Sequence record: PQ604604
DNA from: Escherichia phage ECP_WGS_SA1
Strand: one strand, 5' to 3'
Length of the DNA: 64,000 nt
Part shown: piece after piece, positions 1 to 64,000 of the stretch
Numbering within the stretch: position 1 is the first letter of the stretch
Layout of the letters: each line of letters begins with the position of its first letter
The notes under the pieces: generated by a model
The model's input: the letters and a program-made list of their open reading frames with translations, nothing else
Database searches by the model: none
What the model was told of the DNA's origin: nothing
Position numbers and translations under genes: made by a program

Positions 1-360
1 ATTTTGAATTAATTTAAATTAATTTTTTTCTACATCCTCATACTTATACTAAACTTATATTTATACGTATTATCCGTAAGATATAAGTAAAAACAAAGAC
101 TTGCGGCAATACGGATGATACGTCATGATACGCTTCAACCAGCCAGCAGCGGCTAAGTCATTGATTTGCATAACAAGCGGCGAAAGGGATGGATTTCTTT
201 TATGCGTATCAAACAGTACACCACGCACCACGGTCCGATATTCATTCAGCACTATGATTTATGTACGTTTACAGCCAATTTGAACATCAATCTGCACTTG
301 AATATAATGTTCATTCATTGTATAATTCACACTATTAATTTGCACTATGGGATTTGCACT

Positions 361-834
361 ATGAGTCAAGATTATGTAGCAATGCCTGAAGACTTTGAAG
401 ACCCGCGATTTGCAGAGCATAATCAGGCATTATTCGATGAGTTCATTGACCTTGTTATTCAGGGCCATGACATGCGCGCAGCTTTTGCACTAGTATTTGG
501 CATGGAGGTTGCGACCGATAACTACACTGGCCAGCGAATCCTGTGCACGCAGCGCAACCCGTACTACAAGATGCGCTACAAAAAGCGTATGGAAGAGATG
601 CCATTGAAGGAATTGTGGAGTGTAAAGAGTTCCATCCACAATTTAGTGAAGCTTGTGCGTGATCCAGAAGTCGCGGCTTCAGCCAAGCTTAATGCCATTC
701 GTGAACTGAATATCATCTACGGCATCACGATGATTGATGAAAATGGCAATAGTAAAATGGGCCGTTCCATGGACGATTTCTACAAGGATTTTGGAGAGGC
801 AGCCAAAGAGGGTGAGCAATTCTCCCGCCACTAG
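361..834 (+). CDS. Hypothetical protein, 157 aa; start chosen at the ATG embedded in the second repeat copy
   Basis: In-frame part of ORF 166..834; the region upstream of 361 is repeat-rich and looks non-coding. Confidence 0.5.
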   Translation: MSQDYVAMPEDFEDPRFAEHNQALFDEFIDLVIQGHDMRAAFALVFGMEVATDNYTGQRILCTQRNPYYKMRYKKRMEEMPLKELWSVKSSIHNLVKLVRDPEVAASAKLNAIRELNIIYGITMIDENGNSKMGRSMDDFYKDFGEAAKEGEQFSRH

Positions 835-851
835 CCAATTTGCACTATAAA

Positions 852-889
852 ACGGCCCTAGAACACATTTTCTCCACTTCTAGGGCCGT
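852..889. other. Perfect 12-bp inverted repeat ACGGCCCTAGAA / TTCTAGGGCCGT with a 14-nt loop
   Basis: Read directly; lies just after the stop of CDS 361..834; no clear U-tract on the + strand. Confidence 0.5.
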
Positions 890-948
890 TGGTAATACGA
901 CGGGGAAGGCTGCAACCATAAACGCGTTATAAAGTGTATTATTATAAG

Positions 949-1212
949 TCATCTTTTAGTCGCTTTACGTAACAATTTACGACCTTCCGCCGTCCAGTCG
1001 AACGACTCCACCAGCAGATTTGCACTATAACCTAAGACGATGCGCCCCTTCTCGTTATCGACCCGCCAACAAGTCTCGAATAGCATTCGATTTGCACTAT
1101 TAACTATCGCCGCAACGCGCGTTGGGTAAGCGCAATTTGCACTATGGTCGTAAAGGGATAAGGTGCGACCACTGCCGATGGACAACGTAGCGATGAGAAT
1201 AAGCGTATTCAT
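949..1212 (-). CDS. Hypothetical small protein, 87 aa, hydrophobic N-terminus; contains three antisense copies of the repeat motif
   Basis: ORF with GGTGG upstream of the ATG; may instead be non-coding repeat DNA. Confidence 0.3.
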   Translation of the reverse strand: MNTLILIATLSIGSGRTLSLYDHSANCAYPTRVAAIVNSANRMLFETCWRVDNEKGRIVLGYSANLLVESFDWTAEGRKLLRKATKR

Positions 1213-1262
1213 AAGCCACCAATTTGCACTATGAAAAGCGACCCCGAAGGGCCGCCATTCGA

Positions 1263-1889
1263 TTAGATAATCTGGAAGGTGTAGGACTTGTTGCCGAACT
1301 CGAAGTTCAAGCGCCCAGCTTCCTTAAGCTTCATGCGGAAGCGAATGTGTTTGCTATCCGGTAAGCCCAGCGCGGCGAACGCTACGCGGACCGATTTGAA
1401 CTCGCCTACACCCTCGACCATAACGGCGTTACGGGTGAGACGCTTTTGTGCCACTTCCTTGTTATCCCAACTTTTTGCAATACCTTCGCTATTAGAACGG
1501 CGATGGGAAGGAGTTCCATTTTGCACTACGCAATTTGCACTATCGTTTAGGCCGCTCTTAACGAAGGCTTCATACTCTTCGTCGGTCATCGCGTCGAGTT
1601 CTTCCTGAGTCGGCTCGGCCTTTTTAACGACCGCACGCGCCTTATGCGTTTTTACATCGCTGGACACTTCCTCGCGCGGCTTCGCGTCGGGGATGGGCAA
1701 TTCGTTGGACGGCTCATCGAGCGCGTTTAAGGACTCGATTAACGCGATGACGCGAGTCTCAGCGGTGCGACGGTCCACAAACTTCTTAATCGGTTTTGAG
1801 CCGGAGTTGGCATTATAGAATGCAACGAGGTCGGCGGTCTTAGTTGCGATAACGTCGCCGCTAGTAGAAAAGCGATTTAAGCTAACCAT
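1263..1889 (-). CDS. Hypothetical protein, 208 aa
   Basis: ORF with AGGAG-TTTATT-ATG initiation context. Confidence 0.55.
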   Translation of the reverse strand: MVSLNRFSTSGDVIATKTADLVAFYNANSGSKPIKKFVDRRTAETRVIALIESLNALDEPSNELPIPDAKPREEVSSDVKTHKARAVVKKAEPTQEELDAMTDEEYEAFVKSGLNDSANCVVQNGTPSHRRSNSEGIAKSWDNKEVAQKRLTRNAVMVEGVGEFKSVRVAFAALGLPDSKHIRFRMKLKEAGRLNFEFGNKSYTFQII

Positions 1890-1969
1890 AATAAACTCCT
1901 ATTTGTTAGGGCGCTAGGCGCGAAAGAATTTTATTAAAGCGCCGCGCACGACGCTCTAAAAATCCTCTC

Positions 1970-2284
1970 TTACTCTTCGTCGTCTTCGATTAATTCGAAG
2001 GCGAAGGCATAAGCTTTGCTATCGTAATTAACTAAAACGGCGAGTTCGAACTCGTTAATAAACGCCGTTTTACCGCATAAATTTAATTCCGCATCGACTT
2101 CGAAGAATCCGTTTTCGTCGCGCTCTAAGCGAGAAGCAGCGAGTTGCTCGATTACCGTCGCGTCGTTAATTTCTTCGCCTAAGCGAACGCCGGAGAATTT
2201 CGCGAGAATTTCGCCGTAAGTAAGCGTAACACCCTGGACTTCGGCGGTTGCGTTTTCGAGGGTGAAGCGGGTAACGATAGCCAT
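1970..2284 (-). CDS. Hypothetical acidic protein, 104 aa
   Basis: ORF with AGGAG-CTTATT-ATG initiation context almost identical to the neighbouring gene 1263..1889. Confidence 0.55.
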   Translation of the reverse strand: MAIVTRFTLENATAEVQGVTLTYGEILAKFSGVRLGEEINDATVIEQLAASRLERDENGFFEVDAELNLCGKTAFINEFELAVLVNYDSKAYAFAFELIEDDEE

Positions 2285-2377
2285 AATAAGCTCCTAGTTG
2301 GGAGAGGCGTTAACGACCTATTCGTTAACTCATCCCGTCCCGATATGAGTACATTATAATATAGTGTAGAAAAAAGT

Positions 2378-2466
2378 AAAGCACTTTTTCGATAAAAATG
2401 CGATAAATTATTTTATCTTTTTTCTTTACTTCTTCGTACACTCGCGTATACTTGTTTATATCGAGA
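2378..2466 (+). promoter_or_regulatory. Promoter-like repeat unit A: near-palindromic AAAGCACTTT site, CTTTACTTCTTCGTACACT (2424-2442), GTTTATATCGAGA (2454-2466)
   Basis: Near-identical copy at 2811-2864; lies upstream of CDS 2509..2811. Confidence 0.45.
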
Positions 2467-2508
2467 CGGGCGATGGCCCTTTCTTCTACTAGCATCGGGA
2501 GCTTTATT

Positions 2509-2811
2509 ATGACTACTTTAATCTCTTCCATCCTTACTTACGACGAAGACCGCTTAACCGTTCGCTCTCTTATCGCCGCCGTTAACGCGGAACTAGAATC
2601 TAGCGCCATCAAGGTCCGTGCCGTTGCCTTCGTCGGCCTTTCCTTCGACGATATTAAGTATGCAGAGTATAGCGCCATTCGCGTTGTTACTACCGACGAT
2701 AACGCCGTTACCCTTATCGAGACGGTTACGCCGCGCGGCGAAGCGTTAATTATCGTCGAGTATATCGACGTAGAAGGCGATAAAGCTTATAAATATTTTA
2801 TCGCAGAATAA
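2509..2811 (+). CDS. Hypothetical small acidic protein, 100 aa
   Basis: ORF with GGGAG about 7 nt upstream of the ATG at 2509. Confidence 0.5.
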   Translation: MTTLISSILTYDEDRLTVRSLIAAVNAELESSAIKVRAVAFVGLSFDDIKYAEYSAIRVVTTDDNAVTLIETVTPRGEALIIVEYIDVEGDKAYKYFIAE

Positions 2812-2864
2812 CGAAAAGTGCTTTACTTCTTCGTACACTAAGACTATAATGTTTTATATCGAGA
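2811..2864 (+). promoter_or_regulatory. Promoter-like repeat unit B (CGAAAAGTGCTTTACTTCTTCGTACACT ... GTTTTATATCGAGA)
   Basis: Direct repeat of unit A; lies upstream of CDS 2918. Confidence 0.45.
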
Positions 2865-2917
2865 GGGGATGAGGTAGCGAATAGGTCGCTACCCTCCCGA
2901 CTAACTAGGAGAATATT

Positions 2918-2987
2918 ATGATTACTTTATCCGCTATCCGCGCCGCTCGCGTCGAAACTTCCGAAAACTCTAACGTATTTGGCGAAA
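2918..2987 (+). CDS. Hypothetical protein, 5' end only (runs into an N-run)
   Basis: ATG with AGGAG upstream; N-terminus MITLSAIRAARVE resembles that of 2509 (MTTLISSILTYDE). Confidence 0.4.
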
Positions 2988-3187
2988 NNNNNNNNNNNNN
3001 NNNNNNNNNNNNNNNNNNNNNNNNNNNNNNNNNNNNNNNNNNNNNNNNNNNNNNNNNNNNNNNNNNNNNNNNNNNNNNNNNNNNNNNNNNNNNNNNNNNN
3101 NNNNNNNNNNNNNNNNNNNNNNNNNNNNNNNNNNNNNNNNNNNNNNNNNNNNNNNNNNNNNNNNNNNNNNNNNNNNNNNNNNNNNNN
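2988..3187. other. Run of N (masked or unknown bases)
   Basis: Read directly. Confidence 0.99.
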
Positions 3188-3370
3188 TTTAAAATCGTCT
3201 CCTTATAATACCCTTCCGTTACTAATAGGCCGCGCTTAGTCGCGGCTTTTCTTCGTCCCTATCTCGATGCGCTTCTCCGCGAAAACTCCTTTATCCTTCC
3301 CTTCGTCGTCGCATAATCTTCGTCGAGATGCGCCTTAGTTCGCATAACAGGTATTACGTTAAATGGAGAA

Positions 3371-3452
3371 CATCGCGTAAGTCCTTGTTTTATATAGACA
3401 CCTATATCGGACCGTTAGGGAGGGTCGCGTAAGTCGTTGTTTTATAAAGGCG
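3371..3452 (+). repeat. Two direct copies of CGCGTAAGTCnTTGTTTTATA in an ORF-poor segment
   Basis: Read directly; shares the TTTTATA core with the 2454 and 2851 elements. Confidence 0.6.
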
Positions 3453-3725
3453 CAAAACTTTCCCTTCGTTCCGAACTAAAACGAGAAATATGCCGACCCT
3501 TCGCCCGAAAATAGTACGCATACGAAATTACCGACATCTAGAATAATCCGCGCCGATATTATCCTACACGCAATCATTAGCCTTCGAATCATTATGCTTC
3601 ATATTATTATGCTTCGAATCATTCGCTTTCGAATTGTAACGCTGAAAACTGTAACGGCGATTGATTATTGCGTTCGTGTGGTTTTTATGGCATGGGTCTT
3701 TTGGTGCGTTTTGGTACTTGATGAA

Positions 3726-3836
3726 ATTTGCAGTACACTAATCAAAATACGACACATTTGGTCCACTAACTTTTCAAAGAAAAAGTCCTAGACAGTACCG
3801 TACTATTTTGTGCCCACAGTAAATTTGCAGTACACT
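3726..3836 (+). repeat. Two copies of ATTTGCAGTACACT (3726-3739, 3823-3836), a variant of the ATTTGCACTAT family
   Basis: Read directly. Confidence 0.7.
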
Positions 3837-3905
3837 CCTGCGCGGCAGACAAAATAAAGGGCCGCCACAGCGACCCACGATTCACGGTTAAATCAGCAAC
3901 ACCCA

Positions 3906-4286
3906 CTATTCGCTCTTATGGGCATCACCAAAGCCATCCGCAATCTGGCTGATCAATGATTCAATGGACACAGTTTTACCAATTGATCGAGCGGTAATAG
4001 CAAGCATATTATCAATCAAACCATGATTGGATGCATATGATCCAGGTTTTGAATCATCTTCATGACAACCAAAAAGCTGGTCGCGAAGACTTTCAAGAGA
4101 ACGCTCAATATTTTCCAGCTTCTCTTCTAAATCAGATTGGCGACGTAAAACCCATGTTAAGTCGCGGTTGCCGACTTCCAATCCATCAGAATCGCAAGAT
4201 GGAACGTCAATTTTGATACTTCCACCAAAGGCCATTCCGCTGCCTTTAGCATATGTGCCGTGAATAGAATCATTCTTATTTGACAT
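3906..4286 (-). CDS. Hypothetical protein, about 126 aa
   Basis: ORF 3906..4316; start moved to the Met preceded by GAAAGG. Confidence 0.45.
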   Translation of the reverse strand: MSNKNDSIHGTYAKGSGMAFGGSIKIDVPSCDSDGLEVGNRDLTWVLRRQSDLEEKLENIERSLESLRDQLFGCHEDDSKPGSYASNHGLIDNMLAITARSIGKTVSIESLISQIADGFGDAHKSE

Positions 4287-4359
4287 ATCATTACCTTTCA
4301 TGAGGGTGATTAACAATAACTATAATAAAGCCGCATAGCGCGGCATTCAAATCGGTTTG

Positions 4360-4572
4360 TTAATTGTAACGATTGGATTCATCAATCGATACCAACTGCG
4401 CAGGGTCGCCGGATACTGTCGCACCGATAACGCCCATCTGCTGAAAGAACTCTGAATAAACTTCCTTCCAGTATTTACGCGCTGCTTTCTGAGCCTGTCC
4501 TTTGCGCTTGAAGCTTTTACCTTTTACCTTGAAAGATGAAACGGTCGCTTGCCGCGCGATACTCCACCACAC
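4360..4572 (-). CDS. Hypothetical basic protein, 70 aa
   Basis: ORF only. Confidence 0.35.
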   Translation of the reverse strand: MWWSIARQATVSSFKVKGKSFKRKGQAQKAARKYWKEVYSEFFQQMGVIGATVSGDPAQLVSIDESNRYN

Positions 4573-4622
4573 CTTCCAGCCATTGTAAGAACGCTACTGA
4601 TTCATTTTGATTCATGTTAACC

Positions 4623-5078
4623 TCAATATTTTAATAAGAAAGCACCCAACCAACTTTCCTCAACCTCGCGGCCAGTAGCCACACGGTCGGTCTTTGCTAT
4701 GGGTCTGGATTTGCCGCAAGGTAATCCATCTTGTAGTTGTGTACTATTGCCAATTCTCACCAGAACCTTTCCATCAGGGTCGATATAAGCGCGACAACCC
4801 ATGATTTCGAGTCGTTGTAGACACTGGCGAATCGTTTTCAGCCTTTCACCGGACCGGATAGAGCGCATCCTAGACCGCTGACCGTTTTTATTCACTGTCC
4901 GCTTAACGACCGGAATCTCATTGGTGCGTTTCGCTTTCGGTCGGTAATAGGCTTCTTCGCCAGGAGTCGCACCTGGCGTCAATTCACGCTTGAGCGCCTT
5001 TTCAATATCGATGATCATAATTATGCCGCAGCAGCGTGGATGATTACGTAAACTATGCCAAATAGCGCGGCAATACAT
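4623..5078 (-). CDS. Hypothetical basic protein (R/K-rich, possibly nucleic-acid binding); start uncertain
   Basis: ORF; no clear RBS. Confidence 0.35.
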   Translation of the reverse strand: MYCRAIWHSLRNHPRCCGIIMIIDIEKALKRELTPGATPGEEAYYRPKAKRTNEIPVVKRTVNKNGQRSRMRSIRSGERLKTIRQCLQRLEIMGCRAYIDPDGKVLVRIGNSTQLQDGLPCGKSRPIAKTDRVATGREVEESWLGAFLLKY

Positions 5079-5111
5079 ACCGTGCCCCAGAATGCAAAGC
5101 GTCGTGACTCT

Positions 5112-5321
5112 TTATCCATTGTCCACCGCTCCAATATCCTTCAAGAACTTGTGCAAGTCACCTTTCTTATTAAGCTTTTGCATAGTTTTGATATCATCAA
5201 GTGATATGCCTTGATCGCTTTGTTGTTTGTCAATGCAGACAATGCCGCCTTTCTTGGCCTTGATTGTCATGCCTTTGGCTTCAATACTTTTTACGAAATC
5301 GGACAATAATTTAATTTCCAT
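5112..5321 (-). CDS. Hypothetical protein, 69 aa; start abuts an N-run
   Basis: ORF only. Confidence 0.35.
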   Translation of the reverse strand: MEIKLLSDFVKSIEAKGMTIKAKKGGIVCIDKQQSDQGISLDDIKTMQKLNKKGDLHKFLKDIGAVDNG

Positions 5322-5666
5322 NNNNNNNNNNNNNNNNNNNNNNNNNNNNNNNNNNNNNNNNNNNNNNNNNNNNNNNNNNNNNNNNNNNNNNNNNNNNNNN
5401 NNNNNNNNNNNNNNNNNNNNNNNNNNNNNNNNNNNNNNNNNNNNNNNNNNNNNNNNNNNNNNNNNNNNNNNNNNNNNNNNNNNNNNNNNNNNNNNNNNNN
5501 NNNNNNNNNNNNNNNNNNNNNNNNNNNNNNNNNNNNNNNNNNNNNNNNNNNNNNNNNNNNNNNNNNNNNNNNNNNNNNNNNNNNNNNNNNNNNNNNNNNN
5601 NNNNNATACACCTCACTTGTTAACGTATAATGAGTATAACTTAATAGCGCATAAAGTAAAGGCGCT

Positions 5667-7070
5667 NNNAGCGCCTTGAGTGAATTATTTNGCTGCNTTC
5701 AGCGCGACTATNTCTGNNNNNNNNNNNNNNNNNNNNNNNNNNNNNNNNNNNNNNNNNNNNNNNNNNNNNNNNNNNNNNNNNNNNNNNNNNNNNNNNNNNN
5801 NNNNNNNNNNNNNNNNNNNNNNNNNNNNNNNNNNNNNNNNNNNNNNNNNNNNNNNNNNNNNNNNNNNNNNNNNNNNNNNNNNNNNNNNNNNNNNNNNNNN
5901 NNNNNNNNNNNNNNNNNNNNNNNNNNNNNNNNNNNNNNNNNNNNNNNNNNNNNNNNNNNNNNNNNNNNNNNNNNNNNNNNNNNNNNNNNNNNNNNNNNNN
6001 NNNNNNNNNNNNNNNNNNNNNNNNNNNNNNNNNNNNNNNNNNNNNNNNNNNNNNNNNNNNNNNNNNNNNNNNNNNNNNNNNNNNNNNNNNNNNNNNNNNN
6101 NNNNNNNNNNNNNNNNNNNNNNNNNNNNNNNNNNNNNNNNNNNNNNNNNNNNNNNNNNNNNNNNNNNNNNNNNNNNNNNNNNNNNNNNNNNNNNNNNNNN
6201 NNNNNNNNNNNNNNNNNNNNNNNNNNNNNNNNNNNNNNNNNNNNNNNNNNNNNNNNNNNNNNNNNNNNNNNNNNNNNNNNNNNNNNNNNNNNNNNNNNNN
6301 NNNNNNNNNNNNNNNNNNNNNNNNNNNNNNNNNNNNNNNNNNNNNNNNNNNNNNNNNNNNNNNNNNNNNNNNNNNNNNNNNNNNNNNNNNNNNNNNNNNN
6401 NNNNNNNNNNNNNNNNNNNNNNNNNNNNNNNNNNNNNNNNNNNNNNNNNNNNNNNNNNNNNNNNNNNNNNNNNNNNNNNNNNNNNNNNNNNNNNNNNNNN
6501 NNNNNNNNNNNNNNNNNNNNNNNNNNNNNNNNNNNNNNNNNNNNNNNNNNNNNNNNNNNNNNNNNNNNNNNNNNNNNNNNNNNNNNNNNNNNNNNNNNNN
6601 NNNNNNNNNNNNNNNNNNNNNNNNNNNNNNNNNNNNNNNNNNNNNNNNNNNNNNNNNNNNNNNNNNNNNNNNNNNNNNNNNNNNNNNNNNNNNNNNNNNN
6701 NNNNNNNNNNNNNNNNNNNNNNNNNNNNNNNNNNNNNNNNNNNNNNNNNNNNNNNNNNNNNNNNNNNNNNNNNNNNNNNNNNNNNNNNNNNNNNNNNNNN
6801 NNNNNNNNNNNNNNNNNNNNNNNNNNNNNNNNNNNNNNNNNNNNNNNNNNNNNNNNNNNNNNNNNNNNNNNNNNNNNNNNNNNNNNNNNNNNNNNNNNNN
6901 NNNNNNNNNNNNNNNNNNNNNNNNNNNNNNNNNNNNNNNNNNNNNNNNNNNNNNNNNNNNNNNNNNNNNNNNNNNNNNNNNNNNNNNNNNNNNNNNNNNN
7001 NNNNNNNNNNNNNNNNNNNNNNNNNNNNNNNNNNNNNNNNNNNNNNNNNNNNNNNNNNNNNNNNNNNNNN
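5667..7070. other. Almost fully masked block of N; adjacent N-runs at 5322-5605, 7194-7307 and 7354-7611
   Basis: Read directly. Confidence 0.99.
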
Positions 7071-8009
7071 NAGCAATTGTCCGTCTGCAACGACTTCATA
7101 CGGTTGAATATATGCACGACTGTCACGNAAGTGAAAATCACCAACNCCATAGTTCATNACACCGTTCATGCTTGGGCCAACGGTGCCTGTGTTNNNNNNN
7201 NNNNNNNNNNNNNNNNNNNNNNNNNNNNNNNNNNNNNNNNNNNNNNNNNNNNNNNNNNNNNNNNNNNNNNNNNNNNNNNNNNNNNNNNNNNNNNNNNNNN
7301 NNNNNNNTGATCCTGTGCCNCCCATGGAAGTTGGGACGATGCTTTGATCAGCNNNNNNNNNNNNNNNNNNNNNNNNNNNNNNNNNNNNNNNNNNNNNNNN
7401 NNNNNNNNNNNNNNNNNNNNNNNNNNNNNNNNNNNNNNNNNNNNNNNNNNNNNNNNNNNNNNNNNNNNNNNNNNNNNNNNNNNNNNNNNNNNNNNNNNNN
7501 NNNNNNNNNNNNNNNNNNNNNNNNNNNNNNNNNNNNNNNNNNNNNNNNNNNNNNNNNNNNNNNNNNNNNNNNNNNNNNNNNNNNNNNNNNNNNNNNNNNN
7601 NNNNNNNNNNNGATGCACCAGCATTTGCTGATTGATGATATTGACCAAACCATGAACCAGTCAAGGCATTGAGATTTATTCCGTTAGGAATCTCTCCAAA
7701 GTTTCGGACAGTACCCGTCAAAGTTGCGGCAGTGGTTCGAATAGAAAGCATGTCGCCAGCCGCCCATGCACGCGCTGCAGTTCCTTCCTGTGCACGCTGC
7801 ACGGTCAGGACGTTTCCAACAACGGCTGTTACTGTGACGATTTCGAATTGGAGGCCTGTTGCGGCGTCAACGATTGTCGCCACTACACGCTCGTTTGCGC
7901 CCAAGGTCGGAAAGCCCGACCCTGAGCGAATTGTGATTGTGGTGTCTGAAGTCGTCGTTGGCTGAGCGAGCGCGACCTCAAAGTTGTTTTTGAATATTAG
8001 CCTTGGCAT
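5685..8009 (-). CDS. Putative tail fibre or receptor-binding-like protein; largely masked by N, 3' end uncertain
   Basis: Long ORF with GAGGA upstream of the ATG at 8009; readable N-terminal 130 aa is rich in T/S/G/V as in phage fibre N-termini. Confidence 0.4.
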   Translation of the reverse strand: MPRLIFKNNFEVALAQPTTTSDTTITIRSGSGFPTLGANERVVATIVDAATGLQFEIVTVTAVVGNVLTVQRAQEGTAARAWAAGDMLSIRTTAATLTGTVRNFGEIPNGINLNALTGSWFGQYHQSANAGAXXXXXXXXXXXXXXXXXXXXXXXXXXXXXXXXXXXXXXXXXXXXXXXXXXXXXXXXXXXXXXXXXXXXXXXXXXXXXXXXXXXXXXXADQSIVPTSMXGTGSXXXXXXXXXXXXXXXXXXXXXXXXXXXXXXXXXXXXXXNTGTVGPSMNGXMNYXVGDFHXRDSRAYIQPYEVVADGQLXXXXXXXXXXXXXXXXXXXXXXXXXXXXXXXXXXXXXXXXXXXXXXXXXXXXXXXXXXXXXXXXXXXXXXXXXXXXXXXXXXXXXXXXXXXXXXXXXXXXXXXXXXXXXXXXXXXXXXXXXXXXXXXXXXXXXXXXXXXXXXXXXXXXXXXXXXXXXXXXXXXXXXXXXXXXXXXXXXXXXXXXXXXXXXXXXXXXXXXXXXXXXXXXXXXXXXXXXXXXXXXXXXXXXXXXXXXXXXXXXXXXXXXXXXXXXXXXXXXXXXXXXXXXXXXXXXXXXXXXXXXXXXXXXXXXXXXXXXXXXXXXXXXXXXXXXXXXXXXXXXXXXXXXXXXXXXXXXXXXXXXXXXXXXXXXXXXXXXXXXXXXXXXXXXXXXXXXXXXXXXXXXXXXXXXXXXXXXXXXXXXXXXXXXXXXXXXXXXXXXXXXXXXXXXXXXXXXXXXXXXXXXXXXXXXXXXIVALXAXK

Positions 8010-8047
8010 TTTACGGTCCTCGTTTTGTCGACAACCGTATTATAACC

Positions 8048-8389
8048 TTAATTTCTTTTGAGAGGAATATGACGGTTGCTGTCATTATTTGGTTTAATAA
8101 TGAGCATAAAAACGATTAGAAAGATGATGGCTGATATACTTAATTCAATCAGAGCGGCTTGAGATATGGATTGGTCTTCGTGATACTGCTTTTGCATTTC
8201 CGCTTTCTTCTGAGCGCAAACTTCAGGTGATATATAATCGCCTTTTGAGTTGCCATAATAAATCTCGCCATTCTCAGAAATAAGTCTGCCGCAAATATCA
8301 GTTTCAGCCTTTGCGCTTGACATCATAATGACGGTGCCGATGATAGCGGCAATTGTCCAGATTAGCAGTTGTGATAAAGTGTTGTTCAT
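8048..8389 (-). CDS. Small membrane protein, about 113 aa, hydrophobic segments at both ends
   Basis: Internal Met of ORF 8048..8623 preceded by AAGAGG. Confidence 0.45.
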   Translation of the reverse strand: MNNTLSQLLIWTIAAIIGTVIMMSSAKAETDICGRLISENGEIYYGNSKGDYISPEVCAQKKAEMQKQYHEDQSISQAALIELSISAIIFLIVFMLIIKPNNDSNRHIPLKRN

Positions 8390-8585
8390 GATAACCTCTT
8401 TAAATTCCCTTCCCACATCGGGAAGGGTGAATATTATTTTAAACGAAAGAATAGGCGCGTGCCACACAGAGAGTCCCAACGGCCTTCGCCGTCCCATATC
8501 GAACCAACGCCAGCAGTGATTGGGCCAGCAGAATTGGCGGCATTGGCCCAAGCGAGACGTTTCAACTTCCAACTGCACCAACGAT

Positions 8586-8819
8586 TCACAGTTCACCTCC
8601 AGATTGCAAAACAAGTCCCGCATAGAGGATTGCTAAAGCTAAAGGCGCACCACTTCCAGCTTCTCTATTCTCTTTGATTTGAAGAGTGTCCTTAAGGAAT
8701 TGCAGCTGAACGTTGAATTCATTTTCAATTCCAAGCACTCCAGCTAATTCTTTTACAGAATCTGCATATGCCTTGTCTAGCACTTCTTTTGGTACTGTTA
8801 AAGTCAATTCATTTGCCAT
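8586..8819 (-). CDS. Hypothetical protein, about 77 aa
   Basis: ORF with purine-rich RBS-like sequence. Confidence 0.35.
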   Translation of the reverse strand: MANELTLTVPKEVLDKAYADSVKELAGVLGIENEFNVQLQFLKDTLQIKENREAGSGAPLALAILYAGLVLQSGGEL

Positions 8820-9030
8820 TTTCTTTCCACTCCACAAATGCACTTCCACTTGTTTCTCTATTTAGCAGGTATCTGCCGCGCATTCCATGAAGGCTGAACT
8901 CAACCGTCGATGGATTAGATTTTGAAAGCCACATCGCTTGACCGTCGAACGGTCCGCCAACGCATGTGTATTTAGCCTTTGGCTCACTCCTTTTGGGTCG
9001 CTTTGCCCGCTCTTTGATTGATAGTCTCAT
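8809..9030 (-). CDS. Hypothetical protein, 73 aa
   Basis: ORF; stop/start packing with neighbours. Confidence 0.35.
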   Translation of the reverse strand: MRLSIKERAKRPKRSEPKAKYTCVGGPFDGQAMWLSKSNPSTVEFSLHGMRGRYLLNRETSGSAFVEWKENGK

Positions 9031-9245
9031 CAGTCTTCACCTTGAGATTCCAGACAAGTAAGAACAAGCCACGTCATCGGAAGAATCAAAACCAGAGAAA
9101 TAAGGGACCAGATGGACCAGCACAAGATGACAGACTTGAATGTGTGAACGTCGCCAAACGCAGCAGTGAAACAAAATCCCATCACGAAAGCAAGCACAGT
9201 GGAGTGATTATCAATAGCTTTGATGGCACGGTCAATGAGTTTCAT
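9030..9245 (-). CDS. Small protein with two predicted transmembrane segments, 71 aa (holin-like topology)
   Basis: Two hydrophobic stretches and a charged C-terminus in the translation. Confidence 0.4.
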   Translation of the reverse strand: MKLIDRAIKAIDNHSTVLAFVMGFCFTAAFGDVHTFKSVILCWSIWSLISLVLILPMTWLVLTCLESQGED

Positions 9246-9422
9246 ATTACCTCCGGTTTTGAGTTAATATGATTATAACGCAGAGCTTCAGAAAGGCAAA
9301 CTTTTTGTGAATTTANNNTAAAAAAATGGCCAGANNGNNTCTGGCCAAAAGATCACCCTTTATCCACTACTAAGCTGGAATCATAATTTTACTTGATATA
9401 GCTGTCGCAAGCAAACTATAAT

Positions 9423-10883
9423 ATGAATAAAATATTAACACATAATTGGAAAGTCATGTACCAGTTGAATCCTGCTTTAAGAGAAGTCTGGAAGACGAAA
9501 GCGCGATACAAAGTTATATACGGCGGTCGTGCATCTTCCAAATCGCATGATGCCGCTGGTTTTGCTATTTATTTGGCGGCAAATTTTAAATTAAAATTCC
9601 TTTGCGTTCGACAATTCCAGAACAAGATTTCTGAATCAGTATATACGCTATTAAAAGACAAAATAGAAATTTCTGATTTCAAAGATGAGTTCAACTTATT
9701 AAAGAACTCCATTGAACACAAAAGAACAAAATCTGAATTCTTATTTTACGGTATCGCACGCAACGTTGACGAAATCAAATCAACAGAAGGTGTTGACGTT
9801 CTTTGGCTTGAAGAAGCGCACGCGCTGACTGAAGAGCAGTGGGATATTATTGAGCCGACAATTCGTAAGGAAGGGTCCGAAATATGGATCATATTTAACC
9901 CTGATGAAGAGGCTGATTTCGTCTACCAGAACTTTGTTATGCGACCGCCTAAAAATGCCATCGTTAAGAAAATTAACTGGCAGGACAATCCATTCTTGTC
10001 GCAAACAATGCTGGACGTTATCGCTGGCATGTATGAGCGCGACCCGAAAAAGGCAGAACACGTTTATGGCGGAGTACCGAAGACAGGCGGCGACAAGTCG
10101 GTCATCAACCGTGCATTCGTCAAGGCCGCGCTAAACCTCCACAAACACCCTACGTTGGGATGGAGGTTGTCAGGGTCTAACCGTATAGGCTTTGACGTGG
10201 CAGACGACGGCGACGACTTAAACGCCACAGCATTTGTCACGGGCAACGTATTGCGCGGCATCAAGACATGGGAAGGTCTGGAAGATGAATTGCTTAAGTC
10301 CGCAAGCGGAGTTTGGAAAGATGCATTAACATTCGGCGCATCAATTACCTATGACGCCATCGGTGTTGGTGCATTTGCTGGTTCAAAATTTGATGAGCTT
10401 AATGAGTATGCAATCCATGAAAATCCAACATTCCCAAGAATCGAATTTAATGCGTTCAACGCGCAAGGTGCTGTTGATGATCCTGATGACGTCTTCCTTG
10501 AGTTACCACACGTTGAAATACTCAATAAAGACCATTTCGCAAACATAAAAGCGCAAAAATGGACTGAGATTGCCGAACGATTCAGGAAGACATATGAGTA
10601 TGCAACAGGGCAGGCCGTATACCCGACTGATGAGCTGATTTCCATCGACACAGACGGCATTCCAGAACTTGGGATTCCTGCTTGGTCTGCGGAAGAAATT
10701 GAGACATTTCTTTTTGAGATGTCAGCGCCGCGCAAAGACACGTCTGTGCTTGGTAAGTTTAAAGTTGAATCGAAAAAGGATATGGCAAAGCGTGGAGTCA
10801 AATCGCCTAACAAAGCGGACGCAGCAATCATGGCGTTGATGAAACCAATTGTTGCAGCATCCGGCTTCTTCTCTAACCTTTAA
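9423..10883 (+). CDS. Terminase large subunit
   Basis: N-terminal P-loop (YGGRASSKSH) followed by an acidic nuclease-type C-terminal half; sits immediately before the portal gene. Confidence 0.85.
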   Translation: MNKILTHNWKVMYQLNPALREVWKTKARYKVIYGGRASSKSHDAAGFAIYLAANFKLKFLCVRQFQNKISESVYTLLKDKIEISDFKDEFNLLKNSIEHKRTKSEFLFYGIARNVDEIKSTEGVDVLWLEEAHALTEEQWDIIEPTIRKEGSEIWIIFNPDEEADFVYQNFVMRPPKNAIVKKINWQDNPFLSQTMLDVIAGMYERDPKKAEHVYGGVPKTGGDKSVINRAFVKAALNLHKHPTLGWRLSGSNRIGFDVADDGDDLNATAFVTGNVLRGIKTWEGLEDELLKSASGVWKDALTFGASITYDAIGVGAFAGSKFDELNEYAIHENPTFPRIEFNAFNAQGAVDDPDDVFLELPHVEILNKDHFANIKAQKWTEIAERFRKTYEYATGQAVYPTDELISIDTDGIPELGIPAWSAEEIETFLFEMSAPRKDTSVLGKFKVESKKDMAKRGVKSPNKADAAIMALMKPIVAASGFFSNL

Positions 10884-10886
10884 CAA

Positions 10887-11126
10887 TTAAAGCATTCCGT
10901 GCTGAAGGTCGAGTTTTCTTGCGGCAAACGACCTGGCACGGAATCGCTTACCCGCCCTTACTGCCTGTCGAATCTTCTTTTGCAAACACTTACGATCAAA
11001 ATCGTTGCGGTCGACGGCTTCGAGTAAATCACGACGCAGAGCACCCAGTGTCGACTTTTCAGAGACTTCAACGCCCAGCGCGGCTGCAACGTCTTTCAAA
11101 ACATCGAGTTCGGTTAAAGTTCTCAT
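10887..11126 (-). CDS. Hypothetical small protein, 79 aa, basic C-terminus
   Basis: ORF antisense to the flanking morphogenesis genes; 4-bp overlap with 11123..11539. Confidence 0.45.
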   Translation of the reverse strand: MRTLTELDVLKDVAAALGVEVSEKSTLGALRRDLLEAVDRNDFDRKCLQKKIRQAVRAGKRFRARSFAARKLDLQHGML

Positions 11127-11539
11127 TTGATAATCCCCTTGATGTCTGATTCTGCCATAAAGATTGGAGTTCCGCCGCCAGGAACAATCGAGCGCGTGAC
11201 TTTATCAAACATATCGTTTTCTTCAACTTGAATACGATAGAATTTATTTTTGGATGAAGATGGGCACAATCCCATAAATTTGCCGATTCCGCGAACGCAT
11301 TCATCTTCAAAGTATACTGTTTCACCTTGAATTGAGTCGATGTTGTCTACTGGATAGACCTTGCGGCCCAACAACCACTCATCCAAAGTCGCCTGCAAGA
11401 CGTTGCGCGCATCTAAAATCCACGGGTCAATAATAGCACCTTCGTATCGCGCAGCAGTGGCCTTTGCCAGTTCTTCATATTCGCATACGTTAACGACTTC
11501 GCCTTTATGCAAGACGACAAATACAATTGTTGTGCTCAT
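11123..11539 (-). CDS. Hypothetical protein, 138 aa
   Basis: ORF with strong AGGAGA RBS. Confidence 0.5.
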   Translation of the reverse strand: MSTTIVFVVLHKGEVVNVCEYEELAKATAARYEGAIIDPWILDARNVLQATLDEWLLGRKVYPVDNIDSIQGETVYFEDECVRGIGKFMGLCPSSSKNKFYRIQVEENDMFDKVTRSIVPGGGTPIFMAESDIKGIIK

Positions 11540-11701
11540 TTCAATCTCCTTTCGTTTGGTTAACTAAAATATAACTCAAAATGATACAAAAGCAAAATAT
11601 TTTATGAACTATTTATGATCACCATACATATCATTTGCTTACAAACACATGAATATTTATAATATAGATTGATTCCCTTTCACTGTCAGGTGGCGTTAAC
11701 A

Positions 11702-14077
11702 ATGAAAATTCTTGGCATAAAACTCTGGGAGAAGACGCAACCAGAAGCCGAACCAGCGGAGATGCCGCCAGGCGACCCATTGGCACCGTTTGAACGCCTT
11801 GAAAGGCGCGGCAGCGGTCAACGCTGGGAAAAGACTGAAAGCAATCGACCTACCTTTAAAACGGTTGATGACTTCCCTTTGTATGAGCCTGATATTAATG
11901 GCGACGGTGTTGCTATCATAAAAGGTCGTTCAGTCGATTCCGCAACAGTATCCAAAAAAGTTATGGATAATGCCTTGAAGAACATCAGTTCAGAAGGGCA
12001 GGTCAACCCATACACAGTACCTATTCAACTTCAAAACTGGTATTTGTCACAGTCATTCATCGGCTATCAAGCTTGCGCAATCATCGCGCAGCACTGGCTG
12101 GTGAACAAAGCGTGTTCCATGGTAGGCCGCGATGCAGTCCGTAAAGGCTGGGAAGTCAAATCCAGTTCTGAGTCCGAATTATCAGTGCAGGCCAGCGAAC
12201 GCCTAAAGCAAATTGATAAAGAATTTAATATCAAAGAGCACTTAGTTGAAGCCGAACGATTCAAAAATATTTTTGGTATCCGCGTCATCATATTTGATGT
12301 GCGTAGCGATGACCCAGAATACTACAGTAAACCTTTTAACATTGATGGTGTGACAAAGGGGTCTTATAAGGGGATCATTCAGGTTGACCCTTATTGGATG
12401 ATGCCATTTCTGACGTCTGAAAACACCGCCGACCCTGCTTCACAGCACTTTTATGATCCAGAATACTGGGTGATCAGCGGACAACGTTATCATCGCAGCC
12501 ACCTCATAATATTGCGCAACGATGAGCCAGCTGATATTCTTAAGCCGACTTACATCTACGGCGGCATTCCTCTAACTCAGCAGATTTATGAACGCATCTA
12601 TGCCGCTGAACGTACCGCTAACGAAGCACCATTGTTGGCGATGTCTAAACGTACAACGACACTACGGACCGACGTTGACAAGGCGATTGCCAATGAGCGG
12701 TCTTTTGCCGAACGCCTGATGATGTGGATTAAGTACCGCGACAACTATGCTGTTAAGGTACTTGGCCAAAAAGAAGAAATGGACCAGTTCGACATCAACT
12801 TGTCAGACTTCGACAGCATCATCATGAACCAGTACCAGCTGGTGGCCGCAATCGCAAAAGTTCCGTCGACCAAACTGCTTGGTACTTCGCCAAAAGGCTT
12901 TAACGCCACTGGTGAATTTGAGATGGTCAGCTATCACGAAGAGTTGGAAACGTGCCAGCAGCATGACCTGACAAAAATTCTCGACCGCCATTACAAAATC
13001 CTTCTCAAATCAGAAGGGGTGGAAGTCGACGTTAAGGTTGCATGGGAACCAGTTGGCTCACTTACTGCTACTCAACTTGCAGAAATCAACGACAAGCGAG
13101 CTAACACTGGCAAAACTCTCATTGATGCTGGCGTCATTTCTCCTGATGAAGAGCGCGACCGCATCAAAGACGACAAAAACAGCGGTTACAACCGTCTGCC
13201 GGAAGATGCAGCAGAAGAAACCCCAGGGATGTCTCCAGAGAATATGGCATTGCTTGGCAAGTCTGCTGGTGAAGTCCTGCAAGGTAAGGCTGATATTGAA
13301 CAGGCAAAAGCTGATGTCGTTAAGATGGGCGGCCAGTTCTACAGTGAAACAGGTATTATGCCAGAAGGTGCCGCGCGTGGTGAGTTGGCGGAAAACCCTG
13401 ACAGAGCACCTGTCGAAATTAACATGGACGATACCGATGATGAATCAAACCATCAGGTTGATGTCCTAACGCAGTTGAAAGAAGGTCTGGAGGGTATTGC
13501 GGATTACTACCTGAAAGAAGGTCAGGATGTGGATTTTGACCCTCAAAAAGATTCACGGTCGGTGCAGCCGTCTACCCTTCCAAGCGTCAAAGGTAATGTC
13601 GTAAACTTACGACACAACGTTGGCAAGATGGACGCAGCATCATTACCTAAGATGAAGTTGCACGGAATGATTCTTGGGATTGAGAACCCTCGCAACAGCA
13701 TCCGTAGAGGAAATAGCCTTGACGGTGAATGGGCAGTCAAGATGCCGCACCATTACGGATTCATCAAAGGCACCAAGGGCGCGGACGGCGATGAAGTCGA
13801 CTGCTTTGTTGGCACAAATCTGAAGTCGCCGAAGGTCTTTATCGTGAACCAAAACGATAACTACTCTGGCGAGTTCGATGAACACAAGTGCATGCTTGGA
13901 TTCGATTCAGCAGAAGAAGCAAAAGAAGCTTATCAGGCATCATTTGGTAACGGTTGGAACGGATTCGACTCAATCCACGAATTAGATGTGAACTCATTCA
14001 AAGAGTGGTTGAAGGGTGATTGCTCTCAAGCATACGGAGCACTCAATAATCCTACTAATTCACCGAAGCAAGGTTGA
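11702..14077 (+). CDS. Portal protein with a C-terminal extension carrying an inorganic-pyrophosphatase-like signature (DGDEVDC at 13784-13804)
   Basis: Position between terminase and MuF-like gene; size; C-terminal YGFIKGTKGADGDEVDCFVG resembles the family I PPase motif. Confidence 0.6.
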   Translation: MKILGIKLWEKTQPEAEPAEMPPGDPLAPFERLERRGSGQRWEKTESNRPTFKTVDDFPLYEPDINGDGVAIIKGRSVDSATVSKKVMDNALKNISSEGQVNPYTVPIQLQNWYLSQSFIGYQACAIIAQHWLVNKACSMVGRDAVRKGWEVKSSSESELSVQASERLKQIDKEFNIKEHLVEAERFKNIFGIRVIIFDVRSDDPEYYSKPFNIDGVTKGSYKGIIQVDPYWMMPFLTSENTADPASQHFYDPEYWVISGQRYHRSHLIILRNDEPADILKPTYIYGGIPLTQQIYERIYAAERTANEAPLLAMSKRTTTLRTDVDKAIANERSFAERLMMWIKYRDNYAVKVLGQKEEMDQFDINLSDFDSIIMNQYQLVAAIAKVPSTKLLGTSPKGFNATGEFEMVSYHEELETCQQHDLTKILDRHYKILLKSEGVEVDVKVAWEPVGSLTATQLAEINDKRANTGKTLIDAGVISPDEERDRIKDDKNSGYNRLPEDAAEETPGMSPENMALLGKSAGEVLQGKADIEQAKADVVKMGGQFYSETGIMPEGAARGELAENPDRAPVEINMDDTDDESNHQVDVLTQLKEGLEGIADYYLKEGQDVDFDPQKDSRSVQPSTLPSVKGNVVNLRHNVGKMDAASLPKMKLHGMILGIENPRNSIRRGNSLDGEWAVKMPHHYGFIKGTKGADGDEVDCFVGTNLKSPKVFIVNQNDNYSGEFDEHKCMLGFDSAEEAKEAYQASFGNGWNGFDSIHELDVNSFKEWLKGDCSQAYGALNNPTNSPKQG

Positions 14078-14078
14078 T

Positions 14079-14930
14079 ATGGCTTTTAAGGCTTCGAAAA
14101 AACGTGAACGCCGCTCACCCGATAGAATCGGGCGCGGAAGTCCGATAATCCCATCAAACGCTATTGCGATGGCCTACCGTCGTGAGATGAAAGGTCTTTG
14201 CTATGCGATGATTGATGACTATCAGGCAGGCATTTCAGAATGGCTTGACAAGAAGCAGGTGCAGAAGTTTTTTGCGCAAGACTCTGCTGATTCGACATTC
14301 CAGACCCTTATGAAACGGCTGCAACTGAAATGGGCAAAGGCGTTTGCACGTGTTGGGTCGAAGATTGCCGCTGATTTTATCAAATCGGTCGAAAAGGGTG
14401 CCACTTCTGCTACATTCGCAAGCCTTAAGTCCGCAGGCATAGAAGCGCCAAAGGCCACATATAACAAATTCGTTGAGAACACTCTTAGAACAAGCGAGAA
14501 GTTTAACACGACTCTAGTGACTAAGGTCGGCGAGGATATTCACAACAGAGTGTACGAAGCAGTCATGCTTTCGCTGACTTCTCCCGACCCAGCCCAGCAA
14601 GGCACGTCAGGCATTCAGGCGGCATTGCGAAACGTAAAACACTTCTCTGCAAAGAGAGTCGACTTGATCGCTAAAGACCAGACAAGCAAATTGTATTGCG
14701 TTCTAAGCGATGAAAGGATGCGCCAGAATGGAGTCGAAGAATTTGAGTGGGCGCACTCAGGAGCAGGAAAGGAGCCGCGAATATCTCATGAACATGTCGA
14801 CGGAATGAGATTCAAACTTGATGACAAGCGACTATGGGAAGTGGGCGGAGAATTGAAGTTCAAAAAGGGTGACATCGGTCCTCCTGGATGGGCGATACAC
14901 TGCAAGTGCAGAAAAATACCAATCATTTGA
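14079..14930 (+). CDS. Head morphogenesis protein, Mu F-like
   Basis: Immediately follows portal; C-terminal region EFEWAHSGAG...HEHVDGMRF typical of MuF-like minor head proteins. Confidence 0.6.
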   Translation: MAFKASKKRERRSPDRIGRGSPIIPSNAIAMAYRREMKGLCYAMIDDYQAGISEWLDKKQVQKFFAQDSADSTFQTLMKRLQLKWAKAFARVGSKIAADFIKSVEKGATSATFASLKSAGIEAPKATYNKFVENTLRTSEKFNTTLVTKVGEDIHNRVYEAVMLSLTSPDPAQQGTSGIQAALRNVKHFSAKRVDLIAKDQTSKLYCVLSDERMRQNGVEEFEWAHSGAGKEPRISHEHVDGMRFKLDDKRLWEVGGELKFKKGDIGPPGWAIHCKCRKIPII

Positions 14931-14938
14931 GGTCATTA

Positions 14939-15858
14939 TGACGATACCAATCAGCACGTTTCCTCTATCTGGACAAACGCCAGTATTGCCTGCTGTATAT
15001 GCTAACGGCTTGGCGATTGTTTCAGAATTCACATCCGATAAAAACCTGATTGTTCCATTGAGTCCGCCATTGGCGTCTGGATACAATTCAGTTGGCCAAT
15101 TCTTTATGATCGGTAATGATGGCGATTCTACCAGCAAACCGAATCTGACACTTTCAGTTCCAAAAATGAACATAACAGACGTGCAGACTGGTTTAACTGC
15201 ATCTACAATCACCATCGCTTTTGGAGAAGCAGTGATTATAGGCATGGAGTCTGGAGGGTCCAAGAATGCTGTCGCCGTTAAGGTAGTCAAATCCAGCGGC
15301 AACCAATACACGCTACCAGCGGCAACGGCTTCTGTTCTCGGCGGCGTAAAAATAGGAAGTGGCATAAGCGTTGCAGGTGACGGTACAATTAGCGTTACTC
15401 AATACTCGTTACCGATTGCATCAGCATCAGTATTGGGAGGCGTAAAGGTAGGCACGACACTATCAATTGATGGTTCTGGAGTCCTTAATGCTGCAGCAAG
15501 CACTGTCCAAAACGCAAGCAATAGCGTAAGCAATCCTCCGACAACTTTGGTGAATCTGGCGACCTTAAACCTGCCTGCAGGGAAATGGCTTGTGACAGCA
15601 AGTCAGTTGACTGTCGCGACAGCAGGAGTTCAAGCGAATACCGGAATTACAGTCAAACTGTCAACAAGCAATTCAGATATTACGGATGATGCATTTACGA
15701 TGTCAGCTGGCATTCGTGCTGCAGGTCGTTTCGGCGGCAATATTCCAACAAAGATAATTACTCTTGCCGCGCCTGGCAACGTGTATCTAAACTATCAATG
15801 CACAGACGCATTGACATCTACCGTTTACGGACAGATCACCGCAATTAAGTTGAACTAA
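14939..15858 (+). CDS. Fibre-repeat protein (two copies of ASVLGGVK[IV]G)
   Basis: Tandem fibre-type motif read in translation; G/S/T-rich. Confidence 0.5.
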
Positions 15859-15868
15859 AGAGGAAGTT

Positions 15869-16006
15869 ATGCAAAAGATTATTCAGTCACGTTACGTTAA
15901 AGTGCGAAATATTAATTGCAACTCTTTGCTTTCTTGGAAATGGGCTGTTTACGACTCGATGATGATTGGCGTTTTAGTTGCTGGAGTGCTTTTTAATATT
16001 CACTGA
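15869..16006 (+). CDS. Possible small hydrophobic peptide, 45 aa
   Basis: Short ORF with AGGAAG RBS; below the length cut-off of the supplied ORF track. Confidence 0.25.
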   Translation: MQKIIQSRYVKVRNINCNSLLSWKWAVYDSMMIGVLVAGVLFNIH

Positions 16007-16050
16007 ATCGCCTGGCAATGGATTGCCGCAGGATTTTACGCGTATAATGA

Positions 16051-16313
16051 CGTATCATCCGTATCAAGTAAGTAGTTGTTTTCAAAAGAATCTTACGGAT
16101 GATACGGATGATACGCGTTGCCGCGATACTTTATAGGAATTCAAAAAAAATAAAATAAAATTATATATCTAATTTAATTTTATTTTTTTATAAACTCTTA
16201 TATATGAAAAGTATCCGTATCATCCGTATCATCCGTAGCACACCAGTGATAGCGCGGCTTATACACCGATACGGATAAAAATACGCCTCATTTTATCCGT
16301 ATCATCCGTATCA
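16051..16313. repeat. Iteron-like clusters of the 9-bp unit ATCCGTATC in both orientations (16051-16066, 16094-16115 reverse, 16211-16237, 16294-16313) flanking an AT-rich imperfect palindrome (about 16143-16189)
   Basis: Read directly; related copies at 71-132. Confidence 0.8.
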
Positions 16314-16422
16314 CACTAATTAAGGCGCGGCTATATCGGTTGTTATACATATTCAAACCATAATTATTGTTTGCCTAAGTTTTTTTCATTAGATATAATA
16401 CACAATACTTATTTGAGGGTGG

Positions 16423-17841
16423 ATGCGAATGCAAACGGCACGCGAAATTGACAAAAATGGATTCTTGACGATTGTGGGTTGTCCCATTTCGTCATTTGGC
16501 ATTTTTGATTATTCTGCAGGTCAGGTTGGACTTGATGGTGATCCGAATCGCATCGTAAAAGTTTATCGCCCAGAGTCAGCGGTGAAAGACCCCGAAGCGA
16601 TAGATTCATTCAAAAATATCCCTTTCATCGACAATCACGAAATGCTTTCTGGATTCGAAGGTGATGAGGATAACACAGCACCCGAAGAGTATGGCGTTGA
16701 TGGCGTTCTAACTGGCAATGTTTATTATGACAAGCCATGGATGCGCGGCGACCTTAAAGTTTTTAGCCGTCGTCTGAAGAAGGCCATCGATTCTGGAAAG
16801 GTTGACTTGTCTTTGGGCTATGACTGTGAATTCATCATACAGTCTGGAGAGTTTGACGGGCAGCCGTATGAAGTGGTACAGACAACTCTTCGCGGCAACC
16901 ACATTGCTCTCGTGGACGTTGGTCGAGTACCAGGTGCACGGGTGCTGGATGGTCGTTGCTTTGACCATCTTTGTTTGACGACTGTAACACCATCCAACGA
17001 GGATTTAGACATGCCAAAACCGTTAAAAGGTAAAGCGCGTGATAATGCTGTTGAACAGCTGAAATCACTGATCCCTGCGCTCGAACAATTTCTGAATGAA
17101 GAGAGCACCGAAGCTGCTCATCAGGACGAAGTTGAAGTGAAAGCAGAAGAGAAGGATTCAACCGAAGAACGTGAAGAAGTGATGGTTGATCCAGAAGTTA
17201 AAGCAGAAGCGGAAGAAACTCCAGAAGGTGAAGAGAAGTTTGAAGTTGAAACTGAATCTCACGCTGGCGGCGAGCTTCCGCAACTGATCAGCCAAATCGA
17301 AGCACTTATTGCAAAACTGAAAGGTGGCGCGGTAGGTGATGAAGAAGAAGTTGAAGCCGAAGTCAAAGACGAAGAAGTTGAAGTCAAGGCTGAAGACGTA
17401 TCACCTTGCGACAAAGCTGAAGATGTGGTTAGCGGCCTGCAAAACAGCAACGTAAAGGGGGCTTCGGTCGAAAAAGATGACAAACCGACAAAAGCGGCGA
17501 AAGCGTCGCCAGGTCCAGCAAAAGGGGAACACTCAATGGCATCTGATTCAGCAGTTGCTGCTTTCTACGCTGATTCTGCTCGTAAGAATAGCCTCTACCA
17601 GCGCCTGTCTAAAGTTGTTGGTGCCTTTGATCATGCAACTATGGACTCCAAGTCCGTAGCGAAATATGGCGCTAAAAAGTTAGGCTTGAAGTGCGTTGAT
17701 GGTGCTGAGTTTGACGTTGTGGATAACTATCTGCGCGGCGTTGAACACGGTCAAAAACAGCGTGTAGTCGCAAAACAAAAGGCCGCTGCGGATTCTGCAG
17801 CAACTGACGAAGCATTTGAAGCTTGGTTGAAAGGGGAATAA
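16423..17841 (+). CDS. Putative prohead protease/scaffolding protein with an acidic E-rich middle region
   Basis: Position before the capsid gene; low-complexity E/K/A-rich segment. Confidence 0.45.
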   Translation: MRMQTAREIDKNGFLTIVGCPISSFGIFDYSAGQVGLDGDPNRIVKVYRPESAVKDPEAIDSFKNIPFIDNHEMLSGFEGDEDNTAPEEYGVDGVLTGNVYYDKPWMRGDLKVFSRRLKKAIDSGKVDLSLGYDCEFIIQSGEFDGQPYEVVQTTLRGNHIALVDVGRVPGARVLDGRCFDHLCLTTVTPSNEDLDMPKPLKGKARDNAVEQLKSLIPALEQFLNEESTEAAHQDEVEVKAEEKDSTEEREEVMVDPEVKAEAEETPEGEEKFEVETESHAGGELPQLISQIEALIAKLKGGAVGDEEEVEAEVKDEEVEVKAEDVSPCDKAEDVVSGLQNSNVKGASVEKDDKPTKAAKASPGPAKGEHSMASDSAVAAFYADSARKNSLYQRLSKVVGAFDHATMDSKSVAKYGAKKLGLKCVDGAEFDVVDNYLRGVEHGQKQRVVAKQKAAADSAATDEAFEAWLKGE

Positions 17842-17843
17842 AC

Positions 17844-18461
17844 ATGACTTTCCAAACTAGTGTAGGCCGTCAATATACAACTGGCTTTCCTGGCGACATC
17901 GTTCGCGACGGCCCACAGCGTGGGAAGCCAGGCCGAATTGCCAACGCTAACGAAGGCGCAAACGTAAACGCCATCAGCCGTGTGTTCGGTTTTAAGACTG
18001 ACGTATCCTTAATGGGTACTGGTCAAACCAAAACTTTGGGCGCGCAGGACTTTGAAGTTGAGCTGGGCGGCACTAACTACTACGGCATCCTCGGCAATAG
18101 CAAGCGTTACGCGCTGTATGGCAACTCTACTGGTCCTTTGGGTGCCAGCATGGTTCTGCCTCAATATAGCGAAGGCGAGTTCTATGATATGTGCACGGGC
18201 CTCGTAGTTGAAGTATTCAACCCAAGCACCAGTCCGCAGACGCTTAACTATGGCGACCTGCTTGCTTATGTACCTAAAGGCATTTCCAGCGGTAACAACC
18301 CGAACAACTTGCCTATTGGTGCAATTATCGCCTATACTGGCTCATTGCCAACTGGCATGGTTGCCATCCCAGGCGGTATTGTGATTGACCCGACGACTAT
18401 TGCCCTTTCCGGCCCAAGCGTCCAGTCTTCCACTTATACCATTGTACAATTGACTCGTTAA
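17844..18461 (+). CDS. Hypothetical head protein, 205 aa
   Basis: ORF with AAAGGGG RBS; position in head module. Confidence 0.4.
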   Translation: MTFQTSVGRQYTTGFPGDIVRDGPQRGKPGRIANANEGANVNAISRVFGFKTDVSLMGTGQTKTLGAQDFEVELGGTNYYGILGNSKRYALYGNSTGPLGASMVLPQYSEGEFYDMCTGLVVEVFNPSTSPQTLNYGDLLAYVPKGISSGNNPNNLPIGAIIAYTGSLPTGMVAIPGGIVIDPTTIALSGPSVQSSTYTIVQLTR

Positions 18462-18475
18462 TAGGCAGGTGAATA

Positions 18476-19615
18476 ATGACTCGCATTAGCCAAACACACT
18501 CTCGCCTCCCAGCGAGCAAGGTGCGCCCTTTTGATATGCAATCCGTGACCGACGCGGCTGTTTCCCAGCTTGCGCGTATCGGTATTGTGTTTGATTCCGC
18601 GATTGTGCGTGATCAGATTGAGCACTTAAACCGTGCAGGCGCTTTCCGCGTAGGTGACGCCGCATTTACTGCGCCGCAAACCACGCCATCAATCCCGACC
18701 CCGCTGCAGTTCCTGCAACAGTGGCTGCCTGGCTTCGTCAAAATCATGACCGCTGCCCGTAAAATTGACGAGCTGGTTGGTATTGACACCGTTGGTCAGT
18801 GGGAAGATGCAGAAATCGTTCAGGGCATCGTTGAACCAGCTGGCACCGCAGTTGAATATGGTGATTTCACCTCTATTCCTCTGGCAAGCTGGAACGTGAA
18901 CTTTGAACGCCGTTCCATCGTTCGCGGTGAAATGGGCATGGCAGTCGGCATGCTGGAAGAAGGCCGCGCGTCTGCGATGCGTCTGAACTCTGCAGAGACC
19001 AAGCGCCAGCAGGCTGCTGTATCTCTGGAAATCATGCGTAACGCAATCGGCTTCTATGGTTGGTATAACGGGAACAACCGCACGTTCGGCTTCCTGAATG
19101 ATCCAAACCTGCCAGCGGCAATGACTTCAAACACCACTTCCGGCTGGGCTACTGCGACCTTCCAACAGGTGACTGCAGACATCCGTTTGATGGTTCGTCA
19201 AATCCGTGTCAACTCTCAGGACCAGATTGATCCAGAGAAGGTTGATATGACTCTGGCGCTGCCGACCAACTCTATTGATTGGCTGTCAAACACCACCGAC
19301 TTCGGTATTTCTGTACGTGACTGGATCACCCAGACTTATCCGAAGATGAAGATCAAATCTGCACCGGAACTCAACGGCGCACTTGGCAGTGACCCGACTT
19401 TCCTGAACGTGGCATATCTGTACGCTGATCACATCGATTCCTCAATTGATGGCTCAAGCGATGATGGTTCCGTATTCAGTCAGCTGGTCCAGACTAAGTT
19501 TATGACTCTGGGCGTTGAGAAACGCGCTAAGAGCTACGTTGAAGACTACGCAAACGCAACAGCAGGCGTTCTGCTCAAGCGTCCTTTCGCAGTCGTCCGT
19601 ATGACTGGTATCTAA
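18476..19615 (+). CDS. Putative major capsid protein
   Basis: Size (379 aa) and position after scaffold-like gene. Confidence 0.55.
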
Positions 19616-19730
19616 TTGCTGTGATTACACAGTAAAACACATGGGGCGTGGTCGAAAGGCTTCGCCCCATATCAATAGACCTCAAGGGCTGTAGGGGCTT
19701 ATCTGAGGCTTATATAAATAGGACTACAAA

Positions 19731-20195
19731 ATGCCAAAATACATCGTTTCAACTATGTCTATGTCAGTCAACTACACTTTCTATACGGAAGTGAAAGAAA
19801 ACCCGAATGCAAAAGCTGGTTCAGGCGCTCTTCCAAATATTCGCAAACAGATTCTGATCAAGGGCGGTGCTGGTCTTACTTCGGCAACTTCCGGCTTTGG
19901 TGAAATGGCAAAAGGCGCTGATGGTGCACCTTTGTGGACTCCTGAAGGAATCGTCACCGTTGTAAGCGATGCTGATTTTGAACATTTAAAAGATCATCAC
20001 GTATTCAAGCAGCACCTTGAAAAAGGTCTGGTTAAAGTGGTTAACCACGACATCGTTGGCAATCATAAAGCTGTCGCTAAAGAAGTGCGCGGCATGTCAG
20101 ATGACCCGTTCGCACCTATGACGCGTGAGACGGCTGACAAGCGCATCAAGGTTAAATTGAGCGGCGAACAAGAAGATGATTTGTTCCGCGTTTAA
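19731..20195 (+). CDS. Hypothetical virion protein, 154 aa
   Basis: ORF in head-to-tail joining region. Confidence 0.4.
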   Translation: MPKYIVSTMSMSVNYTFYTEVKENPNAKAGSGALPNIRKQILIKGGAGLTSATSGFGEMAKGADGAPLWTPEGIVTVVSDADFEHLKDHHVFKQHLEKGLVKVVNHDIVGNHKAVAKEVRGMSDDPFAPMTRETADKRIKVKLSGEQEDDLFRV

Positions 20196-20200
20196 ATAAG

Positions 20201-20665
20201 GTGAATGCCATGTCATTAGATTACGAAAAGTTCAGAATAAAATTTCCACAGTTTGCTGATCAGGTAAAATTCCCTGACACAACGCTTCAAGTATTCTATG
20301 ACATGGCATGTGAATTTATTGAATCACAAGACAGTCCTTGTCGTGTTTTAAATGGCAGTAAATTGGAGCTGGCATTGGAATATATGACGGCTCATCTTTT
20401 ATGCATAGCCACAGACCAACAGGTGTCTGTGTCTTCTGGTGACGGAGTTGAACAAGGCGGCTTCGTGACTGGTGCAACAATCGGTGACATCACCGTGAAT
20501 AAGGTAGCGCCGCCTGCAAGTGATGGTTGGGAATACTGGCTTTCAAGCACTCCTTATGGCATGGCGCTTTGGGCGCTTCTGCAAGCACTGGCTGTCGGCG
20601 GCTTGTCGTTTGGCGGTCTTCCAGAGCGCGAAGGATTTCGTAAAATTGGTGGGGTATTCTGGTGA
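20201..20665 (+). CDS. Hypothetical head-tail connector-region protein, 154 aa
   Basis: ORF with AAGGTG RBS. Confidence 0.4.
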   Translation: MNAMSLDYEKFRIKFPQFADQVKFPDTTLQVFYDMACEFIESQDSPCRVLNGSKLELALEYMTAHLLCIATDQQVSVSSGDGVEQGGFVTGATIGDITVNKVAPPASDGWEYWLSSTPYGMALWALLQALAVGGLSFGGLPEREGFRKIGGVFW

Positions 20666-21021
20666 GGATTCCTGGCGTAAACTTATATCGAGTTGCGACA
20701 AAGGTCATCGGTCGCCAACCGATTCAATATTACATGTACAAGGGGCGCACTCTTGATAAAATGCGCAACTACGTTACCACTTATGAAGAACCAATCACGC
20801 TACTTGCTTCGGTGCAGGCTGTTCTTCGAAATCAATACGTCGAGCTTGGATTGGAGCTTCAAAAGAACTATGTCAAAATCTGGGTAGACAAAGACATTGT
20901 TGACCTTGACCGCGACGCTTCCGGCGACTATTTGTGTTTGGTGGGAAAACGTATAAAATGGAAGATGAAACGACATGGTTTGACCAAGATGGTTGGACGA
21001 CTTGCCTTGCCGTGGAAATAA
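20662..21021 (+). CDS. Hypothetical protein, 119 aa
   Basis: ORF overlapping the previous stop. Confidence 0.4.
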   Translation: MRIPGVNLYRVATKVIGRQPIQYYMYKGRTLDKMRNYVTTYEEPITLLASVQAVLRNQYVELGLELQKNYVKIWVDKDIVDLDRDASGDYLCLVGKRIKWKMKRHGLTKMVGRLALPWK

Positions 21022-21239
21022 AACAAAGCTTTCCAGTGTCTACTTGAGGTGTATATGACAGATGTCGACCTGATTGNACATGCTGGCAACGCGAATTGAA
21101 GAAGGTCTGGCGGCGTATAGTCGTGCAGACCTTTCTGCTGTTCCGGTCCAGAAAAAGTATCAACCGACTCAACAGGGTATTCCGACTGGTGACCAAATTT
21201 GGTTTAACCTTTTATTCTCAGTTCCGTTTTGGATGGTCC

Positions 21240-21632
21240 ATGAGGAAAAGTGAATTTGTCAATGATGAGTCTCAATTTGTAAACGGAAAATTCAAAGATA
21301 TTGAAGATCAAATATACGCTACACGTTTTCAAATCAGCGGCTTATTTCCAGAAGTTCCTGGCAATCCAGAAAAGCCTACTGCTAATGACGTATTGACTTA
21401 TTTGGCAAGATTCATAACTCATAAAGCGAATTTGAGGGATTGGTTCAAAAAGCATCAGGCATCAGTATATCGAATCGACATGAATAATAATGAAAAGTTT
21501 TATGATGACATGTCGCAATTTGAATCATTCCCTTCTTTTGATTTGGTAATACTTCACAGAAACGCAATTTCAATTGATACTCCTGCTGTTGCAAGAGCTG
21601 TTAATAATGATTTGGGTGATATTCCGGTGTAA
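21240..21632 (+). CDS. Hypothetical protein; start uncertain (ambiguous base at 21077 upstream)
   Basis: ORF 21096..21632, internal Met chosen. Confidence 0.3.
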   Translation: MRKSEFVNDESQFVNGKFKDIEDQIYATRFQISGLFPEVPGNPEKPTANDVLTYLARFITHKANLRDWFKKHQASVYRIDMNNNEKFYDDMSQFESFPSFDLVILHRNAISIDTPAVARAVNNDLGDIPV

Positions 21633-21633
21633 T

Positions 21634-22082
21634 ATGACAAAATCAAAAATGATAGAAAAACAGATTAAGGCGCTTCAGTCTATGAAGGGTCTTACTGTTG
21701 AGGCAGGATGGTTTGATTCTACCAGATACCCTTCAGAAACTGGTGGAGAAGGAAATACTGGTGTCAGAAGTCGCGCGGCTTAACGAGTTTGGTCACATAG
21801 CCGTTTTGAANCTTTGGACAAGGACCAGTCAGGGTAGAAGTGCCACCCAGACCATTCATGAGATATGCCTATGAATTATTCGTTAGTGAGCGCAGTGAAA
21901 TAGAGAATAAAATTGCTAAAAAGATTTTTTCCGGTAAAATAGACGCTAGACAGGCATTGGGTCAAATTGGGCTTGCGATGGAAGCAAAGATTGTCGAATC
22001 AATTAAAAACGGACCGTGGCAACCAAATGCCAGATATACTGTACGTGTGAAGGGGATTCGACAAGCCTTTGATTCACACTAG
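21634..22082 (+). pseudogene. Neck / virion morphogenesis gene (HK97 gp10-like motifs VARLNEFG and PPRPF) split across three reading frames
   Basis: Motif pieces lie in different frames around the ambiguous base at 21811; either sequencing error or a real frameshift. Confidence 0.4.
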
Positions 22083-22134
22083 CCTCATGTGGCAATCTGT
22101 CAGCAGCCAAGTCATTAAATAAGAGGACACCGAC

Positions 22135-23673
22135 GTGATCAGTCAATCTCGTTATATTAAAATTGTATCAGGGGTCGGAGCAGGCGCGGCTGTTGCAGTT
22201 CGCAAACTGTCGCTTCGCGTCATGACTTCTAATACAGTTCTGCCGCCGGGCATTGTAGCAGAATTTTCAACGGCTGATGCTGTTGGATCATATTTCGGTT
22301 ATTCTTCCGAAGAATATAAGCGCGCAGCATTATATTTTGGATTCATCAGCAAGCAAATTAACTCGCCTGATTCAATCAGCTTCTCGCGTATTGTTTCAAC
22401 TGCGATTCCAGCAATGGTCATCGGTGATGCTGAGCCTAAAGTGCTTGCTACGTTTCAAGCATTCACTGGCGCTATTTTAAGCATCACTTATGATGGCACA
22501 GACTACCTGACTGACGCAATTAACCTTTCAGCGGCAACAAGTCTGGCGAATGTGGCTGAACTTCTGGAAACGGCAATCAATACTAAATTTGCAGCAGAAG
22601 GGGGCACGTCGGTGCCTGCACTTGCTGATGCAGAAGTGTATTGGAACGCTAATACTCAGCAGTTCACGCTGGAAGCAGCGCCGTCGACCGCTGGCGCAGG
22701 CAATCTGTCTATCAACGTCACAGGCCAACCGACCGACCCGTCTCAAGCATTAGGTTGGACCACCACTGGCACCGTAACCGTTGCAGGCCAGGGCGTTTCA
22801 AGTCCGGTAGAAGCCATCGCGGCATCTGTGGAAATCTCCAACAACTTTGGCTCATTCCTTTTTGCTGGGGCTGACCGAACTCTGGAAGAAATTACCGCTG
22901 TGGCAGCGTGGACTCATTCGCAGAATAATATGTACATGTATTTATTCTCGACTTCGTTCGCTAATATCGGGTCATACTACACCTCTCTGAAAGGGTACTC
23001 AGGCGTTGGCATGATGATTCGCGCAACTAACCTTGCAAACGATTACATCGACCAAGCACCTGCTGAAATCCTCGCGGCGACAAACTATAATACTGTGAAT
23101 GCGACTCAAAACTACATGTATTATCAGTTTGATACTCGCAACGTGACTGTTTCAACTGACTCTCGTGCAGACACTGCTGATCAAAACCGTGCTAACTACA
23201 TCGGTGCAACTCAGCAGGCCGGACAAACCTTGGCATTCTTCCAGCGCGGCGTATTGATGGGCGGGTCTACCGCAGCAGTTGACATGAATACTTATGCCAA
23301 CGAGATGTGGCTTAAATCTGCTATCACTTCTCAGCTGTTCAGCATGTTCTTGAATCTTGGTCGCGTGCCTGCAAACGAAGAAGGTAAAGCGACTGTACAA
23401 GCCATGATTCAAGTTGCTGTTGACAATGCGAAGGTTAACGGCACCATCTCTGTTGGCAAGGCGCTGACTGAGATTCAGAAACAATACATCACGCAAACTT
23501 CCGGTGACAACACTGCTTGGCGGCAGGTTGAAACTATCGGTTACTGGCTGACTGTAGATTTTGATACTGAAACCACTTCCGATGGGCGCACCGAATACTA
23601 TGCAACATACACGCTAATCTACTCTAAAGATGATGCTGTGCGTCGCGTTGAAGGTCGTGACGTCCTTATCTAA
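22135..23673 (+). CDS. Putative tail sheath protein
   Basis: 512-aa ORF (GTG start with AAGAGG RBS) immediately upstream of tube-like genes. Confidence 0.55.
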   Translation: MISQSRYIKIVSGVGAGAAVAVRKLSLRVMTSNTVLPPGIVAEFSTADAVGSYFGYSSEEYKRAALYFGFISKQINSPDSISFSRIVSTAIPAMVIGDAEPKVLATFQAFTGAILSITYDGTDYLTDAINLSAATSLANVAELLETAINTKFAAEGGTSVPALADAEVYWNANTQQFTLEAAPSTAGAGNLSINVTGQPTDPSQALGWTTTGTVTVAGQGVSSPVEAIAASVEISNNFGSFLFAGADRTLEEITAVAAWTHSQNNMYMYLFSTSFANIGSYYTSLKGYSGVGMMIRATNLANDYIDQAPAEILAATNYNTVNATQNYMYYQFDTRNVTVSTDSRADTADQNRANYIGATQQAGQTLAFFQRGVLMGGSTAAVDMNTYANEMWLKSAITSQLFSMFLNLGRVPANEEGKATVQAMIQVAVDNAKVNGTISVGKALTEIQKQYITQTSGDNTAWRQVETIGYWLTVDFDTETTSDGRTEYYATYTLIYSKDDAVRRVEGRDVLI

Positions 23674-23720
23674 ATAATTGCCGCCGTAACTGGCGGCCAT
23701 CTCTCTGAGAGGAATCTGTA

Positions 23721-24188
23721 ATGATTAACGTTTCCGGTTTTGGCGCTTCGATTCGTTTAGTGGCATCAAACACTTTTCCAAATGGTGTAACTCTTTCTGA
23801 TTTCGCAGATGATGCTGATCCGATTGACGCGCCTGATCTTCAAATCTCTGAAGCGGCAATGGGATTGAACGGTGACTTGGTAGTCTGGAACCGTGCCAAC
23901 CCTCTTGAAGTAGGCGTCAACATCATCCCTACTTCTGAAAGCGATGTAAACTTAGATGTTCTGGCAGCGGCTAACCGTGTAGGCAAGCGCAAGAACTCTG
24001 CGAAAGACGTGATCACCCTTATTCTGACCTACCCTTCTGGCATGGTCATCACACTGAACAAGGGAACTTTGACGACTGGTTCAGTGATTCCTGGCATCCA
24101 GTCTCAGGGTCGTGTAAAAACACGTCAATATCGCTTTAAGTTTGAGAACGTAGTCAAAACTGGCGTGAGCAACCAAGAGATTTTATAA
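23721..24188 (+). CDS. Putative tail tube protein, paralog 1
   Basis: 155 aa; N-terminus MINVSGFGASIRLVA parallels that of 25139..25636. Confidence 0.5.
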   Translation: MINVSGFGASIRLVASNTFPNGVTLSDFADDADPIDAPDLQISEAAMGLNGDLVVWNRANPLEVGVNIIPTSESDVNLDVLAAANRVGKRKNSAKDVITLILTYPSGMVITLNKGTLTTGSVIPGIQSQGRVKTRQYRFKFENVVKTGVSNQEIL

Positions 24189-24517
24189 TGTATCAAATAC
24201 CACTTGACAGCGTACCTAACCAGAATATCAGCTTTAACGTTGACGGTGCTTATTGGCAGCTGCACATATTCGCCGCAATTGAGCACATGTGCGCAGATGT
24301 TTACCGCAATGGCGAATTGTTGATTCAGGGGGTACGTTGTTTTGGTGGTATACCAATGGTGCCTTATAAATATCTCATGATTGGGTACGGCAACTTTATT
24401 TTTGACAGCGTACCCGATTATGAGCATTTTAACTCTGGCGGCTGTAATTTATATTACATGTCAGAATCTGAGTTGGCTGAATTCCAGAAAACTGCTGAAG
24501 CGGAGTTTGCAATTTGA
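24188..24517 (+). CDS. Hypothetical protein, 109 aa
   Basis: ORF. Confidence 0.4.
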   Translation: MYQIPLDSVPNQNISFNVDGAYWQLHIFAAIEHMCADVYRNGELLIQGVRCFGGIPMVPYKYLMIGYGNFIFDSVPDYEHFNSGGCNLYYMSESELAEFQKTAEAEFAI

Positions 24518-24870
24518 CAACTCTAACGATTGAAGTTAATGATAACAATGACCTGTTTCTGCCTGATGGAAGAAATTTGAATATTCTGTCAGGAGAAAAG
24601 GCCATGGTACAAGTTATCAAGGCGGCGCATCAAATGCGACTTGGTGAAGACTTGTACGATGTTGAAAACGGAGTCGATTATTTAGGCACTGTTTTCAAAT
24701 CGCCCGTTGATGAAGACGGTGCGAGAAAGTCGATTGCAGATGCTATTCTGAAGAAAGCAGACGTTGCCGGAATCGACTCATTGACTGTCACCATCCAAAA
24801 CGGTATTCTTGGATTCACCGCTGAAGTGGTGACTATTTATGGCGAACGTATAAAGGTGAGTAATCAATAA
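24514..24870 (+). CDS. Hypothetical protein, 118 aa
   Basis: ORF overlapping the previous stop. Confidence 0.4.
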   Translation: MTTLTIEVNDNNDLFLPDGRNLNILSGEKAMVQVIKAAHQMRLGEDLYDVENGVDYLGTVFKSPVDEDGARKSIADAILKKADVAGIDSLTVTIQNGILGFTAEVVTIYGERIKVSNQ

Positions 24871-25136
24871 TGGCACAAGTAATTCATTTTGCTAATGGCG
24901 TCATGAAATTTGGCGAAAAATTTGAAGACGCATCGGAATTATTCAAAAAGACTTCAAACCCTGTTGCGGAGAAGAAAGAACAGGTTGAAGAGAAGGCAGT
25001 AGAATCGAAAGTTGATTTTGATTCAATGAGCGTCTCTGAATTGAAGGCTTATGCAAAGGAACATGAGATTGACATCAAAGGTCTTTCTTATAAGGATGAG
25101 ATTCTTGCGGCAGTTAAATCTGCATCTGCGGAGTAA
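24870..25136 (+). CDS. Hypothetical acidic protein, 88 aa
   Basis: ORF. Confidence 0.4.
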   Translation: MAQVIHFANGVMKFGEKFEDASELFKKTSNPVAEKKEQVEEKAVESKVDFDSMSVSELKAYAKEHEIDIKGLSYKDEILAAVKSASAE

Positions 25137-25138
25137 AC

Positions 25139-25636
25139 ATGGTCAATATTAGTGGATTTGGCACAAGCATTAGAATTGTCGCTCTCCAATCTTTCCCTGT
25201 TGGGCTGAATATCAGTTCTTTGTCTGATGACCAGGATTCGCTAATTATTGAGGAAGTTGAATCAGTAGGCTATCAACTTACTTATGACGGCGGCATTTGT
25301 ATTTATGATAAGGCCGCCGTCGTTCGCGTATCCATTGCAGTGATCCCAAACACTGAAGACGACATAAACCTAAAGCTTTTGCTTTCCGCTCGTAAAGGCG
25401 GATTCAAGTGGCTTCCTATACAGGATGTCACGTCAATGCTTATTACATATCCTGATGGCGGCAGAGTAGCATTTTCGAACGGGACCATAATCAGCGGTCC
25501 GCTTGGCGACTCCATTGAGCAATCCGGTCGCCGTAAGACAAACAGATACACATTCGTGTTTGCCAGCTACGGCGGCGCACAGAGCACATCGCAAATTGCA
25601 AAAGGCGTGGTGCAGAGCATATTGGGGTCAATTTGA
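25139..25636 (+). CDS. Putative tail tube protein, paralog 2
   Basis: 165 aa; MVNISGFGTSIRIVA and later segments align with the 23721 product. Confidence 0.5.
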   Translation: MVNISGFGTSIRIVALQSFPVGLNISSLSDDQDSLIIEEVESVGYQLTYDGGICIYDKAAVVRVSIAVIPNTEDDINLKLLLSARKGGFKWLPIQDVTSMLITYPDGGRVAFSNGTIISGPLGDSIEQSGRRKTNRYTFVFASYGGAQSTSQIAKGVVQSILGSI

Positions 25637-26169
25637 TGGCTATCGATTTATTGTCATATAGTCTTTCCAACAGAAGCTTCACAATAAGAAGCTTTAACCT
25701 TGGGGAAGTGTCAACGCTTGGTTGGGCGATTGTTAACGTTAAAATAAGACTCCAAGCAAAGATATTCAAGAACCAAAGGGAAGATGGAAGCTATATTGTC
25801 GATGGCAGAGTCAAAATGCCTAGAATATTGACTGTGACTGTAATAGCGCAGACAAAAAGCGCGTCCGACGCAATCGCAAAGATGTTGCAGAACAGGTCCA
25901 CGATATACACAATAAATTCTCGTGGGCTAATATTTGAACGTATGGTGCTGCAAAATAACAATTTCAGCCAAGATGCTGACAATATAACTTCACAACCCAT
26001 ACAACTGGTCTTCCATGAGATATTAACACAGCAGGATGTGTCTATTCAAACAGCGCAAGCAGCCGACTCCACTGTCATTGAGCGCGGCATCGCTTATATA
26101 AAAGAGACTACTGCCAGCGTCACTGGCGTTGCAACAAAGGTGATGAATGGCATCAAGGGGATGTTCTGA
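25633..26169 (+). CDS. Hypothetical tail protein, 178 aa
   Basis: ORF. Confidence 0.4.
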   Translation: MMAIDLLSYSLSNRSFTIRSFNLGEVSTLGWAIVNVKIRLQAKIFKNQREDGSYIVDGRVKMPRILTVTVIAQTKSASDAIAKMLQNRSTIYTINSRGLIFERMVLQNNNFSQDADNITSQPIQLVFHEILTQQDVSIQTAQAADSTVIERGIAYIKETTASVTGVATKVMNGIKGMF

Positions 26170-26729
26170 TGGACTTTGTTTCGATTCTGCTTTCTGGTCA
26201 ATCTCTGACCATAACGAATGAGTCGACAGGGCTTCCTGTCTGGACAAGGCTTTCTCCAGTGTCTGCAGAAATAACATCACCAGCAGAAACTACTCAATTT
26301 CCCCTTGCTGGAACGGCGATGCAGGTGGTGGAAGTATCAAGCACATCCTCAGTAAGCAATTTACAGGCGGCAAAAGTAATAATGCCAGCGCACATGGCGC
26401 TAAACGTAATTTGCAACGACCAATCGACTATTGAAAACATAATTAATACATTCGACAATGATGAAGTCACATTTTCGATAACTTCTCGAAGCATAATTGC
26501 AAGCAAAATGTCGATGTCTGATGTCGAAATAACTCAGTCAGAAGAAAACCTGAATGGAGTCTCAATTGTAATAACATTTGAACAGACGTCATTTAGTATT
26601 CAAGGAAGCTTTGACCCTAAACAGTCCGCAGATGAATCGTCAAATGGCGTGGCTATTAAAGAGCCAGTCAGTTTGACTACAACTGTGAGTTCGTTATATA
26701 ATAAAATAAAATCAACAGTAGGAATATAA
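26169..26729 (+). CDS. Hypothetical tail protein, 186 aa
   Basis: ORF. Confidence 0.4.
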   Translation: MDFVSILLSGQSLTITNESTGLPVWTRLSPVSAEITSPAETTQFPLAGTAMQVVEVSSTSSVSNLQAAKVIMPAHMALNVICNDQSTIENIINTFDNDEVTFSITSRSIIASKMSMSDVEITQSEENLNGVSIVITFEQTSFSIQGSFDPKQSADESSNGVAIKEPVSLTTTVSSLYNKIKSTVGI

Positions 26730-26730
26730 A

Positions 26731-27147
26731 ATGAAGATCACCAATAAACAAACTGGTCGCAAAGTAGAAATTAAAATCAGCAAAATGACTGCGATGGAAG
26801 GTTGGAACATACAGCGCCGATTCATCGAATTTGCGATGTCAAAAGACCCTGCCTTTCGTTCAGAATACACAATGGAAGTATTAAGCTTTGCGAAGGTTGA
26901 ACTTGATGTCGGGCAAGAAATTCCTCTGAGCACTGGCGCACTTATTGACAACCATCTTGGCGACTGGGAAAACTTGAAATTGGTTTTCGAAGCAGTATTG
27001 ATGGAAAACGGAATCAACCCAGAGACTCACGCTGAACGTGAAGGATACTGGGAGCAAGCTGGCGGCGAAATGGCTGCAGCATTTATTGGCGAATCGATGC
27101 GATTAATCGCGCCATTCCTCAGCGGCGAGACTCCAAACAAGGGGTAA
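26731..27147 (+). CDS. Putative tail assembly chaperone
   Basis: Position directly before the tape measure gene. Confidence 0.4.
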   Translation: MKITNKQTGRKVEIKISKMTAMEGWNIQRRFIEFAMSKDPAFRSEYTMEVLSFAKVELDVGQEIPLSTGALIDNHLGDWENLKLVFEAVLMENGINPETHAEREGYWEQAGGEMAAAFIGESMRLIAPFLSGETPNKG

Positions 27148-27150
27148 ACT

Positions 27151-29331
27151 GTGTCTGACTCATTAGAAAAATTTGTTCTTCAATATACGGTGGACTTGAA
27201 AGAGTCCATCAATCGTCTTGAGCAATTGCAAGATAAGGTTGATCAGACAAACAAAAAGGCAAAGTCCGCTGGTAAAGACTTCACCGGAGCATTCAAAGAT
27301 GTGTTTGGTGAGTTGAAGCCTCTCACAGCTGAACTGGGGTCTATTGACGGAATCCTTGCGCGGCTTACTTACCGCTTTGCCGCGCTCGTTCCTGTTGTCG
27401 CAGGATTGGCTGTCGTCGTCAAATCCATTGTTGATGTTCGAAAAGAATACGAAGCGCAAAGGAAGCTGGGATTTGAAGCAGGACTTTCACCAATTGGCGT
27501 GGAGCAATTACAGCGACAATTGAATGAGAGTTCAGGCGGAGTTCTTGGTGCGCAAGGGTCAAGGGATTTAATCAGCAAGGCTTCTAATCTCGCATTCAAC
27601 GCATACACCAACCCCGATGTGATGAACAAGGACAACTTGTTGCTGAACAAGATGGGGACCAGCCCTTTCAACAGTAACGGCGGCATAAAAGACACGAACC
27701 AGCTGCTTGATGAAATTGGCACAAAGCTGAGAAGTGTGAATGAGCAAACCGCTCGTGCTATTGGTGCTCTGGCAGGTTTTACCGCCGATGAAGTCCGTGC
27801 GCTTCGTGAGCGAAATCAATCAGTCAAAGAAAGCACCCGTATAAGCGACGAAGAAACCGCGAAGCTGCAAAGACAGCAGGCTGCGCTTGAAACGATACGA
27901 AACAGCATGGGGCAAATTCAAGAAGACTGGCGACGCATTGAACTGGTAATCGGTGAGAACGTGATGCCAGCATTCTCGACGCTTGTCAGTAAAACCGCCG
28001 ATACAGTCGAAGGATTCCAGATGATGTTCCAAAGAATGTCTGATGGATGGTCCGAATTTGTCGACAATTTCATTGCTGACTTGAAGCACCCGTTTGATAA
28101 ACAGGCGGCTGTTAACGAGCGCCACGAGCGCGCCGTTGATAGATGGATCACACAGATGGCAGACGGCGATGTGAAACGCCAGAGGAACCAGGAGCAAAAC
28201 GCGGCTGAACAACGTTCTGCGCAAGCACTTTTCACTCGCGACATCAACCTGTTTTCAAGTGCCGTTTCAACCTTTGCTGGAGTCATTGATGAGCGACAAG
28301 CATGGGCTGCATGGGCTGGTGAGATAGGACGAAGCGCAGGCCAATCCGCAATGCCTGGCACGCCAGCACTAAGCACTGGTGCGACCGTAGGCAACAACTT
28401 GGGGTCAGGAAATCCGACTGCATATGACTCAATCTATGAGGAAGCCTCCAAGCGTTATGGAATCCCTGTTGCGATGATGAAGGCCGTCACAGAAGTCGAA
28501 TCTGGATTCAACCCTAATGCCGTAAGCGGAGCAGGCGCGACCGGATTGATGCAAATAATGCCTTCCAACTTCAAGGGACTTGGTATCACAGACGGTAACG
28601 ACCCAAGACAAAACATTATGGGCGGCGCTCAACTTCTCAAGGAATATTTAACTGCTGCCAATGGCGATTGGAATCTTGCGCTGACTATGTATCACGGCGG
28701 ATATGACCGCAGCGGATGGGGGAAGAACACCCGTGCATACCCTGGCAAGGTAATGGCCGCTCTCGAACGACAGGCAAATGGAGAATACGCCACGGGAGCG
28801 CCGCAAGGTGCACCAGTTACTCCAGTGCTTAGCGGTAGCGGAGTAGAAGCGCCGAAAGGAAGCTATGCACCAGTACAAGGCCAATCCCGCCAAACGGTGC
28901 AATACAGACAGTTGCAAGAAGCCATTGCAGGATACCTAAACGTGCCAGTTGAGCAGTTGATGCAAGGGCAAGTTAACAAAGGCGATATTGACTTTGCTCA
29001 AACTTACCTTAAACTTGGAACGCAAAGGGATTATATTAAAAACATGCAGCTGGCTTCAACTCCAGGCGTAAGACCGAACATTCAGGCCGAAGCGATGAAG
29101 AATGCTCGTCTTGCCGCATTCCAGCTTGAGGCGTTCCAGAAATACGGCGGCGACCTCTCCGCGAATAGTCGACCTGGTGGGCGTGATATTACTATGGGTC
29201 AGAAAAACGTTGTCATCAACGTCAACGGCGCTCAAGACCCACGAAGCACGGCTATTGAGACTAAGCGCGTGCTTGAACAAGATGATATCAACGACATAAA
29301 CAACCTTACTGCTACACCTTTGAAGTGGTGA
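27151..29331 (+). CDS. Tail tape measure protein with a lytic transglycosylase (SLT) domain
   Basis: Coiled-coil-like N-terminal half; SLT motifs EVESGFNPNAVSGAGATGLMQIMP. Confidence 0.7.
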   Translation: MSDSLEKFVLQYTVDLKESINRLEQLQDKVDQTNKKAKSAGKDFTGAFKDVFGELKPLTAELGSIDGILARLTYRFAALVPVVAGLAVVVKSIVDVRKEYEAQRKLGFEAGLSPIGVEQLQRQLNESSGGVLGAQGSRDLISKASNLAFNAYTNPDVMNKDNLLLNKMGTSPFNSNGGIKDTNQLLDEIGTKLRSVNEQTARAIGALAGFTADEVRALRERNQSVKESTRISDEETAKLQRQQAALETIRNSMGQIQEDWRRIELVIGENVMPAFSTLVSKTADTVEGFQMMFQRMSDGWSEFVDNFIADLKHPFDKQAAVNERHERAVDRWITQMADGDVKRQRNQEQNAAEQRSAQALFTRDINLFSSAVSTFAGVIDERQAWAAWAGEIGRSAGQSAMPGTPALSTGATVGNNLGSGNPTAYDSIYEEASKRYGIPVAMMKAVTEVESGFNPNAVSGAGATGLMQIMPSNFKGLGITDGNDPRQNIMGGAQLLKEYLTAANGDWNLALTMYHGGYDRSGWGKNTRAYPGKVMAALERQANGEYATGAPQGAPVTPVLSGSGVEAPKGSYAPVQGQSRQTVQYRQLQEAIAGYLNVPVEQLMQGQVNKGDIDFAQTYLKLGTQRDYIKNMQLASTPGVRPNIQAEAMKNARLAAFQLEAFQKYGGDLSANSRPGGRDITMGQKNVVINVNGAQDPRSTAIETKRVLEQDDINDINNLTATPLKW

Positions 29332-29335
29332 TCAT

Positions 29336-30208
29336 TTGAAAAAGAGAATACTTAAAGTCACCTTATCCATGCCGGATGGCACAAGCCAAGTGATTGACGA
29401 AGGATTGATGCTTAGATGCCGAATCAAAAAGGCAGCACTTTCCGTTCAGAATAAGGCCACGATTGAAGTTGCAGGATTAACAGGGTACTTGAGAGAGTAC
29501 CTGCTTTCCAACTTCACGGCATTCAACAAACGTCTGCGTGATCAAGGCCAGCTGGCGGCGAACTACGTAAACGTGACTATTGAAGCTGGATACAGAGAAG
29601 GGAGTGTAATCAGCAGCAACTTGGTATACAAGGGACAGGTGACGACAGTTGAGATAACAGCGCCGCCGCCGAATATTGTCATCAGAATCACTTGCTACAC
29701 CAACCAAATAAACAGAACTAAGTTCATCACTCAAGCTGCGCCATCCAACCCGACTTTCAAAGAGTTTGTGGAATGGTCTGCAAAACAAATGGACATCGAT
29801 ACTGTTATTTGCGATACGTCGATTAACAATCAGCGACTTGTGAATCCAGGAAGAACGACATATGTTGCTGCTGCGCTGCTGCTTGAGATCCAGAACTATC
29901 AACGCAACTCCATCGCGGCATACATTGATGACGATACGTTAATTGTCAAGGATAAAGACAAAATTCTAAATCCAGACCAGATTACGGTCATTGAGGAATT
30001 TGTCGGAATACCGATGTGGAACGAGTGGGGTGCAGACTTCACTTGTATGTATAACGCAGATTTGAAGCTTGCACAAGGTGTTAAATTCAAATCAGTCTTA
30101 AACCCAAGCTTGAACGACACCACATTTGTCATCATGCAACTTGAATATGATTTAGCAAGTCGTGATGATATATTTACGGTGACGGGCGGCGTTGCACCAT
30201 CGGCATAA
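29336..30208 (+). CDS. Putative baseplate or distal tail protein; start uncertain
   Basis: ORF after tape measure. Confidence 0.4.
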   Translation: MKKRILKVTLSMPDGTSQVIDEGLMLRCRIKKAALSVQNKATIEVAGLTGYLREYLLSNFTAFNKRLRDQGQLAANYVNVTIEAGYREGSVISSNLVYKGQVTTVEITAPPPNIVIRITCYTNQINRTKFITQAAPSNPTFKEFVEWSAKQMDIDTVICDTSINNQRLVNPGRTTYVAAALLLEIQNYQRNSIAAYIDDDTLIVKDKDKILNPDQITVIEEFVGIPMWNEWGADFTCMYNADLKLAQGVKFKSVLNPSLNDTTFVIMQLEYDLASRDDIFTVTGGVAPSA

Positions 30209-30210
30209 AT

Positions 30211-30732
30211 ATGAGAAAGAATAAAGTAATTGACTTGTTTGGCGTTACTTATGAAATTCATCAATTCAGCGCAATAGATGCATTCGAAATGGTGGACGAC
30301 ATAAGCATATTAACTCCACTTGAATTATTGAGTGAATGTTATGTCATCAAATATGACGGGTCCAAAGTAAGGCTTAATTCTGAAAAAGTAATTAGTGAGG
30401 AAGTGAAAAGCATACCTAATCACTTGCCGCCTAATCTTGTGTTGAAAGTATTAATGGAAGCAGTTAAAAAGCACAACTTTGGATTCCTTAGCGATTGGAA
30501 AGGCACCAAGATTCCAAATAGATTCTTGGCGGATGCACCGACAGTAGAGCCTAATTATCTTGAGCCAATGGTTGCAAGTCTAATAAATAACGGCCTTGCC
30601 TCTTTAAAGGAGTTGGAAGAATACTATTCATTGCGTGATGCATTTGCCATGTTTGATGGTTTAATAGCAAAATCACTTAATGAAGCCTACTCAAACGAAG
30701 CTGCCATTAAAGAATCAAAGTCAAATCGCTAA
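30211..30732 (+). CDS. Hypothetical tail protein, 173 aa
   Basis: ORF. Confidence 0.4.
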   Translation: MRKNKVIDLFGVTYEIHQFSAIDAFEMVDDISILTPLELLSECYVIKYDGSKVRLNSEKVISEEVKSIPNHLPPNLVLKVLMEAVKKHNFGFLSDWKGTKIPNRFLADAPTVEPNYLEPMVASLINNGLASLKELEEYYSLRDAFAMFDGLIAKSLNEAYSNEAAIKESKSNR

Positions 30733-30789
30733 AATATTGCTTATAGACTCCTTATAGATTATAATTTGTTGATCATATATAAGGAGTCT

Positions 30790-31518
30790 ATGATGGCAGA
30801 AAAGTTAACCCAACTTACAAGCCCCAACCAAACTGACAAATCAAGTATGTTTGCCGCTCTGCAGGGAATGCTGGACCGTGGCAAGTATACCACTGATGGC
30901 ATGATTCCTGCGCAAGTAATATCTTATGACCGCAAGAAAAATTTAGCAGTCATAAAACCTGTTATTCATTTCGTAAGTCTTGATGATAAGCCAGTGGAGC
31001 GTCAACCTTTGGTGTCAATTCCGGTACTGGCAATCGGCGGCGGCGGCTTCGTGATCAACTTCCCTTTGAAGGAAGGGGACTTGGGCTGGATATTCGCTGG
31101 CGACCGCGAGTTGTCGACATTCCTTGAAGAATTGAAGCCGACTGCGCCTACCAATGGCCGTGTAAAAACTTTCGCTGATGGACTGTTCATACCGGATGTA
31201 TTCCGAAAATACACCATAAGCGGAGAGGATGCAGGGTCAATGGTAATTCAATCCCTCAGCGGCGCTGTGAGAATTGCACTAAGCGATGACTCAATAAACA
31301 TAAATGCGTCTGCTGGAGTAAACGTCAAGACCCCGATAACCACTATCGATCAACAATTGATAGTAAATGGAAAGGCAACATTCAATGGTGGGATAGAAGG
31401 CAAAGAAGGAACGACGGCAACGCTTCCGACTGGCACAACGGTCGGCGGCATTGATGTATCCACTCACGGGCATATCGGTAACGGGCCTGGAAACAGAACT
31501 GGGAATATGATAGAATGA
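30790..31518 (+). CDS. Putative baseplate protein
   Basis: ORF with AAGGAG RBS. Confidence 0.4.
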   Translation: MMAEKLTQLTSPNQTDKSSMFAALQGMLDRGKYTTDGMIPAQVISYDRKKNLAVIKPVIHFVSLDDKPVERQPLVSIPVLAIGGGGFVINFPLKEGDLGWIFAGDRELSTFLEELKPTAPTNGRVKTFADGLFIPDVFRKYTISGEDAGSMVIQSLSGAVRIALSDDSININASAGVNVKTPITTIDQQLIVNGKATFNGGIEGKEGTTATLPTGTTVGGIDVSTHGHIGNGPGNRTGNMIE

Positions 31519-32786
31519 GTGCACAATATTCTTACATAGTAAGCACTGGTGTGATCACCATTGACACGGCAGATTTATTGGCTGATGTTCAAGGTGAATG
31601 GATTGAGTCTTTAGGGGTCGGGCTTGATGTTGATGCTTCGACGCCGCAAGGCACGCTAATCGCAACAGAGACGTTGGCAAGAACTTCAGTGATGAAGAAC
31701 AATGCCGAATTGGGAAGCCTCATCAACCCTAACTACTCATATGGAGTATACCTTGATGCAATCGCGGCGCTTCTTGGCATCGAGCGCACAAAGAATGTAA
31801 GCACAATGCTGAAAGGTGTGACTGCAGAGGGCACGCCTCTGCTGGAAATTCCTGCTGGAAGTCTTCTTACTGATTCAAATGGTACATACTGGTATGTGCT
31901 GGAAGACGTTCAAATCACTTCGACTGGCAAGACAAGTAATATGACTCTTGCATCAAAAGATTATGGATCATTCACTGTTGCTCCTGATGAAGAGTTTACA
32001 GTGGTGCAAGGTTATGACGTCATCGGATGGTCAAGAACTTATTCAACGTCGGCAACAACGACCGTGCCAGGAACACAATACATGAGCGACGGAGCATTAA
32101 AGGCCGCTCGCGTTAAGCGTCTTTACCAGCAGGGCATTGCATCGCTTGGTGCCATTCGCGCTCGCGCCATGTCGGTCGACGGTGTAGAATCTGTGATGGT
32201 CGTGGAGAACGACACAGGAGCGCCTGGAACGGTGCGCGGCATCACCTTCTCAACGCCTAACGGTGTTTGGGTGTGCGCAAGCGGAACATTTGACAAGCAA
32301 GTGTTTGCGGAGACGATATTCAAGGCGAAGATGGGCGGTCAACCTTGGGACTTTGGCGCTGCTAATCAAGGTGATCCGGTAAACTCGCCTGATGGAATCG
32401 AAGTGGTCGATGCAGAATCACAGCTGTCTTATTTCGTAAAATTCAACACTGCAGTGATATATGATTTGTATGTTGATATAACCGTTTCAAGAGGAACGGC
32501 TACCGCTGATGCTGAGTCTATCATTGCCGCTGTGCTGAATTACGGCAATGGCAATTTTAACGGTGAGCAGGGGTATACAGTAGGGCAATCTCAATCTTCT
32601 TTTGAAATTGCTTCAGCAGTATCCTGCGAATACCCAGGACTTTATATCAAAGATTGCAAAATTGCAGCAGTTAAAAGCGGACAGGCAGCGCCAACTTATC
32701 CTTCCGATTATGGCAGCGAGTGGATTGCCAATCCCTGGGATAAGGCCAATACTATGCGCGGCTTCATCAACGTTAAATTTGTGTGA
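31515..32786 (+). CDS. Putative baseplate protein, 423 aa
   Basis: ORF; position. Confidence 0.4.
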   Translation: MSAQYSYIVSTGVITIDTADLLADVQGEWIESLGVGLDVDASTPQGTLIATETLARTSVMKNNAELGSLINPNYSYGVYLDAIAALLGIERTKNVSTMLKGVTAEGTPLLEIPAGSLLTDSNGTYWYVLEDVQITSTGKTSNMTLASKDYGSFTVAPDEEFTVVQGYDVIGWSRTYSTSATTTVPGTQYMSDGALKAARVKRLYQQGIASLGAIRARAMSVDGVESVMVVENDTGAPGTVRGITFSTPNGVWVCASGTFDKQVFAETIFKAKMGGQPWDFGAANQGDPVNSPDGIEVVDAESQLSYFVKFNTAVIYDLYVDITVSRGTATADAESIIAAVLNYGNGNFNGEQGYTVGQSQSSFEIASAVSCEYPGLYIKDCKIAAVKSGQAAPTYPSDYGSEWIANPWDKANTMRGFINVKFV

Positions 32787-32792
32787 GGAACT

Positions 32793-35531
32793 ATGCAAAA
32801 GTTTGACACAAACCTGTTGCAAAACCTTAAGTGGATGCAGAATAACGCGCCAAACATCACATCTTTGGTTCAGAAGAAGAGTGACTGGTACGAGCGATAT
32901 CAAGATCAGTTTTGGATTGACTGGTACAAGAACATATTCAACATTGATACTTGTGATGCAATGGGCATCTATATTTGGTGTGACATCCTATGCATACCAA
33001 GGGATTTTGTTGACTTAAGCAACTATGAGCACAACTGGGCGTTTGGACCCACACGCGACAACTTCGAAGGGCCGGACAATATCGGCGGCAACTTCTTTGG
33101 TGCTGGCGGAAAGGTTGTGAAAAACATTGAAGAAGCCCGCATCCTTCTGAAGCTTCGTTATCTGACGCTTACAAGTGATGGCCGCATAGAAAGCATCAAC
33201 CGTATGCTTAAGTGGATTTTCAACCGTGGAGAAGATTGGGATTACTCTTCATCGCGCTACGCATATGTGACAGATAATACTCAAGGCGCGGTGTCTTCTT
33301 CTGAATCAACAAACGGTTCATTCCTTCTGTACGACTGGCAGGGGTCAACTGAGATTCAGCACGATTATAAACAAATTCTTTTGAGTCACGGCAACAACGC
33401 AGGACTTACCATAAGTGGGGTGACAGGGACCGTTTCGCGAATGGCACACCCAGACTGGTATTCATGGGGTAATGGGTCCGGCGCTGGTATTGTCGGCGGT
33501 GATACACGCCAATATGGCGGCCCTGACTATTACGGCCAACTGTGCGGTGATTACCCAGGAGAGGCCATAGAGAATTTCGCCAACGCAGTACGGGTCATCA
33601 AGACTGCTTCCAGCGGCGAGCCTGTGTATTCTTTGGCCAGTAATCCAAGTGCCCAATCTATTGCGCTTCCTTCTCAGGCTGGTGTCAACGTTTGCTATAG
33701 CTTCTACATAAAAGTGCTTTCTGAAAACGTGGCTTCTGTTTCCGTAACAGAGAACAGTGATGCATCGAGTAATGGAAAACTTTTCGACCCAGTGACTGGG
33801 CAGTTCAACCTTGACTCTTCTTTGAGTTATTTCATCACAGGCAAGTTCGACGGTGTGAGAAGGGAATCAAACCGTGGTGGCATCAAGGCAATCGGCGGCG
33901 ATTGGTACAGAATCTGGATTGTAGAGCAAACTGCAAACGCGACGGCTGGGGTGAAAACAAGCTTTTCAATTGAGTTGAAAGCAACTGCCGCTGGATCAAC
34001 CCAGACTCGTGAATTGCCTGAAGGGTCTGATGCGCTTCTTTTTGGATACTCCATTTGTGTTTGCGACCCTGTTCAAAATCCTAATGGGCCTGAGCCTTAT
34101 TTCTATGGGACTCAAAATCCTCCTGCAGATGGAACGGCAATTCTGTCTGTTACGGCAGGAACGCTCAACAACATATCTTGCGCAAACGGTCCGTTGACCA
34201 CAAGGAATGGCGTGGTAGGTGAATCATTCATGCAGCCTGGTTCATCGCTTGCATACTCTGGTTCAATCGGCGGCTACCCGTACCCAGGAAACGCAACATT
34301 GATTGCAGAGACAGATGGAATCAGACGCTCATGGAACGTTAGCCGATTGGACGGAGTACCGCCGCCGCCGACCGCTGACTATTACATGGAATATGTCATC
34401 GGACCTTATTTCGCCAACAACTTGTCTGATAACTTTAAGACGCTAGTTGGCGACAGGAATGAAGGATTCTTGCCAGCAAATGCCGGAATACGTTGGCAGC
34501 TTTACCAAGAAGTCGCAGACTTATCTGATATTGATTTGACTGTCAGCAACATAACAGACACGCGAGTTGGATTCGAAACGGAAGGTGTCGCATGGATTAA
34601 CACTGACGGGATCATCAGAGTTGGCGGCATAAACGAGTGGCCGCTGAATGACTTTAAAGGCGTAATACGACAGCTTGAGTCTTTGAAAGGTGTTAACCAA
34701 GTTATCGATGGCGCGCTTGTCAACGACTATTCAATCTCAAAAGCATCAAGAGATGACTTTGGTCGTGAAATCCCACGTGCCGCGATCACAAACTACTGGC
34801 GATACACACAGCCCAATGACGGCACATCTTTTGGCAATATCGTCAAGGACGGAGATAACACGGTAACGGCGACGCCAATCAGCGGTGTGCCCAACCAGTT
34901 CCCATCATTCAAGCTTTCCGCTACAATAGGGACTGTGCCAGCGTCCGGCTATGCACGTGCTGTACTTGCTACTAAATACACTGGCAACCTGACTGGTCCT
35001 TTGTCATTTATCGCAATAGTTAAAAACAACACGGTAAACGGTCAAAAACTTTTCGTAACCGTACCGGATGGTATGGGCGGCTATATCCCTAAATTCTACA
35101 GCATAGGCGCAGGTGATTTGCAACGCATCGAAATTGACCTTGCCGCTGAGATTGTTGCAGGAACGACTTGGGATGGTTCGACAGGTGGAATCAGCATTGG
35201 TTTGATATCAGGGAAAGACTTGCCGACCGAAGTCGGTACGACTCTTGAACTTGATATTTTAAGCTTGATGCTTGTTTCTGGTAATACGATGAATGCGCTT
35301 GCGATTTCAACAAGCGAAGACTTTGCAAAGAAAACTGCAACTTCTATATACATCAAAAACCCAGGGTCATTGGCGACTGGAGTTCAATTGATAGCTTCGA
35401 ATGGGGATGTTGTAGCGACAGTAAACTTTCCAAGAAGTGCTGCTGGCGGTTATGTTTCAAGCATGAATATAACTGACTTAACTGGTGATTGGGCATCAAC
35501 CCTTTTATCAAAAATTAAATACATCGTGTAG
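32793..35531 (+). CDS. Putative tail fibre or baseplate wedge protein, 912 aa
   Basis: Large G/S/T/N-rich ORF with GAGGAA RBS. Confidence 0.45.
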   Translation: MQKFDTNLLQNLKWMQNNAPNITSLVQKKSDWYERYQDQFWIDWYKNIFNIDTCDAMGIYIWCDILCIPRDFVDLSNYEHNWAFGPTRDNFEGPDNIGGNFFGAGGKVVKNIEEARILLKLRYLTLTSDGRIESINRMLKWIFNRGEDWDYSSSRYAYVTDNTQGAVSSSESTNGSFLLYDWQGSTEIQHDYKQILLSHGNNAGLTISGVTGTVSRMAHPDWYSWGNGSGAGIVGGDTRQYGGPDYYGQLCGDYPGEAIENFANAVRVIKTASSGEPVYSLASNPSAQSIALPSQAGVNVCYSFYIKVLSENVASVSVTENSDASSNGKLFDPVTGQFNLDSSLSYFITGKFDGVRRESNRGGIKAIGGDWYRIWIVEQTANATAGVKTSFSIELKATAAGSTQTRELPEGSDALLFGYSICVCDPVQNPNGPEPYFYGTQNPPADGTAILSVTAGTLNNISCANGPLTTRNGVVGESFMQPGSSLAYSGSIGGYPYPGNATLIAETDGIRRSWNVSRLDGVPPPPTADYYMEYVIGPYFANNLSDNFKTLVGDRNEGFLPANAGIRWQLYQEVADLSDIDLTVSNITDTRVGFETEGVAWINTDGIIRVGGINEWPLNDFKGVIRQLESLKGVNQVIDGALVNDYSISKASRDDFGREIPRAAITNYWRYTQPNDGTSFGNIVKDGDNTVTATPISGVPNQFPSFKLSATIGTVPASGYARAVLATKYTGNLTGPLSFIAIVKNNTVNGQKLFVTVPDGMGGYIPKFYSIGAGDLQRIEIDLAAEIVAGTTWDGSTGGISIGLISGKDLPTEVGTTLELDILSLMLVSGNTMNALAISTSEDFAKKTATSIYIKNPGSLATGVQLIASNGDVVATVNFPRSAAGGYVSSMNITDLTGDWASTLLSKIKYIV

Positions 35532-35541
35532 AGGAACGGCA

Positions 35542-37326
35542 ATGCCAACACTTATTAACAGACCTTTCGCGCAAAGCGGTGATGTATCCGTGGTGCCGGA
35601 TGCAAGCCCAAGCGGTTATGTAAACTTCCAGCGCGGCTACACCCCTGACTATGCGCTTGCTCTGGAGGCTGGAAACGTCGCCGCGAAAGCTGTTGAGCGC
35701 GAATCGATGAACTGGTTGCTGAATTTGATCACAGACAACCTTATGTTTATTCAAGATCATGGCGCTCAACAATATTTCTCTTCTGACTTGAAGCCGGATG
35801 GATACCCGAAAAATGCCATCGTTGTCAGCAACTCTGGAACGCCTTCAGCACCTGAGTGGCGCATCTTTCAGAGCGTGGTCGACGGCAACACAAGCGCCGT
35901 ACCAGCTAACGGAGAAACGGAATCTTGGCAGGAATTAACACTGCCCAGCGAAGCGCGAAAATACATTCCGATGCCTGCTGGCGGCGATGCGCAAAACCCG
36001 TACTTTGTTCGCGGATTGATTTCAAGTTTTGTGGACTTCGATAACATCACGACATCCACAACTATCGTCATTCAATCCGATGCCGTCGCCGCTCTGTGCT
36101 CTAACATCCCGAATGCGGTTGGCGCAACGAAGGTTGCAGGTCGACTGCAGGTCTGCGCTTGGCAGGTCGATGCGCAAACCTTTGCCTTGCAGCAATATAC
36201 ATCAATGAATGGCTATTTGTTTACTCGCTCTTATACTTCTGGTGCTTGGAGTGCTTGGATTCAAAATGCCACTGTTCAAGATGTGCAAATTGGAACGCCG
36301 AATCTTGCATCAGGTAAAGGCGCGCAAGATATAATTCTCACCGTTCCAGCAGGGTATTCATGGCCTCCGTCAGCAGGTAGTCGCCTGACAATCGTCAATG
36401 ATGTAACGACTACCGGACCTGTCACCGTGACCATTGGTGTAAACAAAGTTGCCGTTCTTGGATTCGACGGCGGCGAGTTGCCAGCTGGCGCTATCGTAGG
36501 ATTGCTGCCATTCACCATCATTTATGACGGAACTGTTTGGCGTCTCCTTCAGGCGTTTGGCGCGGCGCAAATCGGTGTTGATGCTACTGAGCCGCAACAG
36601 TTTGTTACNNNNNNNNNNNNNNNNNNNNNNGCTGCGAAGTTGATCACTATGGGTGATGTGTTCGAAGTCGGTGAGACTCGATTCCTGACAAACGGGACCA
36701 ACCCAAATACCAAACTGGGTGCTTACGGTCAGGTATGGACGAGACTGCCTGATAACATGGTGATTCGCACGTCCGGCACGGCACGAAACGGTCTTGCCAC
36801 TGGCGGCGCGGACTCTGTTACTCTTACCGCCGCCATGCTTCCTCTCCACAATCACAGCGTGAACATTACCACGCGCCAGAGCGGACCATGGTCCAATACC
36901 ACTGGAGATGCAGGCAATCACAACCACACAGGCGATACAAGCCAAAACGGCGCTCACGTACACGGTATGGATGCNNNNNNNNNNNNNNNNNNNNNNNNNN
37001 NNNNNNNNNNNNNNNNNNNNNNNNNNNNNNNNNNNNNNNNNNNNNNNNNNNNNNNNNNNNNNNNNNNNNNNNNNNNNNNNNNNNNNGATAACTACAAATA
37101 CAACACTTCAACTAATGGCAACCACGTCCATAATATTCAATCTTCTGGATCACACACCCATGGTTTGAATATAAANNNNNCTGGCAATCACAGCCATGGC
37201 TATACCCTTCCCGCTCACACTCACGATGTGGTCGGGAATACTGGCGATGCAGGACAGTCGGTGCCAACGGCTGTTGCGACTTTGCCGCGATACGTTGTTT
37301 TGAATGGCTGGTACAGAAGCGCATAA
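35542..37326 (+). CDS. Putative tail fibre protein with C-terminal histidine-rich HxH repeats; two internal N-runs
   Basis: Repeated GNHNH, HVHG, NHVHN, SHTHG, NHSHG, HTHD in the translation. Confidence 0.5.
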   Translation: MPTLINRPFAQSGDVSVVPDASPSGYVNFQRGYTPDYALALEAGNVAAKAVERESMNWLLNLITDNLMFIQDHGAQQYFSSDLKPDGYPKNAIVVSNSGTPSAPEWRIFQSVVDGNTSAVPANGETESWQELTLPSEARKYIPMPAGGDAQNPYFVRGLISSFVDFDNITTSTTIVIQSDAVAALCSNIPNAVGATKVAGRLQVCAWQVDAQTFALQQYTSMNGYLFTRSYTSGAWSAWIQNATVQDVQIGTPNLASGKGAQDIILTVPAGYSWPPSAGSRLTIVNDVTTTGPVTVTIGVNKVAVLGFDGGELPAGAIVGLLPFTIIYDGTVWRLLQAFGAAQIGVDATEPQQFVXXXXXXXXAAKLITMGDVFEVGETRFLTNGTNPNTKLGAYGQVWTRLPDNMVIRTSGTARNGLATGGADSVTLTAAMLPLHNHSVNITTRQSGPWSNTTGDAGNHNHTGDTSQNGAHVHGMDXXXXXXXXXXXXXXXXXXXXXXXXXXXXXXXXXXXXXXDNYKYNTSTNGNHVHNIQSSGSHTHGLNIXXXGNHSHGYTLPAHTHDVVGNTGDAGQSVPTAVATLPRYVVLNGWYRSA

Positions 37327-37334
37327 GGTGATTT

Positions 37335-37979
37335 ATGATTAATGCAAACGTAATATCTAAAGGGACCGGATGCAGCATGGATGTTGCAGAGAAATGGGTG
37401 GACCCTTTCAAGCAGGCTTGTGAGCACTACGGAATCAAAAGCAAGAATGCCATCGCGGCATTACTTGCAAACGTAGGAGTAGAGACGGGCAGCTTGAAAA
37501 CATTTGTGGAAAATCTCAATTACTCCGCTCAAGGTCTTGCCAATACATGGCCTAGTCGTTACAGCGTCAACGGTCGCTCTGGAAGCGCCCCGAACTCATT
37601 GGCCCTGTCTATTGCCCGTAAACCTGTGGAAATCGCCAATAATACATATGCAAACCGCATGGGCAACGGTTCAGTAGCATCTGGCGACGGTTGGAAGTAC
37701 CGTGGCCGTGGTGCCATTCAGCTGACTGGTAAGGCGAACTATGCGGAATATACGCGCCAATCAGGTTATGATGCATTGAACAATCCTGATATTCTGACTG
37801 AACCAAAATACATCGCTGACAGCGCGGCATGGTTCTTTAAGAATAGCGGCTGTATTCCTCTTGCGGATGCAGGAAATTTTGATTCAACCGTTAAGCGGAT
37901 TAACGGGGCCGCGCCGAACGCAGCAAACCACGGTGAGTTGCGAAGAAAGCGTTACAAAGATGCACTAGCAGTTATGTAA
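37335..37979 (+). CDS. Endolysin, glycoside hydrolase family 19 (chitinase-like)
   Basis: GH19 hallmark GRGAIQLTGKANY; no signal peptide. Confidence 0.75.
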   Translation: MINANVISKGTGCSMDVAEKWVDPFKQACEHYGIKSKNAIAALLANVGVETGSLKTFVENLNYSAQGLANTWPSRYSVNGRSGSAPNSLALSIARKPVEIANNTYANRMGNGSVASGDGWKYRGRGAIQLTGKANYAEYTRQSGYDALNNPDILTEPKYIADSAAWFFKNSGCIPLADAGNFDSTVKRINGAAPNAANHGELRRKRYKDALAVM

Positions 37980-37984
37980 GAAAA

Positions 37985-38011
37985 AGGCCCATATGGGCCT
38001 TTGTTTATTTT
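37985..38011. terminator. Rho-independent terminator (AGGCCCATATGGGCCT stem, T-rich tail), apparently bidirectional
   Basis: Perfect palindrome followed by TTGTTTATTTT; A-run on the other side. Confidence 0.65.
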
Positions 38012-38235
38012 ACGGCTTCAACTTGGACGGGCGGAGCGGAACTTGTATCAATGTCTGGTAAGTCGAAATAATAACCCGCCATACCAATTGCACCCACAAT
38101 CGCGGCCCGTGCCACCTTGTTGCTAATTGACTCCCCAATAAGCTTTACCAACAGGGATAAGATTTGAGACGTCAAAGCCTTTTTCAGCCTTTTGTTTTCT
38201 TCCAAATCTTTCTGCATAACTACCACCCATGTCAA
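38005..38235 (-). CDS. Small protein with one predicted transmembrane segment, 76 aa
   Basis: ORF with 4-bp overlap to the upstream gene. Confidence 0.4.
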   Translation of the reverse strand: MTWVVVMQKDLEENKRLKKALTSQILSLLVKLIGESISNKVARAAIVGAIGMAGYYFDLPDIDTSSAPPVQVEAVK

Positions 38236-38774
38236 CGCACTTCCTGTGTCTTAACATTACCTGAAGCATCTCTCAAGGGCAGTGGATAGTAGGCCATTTG
38301 GTAGTCTGATACGCCTTCAATGTGATAAAACACGATTACGTCTTTGCTGTTGATGAGCATGTTAACGACATCTGATTTATCTTCTGGAGTGAGTATTAGT
38401 GCGCCGCCTGTCCTGCTGTCTACTGCAACAGGGTATGTCTTGTCGACAAGGCCGCTGTCCAATGTATTATACCTGACAACGATTTCAGGGGCATCAACTT
38501 TTGCCATCGACATTCCGAACACAAACGACACGACCTGCCGACCGCGATCATTCATTACGCACATCTTTTCTTTGTCAAATCTTTCTTTTATTACGTCGTA
38601 TTTATTCCAGCAAAACTCAAATGACTGCCCATTGTTAAAATATCTTGTCAACACTTTTGCACTTCCATTCGGCGGCGTAAACATATTTTCAGCCGATGCA
38701 GTCTTGGTGAAGAATATAACTGTCAGCATAGCCATGATGATGATCAAAACAATCTTTAATTTGTTCGCTTTCAT
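38232..38774 (-). CDS. Secreted or membrane-anchored protein, 180 aa
   Basis: N-terminal signal-like sequence MKANKLKIVLIIIMAMLTVIFFTKTASA. Confidence 0.5.
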   Translation of the reverse strand: MKANKLKIVLIIIMAMLTVIFFTKTASAENMFTPPNGSAKVLTRYFNNGQSFEFCWNKYDVIKERFDKEKMCVMNDRGRQVVSFVFGMSMAKVDAPEIVVRYNTLDSGLVDKTYPVAVDSRTGGALILTPEDKSDVVNMLINSKDVIVFYHIEGVSDYQMAYYPLPLRDASGNVKTQEVR

Positions 38775-38850
38775 TATAATTCACCTTTTGATTATGAATA
38801 TTAATAGTATAGGCTTAAGGTTTTGAAAGTAAATACGCCGAAAGTAAATA

Positions 38851-38878
38851 AAAGAAAAGCCGGAAATTTCCGGCTTTG
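38851..38878 (-). terminator. Rho-independent terminator (AGCCGGAAATTTCCGGCT) downstream of the ligase gene
   Basis: Perfect palindrome followed by a T-tract on the minus strand. Confidence 0.6.
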
Positions 38879-38949
38879 TGTATACACTGTATATTAAATT
38901 CTATAAAACGTTGCGATAGATTATACGCACCAATTATTTATCCAGTGTG

Positions 38950-39927
38950 TTAAAAATACTCCATATCGGTAATATCACGGAAGCACTTATACAAGGCAGA
39001 GCGCGGCACGTCAACGATGCCAAAGTTAAAGAATTTATATGTCAGATACTTGTTGCGATAATTCTCGCGATTCTCCCAAAGCATTTTTCTCTCTGCCATA
39101 GGCATTGAACCAGCGGAGACGCGGAAAGGAATCATTTCACCTTTCTCATCAACATATTTTGGATTGACAACCACAAATGATCCAAGGTATCCTTTTGCAA
39201 CCAAGCCTTCAGCCTCTTTCGAACGCTTAGTGCGACCCAACTCATCAATGAATGCTTCGTTGTTGTTCTCCATCATCTCAACGAAGTCTATGATCAGCCC
39301 TTCTTCATCGGTCCACGGCTTGTCCTTCCACACATCACGTGACTTTGGCGTCGCGCGGCCATGCTTGTATTTGCCCGTCCAAGACTTGCCATACAAGCCT
39401 TCATAGCCAAGCTGGTCTGCTTCGATTTGCATCGCCGCGTACTGTTCCATATTTTCGATGTTTCGATATTCGAGAGCGCGAAGGAATGGGCGTCGACCAT
39501 GGTTGATGAGGTGCTGATTGACTTCAGCAACTCTAGCGCGATATTTTGCATAACGCTTTTCAAAAGGCAAATCAGGGTCGCTGAAGTCATCAAACACCCA
39601 CCATGTAAAGTTAGTGATTGCATCAGTGTTCATGCATGCAGTATAGGCCTGTTGCATGACGTTCTTGTCGTTCGGATTACCGTCAATTAGCTCTCCATCA
39701 AGTCCGTGAATCAATTCACCCAAGAATAGGAACTCTTTTTTGATTTGAATATTGCGCAGCGCCATGCCGGACGTGCCCATTGGCAAGTTGTCATACGCCA
39801 TCGCGCGTATGCCATCGACCTTGAAGGATAATCCGCAAGGCAGCGGCACATCTTCGCCGCGCTCGATGATTTGTTTACGCTGGCAGCCTTTCATTGGTTT
39901 TAATGCTTTGATTTCTCCTGCCATCAC
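38950..39927 (-). CDS. ATP-dependent DNA ligase
   Basis: Adenylation motif I KVDGIR near the N-terminus; later EGLVAK-like motif. Confidence 0.65.
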   Translation of the reverse strand: MMAGEIKALKPMKGCQRKQIIERGEDVPLPCGLSFKVDGIRAMAYDNLPMGTSGMALRNIQIKKEFLFLGELIHGLDGELIDGNPNDKNVMQQAYTACMNTDAITNFTWWVFDDFSDPDLPFEKRYAKYRARVAEVNQHLINHGRRPFLRALEYRNIENMEQYAAMQIEADQLGYEGLYGKSWTGKYKHGRATPKSRDVWKDKPWTDEEGLIIDFVEMMENNNEAFIDELGRTKRSKEAEGLVAKGYLGSFVVVNPKYVDEKGEMIPFRVSAGSMPMAERKMLWENRENYRNKYLTYKFFNFGIVDVPRSALYKCFRDITDMEYF

Positions 39928-40517
39928 TCAAACTCCTTATTCATCACTTGTTCCAGCGCATAGGCGTAAGACTGATCAGTCGATTTGATGAACGTTCCGT
40001 TGTACATCACACCTTTACGGTCCTTGATGTCTTCATAGGCGGCTTGAGCGCAATCAGACAGTCGAAGTCCATAATCATGCGCTACGCCGGAAAGATAATC
40101 GACTGCGGCCATTATGGTGACATCAATATCCATACTCTGATTTTTAGCAATGGCGTCACCAAGCCGTCCGAGAGTCTTTGCCAAGCGAAGGATAAACGAG
40201 TGAGGGTGGGCACCTTTGTCAGCGCAACCGCCGCCGTTGATGTCTTCGATTTTTGCACCATTTTGCGCGGCAAGAATAGTTAACACAACAAGGCAATCGC
40301 CGATGTCATCCTTGATTGCAGCTTGTAAATCACAGATGGCCTGCTCTGTATATCCGATTTCAGTGTCAAAGAACACAAGGTCATGTAATTGATCAACGTG
40401 GTCGGTCAACTCCCCAAACTCGCTAATAAGCTTCGGGTATTGGTCCTTAAGGTCGCAGCCTTGGATGATGTTACGGTCAGAAGCCCACTGGCGAATGTTT
40501 GCATAAATCTGGTTCAT
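39924..40517 (-). CDS. Putative MazG-like nucleotide pyrophosphohydrolase
   Basis: Acidic helical motifs (EFGELTDHV); weak call. Confidence 0.3.
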   Translation of the reverse strand: MNQIYANIRQWASDRNIIQGCDLKDQYPKLISEFGELTDHVDQLHDLVFFDTEIGYTEQAICDLQAAIKDDIGDCLVVLTILAAQNGAKIEDINGGGCADKGAHPHSFILRLAKTLGRLGDAIAKNQSMDIDVTIMAAVDYLSGVAHDYGLRLSDCAQAAYEDIKDRKGVMYNGTFIKSTDQSYAYALEQVMNKEFE

Positions 40518-41032
40518 TTATTTTCCTTTGATGCATTGAATTGATCGATTTTAATTTTAGCCTGATTATAAGTATCAATCAAGCTATTAACCTTCTCTTT
40601 TAATCGGTTTGTTTCTGCGGCGAACTGAACAAGAAAACTGACATCTTCTTCTGATAGTCCACAGTTTCCTTCTGGGATAGAGAGGCGTCCAGTGGTCGCA
40701 GAGTCGGGCATACTCCTGAGTAATTCACGGGAGCAGCTGAGTTGCTCGCGCAGCTTGATATTCCCAGACTTGTAACGAGCAATAGTGTCATCAGCAACCA
40801 GTTGCGCTTCCTGGCGACCCTTCTCATATGCCGATGCCGATTCAACCTGTAAAGATGCAATTTGCTCTTCGAGTGCATTTATCTTGTCCTTACGCTCATT
40901 AAGCGATGTCAGATATTGATTATCCTTGGCCAGTGATGCGTTGGTTTGCTGAAGGTCTTCAACGTATGATCCAGCGGCGAACGCGCCAACAAGGGCCAGA
41001 ATCTTCAGAAGCGGTACAATTCTTTCTATCAT
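40514..41032 (-). CDS. i-spanin (Rz-like)
   Basis: N-terminal transmembrane helix then predicted coiled coil; contains an embedded lipoprotein ORF. Confidence 0.6.
   Translation of the reverse strand: MIERIVPLLKILALVGAFAAGSYVEDLQQTNASLAKDNQYLTSLNERKDKINALEEQIASLQVESASAYEKGRQEAQLVADDTIARYKSGNIKLREQLSCSRELLRSMPDSATTGRLSIPEGNCGLSEEDVSFLVQFAAETNRLKEKVNSLIDTYNQAKIKIDQFNASKENK
40600..40827 (-). CDS. o-spanin (Rz1-like) embedded in the +1 frame of the i-spanin
   Basis: Signal peptide with lipobox LGISSC; mature part short, proline-rich, with a second Cys. Confidence 0.55.
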   Translation of the reverse strand: MRRVARKRNWLLMTLLLVTSLGISSCASNSAAPVNYSGVCPTLRPLDASLSQKETVDYQKKMSVFLFSSPQKQTD

Positions 41033-41039
41033 GATGCAC

Positions 41040-41071
41040 CAGATAAATAAAAGGCCGCCAATCGGCAGCCT
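41040..41071 (-). terminator. Possible rho-independent terminator (imperfect GC stem plus T-rich tail)
   Basis: Stem AAGGCCGCC / GGCAGCCTT with one mismatch. Confidence 0.4.
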
Positions 41072-41089
41072 TGTTGATTTGATTGTCGA

Positions 41090-41950
41090 TTAAAACTCTT
41101 CTGCGTCGGTCGGAGTTTCGTTGACAGGACCAGCGGCACCGCTTGCTTCTTCCTGCTTGCTGCGGTCGATGTTAACGTTGCCGCCAACTACGTCGTTGTG
41201 GAACGCTTTGGCGACTTCGTACAGGCCTTTATCCTGCACCAGACCTTCCAGCTCAAACTTCAGAACTGACCAGGTGTTGCCATCTTTGGACTGAGACGCA
41301 GTACCCATGCGAACGATGTTCATAAAGGTCGGCGGAGTTTTCAGACCCTGCGGAGTCTGAACTTTCTTCTGCTGCAGAGCGGTCATCAGCATGCGAGACG
41401 GCTTGATCATGGAAGAAGTAAGAGACAGCATTGCGCTACCAAATTCGCCAGTTTCTTCGTTCAACAGGATCACGAAGTGGTTACGTGTGTCTGCGTAGTA
41501 AGGTGATTTCTTCTCGTGCACTTTGCCGTTTTCATCCGGCACAAATACCTTACCGTTGATTTCAACAGCGCGGCCTGCCGCGACTTCTGCATCAACGTGC
41601 TCTTTGGTGAATTCACCTTTAAAGCCTTTATCGTCGGACTCGCGACCGCCCCAAAGGATGAAGGTGCGTTTGAATGCGCAAGGGATGATCTGCACACCTT
41701 TCTTGCCGTCATACAATTCACCAGTAACGGTGTTGTACAGCATGCCAGCTTTTGCGCCAGGCACGTGTTTTGGATCATCTTCGTCGACCATCGGAGACAT
41801 CTTTTGCAGTACGACGATAAAAGGAATGGCATAAGCGTCGGCATCGGCACCTTCAAAGCCAGCGCCAAAATCGGTCATATCGACAAAATCAGCCATAGCG
41901 GACATCTGGGTGTTTTTCACTGCAACTTCGGTAGTTTCTTTCTTAGACAT
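41090..41950 (-). CDS. Hypothetical protein, 286 aa; possibly ssDNA-binding or annealing
   Basis: Guess from genomic context only. Confidence 0.35.
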   Translation of the reverse strand: MSKKETTEVAVKNTQMSAMADFVDMTDFGAGFEGADADAYAIPFIVVLQKMSPMVDEDDPKHVPGAKAGMLYNTVTGELYDGKKGVQIIPCAFKRTFILWGGRESDDKGFKGEFTKEHVDAEVAAGRAVEINGKVFVPDENGKVHEKKSPYYADTRNHFVILLNEETGEFGSAMLSLTSSMIKPSRMLMTALQQKKVQTPQGLKTPPTFMNIVRMGTASQSKDGNTWSVLKFELEGLVQDKGLYEVAKAFHNDVVGGNVNIDRSKQEEASGAAGPVNETPTDAEEF

Positions 41951-42009
41951 TTGATGTTTTCCTATAGTATCAAGTTTCGTGGCAACCTGATTTCAAGATA
42001 AAGGTTAAA

Positions 42010-42567
42010 TTACTTTTTGCTTTTAGGCAAGGTTATTTTAGCTTCTTTATACTCAAAAACGCTAATATCTTCACTAACTGGATTACCCGCTTCCAGCTGT
42101 TCTTTAACAAATGACTTCAGTGTAGCAGAATGAACGCCTTGTTTCAACGTGGCTTCAACACCGTCTTCACGCAGCGCAGCAACAATCTCTTGCGCTTGCT
42201 CGATTTCTTCGCGACCGAACTCAGCCGTGACGCTGGACTTGATCAAGCCGCCGTAACCGTTGTTGACAAGCCAATCGAATACCTTCAATTCATTTTCTTT
42301 CTTGATTGAAGCATTTACTTTTGACTCGACCTTGATTTTGGTCTTGTCTTCAAGCTTGATTTCGGACACGCCAAGCTCATCCATGACGCCAGGAAGCAGA
42401 ACAGTTTTGATTTCACTGATGCGCTGCTTTTGCATATCAGCTTCATCTTCAAGCTCTGTCAAAGCTTCTTGGCGTTCTGCCAATTCCGATACTAAGCGCG
42501 CAAGGCGCTCTTGAATGCTCTCAGGAGCGACCTGCGGCAAATCATCTTCCCAATTAATGTTGCTCAT
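42010..42567 (-). CDS. Hypothetical acidic coiled-coil protein, 185 aa
   Basis: ORF. Confidence 0.4.
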   Translation of the reverse strand: MSNINWEDDLPQVAPESIQERLARLVSELAERQEALTELEDEADMQKQRISEIKTVLLPGVMDELGVSEIKLEDKTKIKVESKVNASIKKENELKVFDWLVNNGYGGLIKSSVTAEFGREEIEQAQEIVAALREDGVEATLKQGVHSATLKSFVKEQLEAGNPVSEDISVFEYKEAKITLPKSKK

Positions 42568-42827
42568 ATTTTACCTTCTTGCATTAGCCCTTCAACACGG
42601 GTCATTTGATAACGTTCAGGTTTCCAAGCCGCCAAAGCCTTCTCAGCGCCTTTTAAAGTCTTATATGCCTTGATGCCAGGCATAATTACGGTATTCACCC
42701 CAGCACCGTTGCCATAATCAAACTCTTTTACAACGCGGAACATGCCGTCAATTTCTTTGACCAAAAGACGTTTGAACGCGATTGCGCCAGTAGCTTCATT
42801 TTTGTAACGTTCAAGGATGCGTACCAT
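42564..42827 (-). CDS. Hypothetical protein, 87 aa
   Basis: ORF overlapping neighbour. Confidence 0.4.
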   Translation of the reverse strand: MVRILERYKNEATGAIAFKRLLVKEIDGMFRVVKEFDYGNGAGVNTVIMPGIKAYKTLKGAEKALAAWKPERYQMTRVEGLMQEGKI

Positions 42828-42901
42828 TTTGTATTCCTCTATTTCGTTTCGATGAAGTAATTATGACTCATCTTCCGTGACAAGTCAAATTATTTTTGAT
42901 A

Positions 42902-44425
42902 TTAATTCATCTTTTTGCCGTCGAGGATGTGATCAGCAAGCATCGACTTCATACTGAGTGAACGCTGAATTTCTTCGTCGATGGTATCAACACCAATAAA
43001 ATCAACATACAACACGCTTGATTTGGTGCCGATGCGGTGATTTCGGTCTTCGGATTGCTTGCGCAACTCGTTGTCGTAGTTGCAAGAATAATAAATTGCC
43101 AAATCAGCGGCGGTAAGCGTGATGCCGATGCCTGCCGCTGCAGCGTGGCAAACCAATACCTGTGTTCCACCATTCGCGACTGTATTCTTCTGGAAGTCAT
43201 CAATTAAGAACTCGCGCTGCTCTTTGGATGTTTCACCATTGTATACACCAGTGACCACGCCTTCAGACTCAAGCCAGTCCTTAATCTGGTTCATCTCTTC
43301 CTTAAATATGGCCCAAACGATGAATTTGCGCTCTGGGTCGTCTTCCAGCACACCTTCCACATAATCTTTAAAGGCCGTGAATCGTGGGTTGTCTTCCATG
43401 TAGACCATCTCATCATACACCTTAACAAAGCCGGATGTCACCTGCTTCATCTTGGTGCGCGACGCGATCATCTCAAACTTGACGTTTTCTTCCTCGCCCT
43501 TGTATTCCATCAAATAGTTGTACTCATTCTTGAGTTCATCGTAAACATCGCGTTGTTTAGGCGACAACTCGAAGTCAATAAACTTGTACACCTTCTCTGG
43601 AAGGTCAGGCAAGTATTCCGCTTTTGTCGCACGAAAATAGTGCGGTTCCATCAGCCGGATAAGCTTGTCAAGGTTTTTGTACATCGGTCGGCCGAACTGG
43701 TCTTTGCGCGGCACTTGCGGAATACCATGGCCATTGCCGCCGATTTTCTTGAGGATGGCTTGCATCTCTGGGTCGTGCGCTTCAAGTAGCACCGTGAATT
43801 CAGAGTTGAAGGCGCGGAAAGATTTGGTGCCGAGCAAGCCTGCTTCAAGGAAGTGATATTGCATGTAAATATCCGCAGGCGAGCGCGGCAACGGCGTGCC
43901 AGAAAGGATTCGACGGGCCTTTGCCAGCCGTCCCAATTCCACAACCTTGATGGAGCGTTTCGCTGTGTTATTCTTGATGCGCGTTGATTCGTCAATAATC
44001 ATCAGGCAGCGGTATTTCTTCAAGACCGACTCGATATGTTGATAACCTACTGGTGTGTTGACGGTATCGATGTTGAATGAGAAGATGCGCGCAGGCACTT
44101 CGCCTTCAGGGTAGTGATCAGCAAACATCTTCTCCCAAAGCGCCTTGCCCTTTTTAGTCTTCATCTTGTCGTTGCCGCGCCAGTAGTGCCCAATCCACTT
44201 GATGGAAAGGTGTTCTGGTGCTTCACGACGAATCCAGTTGGAGTGGACACCGTTTGGAGCGATGACGACCATGGCATCGAACGCGCCAGCGGTGAAGTGC
44301 TTTTCAAACTCTGCCAAAGCGGTCCAAGTTTTACCAAGACCCTGTTCCATGAAATAGGCAAAGTATTTTCTGCGGCCTGCTTTATCAAGCGCCAGAAGCT
44401 GGTGGCGCATCCCTTGTGTTTTCAT
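42902..44425 (-). CDS. SNF2-family helicase
   Basis: Walker A GLGKT; DExx-like box MIIDESTRIKN; helicase C-terminal domain. Confidence 0.75.
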   Translation of the reverse strand: MKTQGMRHQLLALDKAGRRKYFAYFMEQGLGKTWTALAEFEKHFTAGAFDAMVVIAPNGVHSNWIRREAPEHLSIKWIGHYWRGNDKMKTKKGKALWEKMFADHYPEGEVPARIFSFNIDTVNTPVGYQHIESVLKKYRCLMIIDESTRIKNNTAKRSIKVVELGRLAKARRILSGTPLPRSPADIYMQYHFLEAGLLGTKSFRAFNSEFTVLLEAHDPEMQAILKKIGGNGHGIPQVPRKDQFGRPMYKNLDKLIRLMEPHYFRATKAEYLPDLPEKVYKFIDFELSPKQRDVYDELKNEYNYLMEYKGEEENVKFEMIASRTKMKQVTSGFVKVYDEMVYMEDNPRFTAFKDYVEGVLEDDPERKFIVWAIFKEEMNQIKDWLESEGVVTGVYNGETSKEQREFLIDDFQKNTVANGGTQVLVCHAAAAGIGITLTAADLAIYYSCNYDNELRKQSEDRNHRIGTKSSVLYVDFIGVDTIDEEIQRSLSMKSMLADHILDGKKMN

Positions 44426-44847
44426 GACAATTCCTCTAAATACTTGATGATGTGATGNNNNNNNNNNNNNNNNNNNNNNNNNNNNNNNNNNNNNNNNNNN
44501 NNNNNNNNNNNNNNNNNNNNNNNNNNNNNNNNNNNNNNNNNNNNNNNNNNNNNNNNNNNNNNNNNNNNNNNNNNNNNNNNNNNNNNNNNNNNNNNNNNNN
44601 NNNNNNNNNNNNNNNNNTGACCTTTCTCAAATGCGCTCTTGAAAGGAAGAGTGGTGGCCCTTGCAGGCCACGATTCAAAGAACTTCATTTCAAGCCAAAA
44701 GCCGCGCCCTTTCCGGTTGGTGCCGATTACGTCCGGCACACCATCACCCGTCATTGATTCGATTCTTTGAAGCTTCAAGATTGATTCTGAATGCTTCTTC
44801 AAAGGCACGAATATGTATTTCTGTTCACGGTTATTTGTTGCCATCTG
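44422..44847 (-). CDS. Putative VRR-NUC nuclease; C-terminal part masked by N (44458-44617)
   Basis: GVPDVIGTNRKGRGFWLEMKF resembles the VRR-NUC core. Confidence 0.4.
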   Translation of the reverse strand, partial: QMATNNREQKYIFVPLKKHSESILKLQRIESMTGDGVPDVIGTNRKGRGFWLEMKFFESWPARATTLPFKSAFEKGXXXXXXXXXXXXXXXXXXXXXXXXXXXXXXXXXXXXXXXXXXXXXXXXXXXXXXHHIIKYLEELS

Positions 44848-47728
44848 GATACACCTGTTTGATAACGTCGACGATGAACATGTCAATGCCTTCAAGTTTG
44901 CGGCCTTTCATCAGGAAGAATGCGCCGTTCCCGACGTTCTCTGCAATGTATTTCCCGTATTTCTGGAACTTCTCTGGACGAATCCTGAAGCGCATTGGCG
45001 AGTCGGTCGAATCGTCCTTGCACATAAGGTCAATGAACTGAGTCTCAAGCTTGTTTCCATACTGGTCAAACTCTGCGTAGCGGCCATCAGCTTGAAGACC
45101 CTTTTTAAGTTTGCCGTGCTTTGTATAAATGCCGCGCTCAAGACGTTTACGGATGCGTGTCGCTTCGTTCTCGTCAGCCAGCACTTTCTTGGTCAACTTG
45201 CCGATCACTATTGCACGCTCGTCATCGCCGACTTCCTTCATCTGGCGTATTGAAGCACCGGAAGTAACGCCAATCAGATATGGGTCATTATATGCCCAGC
45301 CGAACTTTGTGTGCATTTCGGTAAGGTCGCCGTATTTAACTTCAGCATTGGCCAATGCGTCCTTTTGTTTTTGCGTTAAGGTTCCGGCTTCACGCGCTTC
45401 GATGTACTTCATCGCCTTCACCATGCCATATCCTTTTGCGTTCATGATGCCGCCGATTAGCTTTCCGTTAGCGATGGTCCAGTTCATTGAAGAGTGATCA
45501 GGGTCGATTGGCACATAATCCACGCCTTCCTTCGCAAGTTCACGTAATATCGCAATCGTCTGGTCTTCGTCCTTAGCAGCGCGTAAGCAGGCAGCGGCAA
45601 ATTCCAACGGGTAGTGTCGCTTAAGCCACAATGTCCAGTAGGTCACGACCGCATAAGACACGGAGTGTGACTTGTTAAAGCCCCATGACCCGAACGTGGC
45701 CATCGCTTGCCAAAGCTTTCTTGCATCCGCTTCCGGTACACCGTTATTTATTGCGCCTGCAACGAAGTCTTCGCCAAGCTTGTTAAAGTATTCCTCACCC
45801 TTACGGCCTGACATTGCCTTACGTACAGCGGATGTTTTCGCCCAGTCAAATGAACCAATCTCTTTAACCACGGCCATGATTTGCTCTTGGTAAAGGAACA
45901 CGCCGTAAGTCTCTTTTAAGTACGGCTCAAGCTGCGGCACGTCATACTCAATCGGCGCACGTCCTGCCGCGCGTTCGATGTATTTCTGGGCCATACCGGA
46001 TGACAACGGGCCAGGTCGACCAAGTGCTGTCAGGTTATCGATTTTGTTGAAGTTGTCAACGTGCACAAAGTTGGTTACTGAGCGTACAGCATCACCTTCA
46101 AACTGAAAGATTCCTGACATCTTGTTTTCGTTAAGGATATCAAGGACGCTTTGGTCATCAAGCTTAATTCCGTACAGCGTTTCAGCATCTATCACGCCAG
46201 TATCAGAAATGATGCCGAGGGTGCGAAGTCCCAATGCATCAAGCTTCAAAAGGTTAAGGTATTCACTGTCAGGCTTGTCAATTTGCGCAATCCCTTCCGC
46301 CGTTACCGTACAGTAATCAGAGATTGGGTCATTACACACGATGATTCCCGCTGCGTGAACGCCAGTGTGGGAAGGGTGAATCTCAAGGTCACCCATGCAT
46401 CGCGCGGCATCGGGATATTTAGCCACAAACTCTTGGCCCGTGGTCGTTGTTGCAAAGGTATCCTCCAGGCCGTGACCATAACGGGCGTCACCAGATGAGT
46501 ATTCAAGCAATGCGTTTTTAATGTTGGCCGTTTCGTGATATCCAATGTTGAACTTCTTACCAACCTGAGCCATTACTGAGTTGGCCTTAAGCGTGTTTAT
46601 GTTGCCAAGTTTTGCAACGTTCATTTCGCCGTATTTTTCTTTAAGGTAATCAAACACCATATAGCGTTTGGTATCCTCAAAGTCAATATCAATATCAGGG
46701 AGGTCGGCACGGCTTACGTCGATGAATCGGGCAAATAGCAGCTTATACGGGATTGGGTCAACTTCCGTGATGCCGAGGCAATAACAAACCAGTGAACCAG
46801 CCGATGAGCCGCGAGCGGGTCCGACGAGCATTTTTGTTTTTGCAAATCGTACAAGGTCCGCTACCACCAGAAAGTATGAGTCGAAATCTTTCAGCTGAAT
46901 CTGGTGAATCTCTTCGTTGAATCGGTCCTCATATTCCTGAGTCCATTCTTTGATGTGACCTGCCTTAAGGCGGTACTCCATCCCCTCACGAGCAAGTTTT
47001 ACCATGTCACCAGCAAGGTGGATAATCGGCGCCTTGCGCAGCTTCAGGTCAAGTCCCACGATTCCGTTTGCAATGTCAACTGCATTGGCCGTTGCTTGAT
47101 TCAACTCATTTTCGGTCAATATTCCTTTAAGCTGTTTGTGCAAGTCTTCCGCGTCAACGATGCAGTGCGGCTTGACCGTGTCGCGAACTTCCCAAGCATA
47201 AGCAAAGTCAACGTGCTCAGGTGAAGGCATGTGGTTGTATCCAGTTAAAACCAGCGGCCTTCCGTTGCTGCGGTGAGCCAATACCTGGCGCTTGGCCAAA
47301 AGGAACGATGACGGGTTGACGTCTATATAATCGTAGTCCTCTGGCCGCAGCAACTCCACGGCCCCGCCACAGAATTTAACGACGCCATCGAGCGCCCCGA
47401 ACTCTGCACGGGTCAGTCCGCCGCGCTGTGTTGCAAGCGTGGTCGCGTTGTAAAAGGATTTCAGGTCAAGCGCCAATATCCAAGCCTTCGGTTTGAATCC
47501 CTTTTTCGGGTCCGCATCAGGGTCAATGATTGGAATCTCCATGCCAAACATAGGTTTGATATCATTCTTCTGACATTCCTTTTCCCAGCGAACGTGACCC
47601 CATGTATTGTTATCAACTAATGCCGCGACTTCGCAGCCCAACTCTTTGAGCCGTGCTATAATTTCAGGATGCCGTCCATATACTTCTTTGAACGTGTAAC
47701 CGCTGCGAACTCTCAATTGTGGAAACAT
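44831..47728 (-). CDS. DNA polymerase III alpha (DnaE)-like replicative polymerase
   Basis: N-terminal PHP-like domain; GSSAGSLVCYCLGITEVDP matches the DnaE palm region. Confidence 0.8.
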   Translation of the reverse strand: MFPQLRVRSGYTFKEVYGRHPEIIARLKELGCEVAALVDNNTWGHVRWEKECQKNDIKPMFGMEIPIIDPDADPKKGFKPKAWILALDLKSFYNATTLATQRGGLTRAEFGALDGVVKFCGGAVELLRPEDYDYIDVNPSSFLLAKRQVLAHRSNGRPLVLTGYNHMPSPEHVDFAYAWEVRDTVKPHCIVDAEDLHKQLKGILTENELNQATANAVDIANGIVGLDLKLRKAPIIHLAGDMVKLAREGMEYRLKAGHIKEWTQEYEDRFNEEIHQIQLKDFDSYFLVVADLVRFAKTKMLVGPARGSSAGSLVCYCLGITEVDPIPYKLLFARFIDVSRADLPDIDIDFEDTKRYMVFDYLKEKYGEMNVAKLGNINTLKANSVMAQVGKKFNIGYHETANIKNALLEYSSGDARYGHGLEDTFATTTTGQEFVAKYPDAARCMGDLEIHPSHTGVHAAGIIVCNDPISDYCTVTAEGIAQIDKPDSEYLNLLKLDALGLRTLGIISDTGVIDAETLYGIKLDDQSVLDILNENKMSGIFQFEGDAVRSVTNFVHVDNFNKIDNLTALGRPGPLSSGMAQKYIERAAGRAPIEYDVPQLEPYLKETYGVFLYQEQIMAVVKEIGSFDWAKTSAVRKAMSGRKGEEYFNKLGEDFVAGAINNGVPEADARKLWQAMATFGSWGFNKSHSVSYAVVTYWTLWLKRHYPLEFAAACLRAAKDEDQTIAILRELAKEGVDYVPIDPDHSSMNWTIANGKLIGGIMNAKGYGMVKAMKYIEAREAGTLTQKQKDALANAEVKYGDLTEMHTKFGWAYNDPYLIGVTSGASIRQMKEVGDDERAIVIGKLTKKVLADENEATRIRKRLERGIYTKHGKLKKGLQADGRYAEFDQYGNKLETQFIDLMCKDDSTDSPMRFRIRPEKFQKYGKYIAENVGNGAFFLMKGRKLEGIDMFIVDVIKQVYPDGNK

Positions 47729-48270
47729 TATTTACTCCAGATGTCATATACGCCAATTTGCTGGCAGACTTTGTGCAGTAATATTACGTCGTCTAATGCA
47801 CGGTGCTTCTGTTCATATTTTCCGAAATATAATTCATACAGCTCTTGAAGCTTAACTCTTCGGCCAAAAATAGGCAAGGTTTGCTCGACCGTACAAATGT
47901 TTATTTCTGGGAAATTAACATCATCAAGTGTAAGTCCTTCGCGCTGTAGTGCATAATCAAGAATGTTCTTATCGAACGCATGGTTGTGCGCGATAGTGGC
48001 ACCAGTCTTCTTGAAGATTTCTTTTAGCTGCGGAACAAAATTGATGAATGGCGGATTGCACTCAAGGTCTTCATTTGTTAATCCGGTAATCTTTGTGATG
48101 ATTTCTTCAATCACGATTTCAGGATTAATTATGAACTCGAACGTTTCAAGAATCTCTTTGCCGTCCGTCAACAGTCCTGCAAATTCAATAGGGCGCGGCT
48201 GCATTCCAAGCGGCGCTTTCGGGTGCACGGTTAATCCGGTTGTTTCGAAGTCATAAGGGAGAAATAACAC
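47728..48270 (-). CDS. DnaQ-like 3'-5' exonuclease
   Basis: Exo motifs YDFETTG, HNHAFD and HRALDD. Confidence 0.8.
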   Translation of the reverse strand: MLFLPYDFETTGLTVHPKAPLGMQPRPIEFAGLLTDGKEILETFEFIINPEIVIEEIITKITGLTNEDLECNPPFINFVPQLKEIFKKTGATIAHNHAFDKNILDYALQREGLTLDDVNFPEINICTVEQTLPIFGRRVKLQELYELYFGKYEQKHRALDDVILLHKVCQQIGVYDIWSK

Positions 48271-48324
48271 ATTGGCCTCCTACAAAAAGGCCGCCCATTA
48301 GGACGGCCACAGATTTAAGATTCG

Positions 48325-48876
48325 TTATACAGTGTACGGAGTACCGTCTTGATTCAACCGCACAATGAACTTAAGGTCGACACCGATGATCTCACGCGTA
48401 TCAAAGATAACATAGTTGTAACGACGCTGACCAGCAATATTTGGGTTGGTGTGAGAGTCGGTTACGACTTCCTGCGCAACCTGAATGCCTTCTTCTTTAA
48501 AGAACTTGCGCCATTCAGCAAGTTCAGCGGCAGTCACGTGCATGCCAAGATGGCTAACCTGATTGTCATGCGCATCGATGTATTCGATGTTTTCGTGAAT
48601 CCAGTTGCAACCTTTTGTATAGTCAAGAATTTCAAGCTCAAGAGGCTTACCAGCGCCGCCATCGGTGCCGTTGCCAGCCTGATAGTTGAAGCGCAAGTCA
48701 GCTTCGTTGGTGCAATCGCCGCGCTGACCCTTAAAGACATCAGCTTCAAATACGCGACCAGTAGCAACAACGTGATCATGGAACCATTCTGTCAGGCCGA
48801 TTTTAGCCAGGAAATTCTGTGCGCGCTGAGCACCTGGAATTGACAGGGCGATTTGTTCAATTTTAAAATGTGGCAT
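48325..48876 (-). CDS. Hypothetical protein, 183 aa (possibly VOC/glyoxalase-like fold)
   Basis: ORF; weak resemblance only. Confidence 0.35.
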   Translation of the reverse strand: MPHFKIEQIALSIPGAQRAQNFLAKIGLTEWFHDHVVATGRVFEADVFKGQRGDCTNEADLRFNYQAGNGTDGGAGKPLELEILDYTKGCNWIHENIEYIDAHDNQVSHLGMHVTAAELAEWRKFFKEEGIQVAQEVVTDSHTNPNIAGQRRYNYVIFDTREIIGVDLKFIVRLNQDGTPYTV

Positions 48877-48966
48877 TTTGTTTCCTTAATTAAATATTAT
48901 TGATTAATTACTGTGTTGCCTTCGNNNNNNNNNNNNNNNNNNNNNNNNNNNNNNNNNNNNNNTGAT

Positions 48967-49650
48967 TTATTTCCCAAATGGAATATCAGTACCAGACATA
49001 AAGCGCCATGCGCCCGTAATTAAGATATGGCGAATGAAGTCAGCAATTACTTGCGGCTCAGTCTCCAATCCATTCATCAGCGCCTTTTTCTGGTATTCAG
49101 CAGCATACTCAGGAGTCCAGCCGCGAGTCGCGCAAACAGCATCTTCAATCTGTTTGGACATGCCAGTACCACGTAGCTTATTAGGACTAATAGAAAATAC
49201 CGTGATCCCGTATTTAGGCGTAAGCTCGTGAGCCATCTGCTTGCTAATCATGAGCGCAGCAGCCTTGGAAGCATTATAACACAAGCTGGACGTCATAGGA
49301 ATATGCGCAGCGTTGGAAACGATATTGATCACAAAACCTTTGTTGTCGATAAGACTTTTCAGCGCGGCTTGAGTCGTGTTGACGAAAGAGAAGGCGTTGG
49401 TGTGCATAACGCGATTGAACTCTTCGTAGTTAACATCTTCAAACCAGTTGTTGGAGTTGACGCCAGCACAGTTGATCAAGCCTTCTACATCATATNNNNN
49501 NNNNNNNNNNNNNNNNNNNNNNNNNNNNNNNNNNNNNNNNNNNNNNNNNNNNNNNNNNNNNNNNNNNNNATGACCGTAAGCGCCAAGGGTGTCAAAAATA
49601 GATTTACCAAGACCGGAATTGGAACCTGTTACAACAATTACTTTTTTCAT
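48967..49650 (-). CDS. Short-chain dehydrogenase/reductase (SDR) family oxidoreductase; internal N-run
   Basis: Rossmann motif TGSNSGLGKS; catalytic YNASKAA (YxxxK). Confidence 0.65.
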   Translation of the reverse strand: MKKVIVVTGSNSGLGKSIFDTLGAYGHXXXXXXXXXXXXXXXXXXXXXXXXXYDVEGLINCAGVNSNNWFEDVNYEEFNRVMHTNAFSFVNTTQAALKSLIDNKGFVINIVSNAAHIPMTSSLCYNASKAAALMISKQMAHELTPKYGITVFSISPNKLRGTGMSKQIEDAVCATRGWTPEYAAEYQKKALMNGLETEPQVIADFIRHILITGAWRFMSGTDIPFGK

Positions 49651-49715
49651 TTATTTATCCTTTTTGGACTTCGTTTCGATGAGATAAATATAACTCATCG
49701 AAACGCACAAGTAAA

Positions 49716-50588
49716 CTATTTATTGAAATTAATATTGTGGGTGTTGACGAGACGTTCACACATGGCGCTGTAAACACCATCGTCGTGTATAGAGTCTTCG
49801 TGCTTCAGGCCGCTGATTGCAAAGCGTGTAAGCTTGACAATCTTAAGCTCGAACAGATGCCACATGTGGTAGTCTTCCGGCGTTTTCAACGTTACGCCAT
49901 TAGGGAAAAGCACCTGCATAACCTGGCCAACCATCACGGCATTATCGCCATAGACAGCGTTGCGCTCACGGAAGGTTGCTGCCATTGCATCAAGAATATC
50001 GGCGGCAGTTGCCGGAGATTGTTCAACTTCCACAGCCTTAGTCTCTTCTTGCCCCGTTGCGCTTGGATCAATTGCTAATTGTTGCACCACTTCACCTGCC
50101 TTGCAAAGATTAAACGTAAAAGCGATTTTATTTTGCGCAACGGAATTATAATACAAGGCTTCATCTTGCATCCGCGCGAGTACGTCTTGTCGGTCGTCGA
50201 ATACATTGATGATTCTATAATCGCCGTGCCGCAATGCGTGCGATAGCCATGCAGATTTCATAATAGTTGATGGACGTTTGTCGCCATAGTCTCTCATCTT
50301 GATTGTAAATTCATCAAAAGGAAAAACATTGTCCAGACGTTCAAAAGTCACTTGTCTGTATTTTTCTGGCCTTGCAGTCCAATATTCAACCGCCTCACCG
50401 CGAAGAGATGCCGACTCTACTGCTGATGCAATGTGAGGATAGAACTGATCATAACCAATACCGCTGTGATAGTCATCATAGTCTGACAACGGACCTGCCA
50501 CCTTGATGCGGTCTAAACGCCAACGGTCATCAAACAGCGTTCCGTCAAGGTCGAATACGTTTAAGATTTCGCTGTTTTTAATGCTCAT
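49716..50588 (-). CDS. HAD-superfamily phosphatase domain fused to an uncharacterised C-terminal domain
   Basis: HAD motif I FDLDGTLFDD at the N-terminus; C-terminal 140 aa unassigned. Confidence 0.5.
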   Translation of the reverse strand: MSIKNSEILNVFDLDGTLFDDRWRLDRIKVAGPLSDYDDYHSGIGYDQFYPHIASAVESASLRGEAVEYWTARPEKYRQVTFERLDNVFPFDEFTIKMRDYGDKRPSTIMKSAWLSHALRHGDYRIINVFDDRQDVLARMQDEALYYNSVAQNKIAFTFNLCKAGEVVQQLAIDPSATGQEETKAVEVEQSPATAADILDAMAATFRERNAVYGDNAVMVGQVMQVLFPNGVTLKTPEDYHMWHLFELKIVKLTRFAISGLKHEDSIHDDGVYSAMCERLVNTHNINFNK

Positions 50589-51388
50589 CCTTTTGATACT
50601 CCATCTTTAGCAACTGGATTGTTGGTGATTGGCATCGCATTCCAAAACTGGATGCGCAACTCTTCTTGCTGTGCCGTGGTATCCATCCAATCACGATACC
50701 ACGGGCAATGGGCTTTACCGTGACGAGGAAACGCGCACTTACCCATACCGATGCATTGCGGCTGCAGTAATGGATTCGCCCACGGGTGCACCTTGAGGAC
50801 TTCCGCAACCATTGCGCGGAACACTTCTTGATACTCTCCTTGTGTGCGCGTGCACAAGCGGTTGGAAGCCATCTGTTGCAGCGTGCGCAAGTTGAACTTT
50901 GCCATGATATGCGTTTGCATATTAGAAGGCAACACGGCACGTGCATCTTGAATCTCTGCGCCAGCCGCGCGAAGCTCTTGATACAAAGCATCGATAGTCG
51001 CCATCGCATCGTCCCANNNNNNNNNNNNNNNNNNNNNNNNNNNNNNNNNNNNNNNNNNNNNNNNNNNNNNNNNNNNNNNNNNNNNNNNNNNNNNNGGACG
51101 AATCGCATCAAACGCAGATGATTCCTGAGCGCGGCTTGTGCGTTCTTGATATGCGCCTGTGCGTGTGCGTACCATCTGATGCGTCATGTTCTTTGATACA
51201 TCTGTGATGTCAAATATATAGTCCACAAAGTCAAAAGGCGACTTGATTGTATCAAGCATGTAGCGCCAATGCTCTTGCTTCTCTGATTCCGTCATCTCAG
51301 AGACAGGCTTACCAGTCATGCGCGTGTTCTTTGTTTCCAGCAAAAGGTCAAGTGCATCTTGGGTGTATCGAATTAATTCAACTTTCAT
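50585..51388 (-). CDS. Flavin-dependent thymidylate synthase (ThyX)-like protein with a non-canonical signature; internal N-run
   Basis: Segments ARAVLPSN..T and C-terminal CPW align with ThyX; signature position reads RTR where RHR is expected. Confidence 0.55.
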   Translation of the reverse strand: MKVELIRYTQDALDLLLETKNTRMTGKPVSEMTESEKQEHWRYMLDTIKSPFDFVDYIFDITDVSKNMTHQMVRTRTGAYQERTSRAQESSAFDAIRXXXXXXXXXXXXXXXXXXXXXXXXXXXWDDAMATIDALYQELRAAGAEIQDARAVLPSNMQTHIMAKFNLRTLQQMASNRLCTRTQGEYQEVFRAMVAEVLKVHPWANPLLQPQCIGMGKCAFPRHGKAHCPWYRDWMDTTAQQEELRIQFWNAMPITNNPVAKDGVSKG

Positions 51389-51401
51389 TTTAATTATCCT
51401 A

Positions 51402-51848
51402 TTAACGGTAATTCACTAGTTGCTGATCACCAGAGAAGGTGCAATGATAAACGAATTGTGCGTTATAAAGCAACTGAAAACTTTTCTTTGGTTCATTATT
51501 AGAACTCATTGATGTAAAGATTTCTGCACCAGAACGGTTTTCACCAATCAGATTGATAAAGCCGCCAGTTGAACGAGGCTGGACGAAAGTGAAACGTTGC
51601 ACCCACGGAGTACGGTTGGCACCTTTCCCTGTGAATCCCTGAATCTGAATATTCAGACCTTCTTGCTCGTTAACACCGATGTAAGTGGTAATCTTTGCAC
51701 CAGTCGTTGCTGCGGTCTTACCGTCCATCGCTTCGCAATCGTAAACAGCGATTGAATCGGAAGTACGGATGGCAGCTTCAGTCGCTTCCATATACATGGT
51801 GCCGAGAATAGCAGTCGCGGCAAGAGCGATTCCAGTGATTCGTTTCAT
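51402..51848 (-). CDS. Secreted protein, 148 aa
   Basis: Signal-peptide-like N-terminus MKRITGIALAATAILG. Confidence 0.45.
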   Translation of the reverse strand: MKRITGIALAATAILGTMYMEATEAAIRTSDSIAVYDCEAMDGKTAATTGAKITTYIGVNEQEGLNIQIQGFTGKGANRTPWVQRFTFVQPRSTGGFINLIGENRSGAEIFTSMSSNNEPKKSFQLLYNAQFVYHCTFSGDQQLVNYR

Positions 51849-51913
51849 TTTCGTTTCCTCTATGAGTTCTGCTTCAATGATTAAAGTATACGCCCATTGA
51901 AGAAGAAAGCAAA

Positions 51914-52909
51914 TTATTTATTAGCAATATAAGCAAATTTTTGATAGTTATTTGCTTTGATGAGTTTTTCAACTTCAACAAGGTCATGAGCGACGTCATC
52001 AAGCAAAATGTTGCGCCAGGTAGCAAATCGACCGACACTGAACACGTTCAAATCCATAGTCAGCTGCAGGAGTAGGGCGTGTCGCAAGTCTTTCGGAATG
52101 TCGACAATCTTGCCATATTTCTGGTCGACCTTTTCAACTTCTTCAAGAGCGATGTCACTCCATGAAAGGCCAAATGCAGTCAACACTTCGTCGACTTCTG
52201 CGCGAAGCTTCATGTCACGGTAACGAGTGATGCCGCCGGCAGCTTCAACTGCAGCTTCACTTACGCTGACTAAAGGAATTGTTTCAATGATAAGCGTGTC
52301 ACCAGTAATTGATGCGCGGTAAGTTCTGACGGAGTAGTCAGGGAAGTAAATTGTCTGATACAAATCACACTTACGTTTAATCTTAAAGCGGTAAACGCGA
52401 ATGTTTGCTTTATCAAATGAGAAATCAAGCTTTTGATCAATCCCAGCCAGCTTCATCATGACTGGCAGCGGCGACGTATTGATGATTGGTGTCTCGCTAT
52501 AGCCACAAAGAGTATCAACCGGAGTATTAAAGAATATGCGGTCACCCAGTTTGTCGACAAGCTGATCATAAAAGTCATCAGGCGCAATATAACGCGTTGC
52601 AGCCTTAAGCTTCATGATTGAACGGCTACCAAACTGATTGGTGACCTTCATGGAATACATATTGGCAAGGTTAATTGGGCAATGGTCGTGGTAGTAGTTG
52701 CCGCGAAAATACACAGCCTTGTCAACTGTCACGGCCTTAAAGGGGATTCCGGTAATACGGCTTACTTCTTCGCCACGGAAGCGTAGCAACGCCTTGTGCT
52801 GTTGCACCCGTTCCCCTGCTTCGTACACAATAGAGTTCGGGAAGTGACACGCTGTGATAAGTCCTGCTAATCCGCCGCCGATAATCATTACAGGTTGTTT
52901 CATGTTCAT
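51914..52909 (-). CDS. FAD/NAD(P)-binding oxidoreductase
   Basis: N-terminal dinucleotide-binding motif VMIIGGGLAGL; AAAGGA RBS. Confidence 0.5.
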   Translation of the reverse strand: MNMKQPVMIIGGGLAGLITACHFPNSIVYEAGERVQQHKALLRFRGEEVSRITGIPFKAVTVDKAVYFRGNYYHDHCPINLANMYSMKVTNQFGSRSIMKLKAATRYIAPDDFYDQLVDKLGDRIFFNTPVDTLCGYSETPIINTSPLPVMMKLAGIDQKLDFSFDKANIRVYRFKIKRKCDLYQTIYFPDYSVRTYRASITGDTLIIETIPLVSVSEAAVEAAGGITRYRDMKLRAEVDEVLTAFGLSWSDIALEEVEKVDQKYGKIVDIPKDLRHALLLQLTMDLNVFSVGRFATWRNILLDDVAHDLVEVEKLIKANNYQKFAYIANK

Positions 52910-53042
52910 TTGTCCTTTGTGGGTGATATGAGAAGTATAATAGCTAAATTATTTTACAGCAACAAGTCATTTTATTTAGTACAGATGAAAAAAAGACCCA
53001 CAACAAGTGTGGGTCAATTACCGCTGCATAACCGTCCTAAGG

Positions 53043-53888
53043 TTATTCCGCTTGATCACCGTCTTCGGCATCTTCGTTGGATTCAACATCGACAAACTCG
53101 ATGTGACCCATCTCTTCCAGCTTGCTCAGGTAGGAGCGAACGGAAGCGCCAAACAGTTGATCTTTAACTTTTTCGCCCAGCTCATCGATAGACTGCGCCA
53201 CGCCAACTTCGCCTTCTTTGATCGCCGCCAGAACGCGTCCACGGGTGGAATGCTCTTGCGGCTGGCTCAGGCCATTGCCAGTGTAGATGAAGTGGGTTGC
53301 TTTTGCACGACGCTGACCGTTCGCCTTTTTAGCAGCCTTACGTTCTGCGATGGCTTTGCGACGTTCTTCAGCTTCTTTCTTACGCTGTTCTTTCTGCTTT
53401 TCTGCAGCTTCTTTAGCCGCAATCTTAGCAGCTTCACGCTCTGCCTTGCGTTTCGCTTTAGCTTCTTCTTTAGCCTTCTCTTTTTCGGCCTTCGCTGCAG
53501 CACGGGCCTGATCACGCTCTGCTTTCTTAGCAGCAGCTTGTTCAGCTTTCAGGCGCTTGGCTTCTTCTTTAGCCTTTGCCTTTTCGATTTCTTTTGCTGC
53601 TTTAGCGGCTTCACGCTCTGCTTTCTTAGCAGCGGCCTTTTCTGCACGCTCTTTAGCTTTCTTAGCTGCTTCTTCAGCACGCTTCTGAGCCTTCTCATCA
53701 GCAGCCTGCTTGCGTTTCAGCGCAGCTTCTTCACGCTTGGCTTGTTTTTCCTGCTCACGCTTCTGGCGTTTTTCTTCGGCTTCTTTCTTTTTAGCCAGAC
53801 GTTTTTCTTCAGCCACGCGACGACGTTCTGCTGCAGCTGCTTGTTTTTCTTCTTTAGATAATACTTTGATTGCTTCGGCCATGTTCAC
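53043..53888 (-). CDS. Highly charged K/E/A-rich protein (predicted long single alpha-helix) with a small C-terminal domain
   Basis: About 200 aa of alternating K/R and E with A; periodic AAGAAGC repeats in the DNA. Confidence 0.55.
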   Translation of the reverse strand: MNMAEAIKVLSKEEKQAAAAERRRVAEEKRLAKKKEAEEKRQKREQEKQAKREEAALKRKQAADEKAQKRAEEAAKKAKERAEKAAAKKAEREAAKAAKEIEKAKAKEEAKRLKAEQAAAKKAERDQARAAAKAEKEKAKEEAKAKRKAEREAAKIAAKEAAEKQKEQRKKEAEERRKAIAERKAAKKANGQRRAKATHFIYTGNGLSQPQEHSTRGRVLAAIKEGEVGVAQSIDELGEKVKDQLFGASVRSYLSKLEEMGHIEFVDVESNEDAEDGDQAE

Positions 53889-54041
53889 AGTCCTTAAATA
53901 AATTAGTTTATTTTATATTCCCCGTTTGGGATAACTTAATTATGCCTTCAGTCGCCGCCAGTAGCAACTAAAAACTCTGGCGGCAATGCCACTTTAATTA
54001 AACTGATTTTCAGTTTTATTTTTCGTAAATTTACGTCAACA

Positions 54042-55226
54042 TTAACGCGCTTTCAAATCACGGTACACGGTCAGATTCTTCTTAGCGCGGGTAATAGCGG
54101 TGTACATCATCTTGGCATACGGAACGCCGCGTAAGATTTCTTCCAGCACGCACACATTGTCCCACTCGCTGCCTTGCGATTTGTGCACCGTTATGACATA
54201 GCCATAGTCCATGCCTCCAACAGCGCGTTGGGCCTCTTTGCGCACTTCCTGATCAGTAGAGAAGGAAAGAGGATTTATCTTCACCTTTATATCTTTGCCA
54301 TCGGTAAGCGAGCGCAAATTGACATACATTATTTCATTGGATTCATCTTCATCCCTTTCAAAGTCCGGCACGGGCTCATAACTAATAACAATCCCTTGCT
54401 CGCCATTACAGAATCCTGGACCGTGTTGGTTGAATGTGCAAATAACTTTCTCGCCGATTCCTGGCATTGGCGTTATACGTCCGCTCACTTGCCGCAATAA
54501 TGAATTCCATTTATCTTTGGTGCTATTATATGAACAAATAATTTGATCATCTTCGCCCATAAATTTCTTCAGTGCGGTAACGCGCGGCGATTCAGCCAGA
54601 ACCTTTACGTCATCGTATTCACGCGGAGGAAGTCGGTTTCCCTGTCGAACGAAGAAGGAAGCGCGGATTATGTTGGACTCTTTCCCCTGCCGCATGATTT
54701 CGGTTAACAGCACGTCAACGGCATCTTCAGTAAAGTAGGCGGCGGCCTTTACCGGAGGAACTTGTCCAATGTCGCCTAATGCCAGCACAGGGATGCGGTG
54801 ATCAAGAAGGCGCTCTGTGTCCCACTCGCCGACCATTGAAGCTTCATCAAGAACTACAAGATGCGGTTTTTCGTCCAGCTTTGACTTTCTCGAAAATATT
54901 GGCTCATTGTCGTCATTTACGCCGCGCACATTATAGATGAACTGGTGAAGGGTCTTAGCGCCACGACATCCTTTTTGCTTCAATCGGCTGGCGGCCTTTC
55001 CGGTCGGCGCAATATAAATGGCGCCGTACTCACCGACACAACGGCGCACAATCTCACGCGCAATAGAGGTTTTACCTGTTCCTGCATAGCCAGCGATGAA
55101 AAACACGCGCTTCGTCGTTTTACCGTCCTGCAATCGCTTGTACCATGCAACGGCCTTTTCGATGGCGTCAATCTGTTGCGCGTTGAACTGAATCGCTGGC
55201 TCATTATTAAATTCTGGAATGTTCAT
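54042..55226 (-). CDS. Dda/RecD-like superfamily 1 DNA helicase
   Basis: Walker A GYAGTGKT; Walker B VVLDEASM; C-terminal YTAITRAK. Confidence 0.8.
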   Translation of the reverse strand: MNIPEFNNEPAIQFNAQQIDAIEKAVAWYKRLQDGKTTKRVFFIAGYAGTGKTSIAREIVRRCVGEYGAIYIAPTGKAASRLKQKGCRGAKTLHQFIYNVRGVNDDNEPIFSRKSKLDEKPHLVVLDEASMVGEWDTERLLDHRIPVLALGDIGQVPPVKAAAYFTEDAVDVLLTEIMRQGKESNIIRASFFVRQGNRLPPREYDDVKVLAESPRVTALKKFMGEDDQIICSYNSTKDKWNSLLRQVSGRITPMPGIGEKVICTFNQHGPGFCNGEQGIVISYEPVPDFERDEDESNEIMYVNLRSLTDGKDIKVKINPLSFSTDQEVRKEAQRAVGGMDYGYVITVHKSQGSEWDNVCVLEEILRGVPYAKMMYTAITRAKKNLTVYRDLKAR

Positions 55227-55552
55227 TATAACTCCACTACGCTTTCAAGGTCCAGATATACTGGAATAAAATGGCAATCTTCTTTTCGTTCAAACATCTC
55301 ACCGTCAACTTGGCTGAAGAAAACAGTCGTGTTTGGTATCTTCCACCCTTGCTCGTCGCGCACCAGGTACGCCATGGATTCAACAGGGATGTAAAGCGAT
55401 ACCGGATTTGCGGCAAAGATGAATTTGATTCTGTCTGGTTGACCCAGGAATCGCATAATTGTAAGACTTGAATTCAGCCTTGTATTAAGGAAGGACTCAA
55501 CGATGCCGACGTGTGTTGCACGTTCGCGTTGCTTCGTATCTTTTTCGTTCAT
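55226..55552 (-). CDS. Hypothetical protein, 108 aa
   Basis: ORF with stop/start overlap to the helicase. Confidence 0.4.
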   Translation of the reverse strand: MNEKDTKQRERATHVGIVESFLNTRLNSSLTIMRFLGQPDRIKFIFAANPVSLYIPVESMAYLVRDEQGWKIPNTTVFFSQVDGEMFERKEDCHFIPVYLDLESVVEL

Positions 55553-55655
55553 TTCAGGCGACCTTTGTTAGTGCGGAAATATTTTCTGATAGTATAATTG
55601 CAGATATAGTATAAAGCAAAGTAAATCGAAATTGTGAACTAAATGGTAAATATTG

Positions 55656-55683
55656 TTGACTTTGTATCACTCAATATTATACT
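55656..55683 (+). promoter_or_regulatory. Sigma70-like promoter TTGACT-16 nt-TATACT upstream of the primase gene
   Basis: Hexamers read directly, about 30 nt before the RBS/ATG at 55713. Confidence 0.45.
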
Positions 55684-55712
55684 GCAGGTATTGATCACCG
55701 AAGGAAAGAAAG

Positions 55713-56795
55713 ATGGCTAGTTTAAGAGAAGAAGCAAAAATAATCGAAGAGTTTTTGACGGAACTCCAAAGAGGCATTCCAGAAGATGAACGCGTCATGA
55801 CCGTGTTTGCGCCTGAAGCAACGGTGCAGACCGACGAGCGCGGCAAAAAGATTAACAGCAGCTTCTGGCCTAAGCCTTGGAAGCTTGGCAAGCCGCTGAT
55901 GCAACATCAGAACGGTTACGCCTGCATAAGTTCAATGCGTAAGTCTCCCAACCCAAAGACAGGCGAGATGCGATACTGGCGCACGGAATCGGCCTTTGGT
56001 CATGGCATGGCGATGATGGTCGACGACATCGGTCACGGTAAAGGGTCTAAAGGCGATTTAGATTTGGAGTTCTTTTTCGAGCGTCTGAAGCCAACCGTCA
56101 TCATTGAGACTTCGCCGAACAACCACCAGCTGTGGTATTTCTTTAAAGAACCAATTGACCATCTTATTCAGTTCAAAGCATTCCTTGGGTCTTTCGTAAA
56201 CATGGTACTCAAGAAGGGCGGCGACAATACGATTAAAGACGTGACGCGCGTGGGCCGTGTTCCTGGGTGCATCAATAACAAGCGTGTGACTCACGACGGC
56301 CCTTATAAATATGTCGATGAGAACGGCGACCCGTTCCGCTGCCGACTTGTCCATGCAGACTATTCTTTGCGCTACACAATCGAAGAGATTTGCCAAGCCT
56401 TCGGTTTCCACGTCGTTATGCCGCAAAAGCGTGAAATTCAAATCGACGTTGACGAATACAAATATGACGCTGTTTGGTATAAGATAGCCCAGCAAATCCT
56501 TGCGCGCAATAAGATGGGCGAAGGGTCCGACGGCGATGTTGTTGAAAATATGTCAGGTAAATGCCGCATCATCTGTCCTTGGGGTGAAGAGCACACCAAC
56601 GGCGACCCATACGGCGCTTATTTTCGCGGCCCCATCCCTGGCGCTGAACATGAATTCGTTTTCGGTTGCGCTCACGACTGTCACCGGAAAGGGGAAGGCA
56701 AGAAAGGATGGACCGCTTTTGTTGAAGCAGTAGTCATGCCTTATATTGAGAATCAACTTGATATGATAAATCGTCGCGCAGGTGGCATAAAATAG
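55713..56795 (+). CDS. Archaeo-eukaryotic-type primase-polymerase (PrimPol-like) with a C-terminal Cys/His cluster
   Basis: hhhDhD-type motif MMVDDIGH; sxH-type motif SPNNH; Cys/His cluster near the C-terminus. Confidence 0.5.
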   Translation: MASLREEAKIIEEFLTELQRGIPEDERVMTVFAPEATVQTDERGKKINSSFWPKPWKLGKPLMQHQNGYACISSMRKSPNPKTGEMRYWRTESAFGHGMAMMVDDIGHGKGSKGDLDLEFFFERLKPTVIIETSPNNHQLWYFFKEPIDHLIQFKAFLGSFVNMVLKKGGDNTIKDVTRVGRVPGCINNKRVTHDGPYKYVDENGDPFRCRLVHADYSLRYTIEEICQAFGFHVVMPQKREIQIDVDEYKYDAVWYKIAQQILARNKMGEGSDGDVVENMSGKCRIICPWGEEHTNGDPYGAYFRGPIPGAEHEFVFGCAHDCHRKGEGKKGWTAFVEAVVMPYIENQLDMINRRAGGIK

Positions 56796-56853
56796 TTTGC
56801 TTTTATTTTTCTAGCAACTATAATCATTTTATGAACTGAAGCAGAGGTGATTT

Positions 56854-57000
56854 ATGCAAAGCGAAGAATTGAACATCGAGCTTGAAGGTTTGTTAAATTC
56901 GTTAGAACCTAAGCCCGTAGAGCTTCCCACCCTTGAAGGTGTCATGGCTCACCACCAATCGGCTGCGGCCAAACACTACTCTGAATTTGTTAAGGGATAA
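56854..57000 (+). CDS. Possible small protein, 48 aa
   Basis: Short ORF with GAGGTG RBS. Confidence 0.3.
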   Translation: MQSEELNIELEGLLNSLEPKPVELPTLEGVMAHHQSAAAKHYSEFVKG

Positions 57001-57001
57001 A

Positions 57002-57292
57002 ATGAACGAACCAAAAATGATGACCACTGAAGAAGCACAAAAACTTCGCGTGGAGAACGAGCTTAAGCTTGTCAATGAAATTCTTCCTCTGTTTAAAGGC
57101 TATGCGGTTGAAGAAGTCGTTGGCGCAATCCTTAATGTGTCGACGCACGTAGCGATGAATCTGAATGCAGAGCGTTTCAATACTTTGCTGACGATCAACA
57201 AATTTACTGTCAGTGCAACATTCACCGTTGAGCCAGTAAATTTTGAAGAAGCTGCAGCCGCAATTCAACAACAGCGAGATCAAGAGGTGTAG
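57002..57292 (+). CDS. Hypothetical protein, 96 aa
   Basis: ORF. Confidence 0.4.
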   Translation: MNEPKMMTTEEAQKLRVENELKLVNEILPLFKGYAVEEVVGAILNVSTHVAMNLNAERFNTLLTINKFTVSATFTVEPVNFEEAAAAIQQQRDQEV

Positions 57293-57293
57293 C

Positions 57294-57557
57294 ATGGGCG
57301 CTTTCCGCAACGAGTTTATTTGGAACGTCACAAGCAGTCTTTCGACTTGTCCTAACTGTGCGAGCGATGTGATCAAGGTGCGGCAACATCGCAATGCAGA
57401 GGAAGGTGCCTGGGAGGACGGCGACCTTGTAGAGTGCCAGTGCTGCTCTCACGAAGGCGTGGTGGAGCTTTACGCAGGAGAAGGTTGTCCACCAGCAGAA
57501 CGTTCAGCACGCGTTGAATGGGATGCGACAGACTACATCGGTGATCCTCAACAGTAA
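57294..57557 (+). CDS. Small Cys-rich (zinc-ribbon-like) protein
   Basis: CPNC ... CQCC pairs; AGAGGTG RBS. Confidence 0.45.
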   Translation: MGAFRNEFIWNVTSSLSTCPNCASDVIKVRQHRNAEEGAWEDGDLVECQCCSHEGVVELYAGEGCPPAERSARVEWDATDYIGDPQQ

Positions 57558-57676
57558 ATTTAGGTATAGATACATATGAAAGCCGTAAAGAAATACACAT
57601 TAATCATTTCCCTTGTAATCATCCTGGGGCTATTATATGTATTGGATATGACATATTATTTGGCAGGGGTGAGTAA

Positions 57677-57967
57677 ATGAATATTGTAATTCTTTATGGT
57701 GAGAATATCAGCGATGACGACATCGAAGTTGCCGTTGATGTTTACGGTATCGATGAGGTGAAACGTGTTGAAGAAATTAATGGCTCAAATCTTAATGAGA
57801 TTGCCAAAGAAGCTGGTTGCCCTTCGGAAGAGATTCTGGTGGTTACTAACGATGACCTGTCTTCTATGGATTGTTTGCGCCGCATCTTCACCGATTGCCA
57901 ATACCTTCATTCTGTTCAGTCAGTAAACAAATTGAGAAAGGCATACGCTGACCAATTTCCTTGCTGA
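57677..57967 (+). CDS. Hypothetical protein, 96 aa
   Basis: ORF. Confidence 0.4.
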   Translation: MNIVILYGENISDDDIEVAVDVYGIDEVKRVEEINGSNLNEIAKEAGCPSEEILVVTNDDLSSMDCLRRIFTDCQYLHSVQSVNKLRKAYADQFPC

Positions 57968-58103
57968 TAGTTCACCAGTTATATTGCTTTAAACTGAGTT
58001 TTACTATATTAATATACAACGCCAGATTTCTGGCGTTTATTTACCGCACCCTGAAAGGATATATCCATGCAACAATATAACAAAGCCGTATCAGGAGGAT
58101 TAA

Positions 58104-59774
58104 ATGTCAATTGAACATGACAATCTTCCAGAGGATACAGGTGATGAATTTGGTGCAATCTTTGACGAAATTCAAGACGCTGGTGTTTCAGAAGAAATGC
58201 AAGCGGCAGAGCAGCAAGGCACCAGAGCTAAAATCAGCCTACAGCACAAGGCTGTTGAGAAAGATGCAGAGCGCATGGAATGCTACGGTGAAGAAGACTT
58301 GGTTGAAAGAGCACGTTTGCTCGCCTCACTTCAGGTAATCAAGTTCCCTCATTATAAACCGACGAAAGATGATTTTGTTCTTCAGGCGGACCGGACGAGT
58401 GACATGAACCGTTATGCGGTTTTCGACGCGTTGTTTGATAAGGGAAGCGGCGTTGTTCCATTCCCTCACAAAGATACTTTTCGTGGGCGCTTAGTCGACC
58501 ATCGCGGCGAAACATTCACCGACCGGACGTTGGAAGTCACAGAGATAGTTGCCGCTGTCGACGCAGCAGGACTGTCCAACCCAAATTCACGTCAGGTCGC
58601 TCAATCCTATAAGGAATGGGCCATGCGTTATCAGCGCGATGACCTGATGGACTTCTTCTACAAGAAGCTGCCTGAATGGGACGGTACTGCGCGCATTGAG
58701 AAATACCTTATCGAGCTATTCCGACCGTTCGATACAGAGTTAAACCGACAAATCGGTGTGTATTTTTGGCTATCGCTCTATAACCGCCTGACCAACCCTG
58801 GCTGTCAAGCGCCAATCTCCATTGCGCTCATCGGCGGCCAGAACGCAGGGAAGAGTTATTTTAGTAAGCTGCTTTGCGAAGCTATTATGAACGACCGCCA
58901 CGCAACACCGATTCCGTTGAACTTGGCCGCGCAGAACTTCAACCCGTTCTTGCGAGCTATTACGGGTCGCTCAATTATCGCGAACGTTGGCGAGATGACA
59001 GGCTTTAAAAAGGCCGACATCGAAAACATGAAAGCATTCCTGACTAAGACGGAAGATGACCTGGACTTCAAATTTGAAGACACGCAGGTTAAACCACGCC
59101 AGTGGATTGCGATCATGGACGGCAACGAATACGCAGGCATGCAGCGTGACGATACGGGCAACCGTCGTGTGTATCCTATCTTTGTTGGCCAACTCGCCGA
59201 CAAGGACGGGCAACCGAACTGGTCGAAAGACTTCCAAGCTGACCTTTCCACTTTGAAAGAAGATGTTTGGCAGTTGATGGCTGAGTGCGCTGCGTGGATG
59301 GAGAAGCACGGCGAAGCAGGTTACAATGCCTTTGTTGGTGAAACATCTCGTATGCTTACTGAGTTCAGTAAGAACGAAATGGAACGCGCTCGCGGCGTTA
59401 TCCGTGATGAGATGGTCGACAACGACCTTGTTGAAGTCATCATTACCGCGCCTTATGACCGACATCACAGCGGACGCTGGCACATCACCAGTGGTGCAAT
59501 CGCTATGGGATTCAGAGCTAAGTGCGGCAAGTCGCCTTTCTCACGTACCCTTGCGCCGCACATGTCGAAGCTTGGATTTGAGCCTGCAACCTATCGCAAC
59601 CAGCGTGGCTACTTTACGCCGCTGATTAAGAATGAAGCAGGGGAATACATTTCTGACTTGATGACTATCTTAGCGTATCTTATCCGCGACGAGTCTGACC
59701 CTGAAGATATTGAATTCTTGAAGAAGGTTATTGAACGCAAACGTTCTTTAGGAAGAGATAAGGATGAATTCTGA
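58104..59774 (+). CDS. P-loop NTPase, D5/VirE-like primase-helicase
   Basis: Walker A IALIGGQNAGKSYF in the central region; position after the primase. Confidence 0.5.
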   Translation: MSIEHDNLPEDTGDEFGAIFDEIQDAGVSEEMQAAEQQGTRAKISLQHKAVEKDAERMECYGEEDLVERARLLASLQVIKFPHYKPTKDDFVLQADRTSDMNRYAVFDALFDKGSGVVPFPHKDTFRGRLVDHRGETFTDRTLEVTEIVAAVDAAGLSNPNSRQVAQSYKEWAMRYQRDDLMDFFYKKLPEWDGTARIEKYLIELFRPFDTELNRQIGVYFWLSLYNRLTNPGCQAPISIALIGGQNAGKSYFSKLLCEAIMNDRHATPIPLNLAAQNFNPFLRAITGRSIIANVGEMTGFKKADIENMKAFLTKTEDDLDFKFEDTQVKPRQWIAIMDGNEYAGMQRDDTGNRRVYPIFVGQLADKDGQPNWSKDFQADLSTLKEDVWQLMAECAAWMEKHGEAGYNAFVGETSRMLTEFSKNEMERARGVIRDEMVDNDLVEVIITAPYDRHHSGRWHITSGAIAMGFRAKCGKSPFSRTLAPHMSKLGFEPATYRNQRGYFTPLIKNEAGEYISDLMTILAYLIRDESDPEDIEFLKKVIERKRSLGRDKDEF

Positions 59775-60421
59775 TGAATAAAGCAATCAACATCGCTAAA
59801 TTCTTTCAAAATCTCGGTGAACTGAACAAAGAGAGTGACGTTCACGGAGAAGAAATGAACCGGATGATTTCAACCGTGTTGCGTGGTTTTGGGTACGATA
59901 AGGACTCCATCACCTGTAAACGCACGAAGCTTGTCGATGAGACATACCTTTACTACGTTGAATTGCGCGTAGGCAAAGATTTGATGATCATCGACCCTAA
60001 ATTGGAAGGGGCGCATTGTTTTGGCGCTCACCCTCGTGCAAGTGAATTCAAGGGGCGCGGTCGCAACCGACTCCAGAAGCTTGATGATGCAGGCGACCTG
60101 AACATCTCAATGTTCCTCAAAGAGTTCCTTGCGCTGCCGAAGGTCGCATCTTCAACGGGTCGTGATGACCTGTGCAAGATTGGATTCAGAACTAAAGATT
60201 TGCGCAATGCGCTACGCAAGAAGGGATTTGTGCCTTCTTATGATAACGTCGCCGCGCTGATGGCTTCCATGGAGGAAGCTGAAGCAATGGATAAGGTGCG
60301 CGGATATTTCCTGAATACAGGCTACACAATGTATGAGTGGCACAACAAAGGATTGACGGTCGCCGACTTCATCTATTCATTAGAGCAGAAGTATGTACGC
60401 AATATGCAGGCCACAGGATAA
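59774..60421 (+). CDS. Hypothetical protein, 215 aa
   Basis: ORF. Confidence 0.4.
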   Translation: MNKAINIAKFFQNLGELNKESDVHGEEMNRMISTVLRGFGYDKDSITCKRTKLVDETYLYYVELRVGKDLMIIDPKLEGAHCFGAHPRASEFKGRGRNRLQKLDDAGDLNISMFLKEFLALPKVASSTGRDDLCKIGFRTKDLRNALRKKGFVPSYDNVAALMASMEEAEAMDKVRGYFLNTGYTMYEWHNKGLTVADFIYSLEQKYVRNMQATG

Positions 60422-60460
60422 TTATCATCAAAATATTTGCTTTTCTGACGAGGTGATATT

Positions 60461-60685
60461 ATGATTAATTTAGACAGGATTGAGTTAGCACTTAGTACCT
60501 TAATCAAATATTACCAGTTTGCTTTTAAGGCAAGTTTGTTTGGCTTGTTCAATCCTCATCAAGCAGCAAAGGCGCGAAGCAATGCCAACCGCCTGCGCTG
60601 CACTGGTATAGTCATCCACGACCGGATATTGACAGAGGGTAGATTCAGCCATGAATACACAAGGGAGAATAACAAAGCAACGTAG
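60461..60685 (+). CDS. Hypothetical protein, 74 aa
   Basis: ORF with GAGGTG RBS. Confidence 0.4.
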   Translation: MINLDRIELALSTLIKYYQFAFKASLFGLFNPHQAAKARSNANRLRCTGIVIHDRILTEGRFSHEYTRENNKAT

Positions 60686-60860
60686 GGCTTTACAAGTCCT
60701 CATCTACTACCTGACACGCCTTTATCCAACGGCGCACGAGCAGAATCCATCAACGGGTCACCTGTTTAAGCGCCGTAACCTTTCGTTGAAAACATTCGCT
60801 TTAATCCAATACGACCGCTACCTGGACGGGCGCTACTGCGGCCCGAAGGACTCACTATGA
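60651..60860 (+). CDS. Hypothetical protein, 69 aa
   Basis: ORF; overlaps the previous gene by 35 bp. Confidence 0.3.
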   Translation: MNTQGRITKQRRALQVLIYYLTRLYPTAHEQNPSTGHLFKRRNLSLKTFALIQYDRYLDGRYCGPKDSL

Positions 60861-61135
60861 TTACTACATACAAAGTATTCTTTGTCAAATGCACATCATC
60901 AATTGATGACCAGTTTACTGCTGGAAAGAATTATCCCGTGATTTCTGAGTCAAGGTTAGATATAATCTTGAACGATCATGAAATCTATGAGCCGATGCCA
61001 GCAACTGCGTTTGATGTTATCGGTCACGTTCGGATTAAGACGAATGTTGAAACGATGCATGACCCGTTGTTCAAGAAACAAATTAAGAATGCCATGCAAG
61101 ACTTTTGCGCGGCTATGTTCAAATACTATAAGTGA
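60857..61135 (+). CDS. Hypothetical protein, 92 aa
   Basis: ORF. Confidence 0.4.
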   Translation: MITTYKVFFVKCTSSIDDQFTAGKNYPVISESRLDIILNDHEIYEPMPATAFDVIGHVRIKTNVETMHDPLFKKQIKNAMQDFCAAMFKYYK

Positions 61136-61142
61136 GTTGAAG

Positions 61143-61364
61143 ATGAGCAAGAAAACTCTTAAGGCTGGCGACCGTATCCGTTGGGTGTCGGGACAAAATA
61201 TGCGCGCAGGCACCATCCTTGAGCTGGATCAATACCTTACTGATTCGCGCGGTCGCAATCATTACCGTGTTCGAATCGATACGGTAAAAGAAGATGACAA
61301 GTCACTTGTTGGTGAAGTGGTCATCGTTACTCCACGTCAAATTAAGGCGGCTTGTGAAGCATGA
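61143..61364 (+). CDS. Hypothetical protein, 73 aa
   Basis: ORF; start at MSKKTLKAG. Confidence 0.4.
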   Translation: MSKKTLKAGDRIRWVSGQNMRAGTILELDQYLTDSRGRNHYRVRIDTVKEDDKSLVGEVVIVTPRQIKAACEA

Positions 61365-61516
61365 ATAAATTTCAGTTCAACGATAACAAGATAAGTAAAG
61401 CAGACGCAATCAAGCAGCTTCGCCGCGTACTTGAAGCCAGCGGCCATACGAAAGAGCGTGCACGCGTCCTAGCCAAAGAACATTATAAACGTTTTGTGTC
61501 ACAAATCAGAGGTTGA
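61361..61516 (+). CDS. Possible small protein, 51 aa
   Basis: Short ORF with ATGA overlap. Confidence 0.3.
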   Translation: MNKFQFNDNKISKADAIKQLRRVLEASGHTKERARVLAKEHYKRFVSQIRG

Positions 61517-61518
61517 CC

Positions 61519-61866
61519 ATGGCTCATGTTAAAGACGAAGTTTTATACGGCGCAGAGATTAAGAAGCGNNNNNNNNNNNNNNNNNNNNNNNNNNNNNNNN
61601 NNNNNNNNNNNNNNNNNNNNNNNNNNNNNNNTGGCGTATCCGGCACGAAGGAGATGGGCGTGTTGGTGAAAGACATTCGCGTTGGGGATGTCATGGTCAT
61701 CGACCGACAAGCGCGAGTCGTTATCCAGGTGCAACCGAACGATGATGAAGGGTGTGTCCTATTGAAGCTGAAGAAGCTTTCATCCAGCCCAGCAAAGGCT
61801 ATCATCAAGAAGGTCTGGCCCGAAGGATTACGCAAACTCATTCGTCGACCCGTGGAGAATGTGTGA
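61519..61866 (+). CDS. Hypothetical protein; internal N-run
   Basis: ORF. Confidence 0.35.
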   Translation: MAHVKDEVLYGAEIKKXXXXXXXXXXXXXXXXXXXXXXGVSGTKEMGVLVKDIRVGDVMVIDRQARVVIQVQPNDDEGCVLLKLKKLSSSPAKAIIKKVWPEGLRKLIRRPVENV

Positions 61867-62102
61867 TGGAAGATTATATTAACGCCATGTATATTGCATT
61901 CTATGTCGTTCAACTTCCCAATGGCGCGGTATTTTATGGCGAGTACACCTTTGACGTTCAATATGACGTTTCAGAGCGTACAGTGTTAACAAGAGAGTTG
62001 ATTGCGGACCTTAAGGACGACATCAAACGCGTCGCGCGGCAGCAGTTCAATTTGGATGACACAGTCATCGTTCGTATAACCGGAATAACAGAGGTGCAGT
62101 GA
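61866..62102 (+). CDS. Hypothetical protein, 78 aa
   Basis: ORF with stop/start overlap. Confidence 0.4.
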   Translation: MEDYINAMYIAFYVVQLPNGAVFYGEYTFDVQYDVSERTVLTRELIADLKDDIKRVARQQFNLDDTVIVRITGITEVQ

Positions 62103-62431
62103 TGACCCGTGATCAGATACTCGCCGCGCATGAACGTGNNNNNNNNNNNNNNNNNNNNNNNNNNNNNNNNNNNNNNNNNNNNNNNNNNNNNNNNNNNNNN
62201 NNNNNNNNNNNNNNNNNNNNNNNNNNNNNNNNNNNNNNNNNNNNNNNNNNNNNNNNNNNNNNNNNNNNNNNNNNNNNNNNNNNNNNNNNNNNNNNNNNNN
62301 NNNNNNNNNNNNNNNNNNNNNNNNNNNNNNNNNNNNNNNNNNTCTATCGATTCTCTCACCGGACGGGTGATACAAAGATAACAAGGACACGTGACCAGAT
62401 AGAGATTGACCTACTCCACTATGTAAAATGA
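62102..62431 (+). CDS. Hypothetical protein; mostly masked
   Basis: ORF spanning N-run 62139-62342. Confidence 0.3.
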   Translation: MTRDQILAAHERXXXXXXXXXXXXXXXXXXXXXXXXXXXXXXXXXXXXXXXXXXXXXXXXXXXXXXXXXXXXXXXXXXXXXYRFSHRTGDTKITRTRDQIEIDLLHYVK

Positions 62432-62433
62432 AT

Positions 62434-62460
62434 ATCAAAAAGGTGAGCTAAATGCTTGCC
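62434..62460 (+). repeat. 27-bp sequence TCAAAAAGGTGAGCTAAATGCTTGCCT, repeated exactly at 63974-64000
   Basis: Read directly at both positions. Confidence 0.85.
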
Positions 62461-62516
62461 TTTTCTTTTATCAATACTTATACTCTTTTCATCAATACTA
62501 ACAAGCGAGGTGAATT

Positions 62517-62834
62517 ATGATTTACTTAGGCATCGACCAGGAACAAGACGAGCGGTTAGGAAGCGTGTTAAACGTAGAATTAAACACAGCTGTACACGTC
62601 AAGCCTTGGCCAGAGGCTCATCCCGACGTAGTTGTACCCGTTGCGCCTTGGACGCGTTACGTTGCCATTGACGATGAAGGCCTTGTGCATTGTTACTCAG
62701 AAAAACCGACATACTTCGAAAAGTATCGCCAATGGCTTATGACTGGTTGGGCAAAGGTGCGCTGTTGCGGCGAAGTCGGTCTGGAAGGCTGGAGCTTCAA
62801 GGCTAGTGAATCGTGTGTCGAGGTGCAATTATGA
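62517..62834 (+). CDS. Hypothetical protein, 105 aa
   Basis: ORF with GAGGTG RBS. Confidence 0.45.
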   Translation: MIYLGIDQEQDERLGSVLNVELNTAVHVKPWPEAHPDVVVPVAPWTRYVAIDDEGLVHCYSEKPTYFEKYRQWLMTGWAKVRCCGEVGLEGWSFKASESCVEVQL

Positions 62835-63049
62835 ATGCCGCGCTGGGTAAGCTGTCTTTCAACAAGCGCAATGAGTTGCGCATGGTGTCTCGTTTTCAAN
62901 NNNNNNNNNNNNNNNNNNNNNNNNNNNNNNNNNNNNNNNNNNNNNNNNNNNNNNNNNNNNNNNNNNNNNNNNNNNNNNNNNNNNNNNNNNAACAATTACN
63001 ANATGCTGCTTATAANCTGCAGCAATATGCTATGGAGTATGCAAAATGA
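62831..63049 (+). CDS. Hypothetical protein; mostly masked
   Basis: ATGA overlap start; N-run 62900-62990. Confidence 0.3.
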   Translation: MNAALGKLSFNKRNELRMVSRFQXXXXXXXXXXXXXXXXXXXXXXXXXXXXXXXQLXXAAYXLQQYAMEYAK

Positions 63050-63330
63050 AGATGCAAAGATGTCCACATTGCTTGTCCACGATGCGGCTTACTGCTGAAG
63101 AATATTTACATCACGTTAACGTTTGTGAGGCTAATCCTGAAAATTCGACGCGTTACTATTATCACTATCACGCAGAAGCGGAAGATGGATCAGGCGCAAC
63201 AGGAATCGTTACCACGAAAGAAATGGTGATCACCAAAAAGGCGTATGAAAGTCTGCTTGATACAATAAAGGAAGTATCTGGAAAAGAAATAATCTGCATC
63301 AAATCTTTGTCTTTCTTACACGAGGTGTAA
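63046..63330 (+). CDS. Small CxxC protein, paralog 1
   Basis: N-terminus MKMQRCPHCLSTMRL ... H..C.ANP. Confidence 0.45.
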   Translation: MKMQRCPHCLSTMRLTAEEYLHHVNVCEANPENSTRYYYHYHAEAEDGSGATGIVTTKEMVITKKAYESLLDTIKEVSGKEIICIKSLSFLHEV

Positions 63331-63331
63331 A

Positions 63332-63715
63332 ATGAGAATGAAACGTTGTCCGTATTGCCACGATGTAATGCATCTTCCGCATGAAGAGTTCGTGCAGCAC
63401 ATGACTAATTGTGATAAGAATCCTAAGAGCGAAAGCCAGCTTGAAGAAAGAATGTTTCTGGTGTCATTCAANNNNNNNNNNNNNNNNNNNNNNNNNNNNN
63501 NNNNNNNNNNNNNNNNNNNNNNNNNNNNNNNNNCATTGAGAAGCGACATTGACTCAATGCAGCTTGCGGCCTGGATTAACGTTAAGGAAGGCATCACTCC
63601 GCACTTTATCGCGCGCATCCAGTCCCAGATTCTACAAATCAAGCGCGAATACAACCGTGACATCACTGAAGTGAAGGTTCTTTCCATAACGCCGATGAAT
63701 AAGGAGTTACCGTGA
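63332..63715 (+). CDS. Small CxxC protein, paralog 2; internal N-run
   Basis: N-terminus MRMKRCPYCHDVMHL ... H..C.KNP. Confidence 0.45.
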   Translation: MRMKRCPYCHDVMHLPHEEFVQHMTNCDKNPKSESQLEERMFLVSFXXXXXXXXXXXXXXXXXXXXXXLRSDIDSMQLAAWINVKEGITPHFIARIQSQILQIKREYNRDITEVKVLSITPMNKELP

Positions 63716-63972
63716 ACAAGGGTCCGATGACTAAACTGGCCGTTGCCGCGCGGAAGCTTCGACAGGCCGTTAATGGGTCGCGGCCCGTGGTGTTAACACT
63801 CGACGACGCAAAGGCGCTGGTAGAGCTACTCGACGAGCACAACCGACGCAAGAATCTGGAGAACACATTACGCTGGCGCGTCACTCCAGCCGGACGGGAG
63901 AGCGAGAAGAAAGCTTACTTGCGACGCAAACTAAGGTCAGTCGGCCTTCACGAAGAGGCGAAGAAGATTTGA
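63712..63972 (+). CDS. Hypothetical basic protein, 86 aa
   Basis: GTG start with AAGGAG RBS. Confidence 0.4.
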   Translation: MNKGPMTKLAVAARKLRQAVNGSRPVVLTLDDAKALVELLDEHNRRKNLENTLRWRVTPAGRESEKKAYLRRKLRSVGLHEEAKKI

Positions 63973-63973
63973 T

Positions 63974-64000
63974 TCAAAAAGGTGAGCTAAATGCTTGCCT
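63974..64000 (+). repeat. Second copy of the 27-bp repeat, at the window edge
   Basis: Identical to 62434-62460. Confidence 0.85.

Follow-up and report, generated by a model that had tools for sequence, protein, structure and literature searches.

In the 64,000-nt stretch of Escherichia phage ECP_WGS_SA1 analysed here (PQ604604, hereafter the window), a minus-strand gene encodes a protein of two parts: a very long alpha-helix, which is a degenerate array of 11-residue (hendecad, 11/3) repeats with basic and acidic residues on opposite faces, and a C-terminal domain that is modelled as a winged helix. Our leading, though still tentative, explanation is that the protein plays an architectural part in the phage DNA-metabolism module, as an abundant nucleic-acid binder without enzymatic activity. 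An earlier note on this DNA had listed a rigid spacer, a nucleic-acid mimic or binder and a host-envelope interactor as possible roles; of these, we favour the nucleic-acid binder and infer DNA to be the ligand. The target is a core gene of PB1-like (Pbunavirus), Wifcevirus and related phages, and Pbunavirus phages, in which it is conserved, are among the Pseudomonas phages most used in therapy.

The coding sequence (53043..53882, minus strand) specifies 279 aa plus a stop codon (31.1 kDa, pI 9.7) within an open reading frame that spans 53043..53888 in full. Its product is an ortholog of Pbunavirus ORF66, matching phrog_4765 over the full length of residues 1-279 (E = 6.6e-84). From the sequence, the ATG at 53882 is likely to be the true start: a Shine-Dalgarno AAGGA (53891..53895, minus strand) is situated 8 nt ahead of it, and an ATG start is also annotated in Bas100 and all other annotated relatives. 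The in-frame GTG upstream (53886..53888, minus strand), from which the earlier note had begun the protein, has AAGGA only 2 nt ahead and is probably not a start codon. The gene differs from its Bas100 counterpart at 17 nucleotides, of which 16 occupy the third codon position in the minus frame, amounting to 15 synonymous and two non-synonymous changes. Read in the frame of the overlapping opposite-strand ORF (53007..53861, plus strand; 284 aa, F/L/S/C-rich), the same differences give two synonymous and 15 non-synonymous changes. The minus-strand ORF is thus a real gene under purifying selection, and the substitution pattern rules out its plus-strand counterpart, which is the compositional shadow that it had been suspected to be.

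The nine N-terminal residues (MAEAIKVLS; 53856..53882, minus strand) run into a helix N-cap with the S/T-x-x-E pattern (LSKEE), and the helix of the homologs starts with LSKEE, ESKEE, LTAEQ or LTKEQ. No folded domain precedes it in the target or in any homolog, and a rigid spacer between two domains is therefore unlikely. A single long alpha-helix of ~27 nm, built of degenerate 11- and 15-residue repeats, is predicted from residue 10 to residue 188 (53319..53855, minus strand); in the AlphaFold2 model it runs uninterrupted over residues 10-192 with pLDDT >90 and is followed by a folded C-terminal domain. A long helix with a small C-terminal domain of ~80 aa had been proposed from the sequence, and the model agrees, but the helical share is ~183 of 279 residues, not the ~200 of 281 originally estimated. 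Residues 13-195 comprise 68 K+R, 38 D+E, 57 Ala, one Gly and no Pro, with a net charge of +30, and large hydrophobics are scarce throughout the helix (11 of 186 residues, or ~6%, for L/I/V/M/F/W/Y; only seven in the helix of the phase analysis). Neither Ala nor the hydrophobic residues of the helix yielded a 3.5-residue peak, so that a coiled coil, for which the earlier note had advised a check, was rejected, and the model is that of a helix which is probably single and monomeric.

Charges along this helix do not simply alternate between K/R and E, as had been described, but follow an 11-residue stripe at 3.68 residues per turn. The K/R period of 3.68 residues stands out clearly (power 3.9 vs a shuffle 95% level of ~1.7), and the stripe is phase-coherent over the whole helix, with Arg as the most strongly phased residue and with acidic residues and Gln (D/E/Q) on the opposite face. 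Recurrence of K/R at i+7 and i+11 is enriched (z +3 to +5.7; K to K, z +3.0 and +3.8). Self-identity of the protein peaks at lags of 11, 26, 33 and 48 residues (z 2.8-2.9 for lags 11 and 33), and self-similarity at hendecad lags reaches z 9 in the XcP1 and Pantoea PA1 homologs. DNA repeats in the gene are likewise spaced mostly at or near multiples of 33 nt (33, 99 and 198 nt); the repeats found near the target fall within this coding array, and none was convincing as an iteron or operator.

These properties set the helix apart from the single alpha-helices of the ER/K type (myosin VI/X, caldesmon) and from designed (EAAAK)n linkers, with which it shares great length, a K/R/E/A composition, few large hydrophobics and no heptad signal. 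ER/K helices are marked by enrichment of E(i) to K/R(i+4), and also i+3, in 7-8-residue blocks. In the target, E to K at i+4 is not enriched (14 pairs, z -0.2), the reverse pairing of K to E scores z +3.3, and the dominant signal is instead the recurrence of K/R at i+7 and i+11. The K/R peak of the E. coli IF2 control, which lacks the 3.68 periodicity, lies at 7.55 residues, as opposed to 3.68 with charges on opposite faces, and the target helix joins no two folded domains. It is not, then, the classical ER/K helix whose composition the earlier note had recognised. Whatever its function, this naturally occurring helix of ~180 residues, kept up in evolution, deviates from the textbook ER/K pattern in its oppositely charged faces and 11/3 periodicity, and deserves attention in helix biophysics and in the design of linkers and scaffolds.

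The suggestion of a TolA-like spacer held for composition, since TolA domain II is also a long K/A/E-rich helical region, and several database records label members of the family 'TolA protein'. Domain II of E. coli TolA, however, has its K/R peak at 5.32 residues and a power of only 0.35 at 3.68 (shuffle 95% level 1.55), and the target ends in a winged helix, with no membrane anchor, TolA C-terminal domain (domain III) or Pfam match; its N-terminus, MAEAIKVLSKEEK, has no hydrophobic segment and runs straight into the charged helix. Homology to TolA was rejected on the missing domain match and the differing periodicity, leaving a purely compositional likeness and a misleading label. The same evidence bears on a membrane or envelope protein, either TolA-like or with its 11-residue-repeat helix lying on anionic lipid as in alpha-synuclein and apolipoproteins, which would provide an inner-membrane tether for phage DNA or replisome. 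A periodicity of 11/3 is indeed typical of surface-bound amphipathic helices, but no transmembrane segment or signal peptide was found, and acidic residues line the side opposite K/R, leaving the helix devoid of a hydrophobic face; we regard this explanation as improbable, and the proposed interaction with the host envelope gained no support. Degenerate hendecads with ~3.67 residues per turn and straight longitudinal stripes also occur in group 3 LEA proteins, the repeats of which are K/E/A-rich as well. The target differs from these, as from apolipoproteins and alpha-synuclein, in that no apolar stripe is present that could serve as a coiled-coil core or lipid-binding face, in its attached winged helix and in its location in a phage replication module; it has no LEA_4 or Apolipoprotein match in Pfam.

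The last 84 residues are of ordinary mixed composition, with a net charge of -11 and an acidic tail. A basic arm or linker (residues 189-197, GQRRAKATH; 53292..53318, minus strand) carries the motif G-x-R-R-x-[KR]-A-T-H, the columns of which are invariant or nearly invariant in family alignments A1 and A3. It is followed by a domain with the element order beta-H1-beta-H2-H3-beta (residues 198-264; 53091..53291, minus strand). Its model is confident and shows the H1-beta-H2-H3-beta topology, and structure comparison matched it to winged-helix domains, which identifies the fold as a winged helix. The best-conserved segment of the family is the predicted third ('recognition') helix (residues 248-257, VRSYLSKLEE, in alignments A1 to A3; 53112..53141, minus strand). 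Together with the wing (S-V-R-S-Y-L-S-K-L-E-E-M-G-H-I) it fits the usual wHTH recognition-helix pattern; its R and K, on the predicted exposed face, are at least 97% conserved, and the arm and the H1 N-terminus hold further conserved basic residues. The helix-3 R/K and the basic arm are suggestive of DNA binding by helix 3 and the wing. Beyond the domain lies a disordered acidic tail (residues 265-279, DVESNEDAEDGDQAE; 53046..53090, minus strand), with nine of 15 residues acidic and an AlphaFold2 pLDDT <50 at the C-terminus; in homologs, such tails vary from 5 to ~50 residues.

Searches returned little beyond the family itself. The target had no family match in Pfam (E up to 10) or NCBIfam and no informative match in PHROGs function or PADLOC, the one weak PADLOC match being to the Csa3 wHTH (E = 0.009). 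Searches of PDB by sequence, with the single sequence and with a 32-sequence profile, gave nothing significant, and the best match, an HU-like 'DNA-binding protein' (E = 0.05), was judged spurious. Foldseek against PDB gave no match below E 0.19, with the yeast H1 globular domain among the weak matches. BFVD yielded family members only and word-indexed protein searches family fragments only, low-complexity full-length proteins being apparently poorly indexed. The phrog_4765 family is confined to phages, and an exhaustive HMM search found only 38 clusters, in all of which the domain is C-terminal and none of which is annotated.

By analogy, the architecture reads as a variant of known plans in which a DNA-binding domain is joined to a helical rod. 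KfrA of IncP plasmids, TlpA and archaeal Sso10a combine a DNA-binding-type domain with a long, Ala-rich, charged helical rod, and are non-enzymatic proteins tied to replicon maintenance or chromatin. In the target the order is reversed, the winged helix coming after the long helix, a heptad or Ala seam is missing, and an acidic tail is present; homology was not detected, nor was a KfrA_N match in the Pfam search. Linker histones H1/H5 also pair a winged-helix globular domain with a long Lys/Ala-rich extension, which is thought to form basic-faced helices on DNA, whereas the extension of the target is N-terminal, ~22% acidic and predicted to be helical on its own. With no match to Linker_histone (PF00538) in Pfam at E up to 10, the similarity is one of generic fold only.

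A self-assembling scaffold would use the design in the manner of KfrA, TlpA and Sso10a: the basic stripe of one copy would pack on the acidic face or tail of another to form dimers, sheets, filaments or a condensate, clustering the winged-helix domains and organising phage DNA or replication sites. Basic and acidic residues are ~180 degrees apart on the helix in all homologs, the hendecad periodicity keeps both faces straight, as the packing of straight helices needs, and a basic helix combined with an acidic domain and tail permits head-to-tail contacts. Such assembly nonetheless appears quite unlikely, given that the helix has neither a hydrophobic seam nor a consistently phased Ala seam (in this phage, the Ala phase resultant of 0.05 amounts to no phase) and that the AlphaFold2 model of the monomer already has high confidence.

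Within the helix, conservation concerns the stripe and not the sequence. A K/R period of 3.67-3.70 was found in all eight phage homologs, 13 of 17 metagenomic members and 25 of 28 viral loci, despite a helix sequence that is not conserved; what selection acts on is therefore an extended, linear array of positive charges. Nearly all family members have an N-terminal region that is net basic, albeit mildly so in the helix of most homologs (+5 to +15 over 150-190 residues), while short members (107-148 aa, pI 9.7-10.9) consist of a strongly basic helix and the winged-helix domain. This net basic helix makes the nucleic-acid mimic listed in the earlier note unlikely. As an anti-defence protein, the target would imitate DNA with its acidic face and tail and so inhibit nucleases, restriction enzymes among them; the carboxylates arrayed in line along one face of the helix, the acidic tail and the resistance of Wifcevirus phages to restriction-modification systems (PMC11990801) could all be cited for it. 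That role is highly improbable for a protein that is net basic (pI 9.7) and is encoded, unlike typical accessory anti-defence genes, by a syntenic core gene across several genera; PADLOC gave no significant match, and hypermodified DNA is the better explanation of the restriction resistance (10.1101/2025.03.31.646159).

As the earlier note had placed it, the gene lies between the redox cluster and a Dda-like helicase. This SF1 helicase (54042-55226; Pfam AAA_30 and UvrD_C_2) is located upstream, and the downstream neighbours are a 331-aa Rossmann-motif protein, ThyX, a PNK-like protein and FabG. The target always comes directly after the Dda-like helicase, inside a replication and nucleotide-modification module, and the order Dda, target, phrog_4828, ThyX, PNK is kept in 14-1, KTN6, XcP1, MyoSmar and ~28 IMG/VR loci. 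A consensus scan predicted a candidate sigma-70-like promoter (TTGCTA-17-CATAAT, nine of 12 matches; 53939..53967, minus strand) in the 153-nt gap 3' of the helicase gene, and a terminator scan found a Rho-independent terminator (GACCCACAC-TTGTT-GTGGGTC and a T run; 52988..53015, minus strand) that begins 28 nt past the target stop codon. The latter is annotated in the KTN6, LBL3 and XcP1 records, and of 24 diverse homologous loci, 23 have an equivalent hairpin and T run after the gene. Arg codons are exclusively CGT/CGC (100%) and Ala codons GCT-rich. We take the promoter-like site, the conserved terminator and the codon use as signs of high expression, and infer high abundance of the protein.

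A further candidate role is that of a protein-protein adaptor of the replisome or DNA-modification machinery, in which the winged helix and tail would bind a phage or host protein, such as the Dda-like helicase, a polymerase or a modification enzyme, and the helix would act as a projecting arm or entropic spacer with no contact to DNA. This is rather unlikely: it leaves the conserved, phase-coherent Arg/Lys stripe along the whole helix unexplained, a spacer would have no second folded domain to keep at a distance, and the very basic N-terminal helix is kept in short family members.

In the nucleic-acid-binding explanation that we favour, the C-terminal winged helix and the invariant basic arm (RR-x-K-A-T-H) would anchor the protein to DNA, and the ~27 nm helix, equivalent to ~80 bp, would offer a straight, continuous Arg/Lys stripe along DNA or bridge DNA segments. 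The acidic/Ala/Gln face and the acidic tail would point outward, where they could curb aggregation, fold back to regulate binding or recruit partners, in the manner of the acidic tails of T7 gp2.5 and T4 gp32. Judging by the genes around it, the protein probably acts on the replicating DNA of the phage itself, perhaps with hypermodified thymidine: Pbunavirus DNA carries this modification (10.1101/2025.03.31.646159), and the target's phage group probably has modified thymidine. A whole helix face that is acidic and the mildly basic helices of most homologs count against DNA binding, and a straight stripe cannot track the DNA backbone, so that a single duplex could be contacted by only part of its basic residues.

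The complete Bas100 genome has no annotated SSB or other protein that coats DNA. A DNA-coating or architectural role for the target would fill this gap in the replication module of phages that have no annotated SSB or histone-like protein, and would tie it to the recent finding of hypermodified thymidine in Pbunavirus DNA. The comparison with SPO1 TF1 (HU-like, with a preference for hmU DNA), phi29 p6, T7 gp2.5 and T4 gp32 is one of functional analogy only, as their folds are unrelated to the target; like them it would be abundant, non-enzymatic and part of a DNA-metabolism module, with an acidic C-terminal tail as in T7 gp2.5 and T4 gp32. In a more specific and unlikely version, the target would be a phage 'chromatin' protein, whose winged helix serves as an anchor while the straight Arg/Lys stripe of the 27-nm two-faced hendecad helix coats ~80 bp of hypermodified DNA and the acidic face is turned outward, organising or shielding replicating DNA and possibly also packaged and injected DNA.

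Orthologs were detected by mass spectrometry in CsCl-purified particles of two sister phages (Wifcevirus); in vB_Eco4M-7, seven peptides gave 25.8% coverage and a score of 1197.6 (PMC7048862), for a protein of which only ~30% of the sequence yields tryptic peptides of at least 7 residues. The target gene is thus expressed, as the earlier note had required of a real gene. Such high-score detection could also mean that the protein is packaged in the virion, where it would sit on the encapsidated genome and be delivered together with it, for example to shield or organise incoming DNA, and the proteome of DNA-free 'ghosts' of Pbunavirus SCUT-S1 lacks the ortholog (PMC6521218). Coating of phage DNA by a chromatin-like protein would explain both its co-purification with DNA-filled virions and its absence from ghosts. 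However, the same mass-spectrometry samples also contained a helicase, a reductase and other replication-module proteins (PMC7048862), which suggests carry-over of abundant non-virion proteins, so that the data establish expression but not location. The E217 virion structure, with 19 gene products built in, does not include the protein (PMC10329688), and its gene lies in the replication module and not in the structural module; packaging is on balance decidedly unlikely. The LBL3 record does label ORF66 a 'putative structural protein', a label shared with its true structural genes that we consider misleading for this family, and its remark 'cell wall associated hydrolase' seems to be an artefact of BLAST on low-complexity sequence. 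Papers on E217 cryo-EM, JG024, KTN6 and KPP12 make no mention of the protein. The 'structural protein' label on the family traces back to this LBL3 record.

The phrog_4765 gene of Escherichia phage ECP_WGS_SA1 lies in a region (52000-56000) that shares 97.9% nucleotide identity with Escherichia phage FEC19 and 94-98% with other Wifcevirus myophages, among them ECML-117, WFH/WFC, Ro157lw and BASEL Bas98-100. Wifcevirus phages have genomes of 66-72 kb and are distantly related to the Pseudomonas Pbunavirus (PB1-like) group (PMC11990801). In the window, 3144 bases are masked as N in 32 runs (5717-7071, 44458-44617 and 51017-51095 among them), one of which breaks the ThyX gene and leaves X residues in its translation; the phrog_4765 gene is free of N. 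Its ORF is listed from a GTG start (53043..53888, minus strand), and every annotated relative uses an ATG, here at 53882 and preceded by AAGGA (53895..53891, minus strand), from which the protein has 279 aa, 31.1 kDa and a pI of 9.7. The earlier note had allowed that this ORF might be silent, or that the true gene might be the opposite-strand reading; neither is the case. Against the annotated Wifcevirus relative Bas100 the ORF has 17 nucleotide differences, 16 of them at the third codon position of the minus frame, giving 15 synonymous and two non-synonymous codon changes; read in the plus frame, the same differences give two and 15, respectively, which marks the 284-aa plus-strand ORF (53007..53861) as a shadow and not a gene. 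The ortholog, labelled 'TolA protein' (31.1 kDa), was identified by mass spectrometry in CsCl-banded vB_Eco4M-7 (7 peptides, 25.8% coverage, score 1197.6), and also in ECML-117 (PMC7048862). Tryptic peptides of at least 7 residues are computed to cover only ~30% of the phrog_4765 protein, so that 25.8% represents nearly all of the observable sequence. The gene is thus real and expressed. Its Arg codons are 100% CGT/CGC and 45% of its Ala codons are GCT, a bias stronger than that of neighbouring genes and compatible with high expression, as we infer. A sigma-70-like site (TTGCTA-17-CATAAT) is predicted in the 153-nt gap between the helicase gene and the phrog_4765 gene, and a strong terminator (GACCCACAC-TTGTT-GTGGGTC plus a T run) was found by terminator scan downstream of the gene. 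In 23 of 24 diverse loci with a homolog, a hairpin and T run follow the stop within ~100 nt (a raw count), and a terminator is already annotated after the gene in the KTN6, LBL3 and XcP1 records.

The protein divides into two parts of contrasting composition. Residues 13-195 comprise 68 Lys and Arg, 38 Asp and Glu, 57 Ala, one Gly and no Pro (net charge +30), whereas the C-terminal 84 residues have an unremarkable composition and a net charge of -11, and finish in the acidic tail DVESNEDAEDGDQAE. AlphaFold2, run on the single sequence, gives an unbroken helix over residues 10-192 (pLDDT >90), ~27 nm long at 0.15 nm per residue, bearing out the long helix of the earlier note. That note had suggested a homology search with the C-terminal part: tblastn with the last 95 residues as query gave matches to the domain in 356 phage records, with identities of 42-59%. 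Of these records, 293 are from Pseudomonas phages (Pbunavirus ORF66) and the remainder from phages of Serratia, Burkholderia (BcepF1), Xanthomonas (XcP1), Pantoea and Vibrio (JSF39).

All full-length homologs share a five-part layout. It opens with a short N-terminal stretch closing in an S/T-x-x-E helix cap (such as LSKEE or LTAEQ), which some homologs extend by a disordered Pro/Ala-rich segment; a folded N-terminal domain is present in none. Next comes a K/R/E/A helix of 120-220 residues, constant in composition and unalignable in sequence between genera, then the invariant linker G-x-R-R-x-[KR]-A-T-H, a domain of ~70 residues (most conserved over V-R-S-Y-L-S-K-L-E-E-M-G-H) and an acidic tail whose length varies. 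When 1.84 billion cluster representatives were searched exhaustively with an HMM, only 38 clusters were recovered, and the domain was C-terminal in every one. Short members (107-148 aa; pI 9.7-10.9) consist of a very basic helix and the domain. The remotest, metagenomic members from that search replace the K/E/A helix with another N-terminal region (consensus ...TYNALTGK..KF......RV..A.M.A...), itself weakly matching phrog_4730, a PHROG without functional assignment; the winged-helix domain with its basic arm is therefore the mobile core of the family. No member could be assigned to Pfam, NCBIfam or a PHROG of known function; the family itself is phrog_4765 ('unknown function' in PHROGs), already in databases though uncharacterised and mislabelled.

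Fourier analysis of residue classes along the helix (shuffle 95% level ~1.6) revealed a sharp Lys/Arg peak at 3.68-3.70 residues in eight of eight phage homologs, with powers of 2.2-5.3. This stripe is coherent in phase along the entire helix (local phase within ~35 degrees in most homologs), with Arg the most tightly phased residue in most (resultant 0.55-0.84). Asp and Glu, and in most homologs Gln, lie ~180 degrees away, while Ala is weakly phased or not at all. The peak was significant in 13 of 17 testable metagenomic members and was the top peak at 25 of 28 IMG/VR loci; among full-length members, the only clear exception is a single IMG/VR lineage (three loci, 314-aa homolog) with its strongest Lys/Arg periodicity at 5.67. 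Two E. coli composition controls lacked the signal: TolA domain II peaked at 5.32 (power 0.35 at 3.68) and the N-terminal charged region of IF2 at 7.55 (0.28). Direct DNA repeats within the gene are spaced mostly at or near multiples of 33 nt (33, 99, 198 and 264 nt), and protein self-identity peaks at lags of 11, 22 and 33 and of 15, 26, 37 and 48, with z-scores up to 9 in XcP1 and Pantoea PA1. Degenerate repeats of 11 and, in places, 15 residues make up the helix region. Lys-to-Lys pairs are enriched at i+7 and i+11 (z +3.0 and +3.8; up to +5.7 in homologs). On an undistorted helix a period of 11/3 yields an essentially straight stripe; selection therefore maintains a straight Arg/Lys line of ~27 nm with an acidic face behind it, which is the main new observation of this study.

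How does this helix compare with known designs? Like ER/K single alpha-helices it is long and non-hydrophobic at its surface, but it lacks their charge pattern: the classical E(i) to K(i+4) pairing is not enriched (z -0.2). The feature pointed out in the earlier note is real, and its description holds with refinements. Neither Ala nor hydrophobic residues show a 3.5-residue (heptad) signal, making a classical coiled coil unlikely. Group 3 LEA proteins, apolipoproteins and alpha-synuclein have a similar hendecad periodicity, but their apolar face is missing here. We consider a membrane-surface or TolA-like protein very unlikely; identity with TolA itself is rejected, given the control without 3.68 periodicity and a family without Pfam assignment. 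KfrA, TlpA, Sso10a and, loosely, linker histone H1 also join a DNA-binding-type domain to a long, charged, Ala-rich rod, although no homology was found and the domain order is reversed in the phrog_4765 protein. Self-assembly into a scaffold through complementary charged faces, as in KfrA or Sso10a, seems fairly improbable. The conserved 11/3 basic stripe joined to a winged-helix domain is a variant of known designs and not a new category.

The C-terminal domain, modelled by AlphaFold2 from a six-sequence alignment (core pLDDT ~90), has the order beta, H1, beta, H2, H3, beta, and is by this model a winged-helix fold outside all described sequence families. Foldseek matches in the PDB were not significant, and those in BFVD were confined to the family itself; a 32-sequence profile likewise brought up no relative in the PDB. 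PADLOC weakly matched the wHTH portion of Csa3 (E 0.009). Basic positions conserved in at least 88% of sequences (both Arg of the arm, the Arg in an S-x-R-G motif where H1 begins, and one Arg and one Lys within H3) would fit a DNA-contacting surface; the overall charge of the core, neutral to acidic (family mean -0.9; pI 5.5 in ECP_WGS_SA1), gives this no support.

We tentatively propose, at somewhat less than even odds, that the phrog_4765 protein is an abundant, non-enzymatic architectural protein for phage DNA. What the analysis establishes is the gene and its expression, the architecture, stripe, fold and synteny, whereas ligand, geometry and abundance are inferred. The winged-helix domain and basic arm would anchor on DNA, the Arg/Lys stripe would run along it or bridge DNA segments, and the acidic face and tail would point outward or regulate binding. 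Against this stand the acidic core, the many winged-helix domains that bind proteins and the only mildly basic charge (+5 to +15) of most homologs. Of the alternatives, a protein-protein adaptor of the replisome or modification machinery is unlikely, and a DNA mimic or anti-defence protein extremely unlikely. Packaging in the virion as a genome-bound protein would agree with the presence of the ortholog in CsCl-purified virions (PMC7048862) and its absence from DNA-free SCUT-S1 ghosts (PMC6521218), but a helicase and further replication-module proteins were present in the mass-spectrometry samples too, and the phrog_4765 protein is not part of the E217 virion structure; we consider packaging improbable. 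High-scoring replication-region proteins in the vB_Eco4M-7 and ECML-117 preparations included unknowns of 31.2 and 20.7 kDa, which fit the phrog_2402 and phrog_2378 proteins by mass, as well as a 20.8-kDa 'glyoxalase family' protein, a reductase and a helicase (PMC7048862, Tables 1 and 2). Either DNA or debris carries these proteins through purification, or an unusual protein set is packaged by this phage group.

The gene's flanks are as the earlier note described them, with a Dda-like SF1 helicase upstream (AAA_30, 1e-22; UvrD_C_2) and a redox-type cluster downstream. The order divergent RepB-like primase, Dda-like helicase, phrog_4765 gene, phrog_4828 protein, ThyX and PNK-like protein is near-universal. 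The cluster (49716-52909, minus strand, and further left), syntenic with Pbunavirus, encodes the phrog_4828 protein (331 aa, N-terminal GxGxxG-type Rossmann motif GGGLAG; no match in Pfam, NCBIfam or PDB), ThyX, a PNK-like protein and a FabG-like reductase. Pbunavirus DNA is reported to carry a sugar-like hypermodified thymidine (2025 preprint, 10.1101/2025.03.31.646159), and Wifcevirus phages resist restriction-modification systems (PMC11990801). The cluster stands out as a candidate for the thymidine hypermodification pathway, and the DNA of Wifcevirus phages may likewise be hypermodified. The complete Bas100 genome carries no annotation for an SSB, a histone-like protein, a transcription factor or a small terminase, and PHROG scans of six unassigned Bas100 proteins (five from the replication region) revealed none of them; SSB, small terminase and transcription factor are probably hidden among its many hypothetical proteins. 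Inside the DNA-metabolism module, a 148-aa ORF (51402-51848, minus strand) without match in Pfam, PHROGs or NCBIfam has a signal-peptide-like N-terminus, MKRITGIALAATAILGTMYMEA; an exported protein would be unexpected at that position. Between the leftward helicase/replication operon and the rightward RepB-like primase gene (PF16793, E 1.9e-36) lies a 160-nt divergent intergenic region (55553-55712), in which a quick repeat scan found no iterons and which is plausibly a control or origin region.

Follow-up and report, generated by a model that had tools for sequence, protein, structure and literature searches.

Two copies of a predicted terminator-plus-promoter cassette in the small-gene array of a Wifcevirus phage

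Locus and genomic context

The sequence analyzed here, referred to as the window, is a stretch of 64,000 nucleotides from Escherichia phage ECP_WGS_SA1 (PQ604604). Near its end lies a rightward array of small genes, in which two copies of a short direct repeat bracket a block of five genes (Table 1). Both copies begin 1–5 nt past the TGA stops of co-directional plus-strand genes, and the second is cut by the end of the window. Searches of PHROGs and Pfam with the five bracketed genes gave one PHROG of unknown function and one sub-threshold DUF match.

In a megablast search, positions 60400–64000 of the window matched the same positions of Escherichia phage vB_EcoM_WFH (MK373776.1/NC_048194.1), a member of the genus Wifcevirus with a genome of 71,283 bp. 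Base-by-base comparison of 56000–64000 with MK373776.1 gave no indels and 3.4% substitutions, mostly at every third base. Because the two sequences are colinear without indels and the whole window contains 32 runs of N, the window is considered to be a reference-guided consensus of a WFH-like phage in WFH coordinates. Among the genomes fetched, none was identical to the window (best 96–98% per segment), and exact-protein look-ups with the product of the window gene 61863–62102 gave no match.

Table 1 Features of the repeat locus and related sites in the window
Feature	Position	Strand	Basis or remark
TGA stop of the upstream gene (WFH_00084 homologue)	62429..62431	+	3 nt before copy 1; CDS 62102..62431 in MK373776.1
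Repeat copy 1	62435..62464	+	27-mer 62435–62461; 30 nt with TTT common to copy 2 in relatives
Predicted intrinsic-terminator hairpin, copy 1	62437..62469	+	Terminator scan, folding, public annotation
A5 of hairpin, copy 1	62437–62441	+	
5' stem GGTGAGC, copy 1	62442–62448	+	
Loop TAAAT, copy 1	62449–62453	+	
3' stem GCTTGCC, copy 1	62454–62460	+	
T-tract TTTTCTTTT, copy 1	62461–62469	+	
Putative sigma-70-like promoter, copy 1	62456..62484	+	-35 TTGCCT, 17-nt spacer, -10 TATACT
Putative -35 TTGCCT	62456–62461	+	Same bases as the 3' stem arm
Putative -10 TATACT, copy 1	62479–62484	+	
Box TTCATCAA(G/T)	62488..62496	+	Directly after the -10; common to both cassettes
RBS GAGGTG and ATG, first gene of the block	62506..62519	+	CDS 62517..62834
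Five small genes between the cassettes	62517..63972	+	MK373776.1 annotation
Individual genes of the block	62517–62834, 62831–63049, 63046–63330, 63332–63715, 63712–63972	+	Annotation
TGA stop of the last gene of the block	63970..63972	+	1 nt before copy 2
Repeat copy 2	63974..64000	+	Truncated by the window end; hairpin core 63981–63999
Continuation of copy 2 (relatives)	past 64000	+	TTTTTATTTGCCTGTAT-TATACT-TAG-TTCATCAAG-CAAAGGAG..ATG
Further TTGCCT-type site	9272–9299	-	27–32 nt upstream of a start codon
Further TTGCCT-type site	16371–16399	+	27–32 nt upstream of a start codon

Copies and extent of the repeat

A search of the whole window located the 27-mer TCAAAAAGGTGAGCTAAATGCTTGCCT exactly twice, both times on the plus strand. 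The initial annotation had reported an exact 27-bp repeat at this locus; the repeat is real, and its second copy, at the window edge, is where it had been placed, but the first copy starts one base later than the 62434–62460 given there. The annotation had also called for a search for more copies, and no third copy was found within the 64-kb window at up to three mismatches. In 100 dinucleotide-preserving shuffles, the recurrence of the 27-mer was never reproduced.

In the reference record and the 25 related genomes, the identity between the copies extends to 30 nt (the 27-mer plus TTT). Beyond this core, the likeness is patchy up to the next start codon; a T-tract, TTATACT, TTCATCAAG, an RBS, and ATTATGA are common to both copies. 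The course of copy 2 past position 64000 rests on relatives, since the window follows a reference genome and has no exact counterpart among the genomes fetched. As judged from these alignments, the repeated unit is an intergenic cassette of ~80 nt only, present in two copies. The initial annotation had proposed to extend the sequence past 64000 and align what follows each copy, with unrelated sequence and a lack of further copies as the outcome that would count against it. The comparison with relatives gave a divided answer: the genes after copy 2 are unrelated to those after copy 1 and there is no third copy in the window, but the non-coding stretch after copy 2 is still related to its counterpart, and the repeat is therefore meaningful. 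It is non-random and functional-looking, but ordinary and familiar in kind.

The predicted terminator hairpin

The sense RNA of the repeat reads A5-GGUGAGC-UAAAU-GCUUGCC-UUUU(C/U), and the tail of copy 1 is U4CU4. The hairpin consists of a 7-bp core stem with two G·U pairs, which A:U pairs extend to 11–12 bp, and a 5-nt loop; a U-rich tract follows it directly (UUUUCUUUU or UUUUUAUUU). A terminator scan of copy 1 detected 11 pairs followed by a T-run at 62438–62464. The fold energies calculated with ViennaRNA are -13.7 kcal/mol for copy 1 and -14.7 kcal/mol for copy 2, and both values are inside the range of the other annotated terminators of the phage (-12.4 to -17.4 kcal/mol). The 19-nt core folds with -8.7 kcal/mol on the plus strand versus -3.2 kcal/mol on the minus strand, where A·C mismatches replace the two G·U pairs. 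Such strand-specific stability is indicative of an RNA-level function oriented with the genes rather than of a DNA palindrome.

Both hairpin cores are annotated as "regulatory: terminator" in MK373776.1 (62442..62460 and 63981..63999), and the sister record WFC (MK373777.1) has both terminators annotated as well, giving -10.10 as the energy of each. These entries are ARNold predictions (Korf et al. 2019, PMC6563267). The assignment of both copies as terminators, which is the central point here, is thus already public. A regulatory site was among the options listed in the initial annotation, and this option was right, as the copies form canonical intrinsic-terminator hairpins directly after stop codons. 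Rfam returned no match beyond MicX, which was far below the threshold.

The features shared with Rho-independent terminators of Escherichia coli and its phages are a G+C-containing hairpin whose loop is short, A- and U-tracts on its 5' and 3' sides, respectively, and a site directly past a stop codon in the sense orientation. Compared with the other terminators of the phage, the stem of the cassette is weaker, with two G·U pairs and only four G-C pairs. Unlike in ordinary intrinsic terminators, the 3' arm overlaps the -35 element of a putative promoter, and the two copies are identical in sequence. Both copies are very probably Rho-independent transcription terminators. Their perfect identity over 30 nt, including the loop, exceeds what a terminator alone needs.

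The putative promoter and the leader

Each cassette has TTGCCT within the 3' stem arm and TATACT downstream of it. In the reference record, the spacer between the two hexamers is 16 nt in copy 2. The hexamers match the sigma-70 consensus at 9 of 12 positions in both copies; matches of this quality are at chance level in this sequence (18–20 found versus ~19 expected). Because they are as frequent as in shuffled sequence, the consensus match alone proves nothing. The window contains four sites of the more specific pattern TTGCCT-N15-18-TA(T/G)A(A/C)T, versus 0.05 expected, and three of the four are 27–32 nt upstream of a start codon. With the sole exception of one genome, where it is changed to the perfect consensus TATAAT, every copy retains TATACT, and the spacer and the leader drift while the hexamers stay. 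A promoter is also suggested by the position of the nine genes after copy 2, which would otherwise presumably need read-through of two terminators. On the basis of the conservation pattern and the position, it is reasonably likely that a sigma-70-type promoter is attached to each hairpin.

The box that directly follows the -10 element in both cassettes is probably the transcription-start region, and the -10/box motif has no occurrence in the window outside the two cassettes. The biology of Wifcevirus is little studied (PMC11990801), and no transcript-end or transcript-start data for any Wifcevirus were found in the literature.

Conservation within Wifcevirus

The locus was read in 25 further genomes, which comprised 10 GenBank phages, 11 metagenome or Logan assemblies chosen as encoding the same or a related flanking protein, two IMG/VR contigs, one ENA contig, and the WFH record. 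Each of the 25 carries the two copies at orthologous positions, separated by 1247–1548 nt, and the repeat also occurs in two places in each of the 28 GenBank Wifcevirus records of the phage collection. In alignments of 12 genomes (joined by the window in the case of copy 1), variation is limited to 2 of 56 columns of the core, compared with ~29% of the columns of the flanking coding sequence; the contrast corresponds to a binomial P of ~1e-6 when the columns are treated as independent. If the gene before copy 2 (16% varying columns) is used instead, the contrast keeps its direction but is smaller.

The variants avoid the stem, the T-tract, and both hexamers, and fall mostly in the loop, the spacer, and the leader. 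The exceptions are found among a few private variants, which include an A>T change in the loop of copy 2 in Bas101, a 1-nt deletion in the loop of copy 2 in two genomes, an A-tract that is one A shorter, a single T>C change in the T-tract, and a stem-breaking G>T change in copy 2 of SP13. With this one disruptive singleton, the stem is otherwise invariant in ~50 copies, and compensatory changes are absent; without covariation, the alignment neither confirms nor contradicts the structure. No private variant was common to both copies of one genome. The identity of the copies therefore reflects selection or too little elapsed time, not gene conversion.

Occurrence outside the genus

An IMG/VR scan with the frame AAAAAGG-N5-TAAAT-N5-CCTTTT gave 82 matches, and all five N pairs were complementary in 40 of them, compared with ~0.7% by chance. 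With so many complementary stems in unrelated viral contigs, the frame is a generic terminator shape. This degenerate scan, which was meant to detect diverged homologues, returned unrelated terminators instead. The exact 23-mer core was found only in Wifcevirus-like contigs of the metagenome collection and, among representative genomes, only in one 943-bp contig. Asteriusvirus jumbo coliphages, for example Ecwhy_1 and JNE01, have a near-identical intergenic sequence, AAAAAGGAGAGC(A/TT)AATGCTCTCCTTTTCTTTT; however, their hairpins have full Watson–Crick stems, lie between convergent genes, and are followed by no promoter. The likeness is most likely a convergence on a common terminator shape.

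Variation of the genes around the cassettes

Several genomes carry additional genes next to copy 1. In WFC, SP13, and three assemblies, a gene of 64 aa is inserted directly 5' of it, flanked by a 21-nt direct repeat of the cassette start (AAATGAATATCAAAAAGGTGA), within which AAAAAGGTGA provides the RBS of the inserted gene. One assembly has an 82-aa gene directly 3' of copy 1, between repeated RBS/ATG sequences. Across the genomes, copy 2 is succeeded by five different genes. In a crude gene-adjacency analysis, the two cassette boundaries had three and four alternative successors, compared with four to six for several cassette-free boundaries of the same array, and the enrichment of mosaic junctions at the cassettes was not significant. 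Plasticity is a property of the entire region, with no demonstrable preference for the cassettes as junctions.

A different arrangement was observed in NZ_JPLE01000312.1, a 943-bp contig in a draft assembly of Xanthomonas pisi, which is presumably phage contamination. This contig has a single chimeric cassette and lacks the whole block; it joins the gene upstream of copy 1 to the gene that follows copy 2 in FEC19-type genomes. Up to TATACTC the cassette resembles copy 1, and from AGTTCATCAAG onward it resembles copy 2; the junction expected for the deletion is ...TTATACTCAGTTCATCAAGCAAAGGAG... On each side, the contig is most closely related to a two-copy metagenomic contig (98.9% and 97.8% identity). 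Because the switch lies outside the 30-nt identical core, at 7–9 nt of shared sequence, a collapse during assembly is unlikely. The deletion form is absent from the 28 GenBank isolate records, neither chimeric junction was found in the IMG/VR scans, and further genomes collected via homologues of the upstream gene had the normal arrangement only. This one short contig hints that the copies may recombine and that phages losing the block may be rare or unfit.

Discussion

Here, we propose that the 27-mer is the core of a terminator-plus-promoter cassette of ~80 nt that occurs twice in the rightward small-gene array of Wifcevirus. We regard this as likely in view of the anatomy of the copies, their strand-specific pairing, their position after stop codons, and their strong conservation. 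Transcription arriving from the upstream genes would be stopped or attenuated by the hairpin in the sense RNA. The 3' arm of the stem would double as the -35 element (TTGCCT) of a promoter of the host sigma-70 type, with the -10 element TATACT 16–17 nt further on, and RNA polymerase would restart ~30 nt ahead of the next RBS and ATG. With a terminator and a promoter at each copy, the block at 62517–63972 and the block that follows it would be separate, insulated transcription units. The predicted activities provide a testable transcription map of the Wifcevirus small-gene region, in which the units would end at ~62465 and ~64005 and restart ~25 nt later. Wifcevirus phages are of applied interest, and the importance of the finding is modest.

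The initial annotation had also considered the boundary of a duplicated unit and a conserved gene start or leader. A pair of direct repeats separated by 1.5 kb, with a run of small genes starting at each, would suit the ends of a duplicated gene block; however, BLASTP finds no similarity between the proteins encoded after copy 1 and those encoded after copy 2, no DNA repeat besides the cassette was found to link the two blocks, and the repeat is confined to the intergenic cassette, which makes a duplicated block scarcely credible. In the gene-start reading, GGTGAG would be an RBS and the ATG in the loop would begin a leader peptide or a true N terminus. This ATG is indeed located 4–5 nt past GGTGAG, in most genomes the frame at copy 2 continues into the downstream gene, that gene begins at this ATG in three public annotations (Bas101, kaset, and AV128), and part of the cassette start is the RBS of the inserted 64-aa gene in WFC/SP13-type genomes. 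At copy 1, however, the loop ATG (62452–62454) is out of frame with the downstream gene, and the length of its ORF shifts by single substitutions and a 1-nt deletion (22 codons in the window and 18 in WFH, with a frameshift in one genome), and at copy 2, 1-nt indels near the RBS shift the frame relative to the downstream gene in several genomes, among them WFH and WFC, where it is closed. The substitutions seen (GCC to GAC, ACC, or GGC; AGT to GTT or ATT) would all be non-synonymous, a single "leader" would head five unrelated genes, and each downstream ATG has a strong RBS of its own. Moreover, GGTGAG and the ATG are buried in the stem and the loop of the hairpin, respectively. A coding role of the repeat was rejected because frame and length are not conserved, the changes would be non-synonymous, and the downstream genes have their own RBS, and a conserved translation start is accordingly very improbable. 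For annotators, this means that the ATG of the hairpin loop is probably no start codon, though several public records use it. The near-invariance of the 30-mer may be viewed differently, as that of a sequence-specific DNA or RNA site for a phage or host regulator, with the hairpin being secondary; such a regulator would place both units under joint control, for example, as a repressor over the -35 element or as an antitermination factor. The 30 nt are identical between the copies, loop included, and hardly change across the genus while the copy-specific spacers differ, and they overlap the -35 element. Against such a site, the loop tolerates the substitution in Bas101 and the 1-nt deletion in two genomes, the symmetry, owing to the G·U pairs, is specific to RNA and the sense strand rather than that of a DNA palindrome, and the shape is generic among unrelated phages. 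In addition, the PHROGs and Pfam searches of the bracketed genes gave no candidate regulator, and we consider the regulator site improbable.

The terminator-plus-promoter cassette could also serve in recombination. In this reading, the cassettes are above all linkers, comparable to the mobile promoter-early stem-loop (PeSL) cassettes discussed below; homologous exchange between the two copies, or with the cassettes of co-infecting relatives, would excise, insert, or swap the flanked blocks of small genes, and the identity of the copies would be kept for this reason. The chimeric single cassette of NZ_JPLE01000312.1, the five different genes after copy 2, the inserted genes that adjoin copy 1 on its 5' side (WFC/SP13-type genomes) and its 3' side (one genome) together with their flanking repeats, and an anatomy that fits the published description of PeSLs are all consistent with such a role. 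However, the deletion is known from one short contig of doubtful provenance and is seen in none of the 28 GenBank isolates and in no IMG/VR contig. The cassette-free boundaries are equally or more variable (four to six successors versus three to four), the cassettes number only two while PeSLs are numerous, and the copies bear no trace of gene conversion. A primary role as recombination linkers is thus rather unlikely. Working PeSL-like mobile cassettes outside the T4-like phages, which would excise and insert self-expressing blocks of small genes, are likewise doubtful. If they existed, the chimeric contig would be a natural excision product, and the 30-nt identity would be kept partly as an exchange site.

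PeSLs are composite promoter and stem-loop cassettes of T4-like myoviruses (Arbiol et al. 2010, PMC2839356; Comeau et al. 2014, PMC4122927). They occupy the interval from a stop codon to the following ATG, G·T pairs are frequent in their stems, which can extend over the -35 element, and the cassettes act as exchange points for small orphan genes (PMC2839356, PMC4122927). The Wifcevirus cassettes have the same order of elements: a stop codon in an A/T-rich stretch, a stem-loop with G·T pairs, sigma-70-like -35 and -10 elements, an RBS, and an ATG. Like PeSLs, they are situated in a variable region on either side of small genes with no known function, and gene insertions or replacements adjoin them. 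In contrast to the dozens of PeSLs, there are only two sequence-related cassettes here, and the other terminator–promoter pairs in the genome are unrelated to them in sequence. The GGGG...CCCC stem of PeSLs is absent from the Wifcevirus cassettes. Unlike with PeSLs, the mosaic junctions of Wifcevirus are not confined to the cassettes, whose activities are predicted from the sequence. If recombination between the cassettes is true, the concept of gene shuffling driven by terminator/promoter cassettes would extend from the T4-like phages to an unrelated group of myoviruses. As the host of the cassettes is a ~70-kb Wifcevirus, a distant relative of Pbunavirus, and not a T4-like phage, they are regarded as an analogue of the PeSLs and not as a member of this group.

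Nature of the window sequence

The coordinates of the window (1–64,000) are exactly those of MK373776.1, the genome of Escherichia phage vB_EcoM_WFH (WFH). Over 56,000–64,000, the two sequences differ by 3.4% substitutions and no indels, and the whole window contains 32 runs of N totaling 3,144 nt. The window has the look of a consensus built by mapping reads from a different Wifcevirus to the WFH genome, a procedure that would hide true indels relative to WFH.

Features in the window and in related phages
Feature	Sequence	Coordinates	Strand
N run (example)	window	5717–7071	
N run (example)	window	62139–62342	
N run (example)	window	62900–62990	
ATTTGCACTAT array	window	338–1543	+
Terminator	window	853–888	-
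Terminator	window	1238–1255	-
Promoter-like site (TTGCCT + TATAAT)	window	9272–9299	-
Terminator	window	9327–9346	
Promoter-like site (TTGCCT + TATAAT)	window	16371–16399	+
Paralogous gene	window	63046–63330	
Paralogous gene	window	63332–63715	
Inserted 64-aa gene	WFC (L005)	7008–7241	
Loop-ATG start call, Bas101_0078	Bas101 (L010)	8284–8595	
Loop-ATG start call, kaset_CDS0079	kaset (L012)	7815–8171	
Loop-ATG start call	AV128 (L013)	8284–8646	

Variation around the two cassettes

Copies 1 and 2 of the 27-mer repeat are predicted terminator hairpins, each within a proposed intergenic terminator–promoter cassette. In WFC, an inserted 64-aa gene separates the copy-1 hairpin from the stop codon ahead of it; the same insertion is found in SP13 and three assemblies (L105, L109, and L115). 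A 21-nt direct repeat, AAATGAATATCAAAAAGGTGA, lies on both sides of the inserted gene, and the 5′ arm of the stem doubles as this gene's putative ribosome-binding site. At copy 2, three public annotations begin the following gene at the ATG in the terminator loop, which lengthens its product by ~20 residues (MLAFLF...). These starts are probably mis-called.

In the five-gene block between the cassettes, two adjacent genes have paralogous N-termini (39% identity over 36 aa) with the common pattern M(K/R)(V/M)(Q/K)RCP(H/Y)C...H...C, and the CxxC...HxxxC arrangement of both appears zinc-ribbon-like. About half of the relatives carry a single paralogue, and their cassette spacing is ~1250–1262, as against 1539. 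The one-gene relatives and their shorter spacing suggest unequal exchange between the paralogues. The only instance seen of a single-cassette form of the locus is the 943-bp contig NZ_JPLE01000312.1, which belongs to a Wifcevirus-like phage of E. coli but lies within the draft assembly of Xanthomonas pisi DSM 18956, where its presence most likely reflects sequencing contamination.

Repeats and promoter-like sites elsewhere in the window

The 11-mer ATTTGCACTAT occurs eight times exactly near the left end, always on the same strand and confined to 1.2 kb inside the ~3.7-kb terminal repeat, whereas ~1.5 occurrences would be expected by chance in the whole window even with one mismatch permitted. 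Two of the copies directly follow minus-strand terminators. The array may be a series of protein-binding sites that belong to an origin, serve a regulator, or act in packaging.

Two more promoter-like sites combine the unusual −35 TTGCCT of the cassettes with a consensus TATAAT, each with a start codon 27–29 nt downstream; the minus-strand site comes after a terminator. Judging from these motifs, the TTGCCT flavor of the −35 element may be common to sigma-70-type promoters of the phage.
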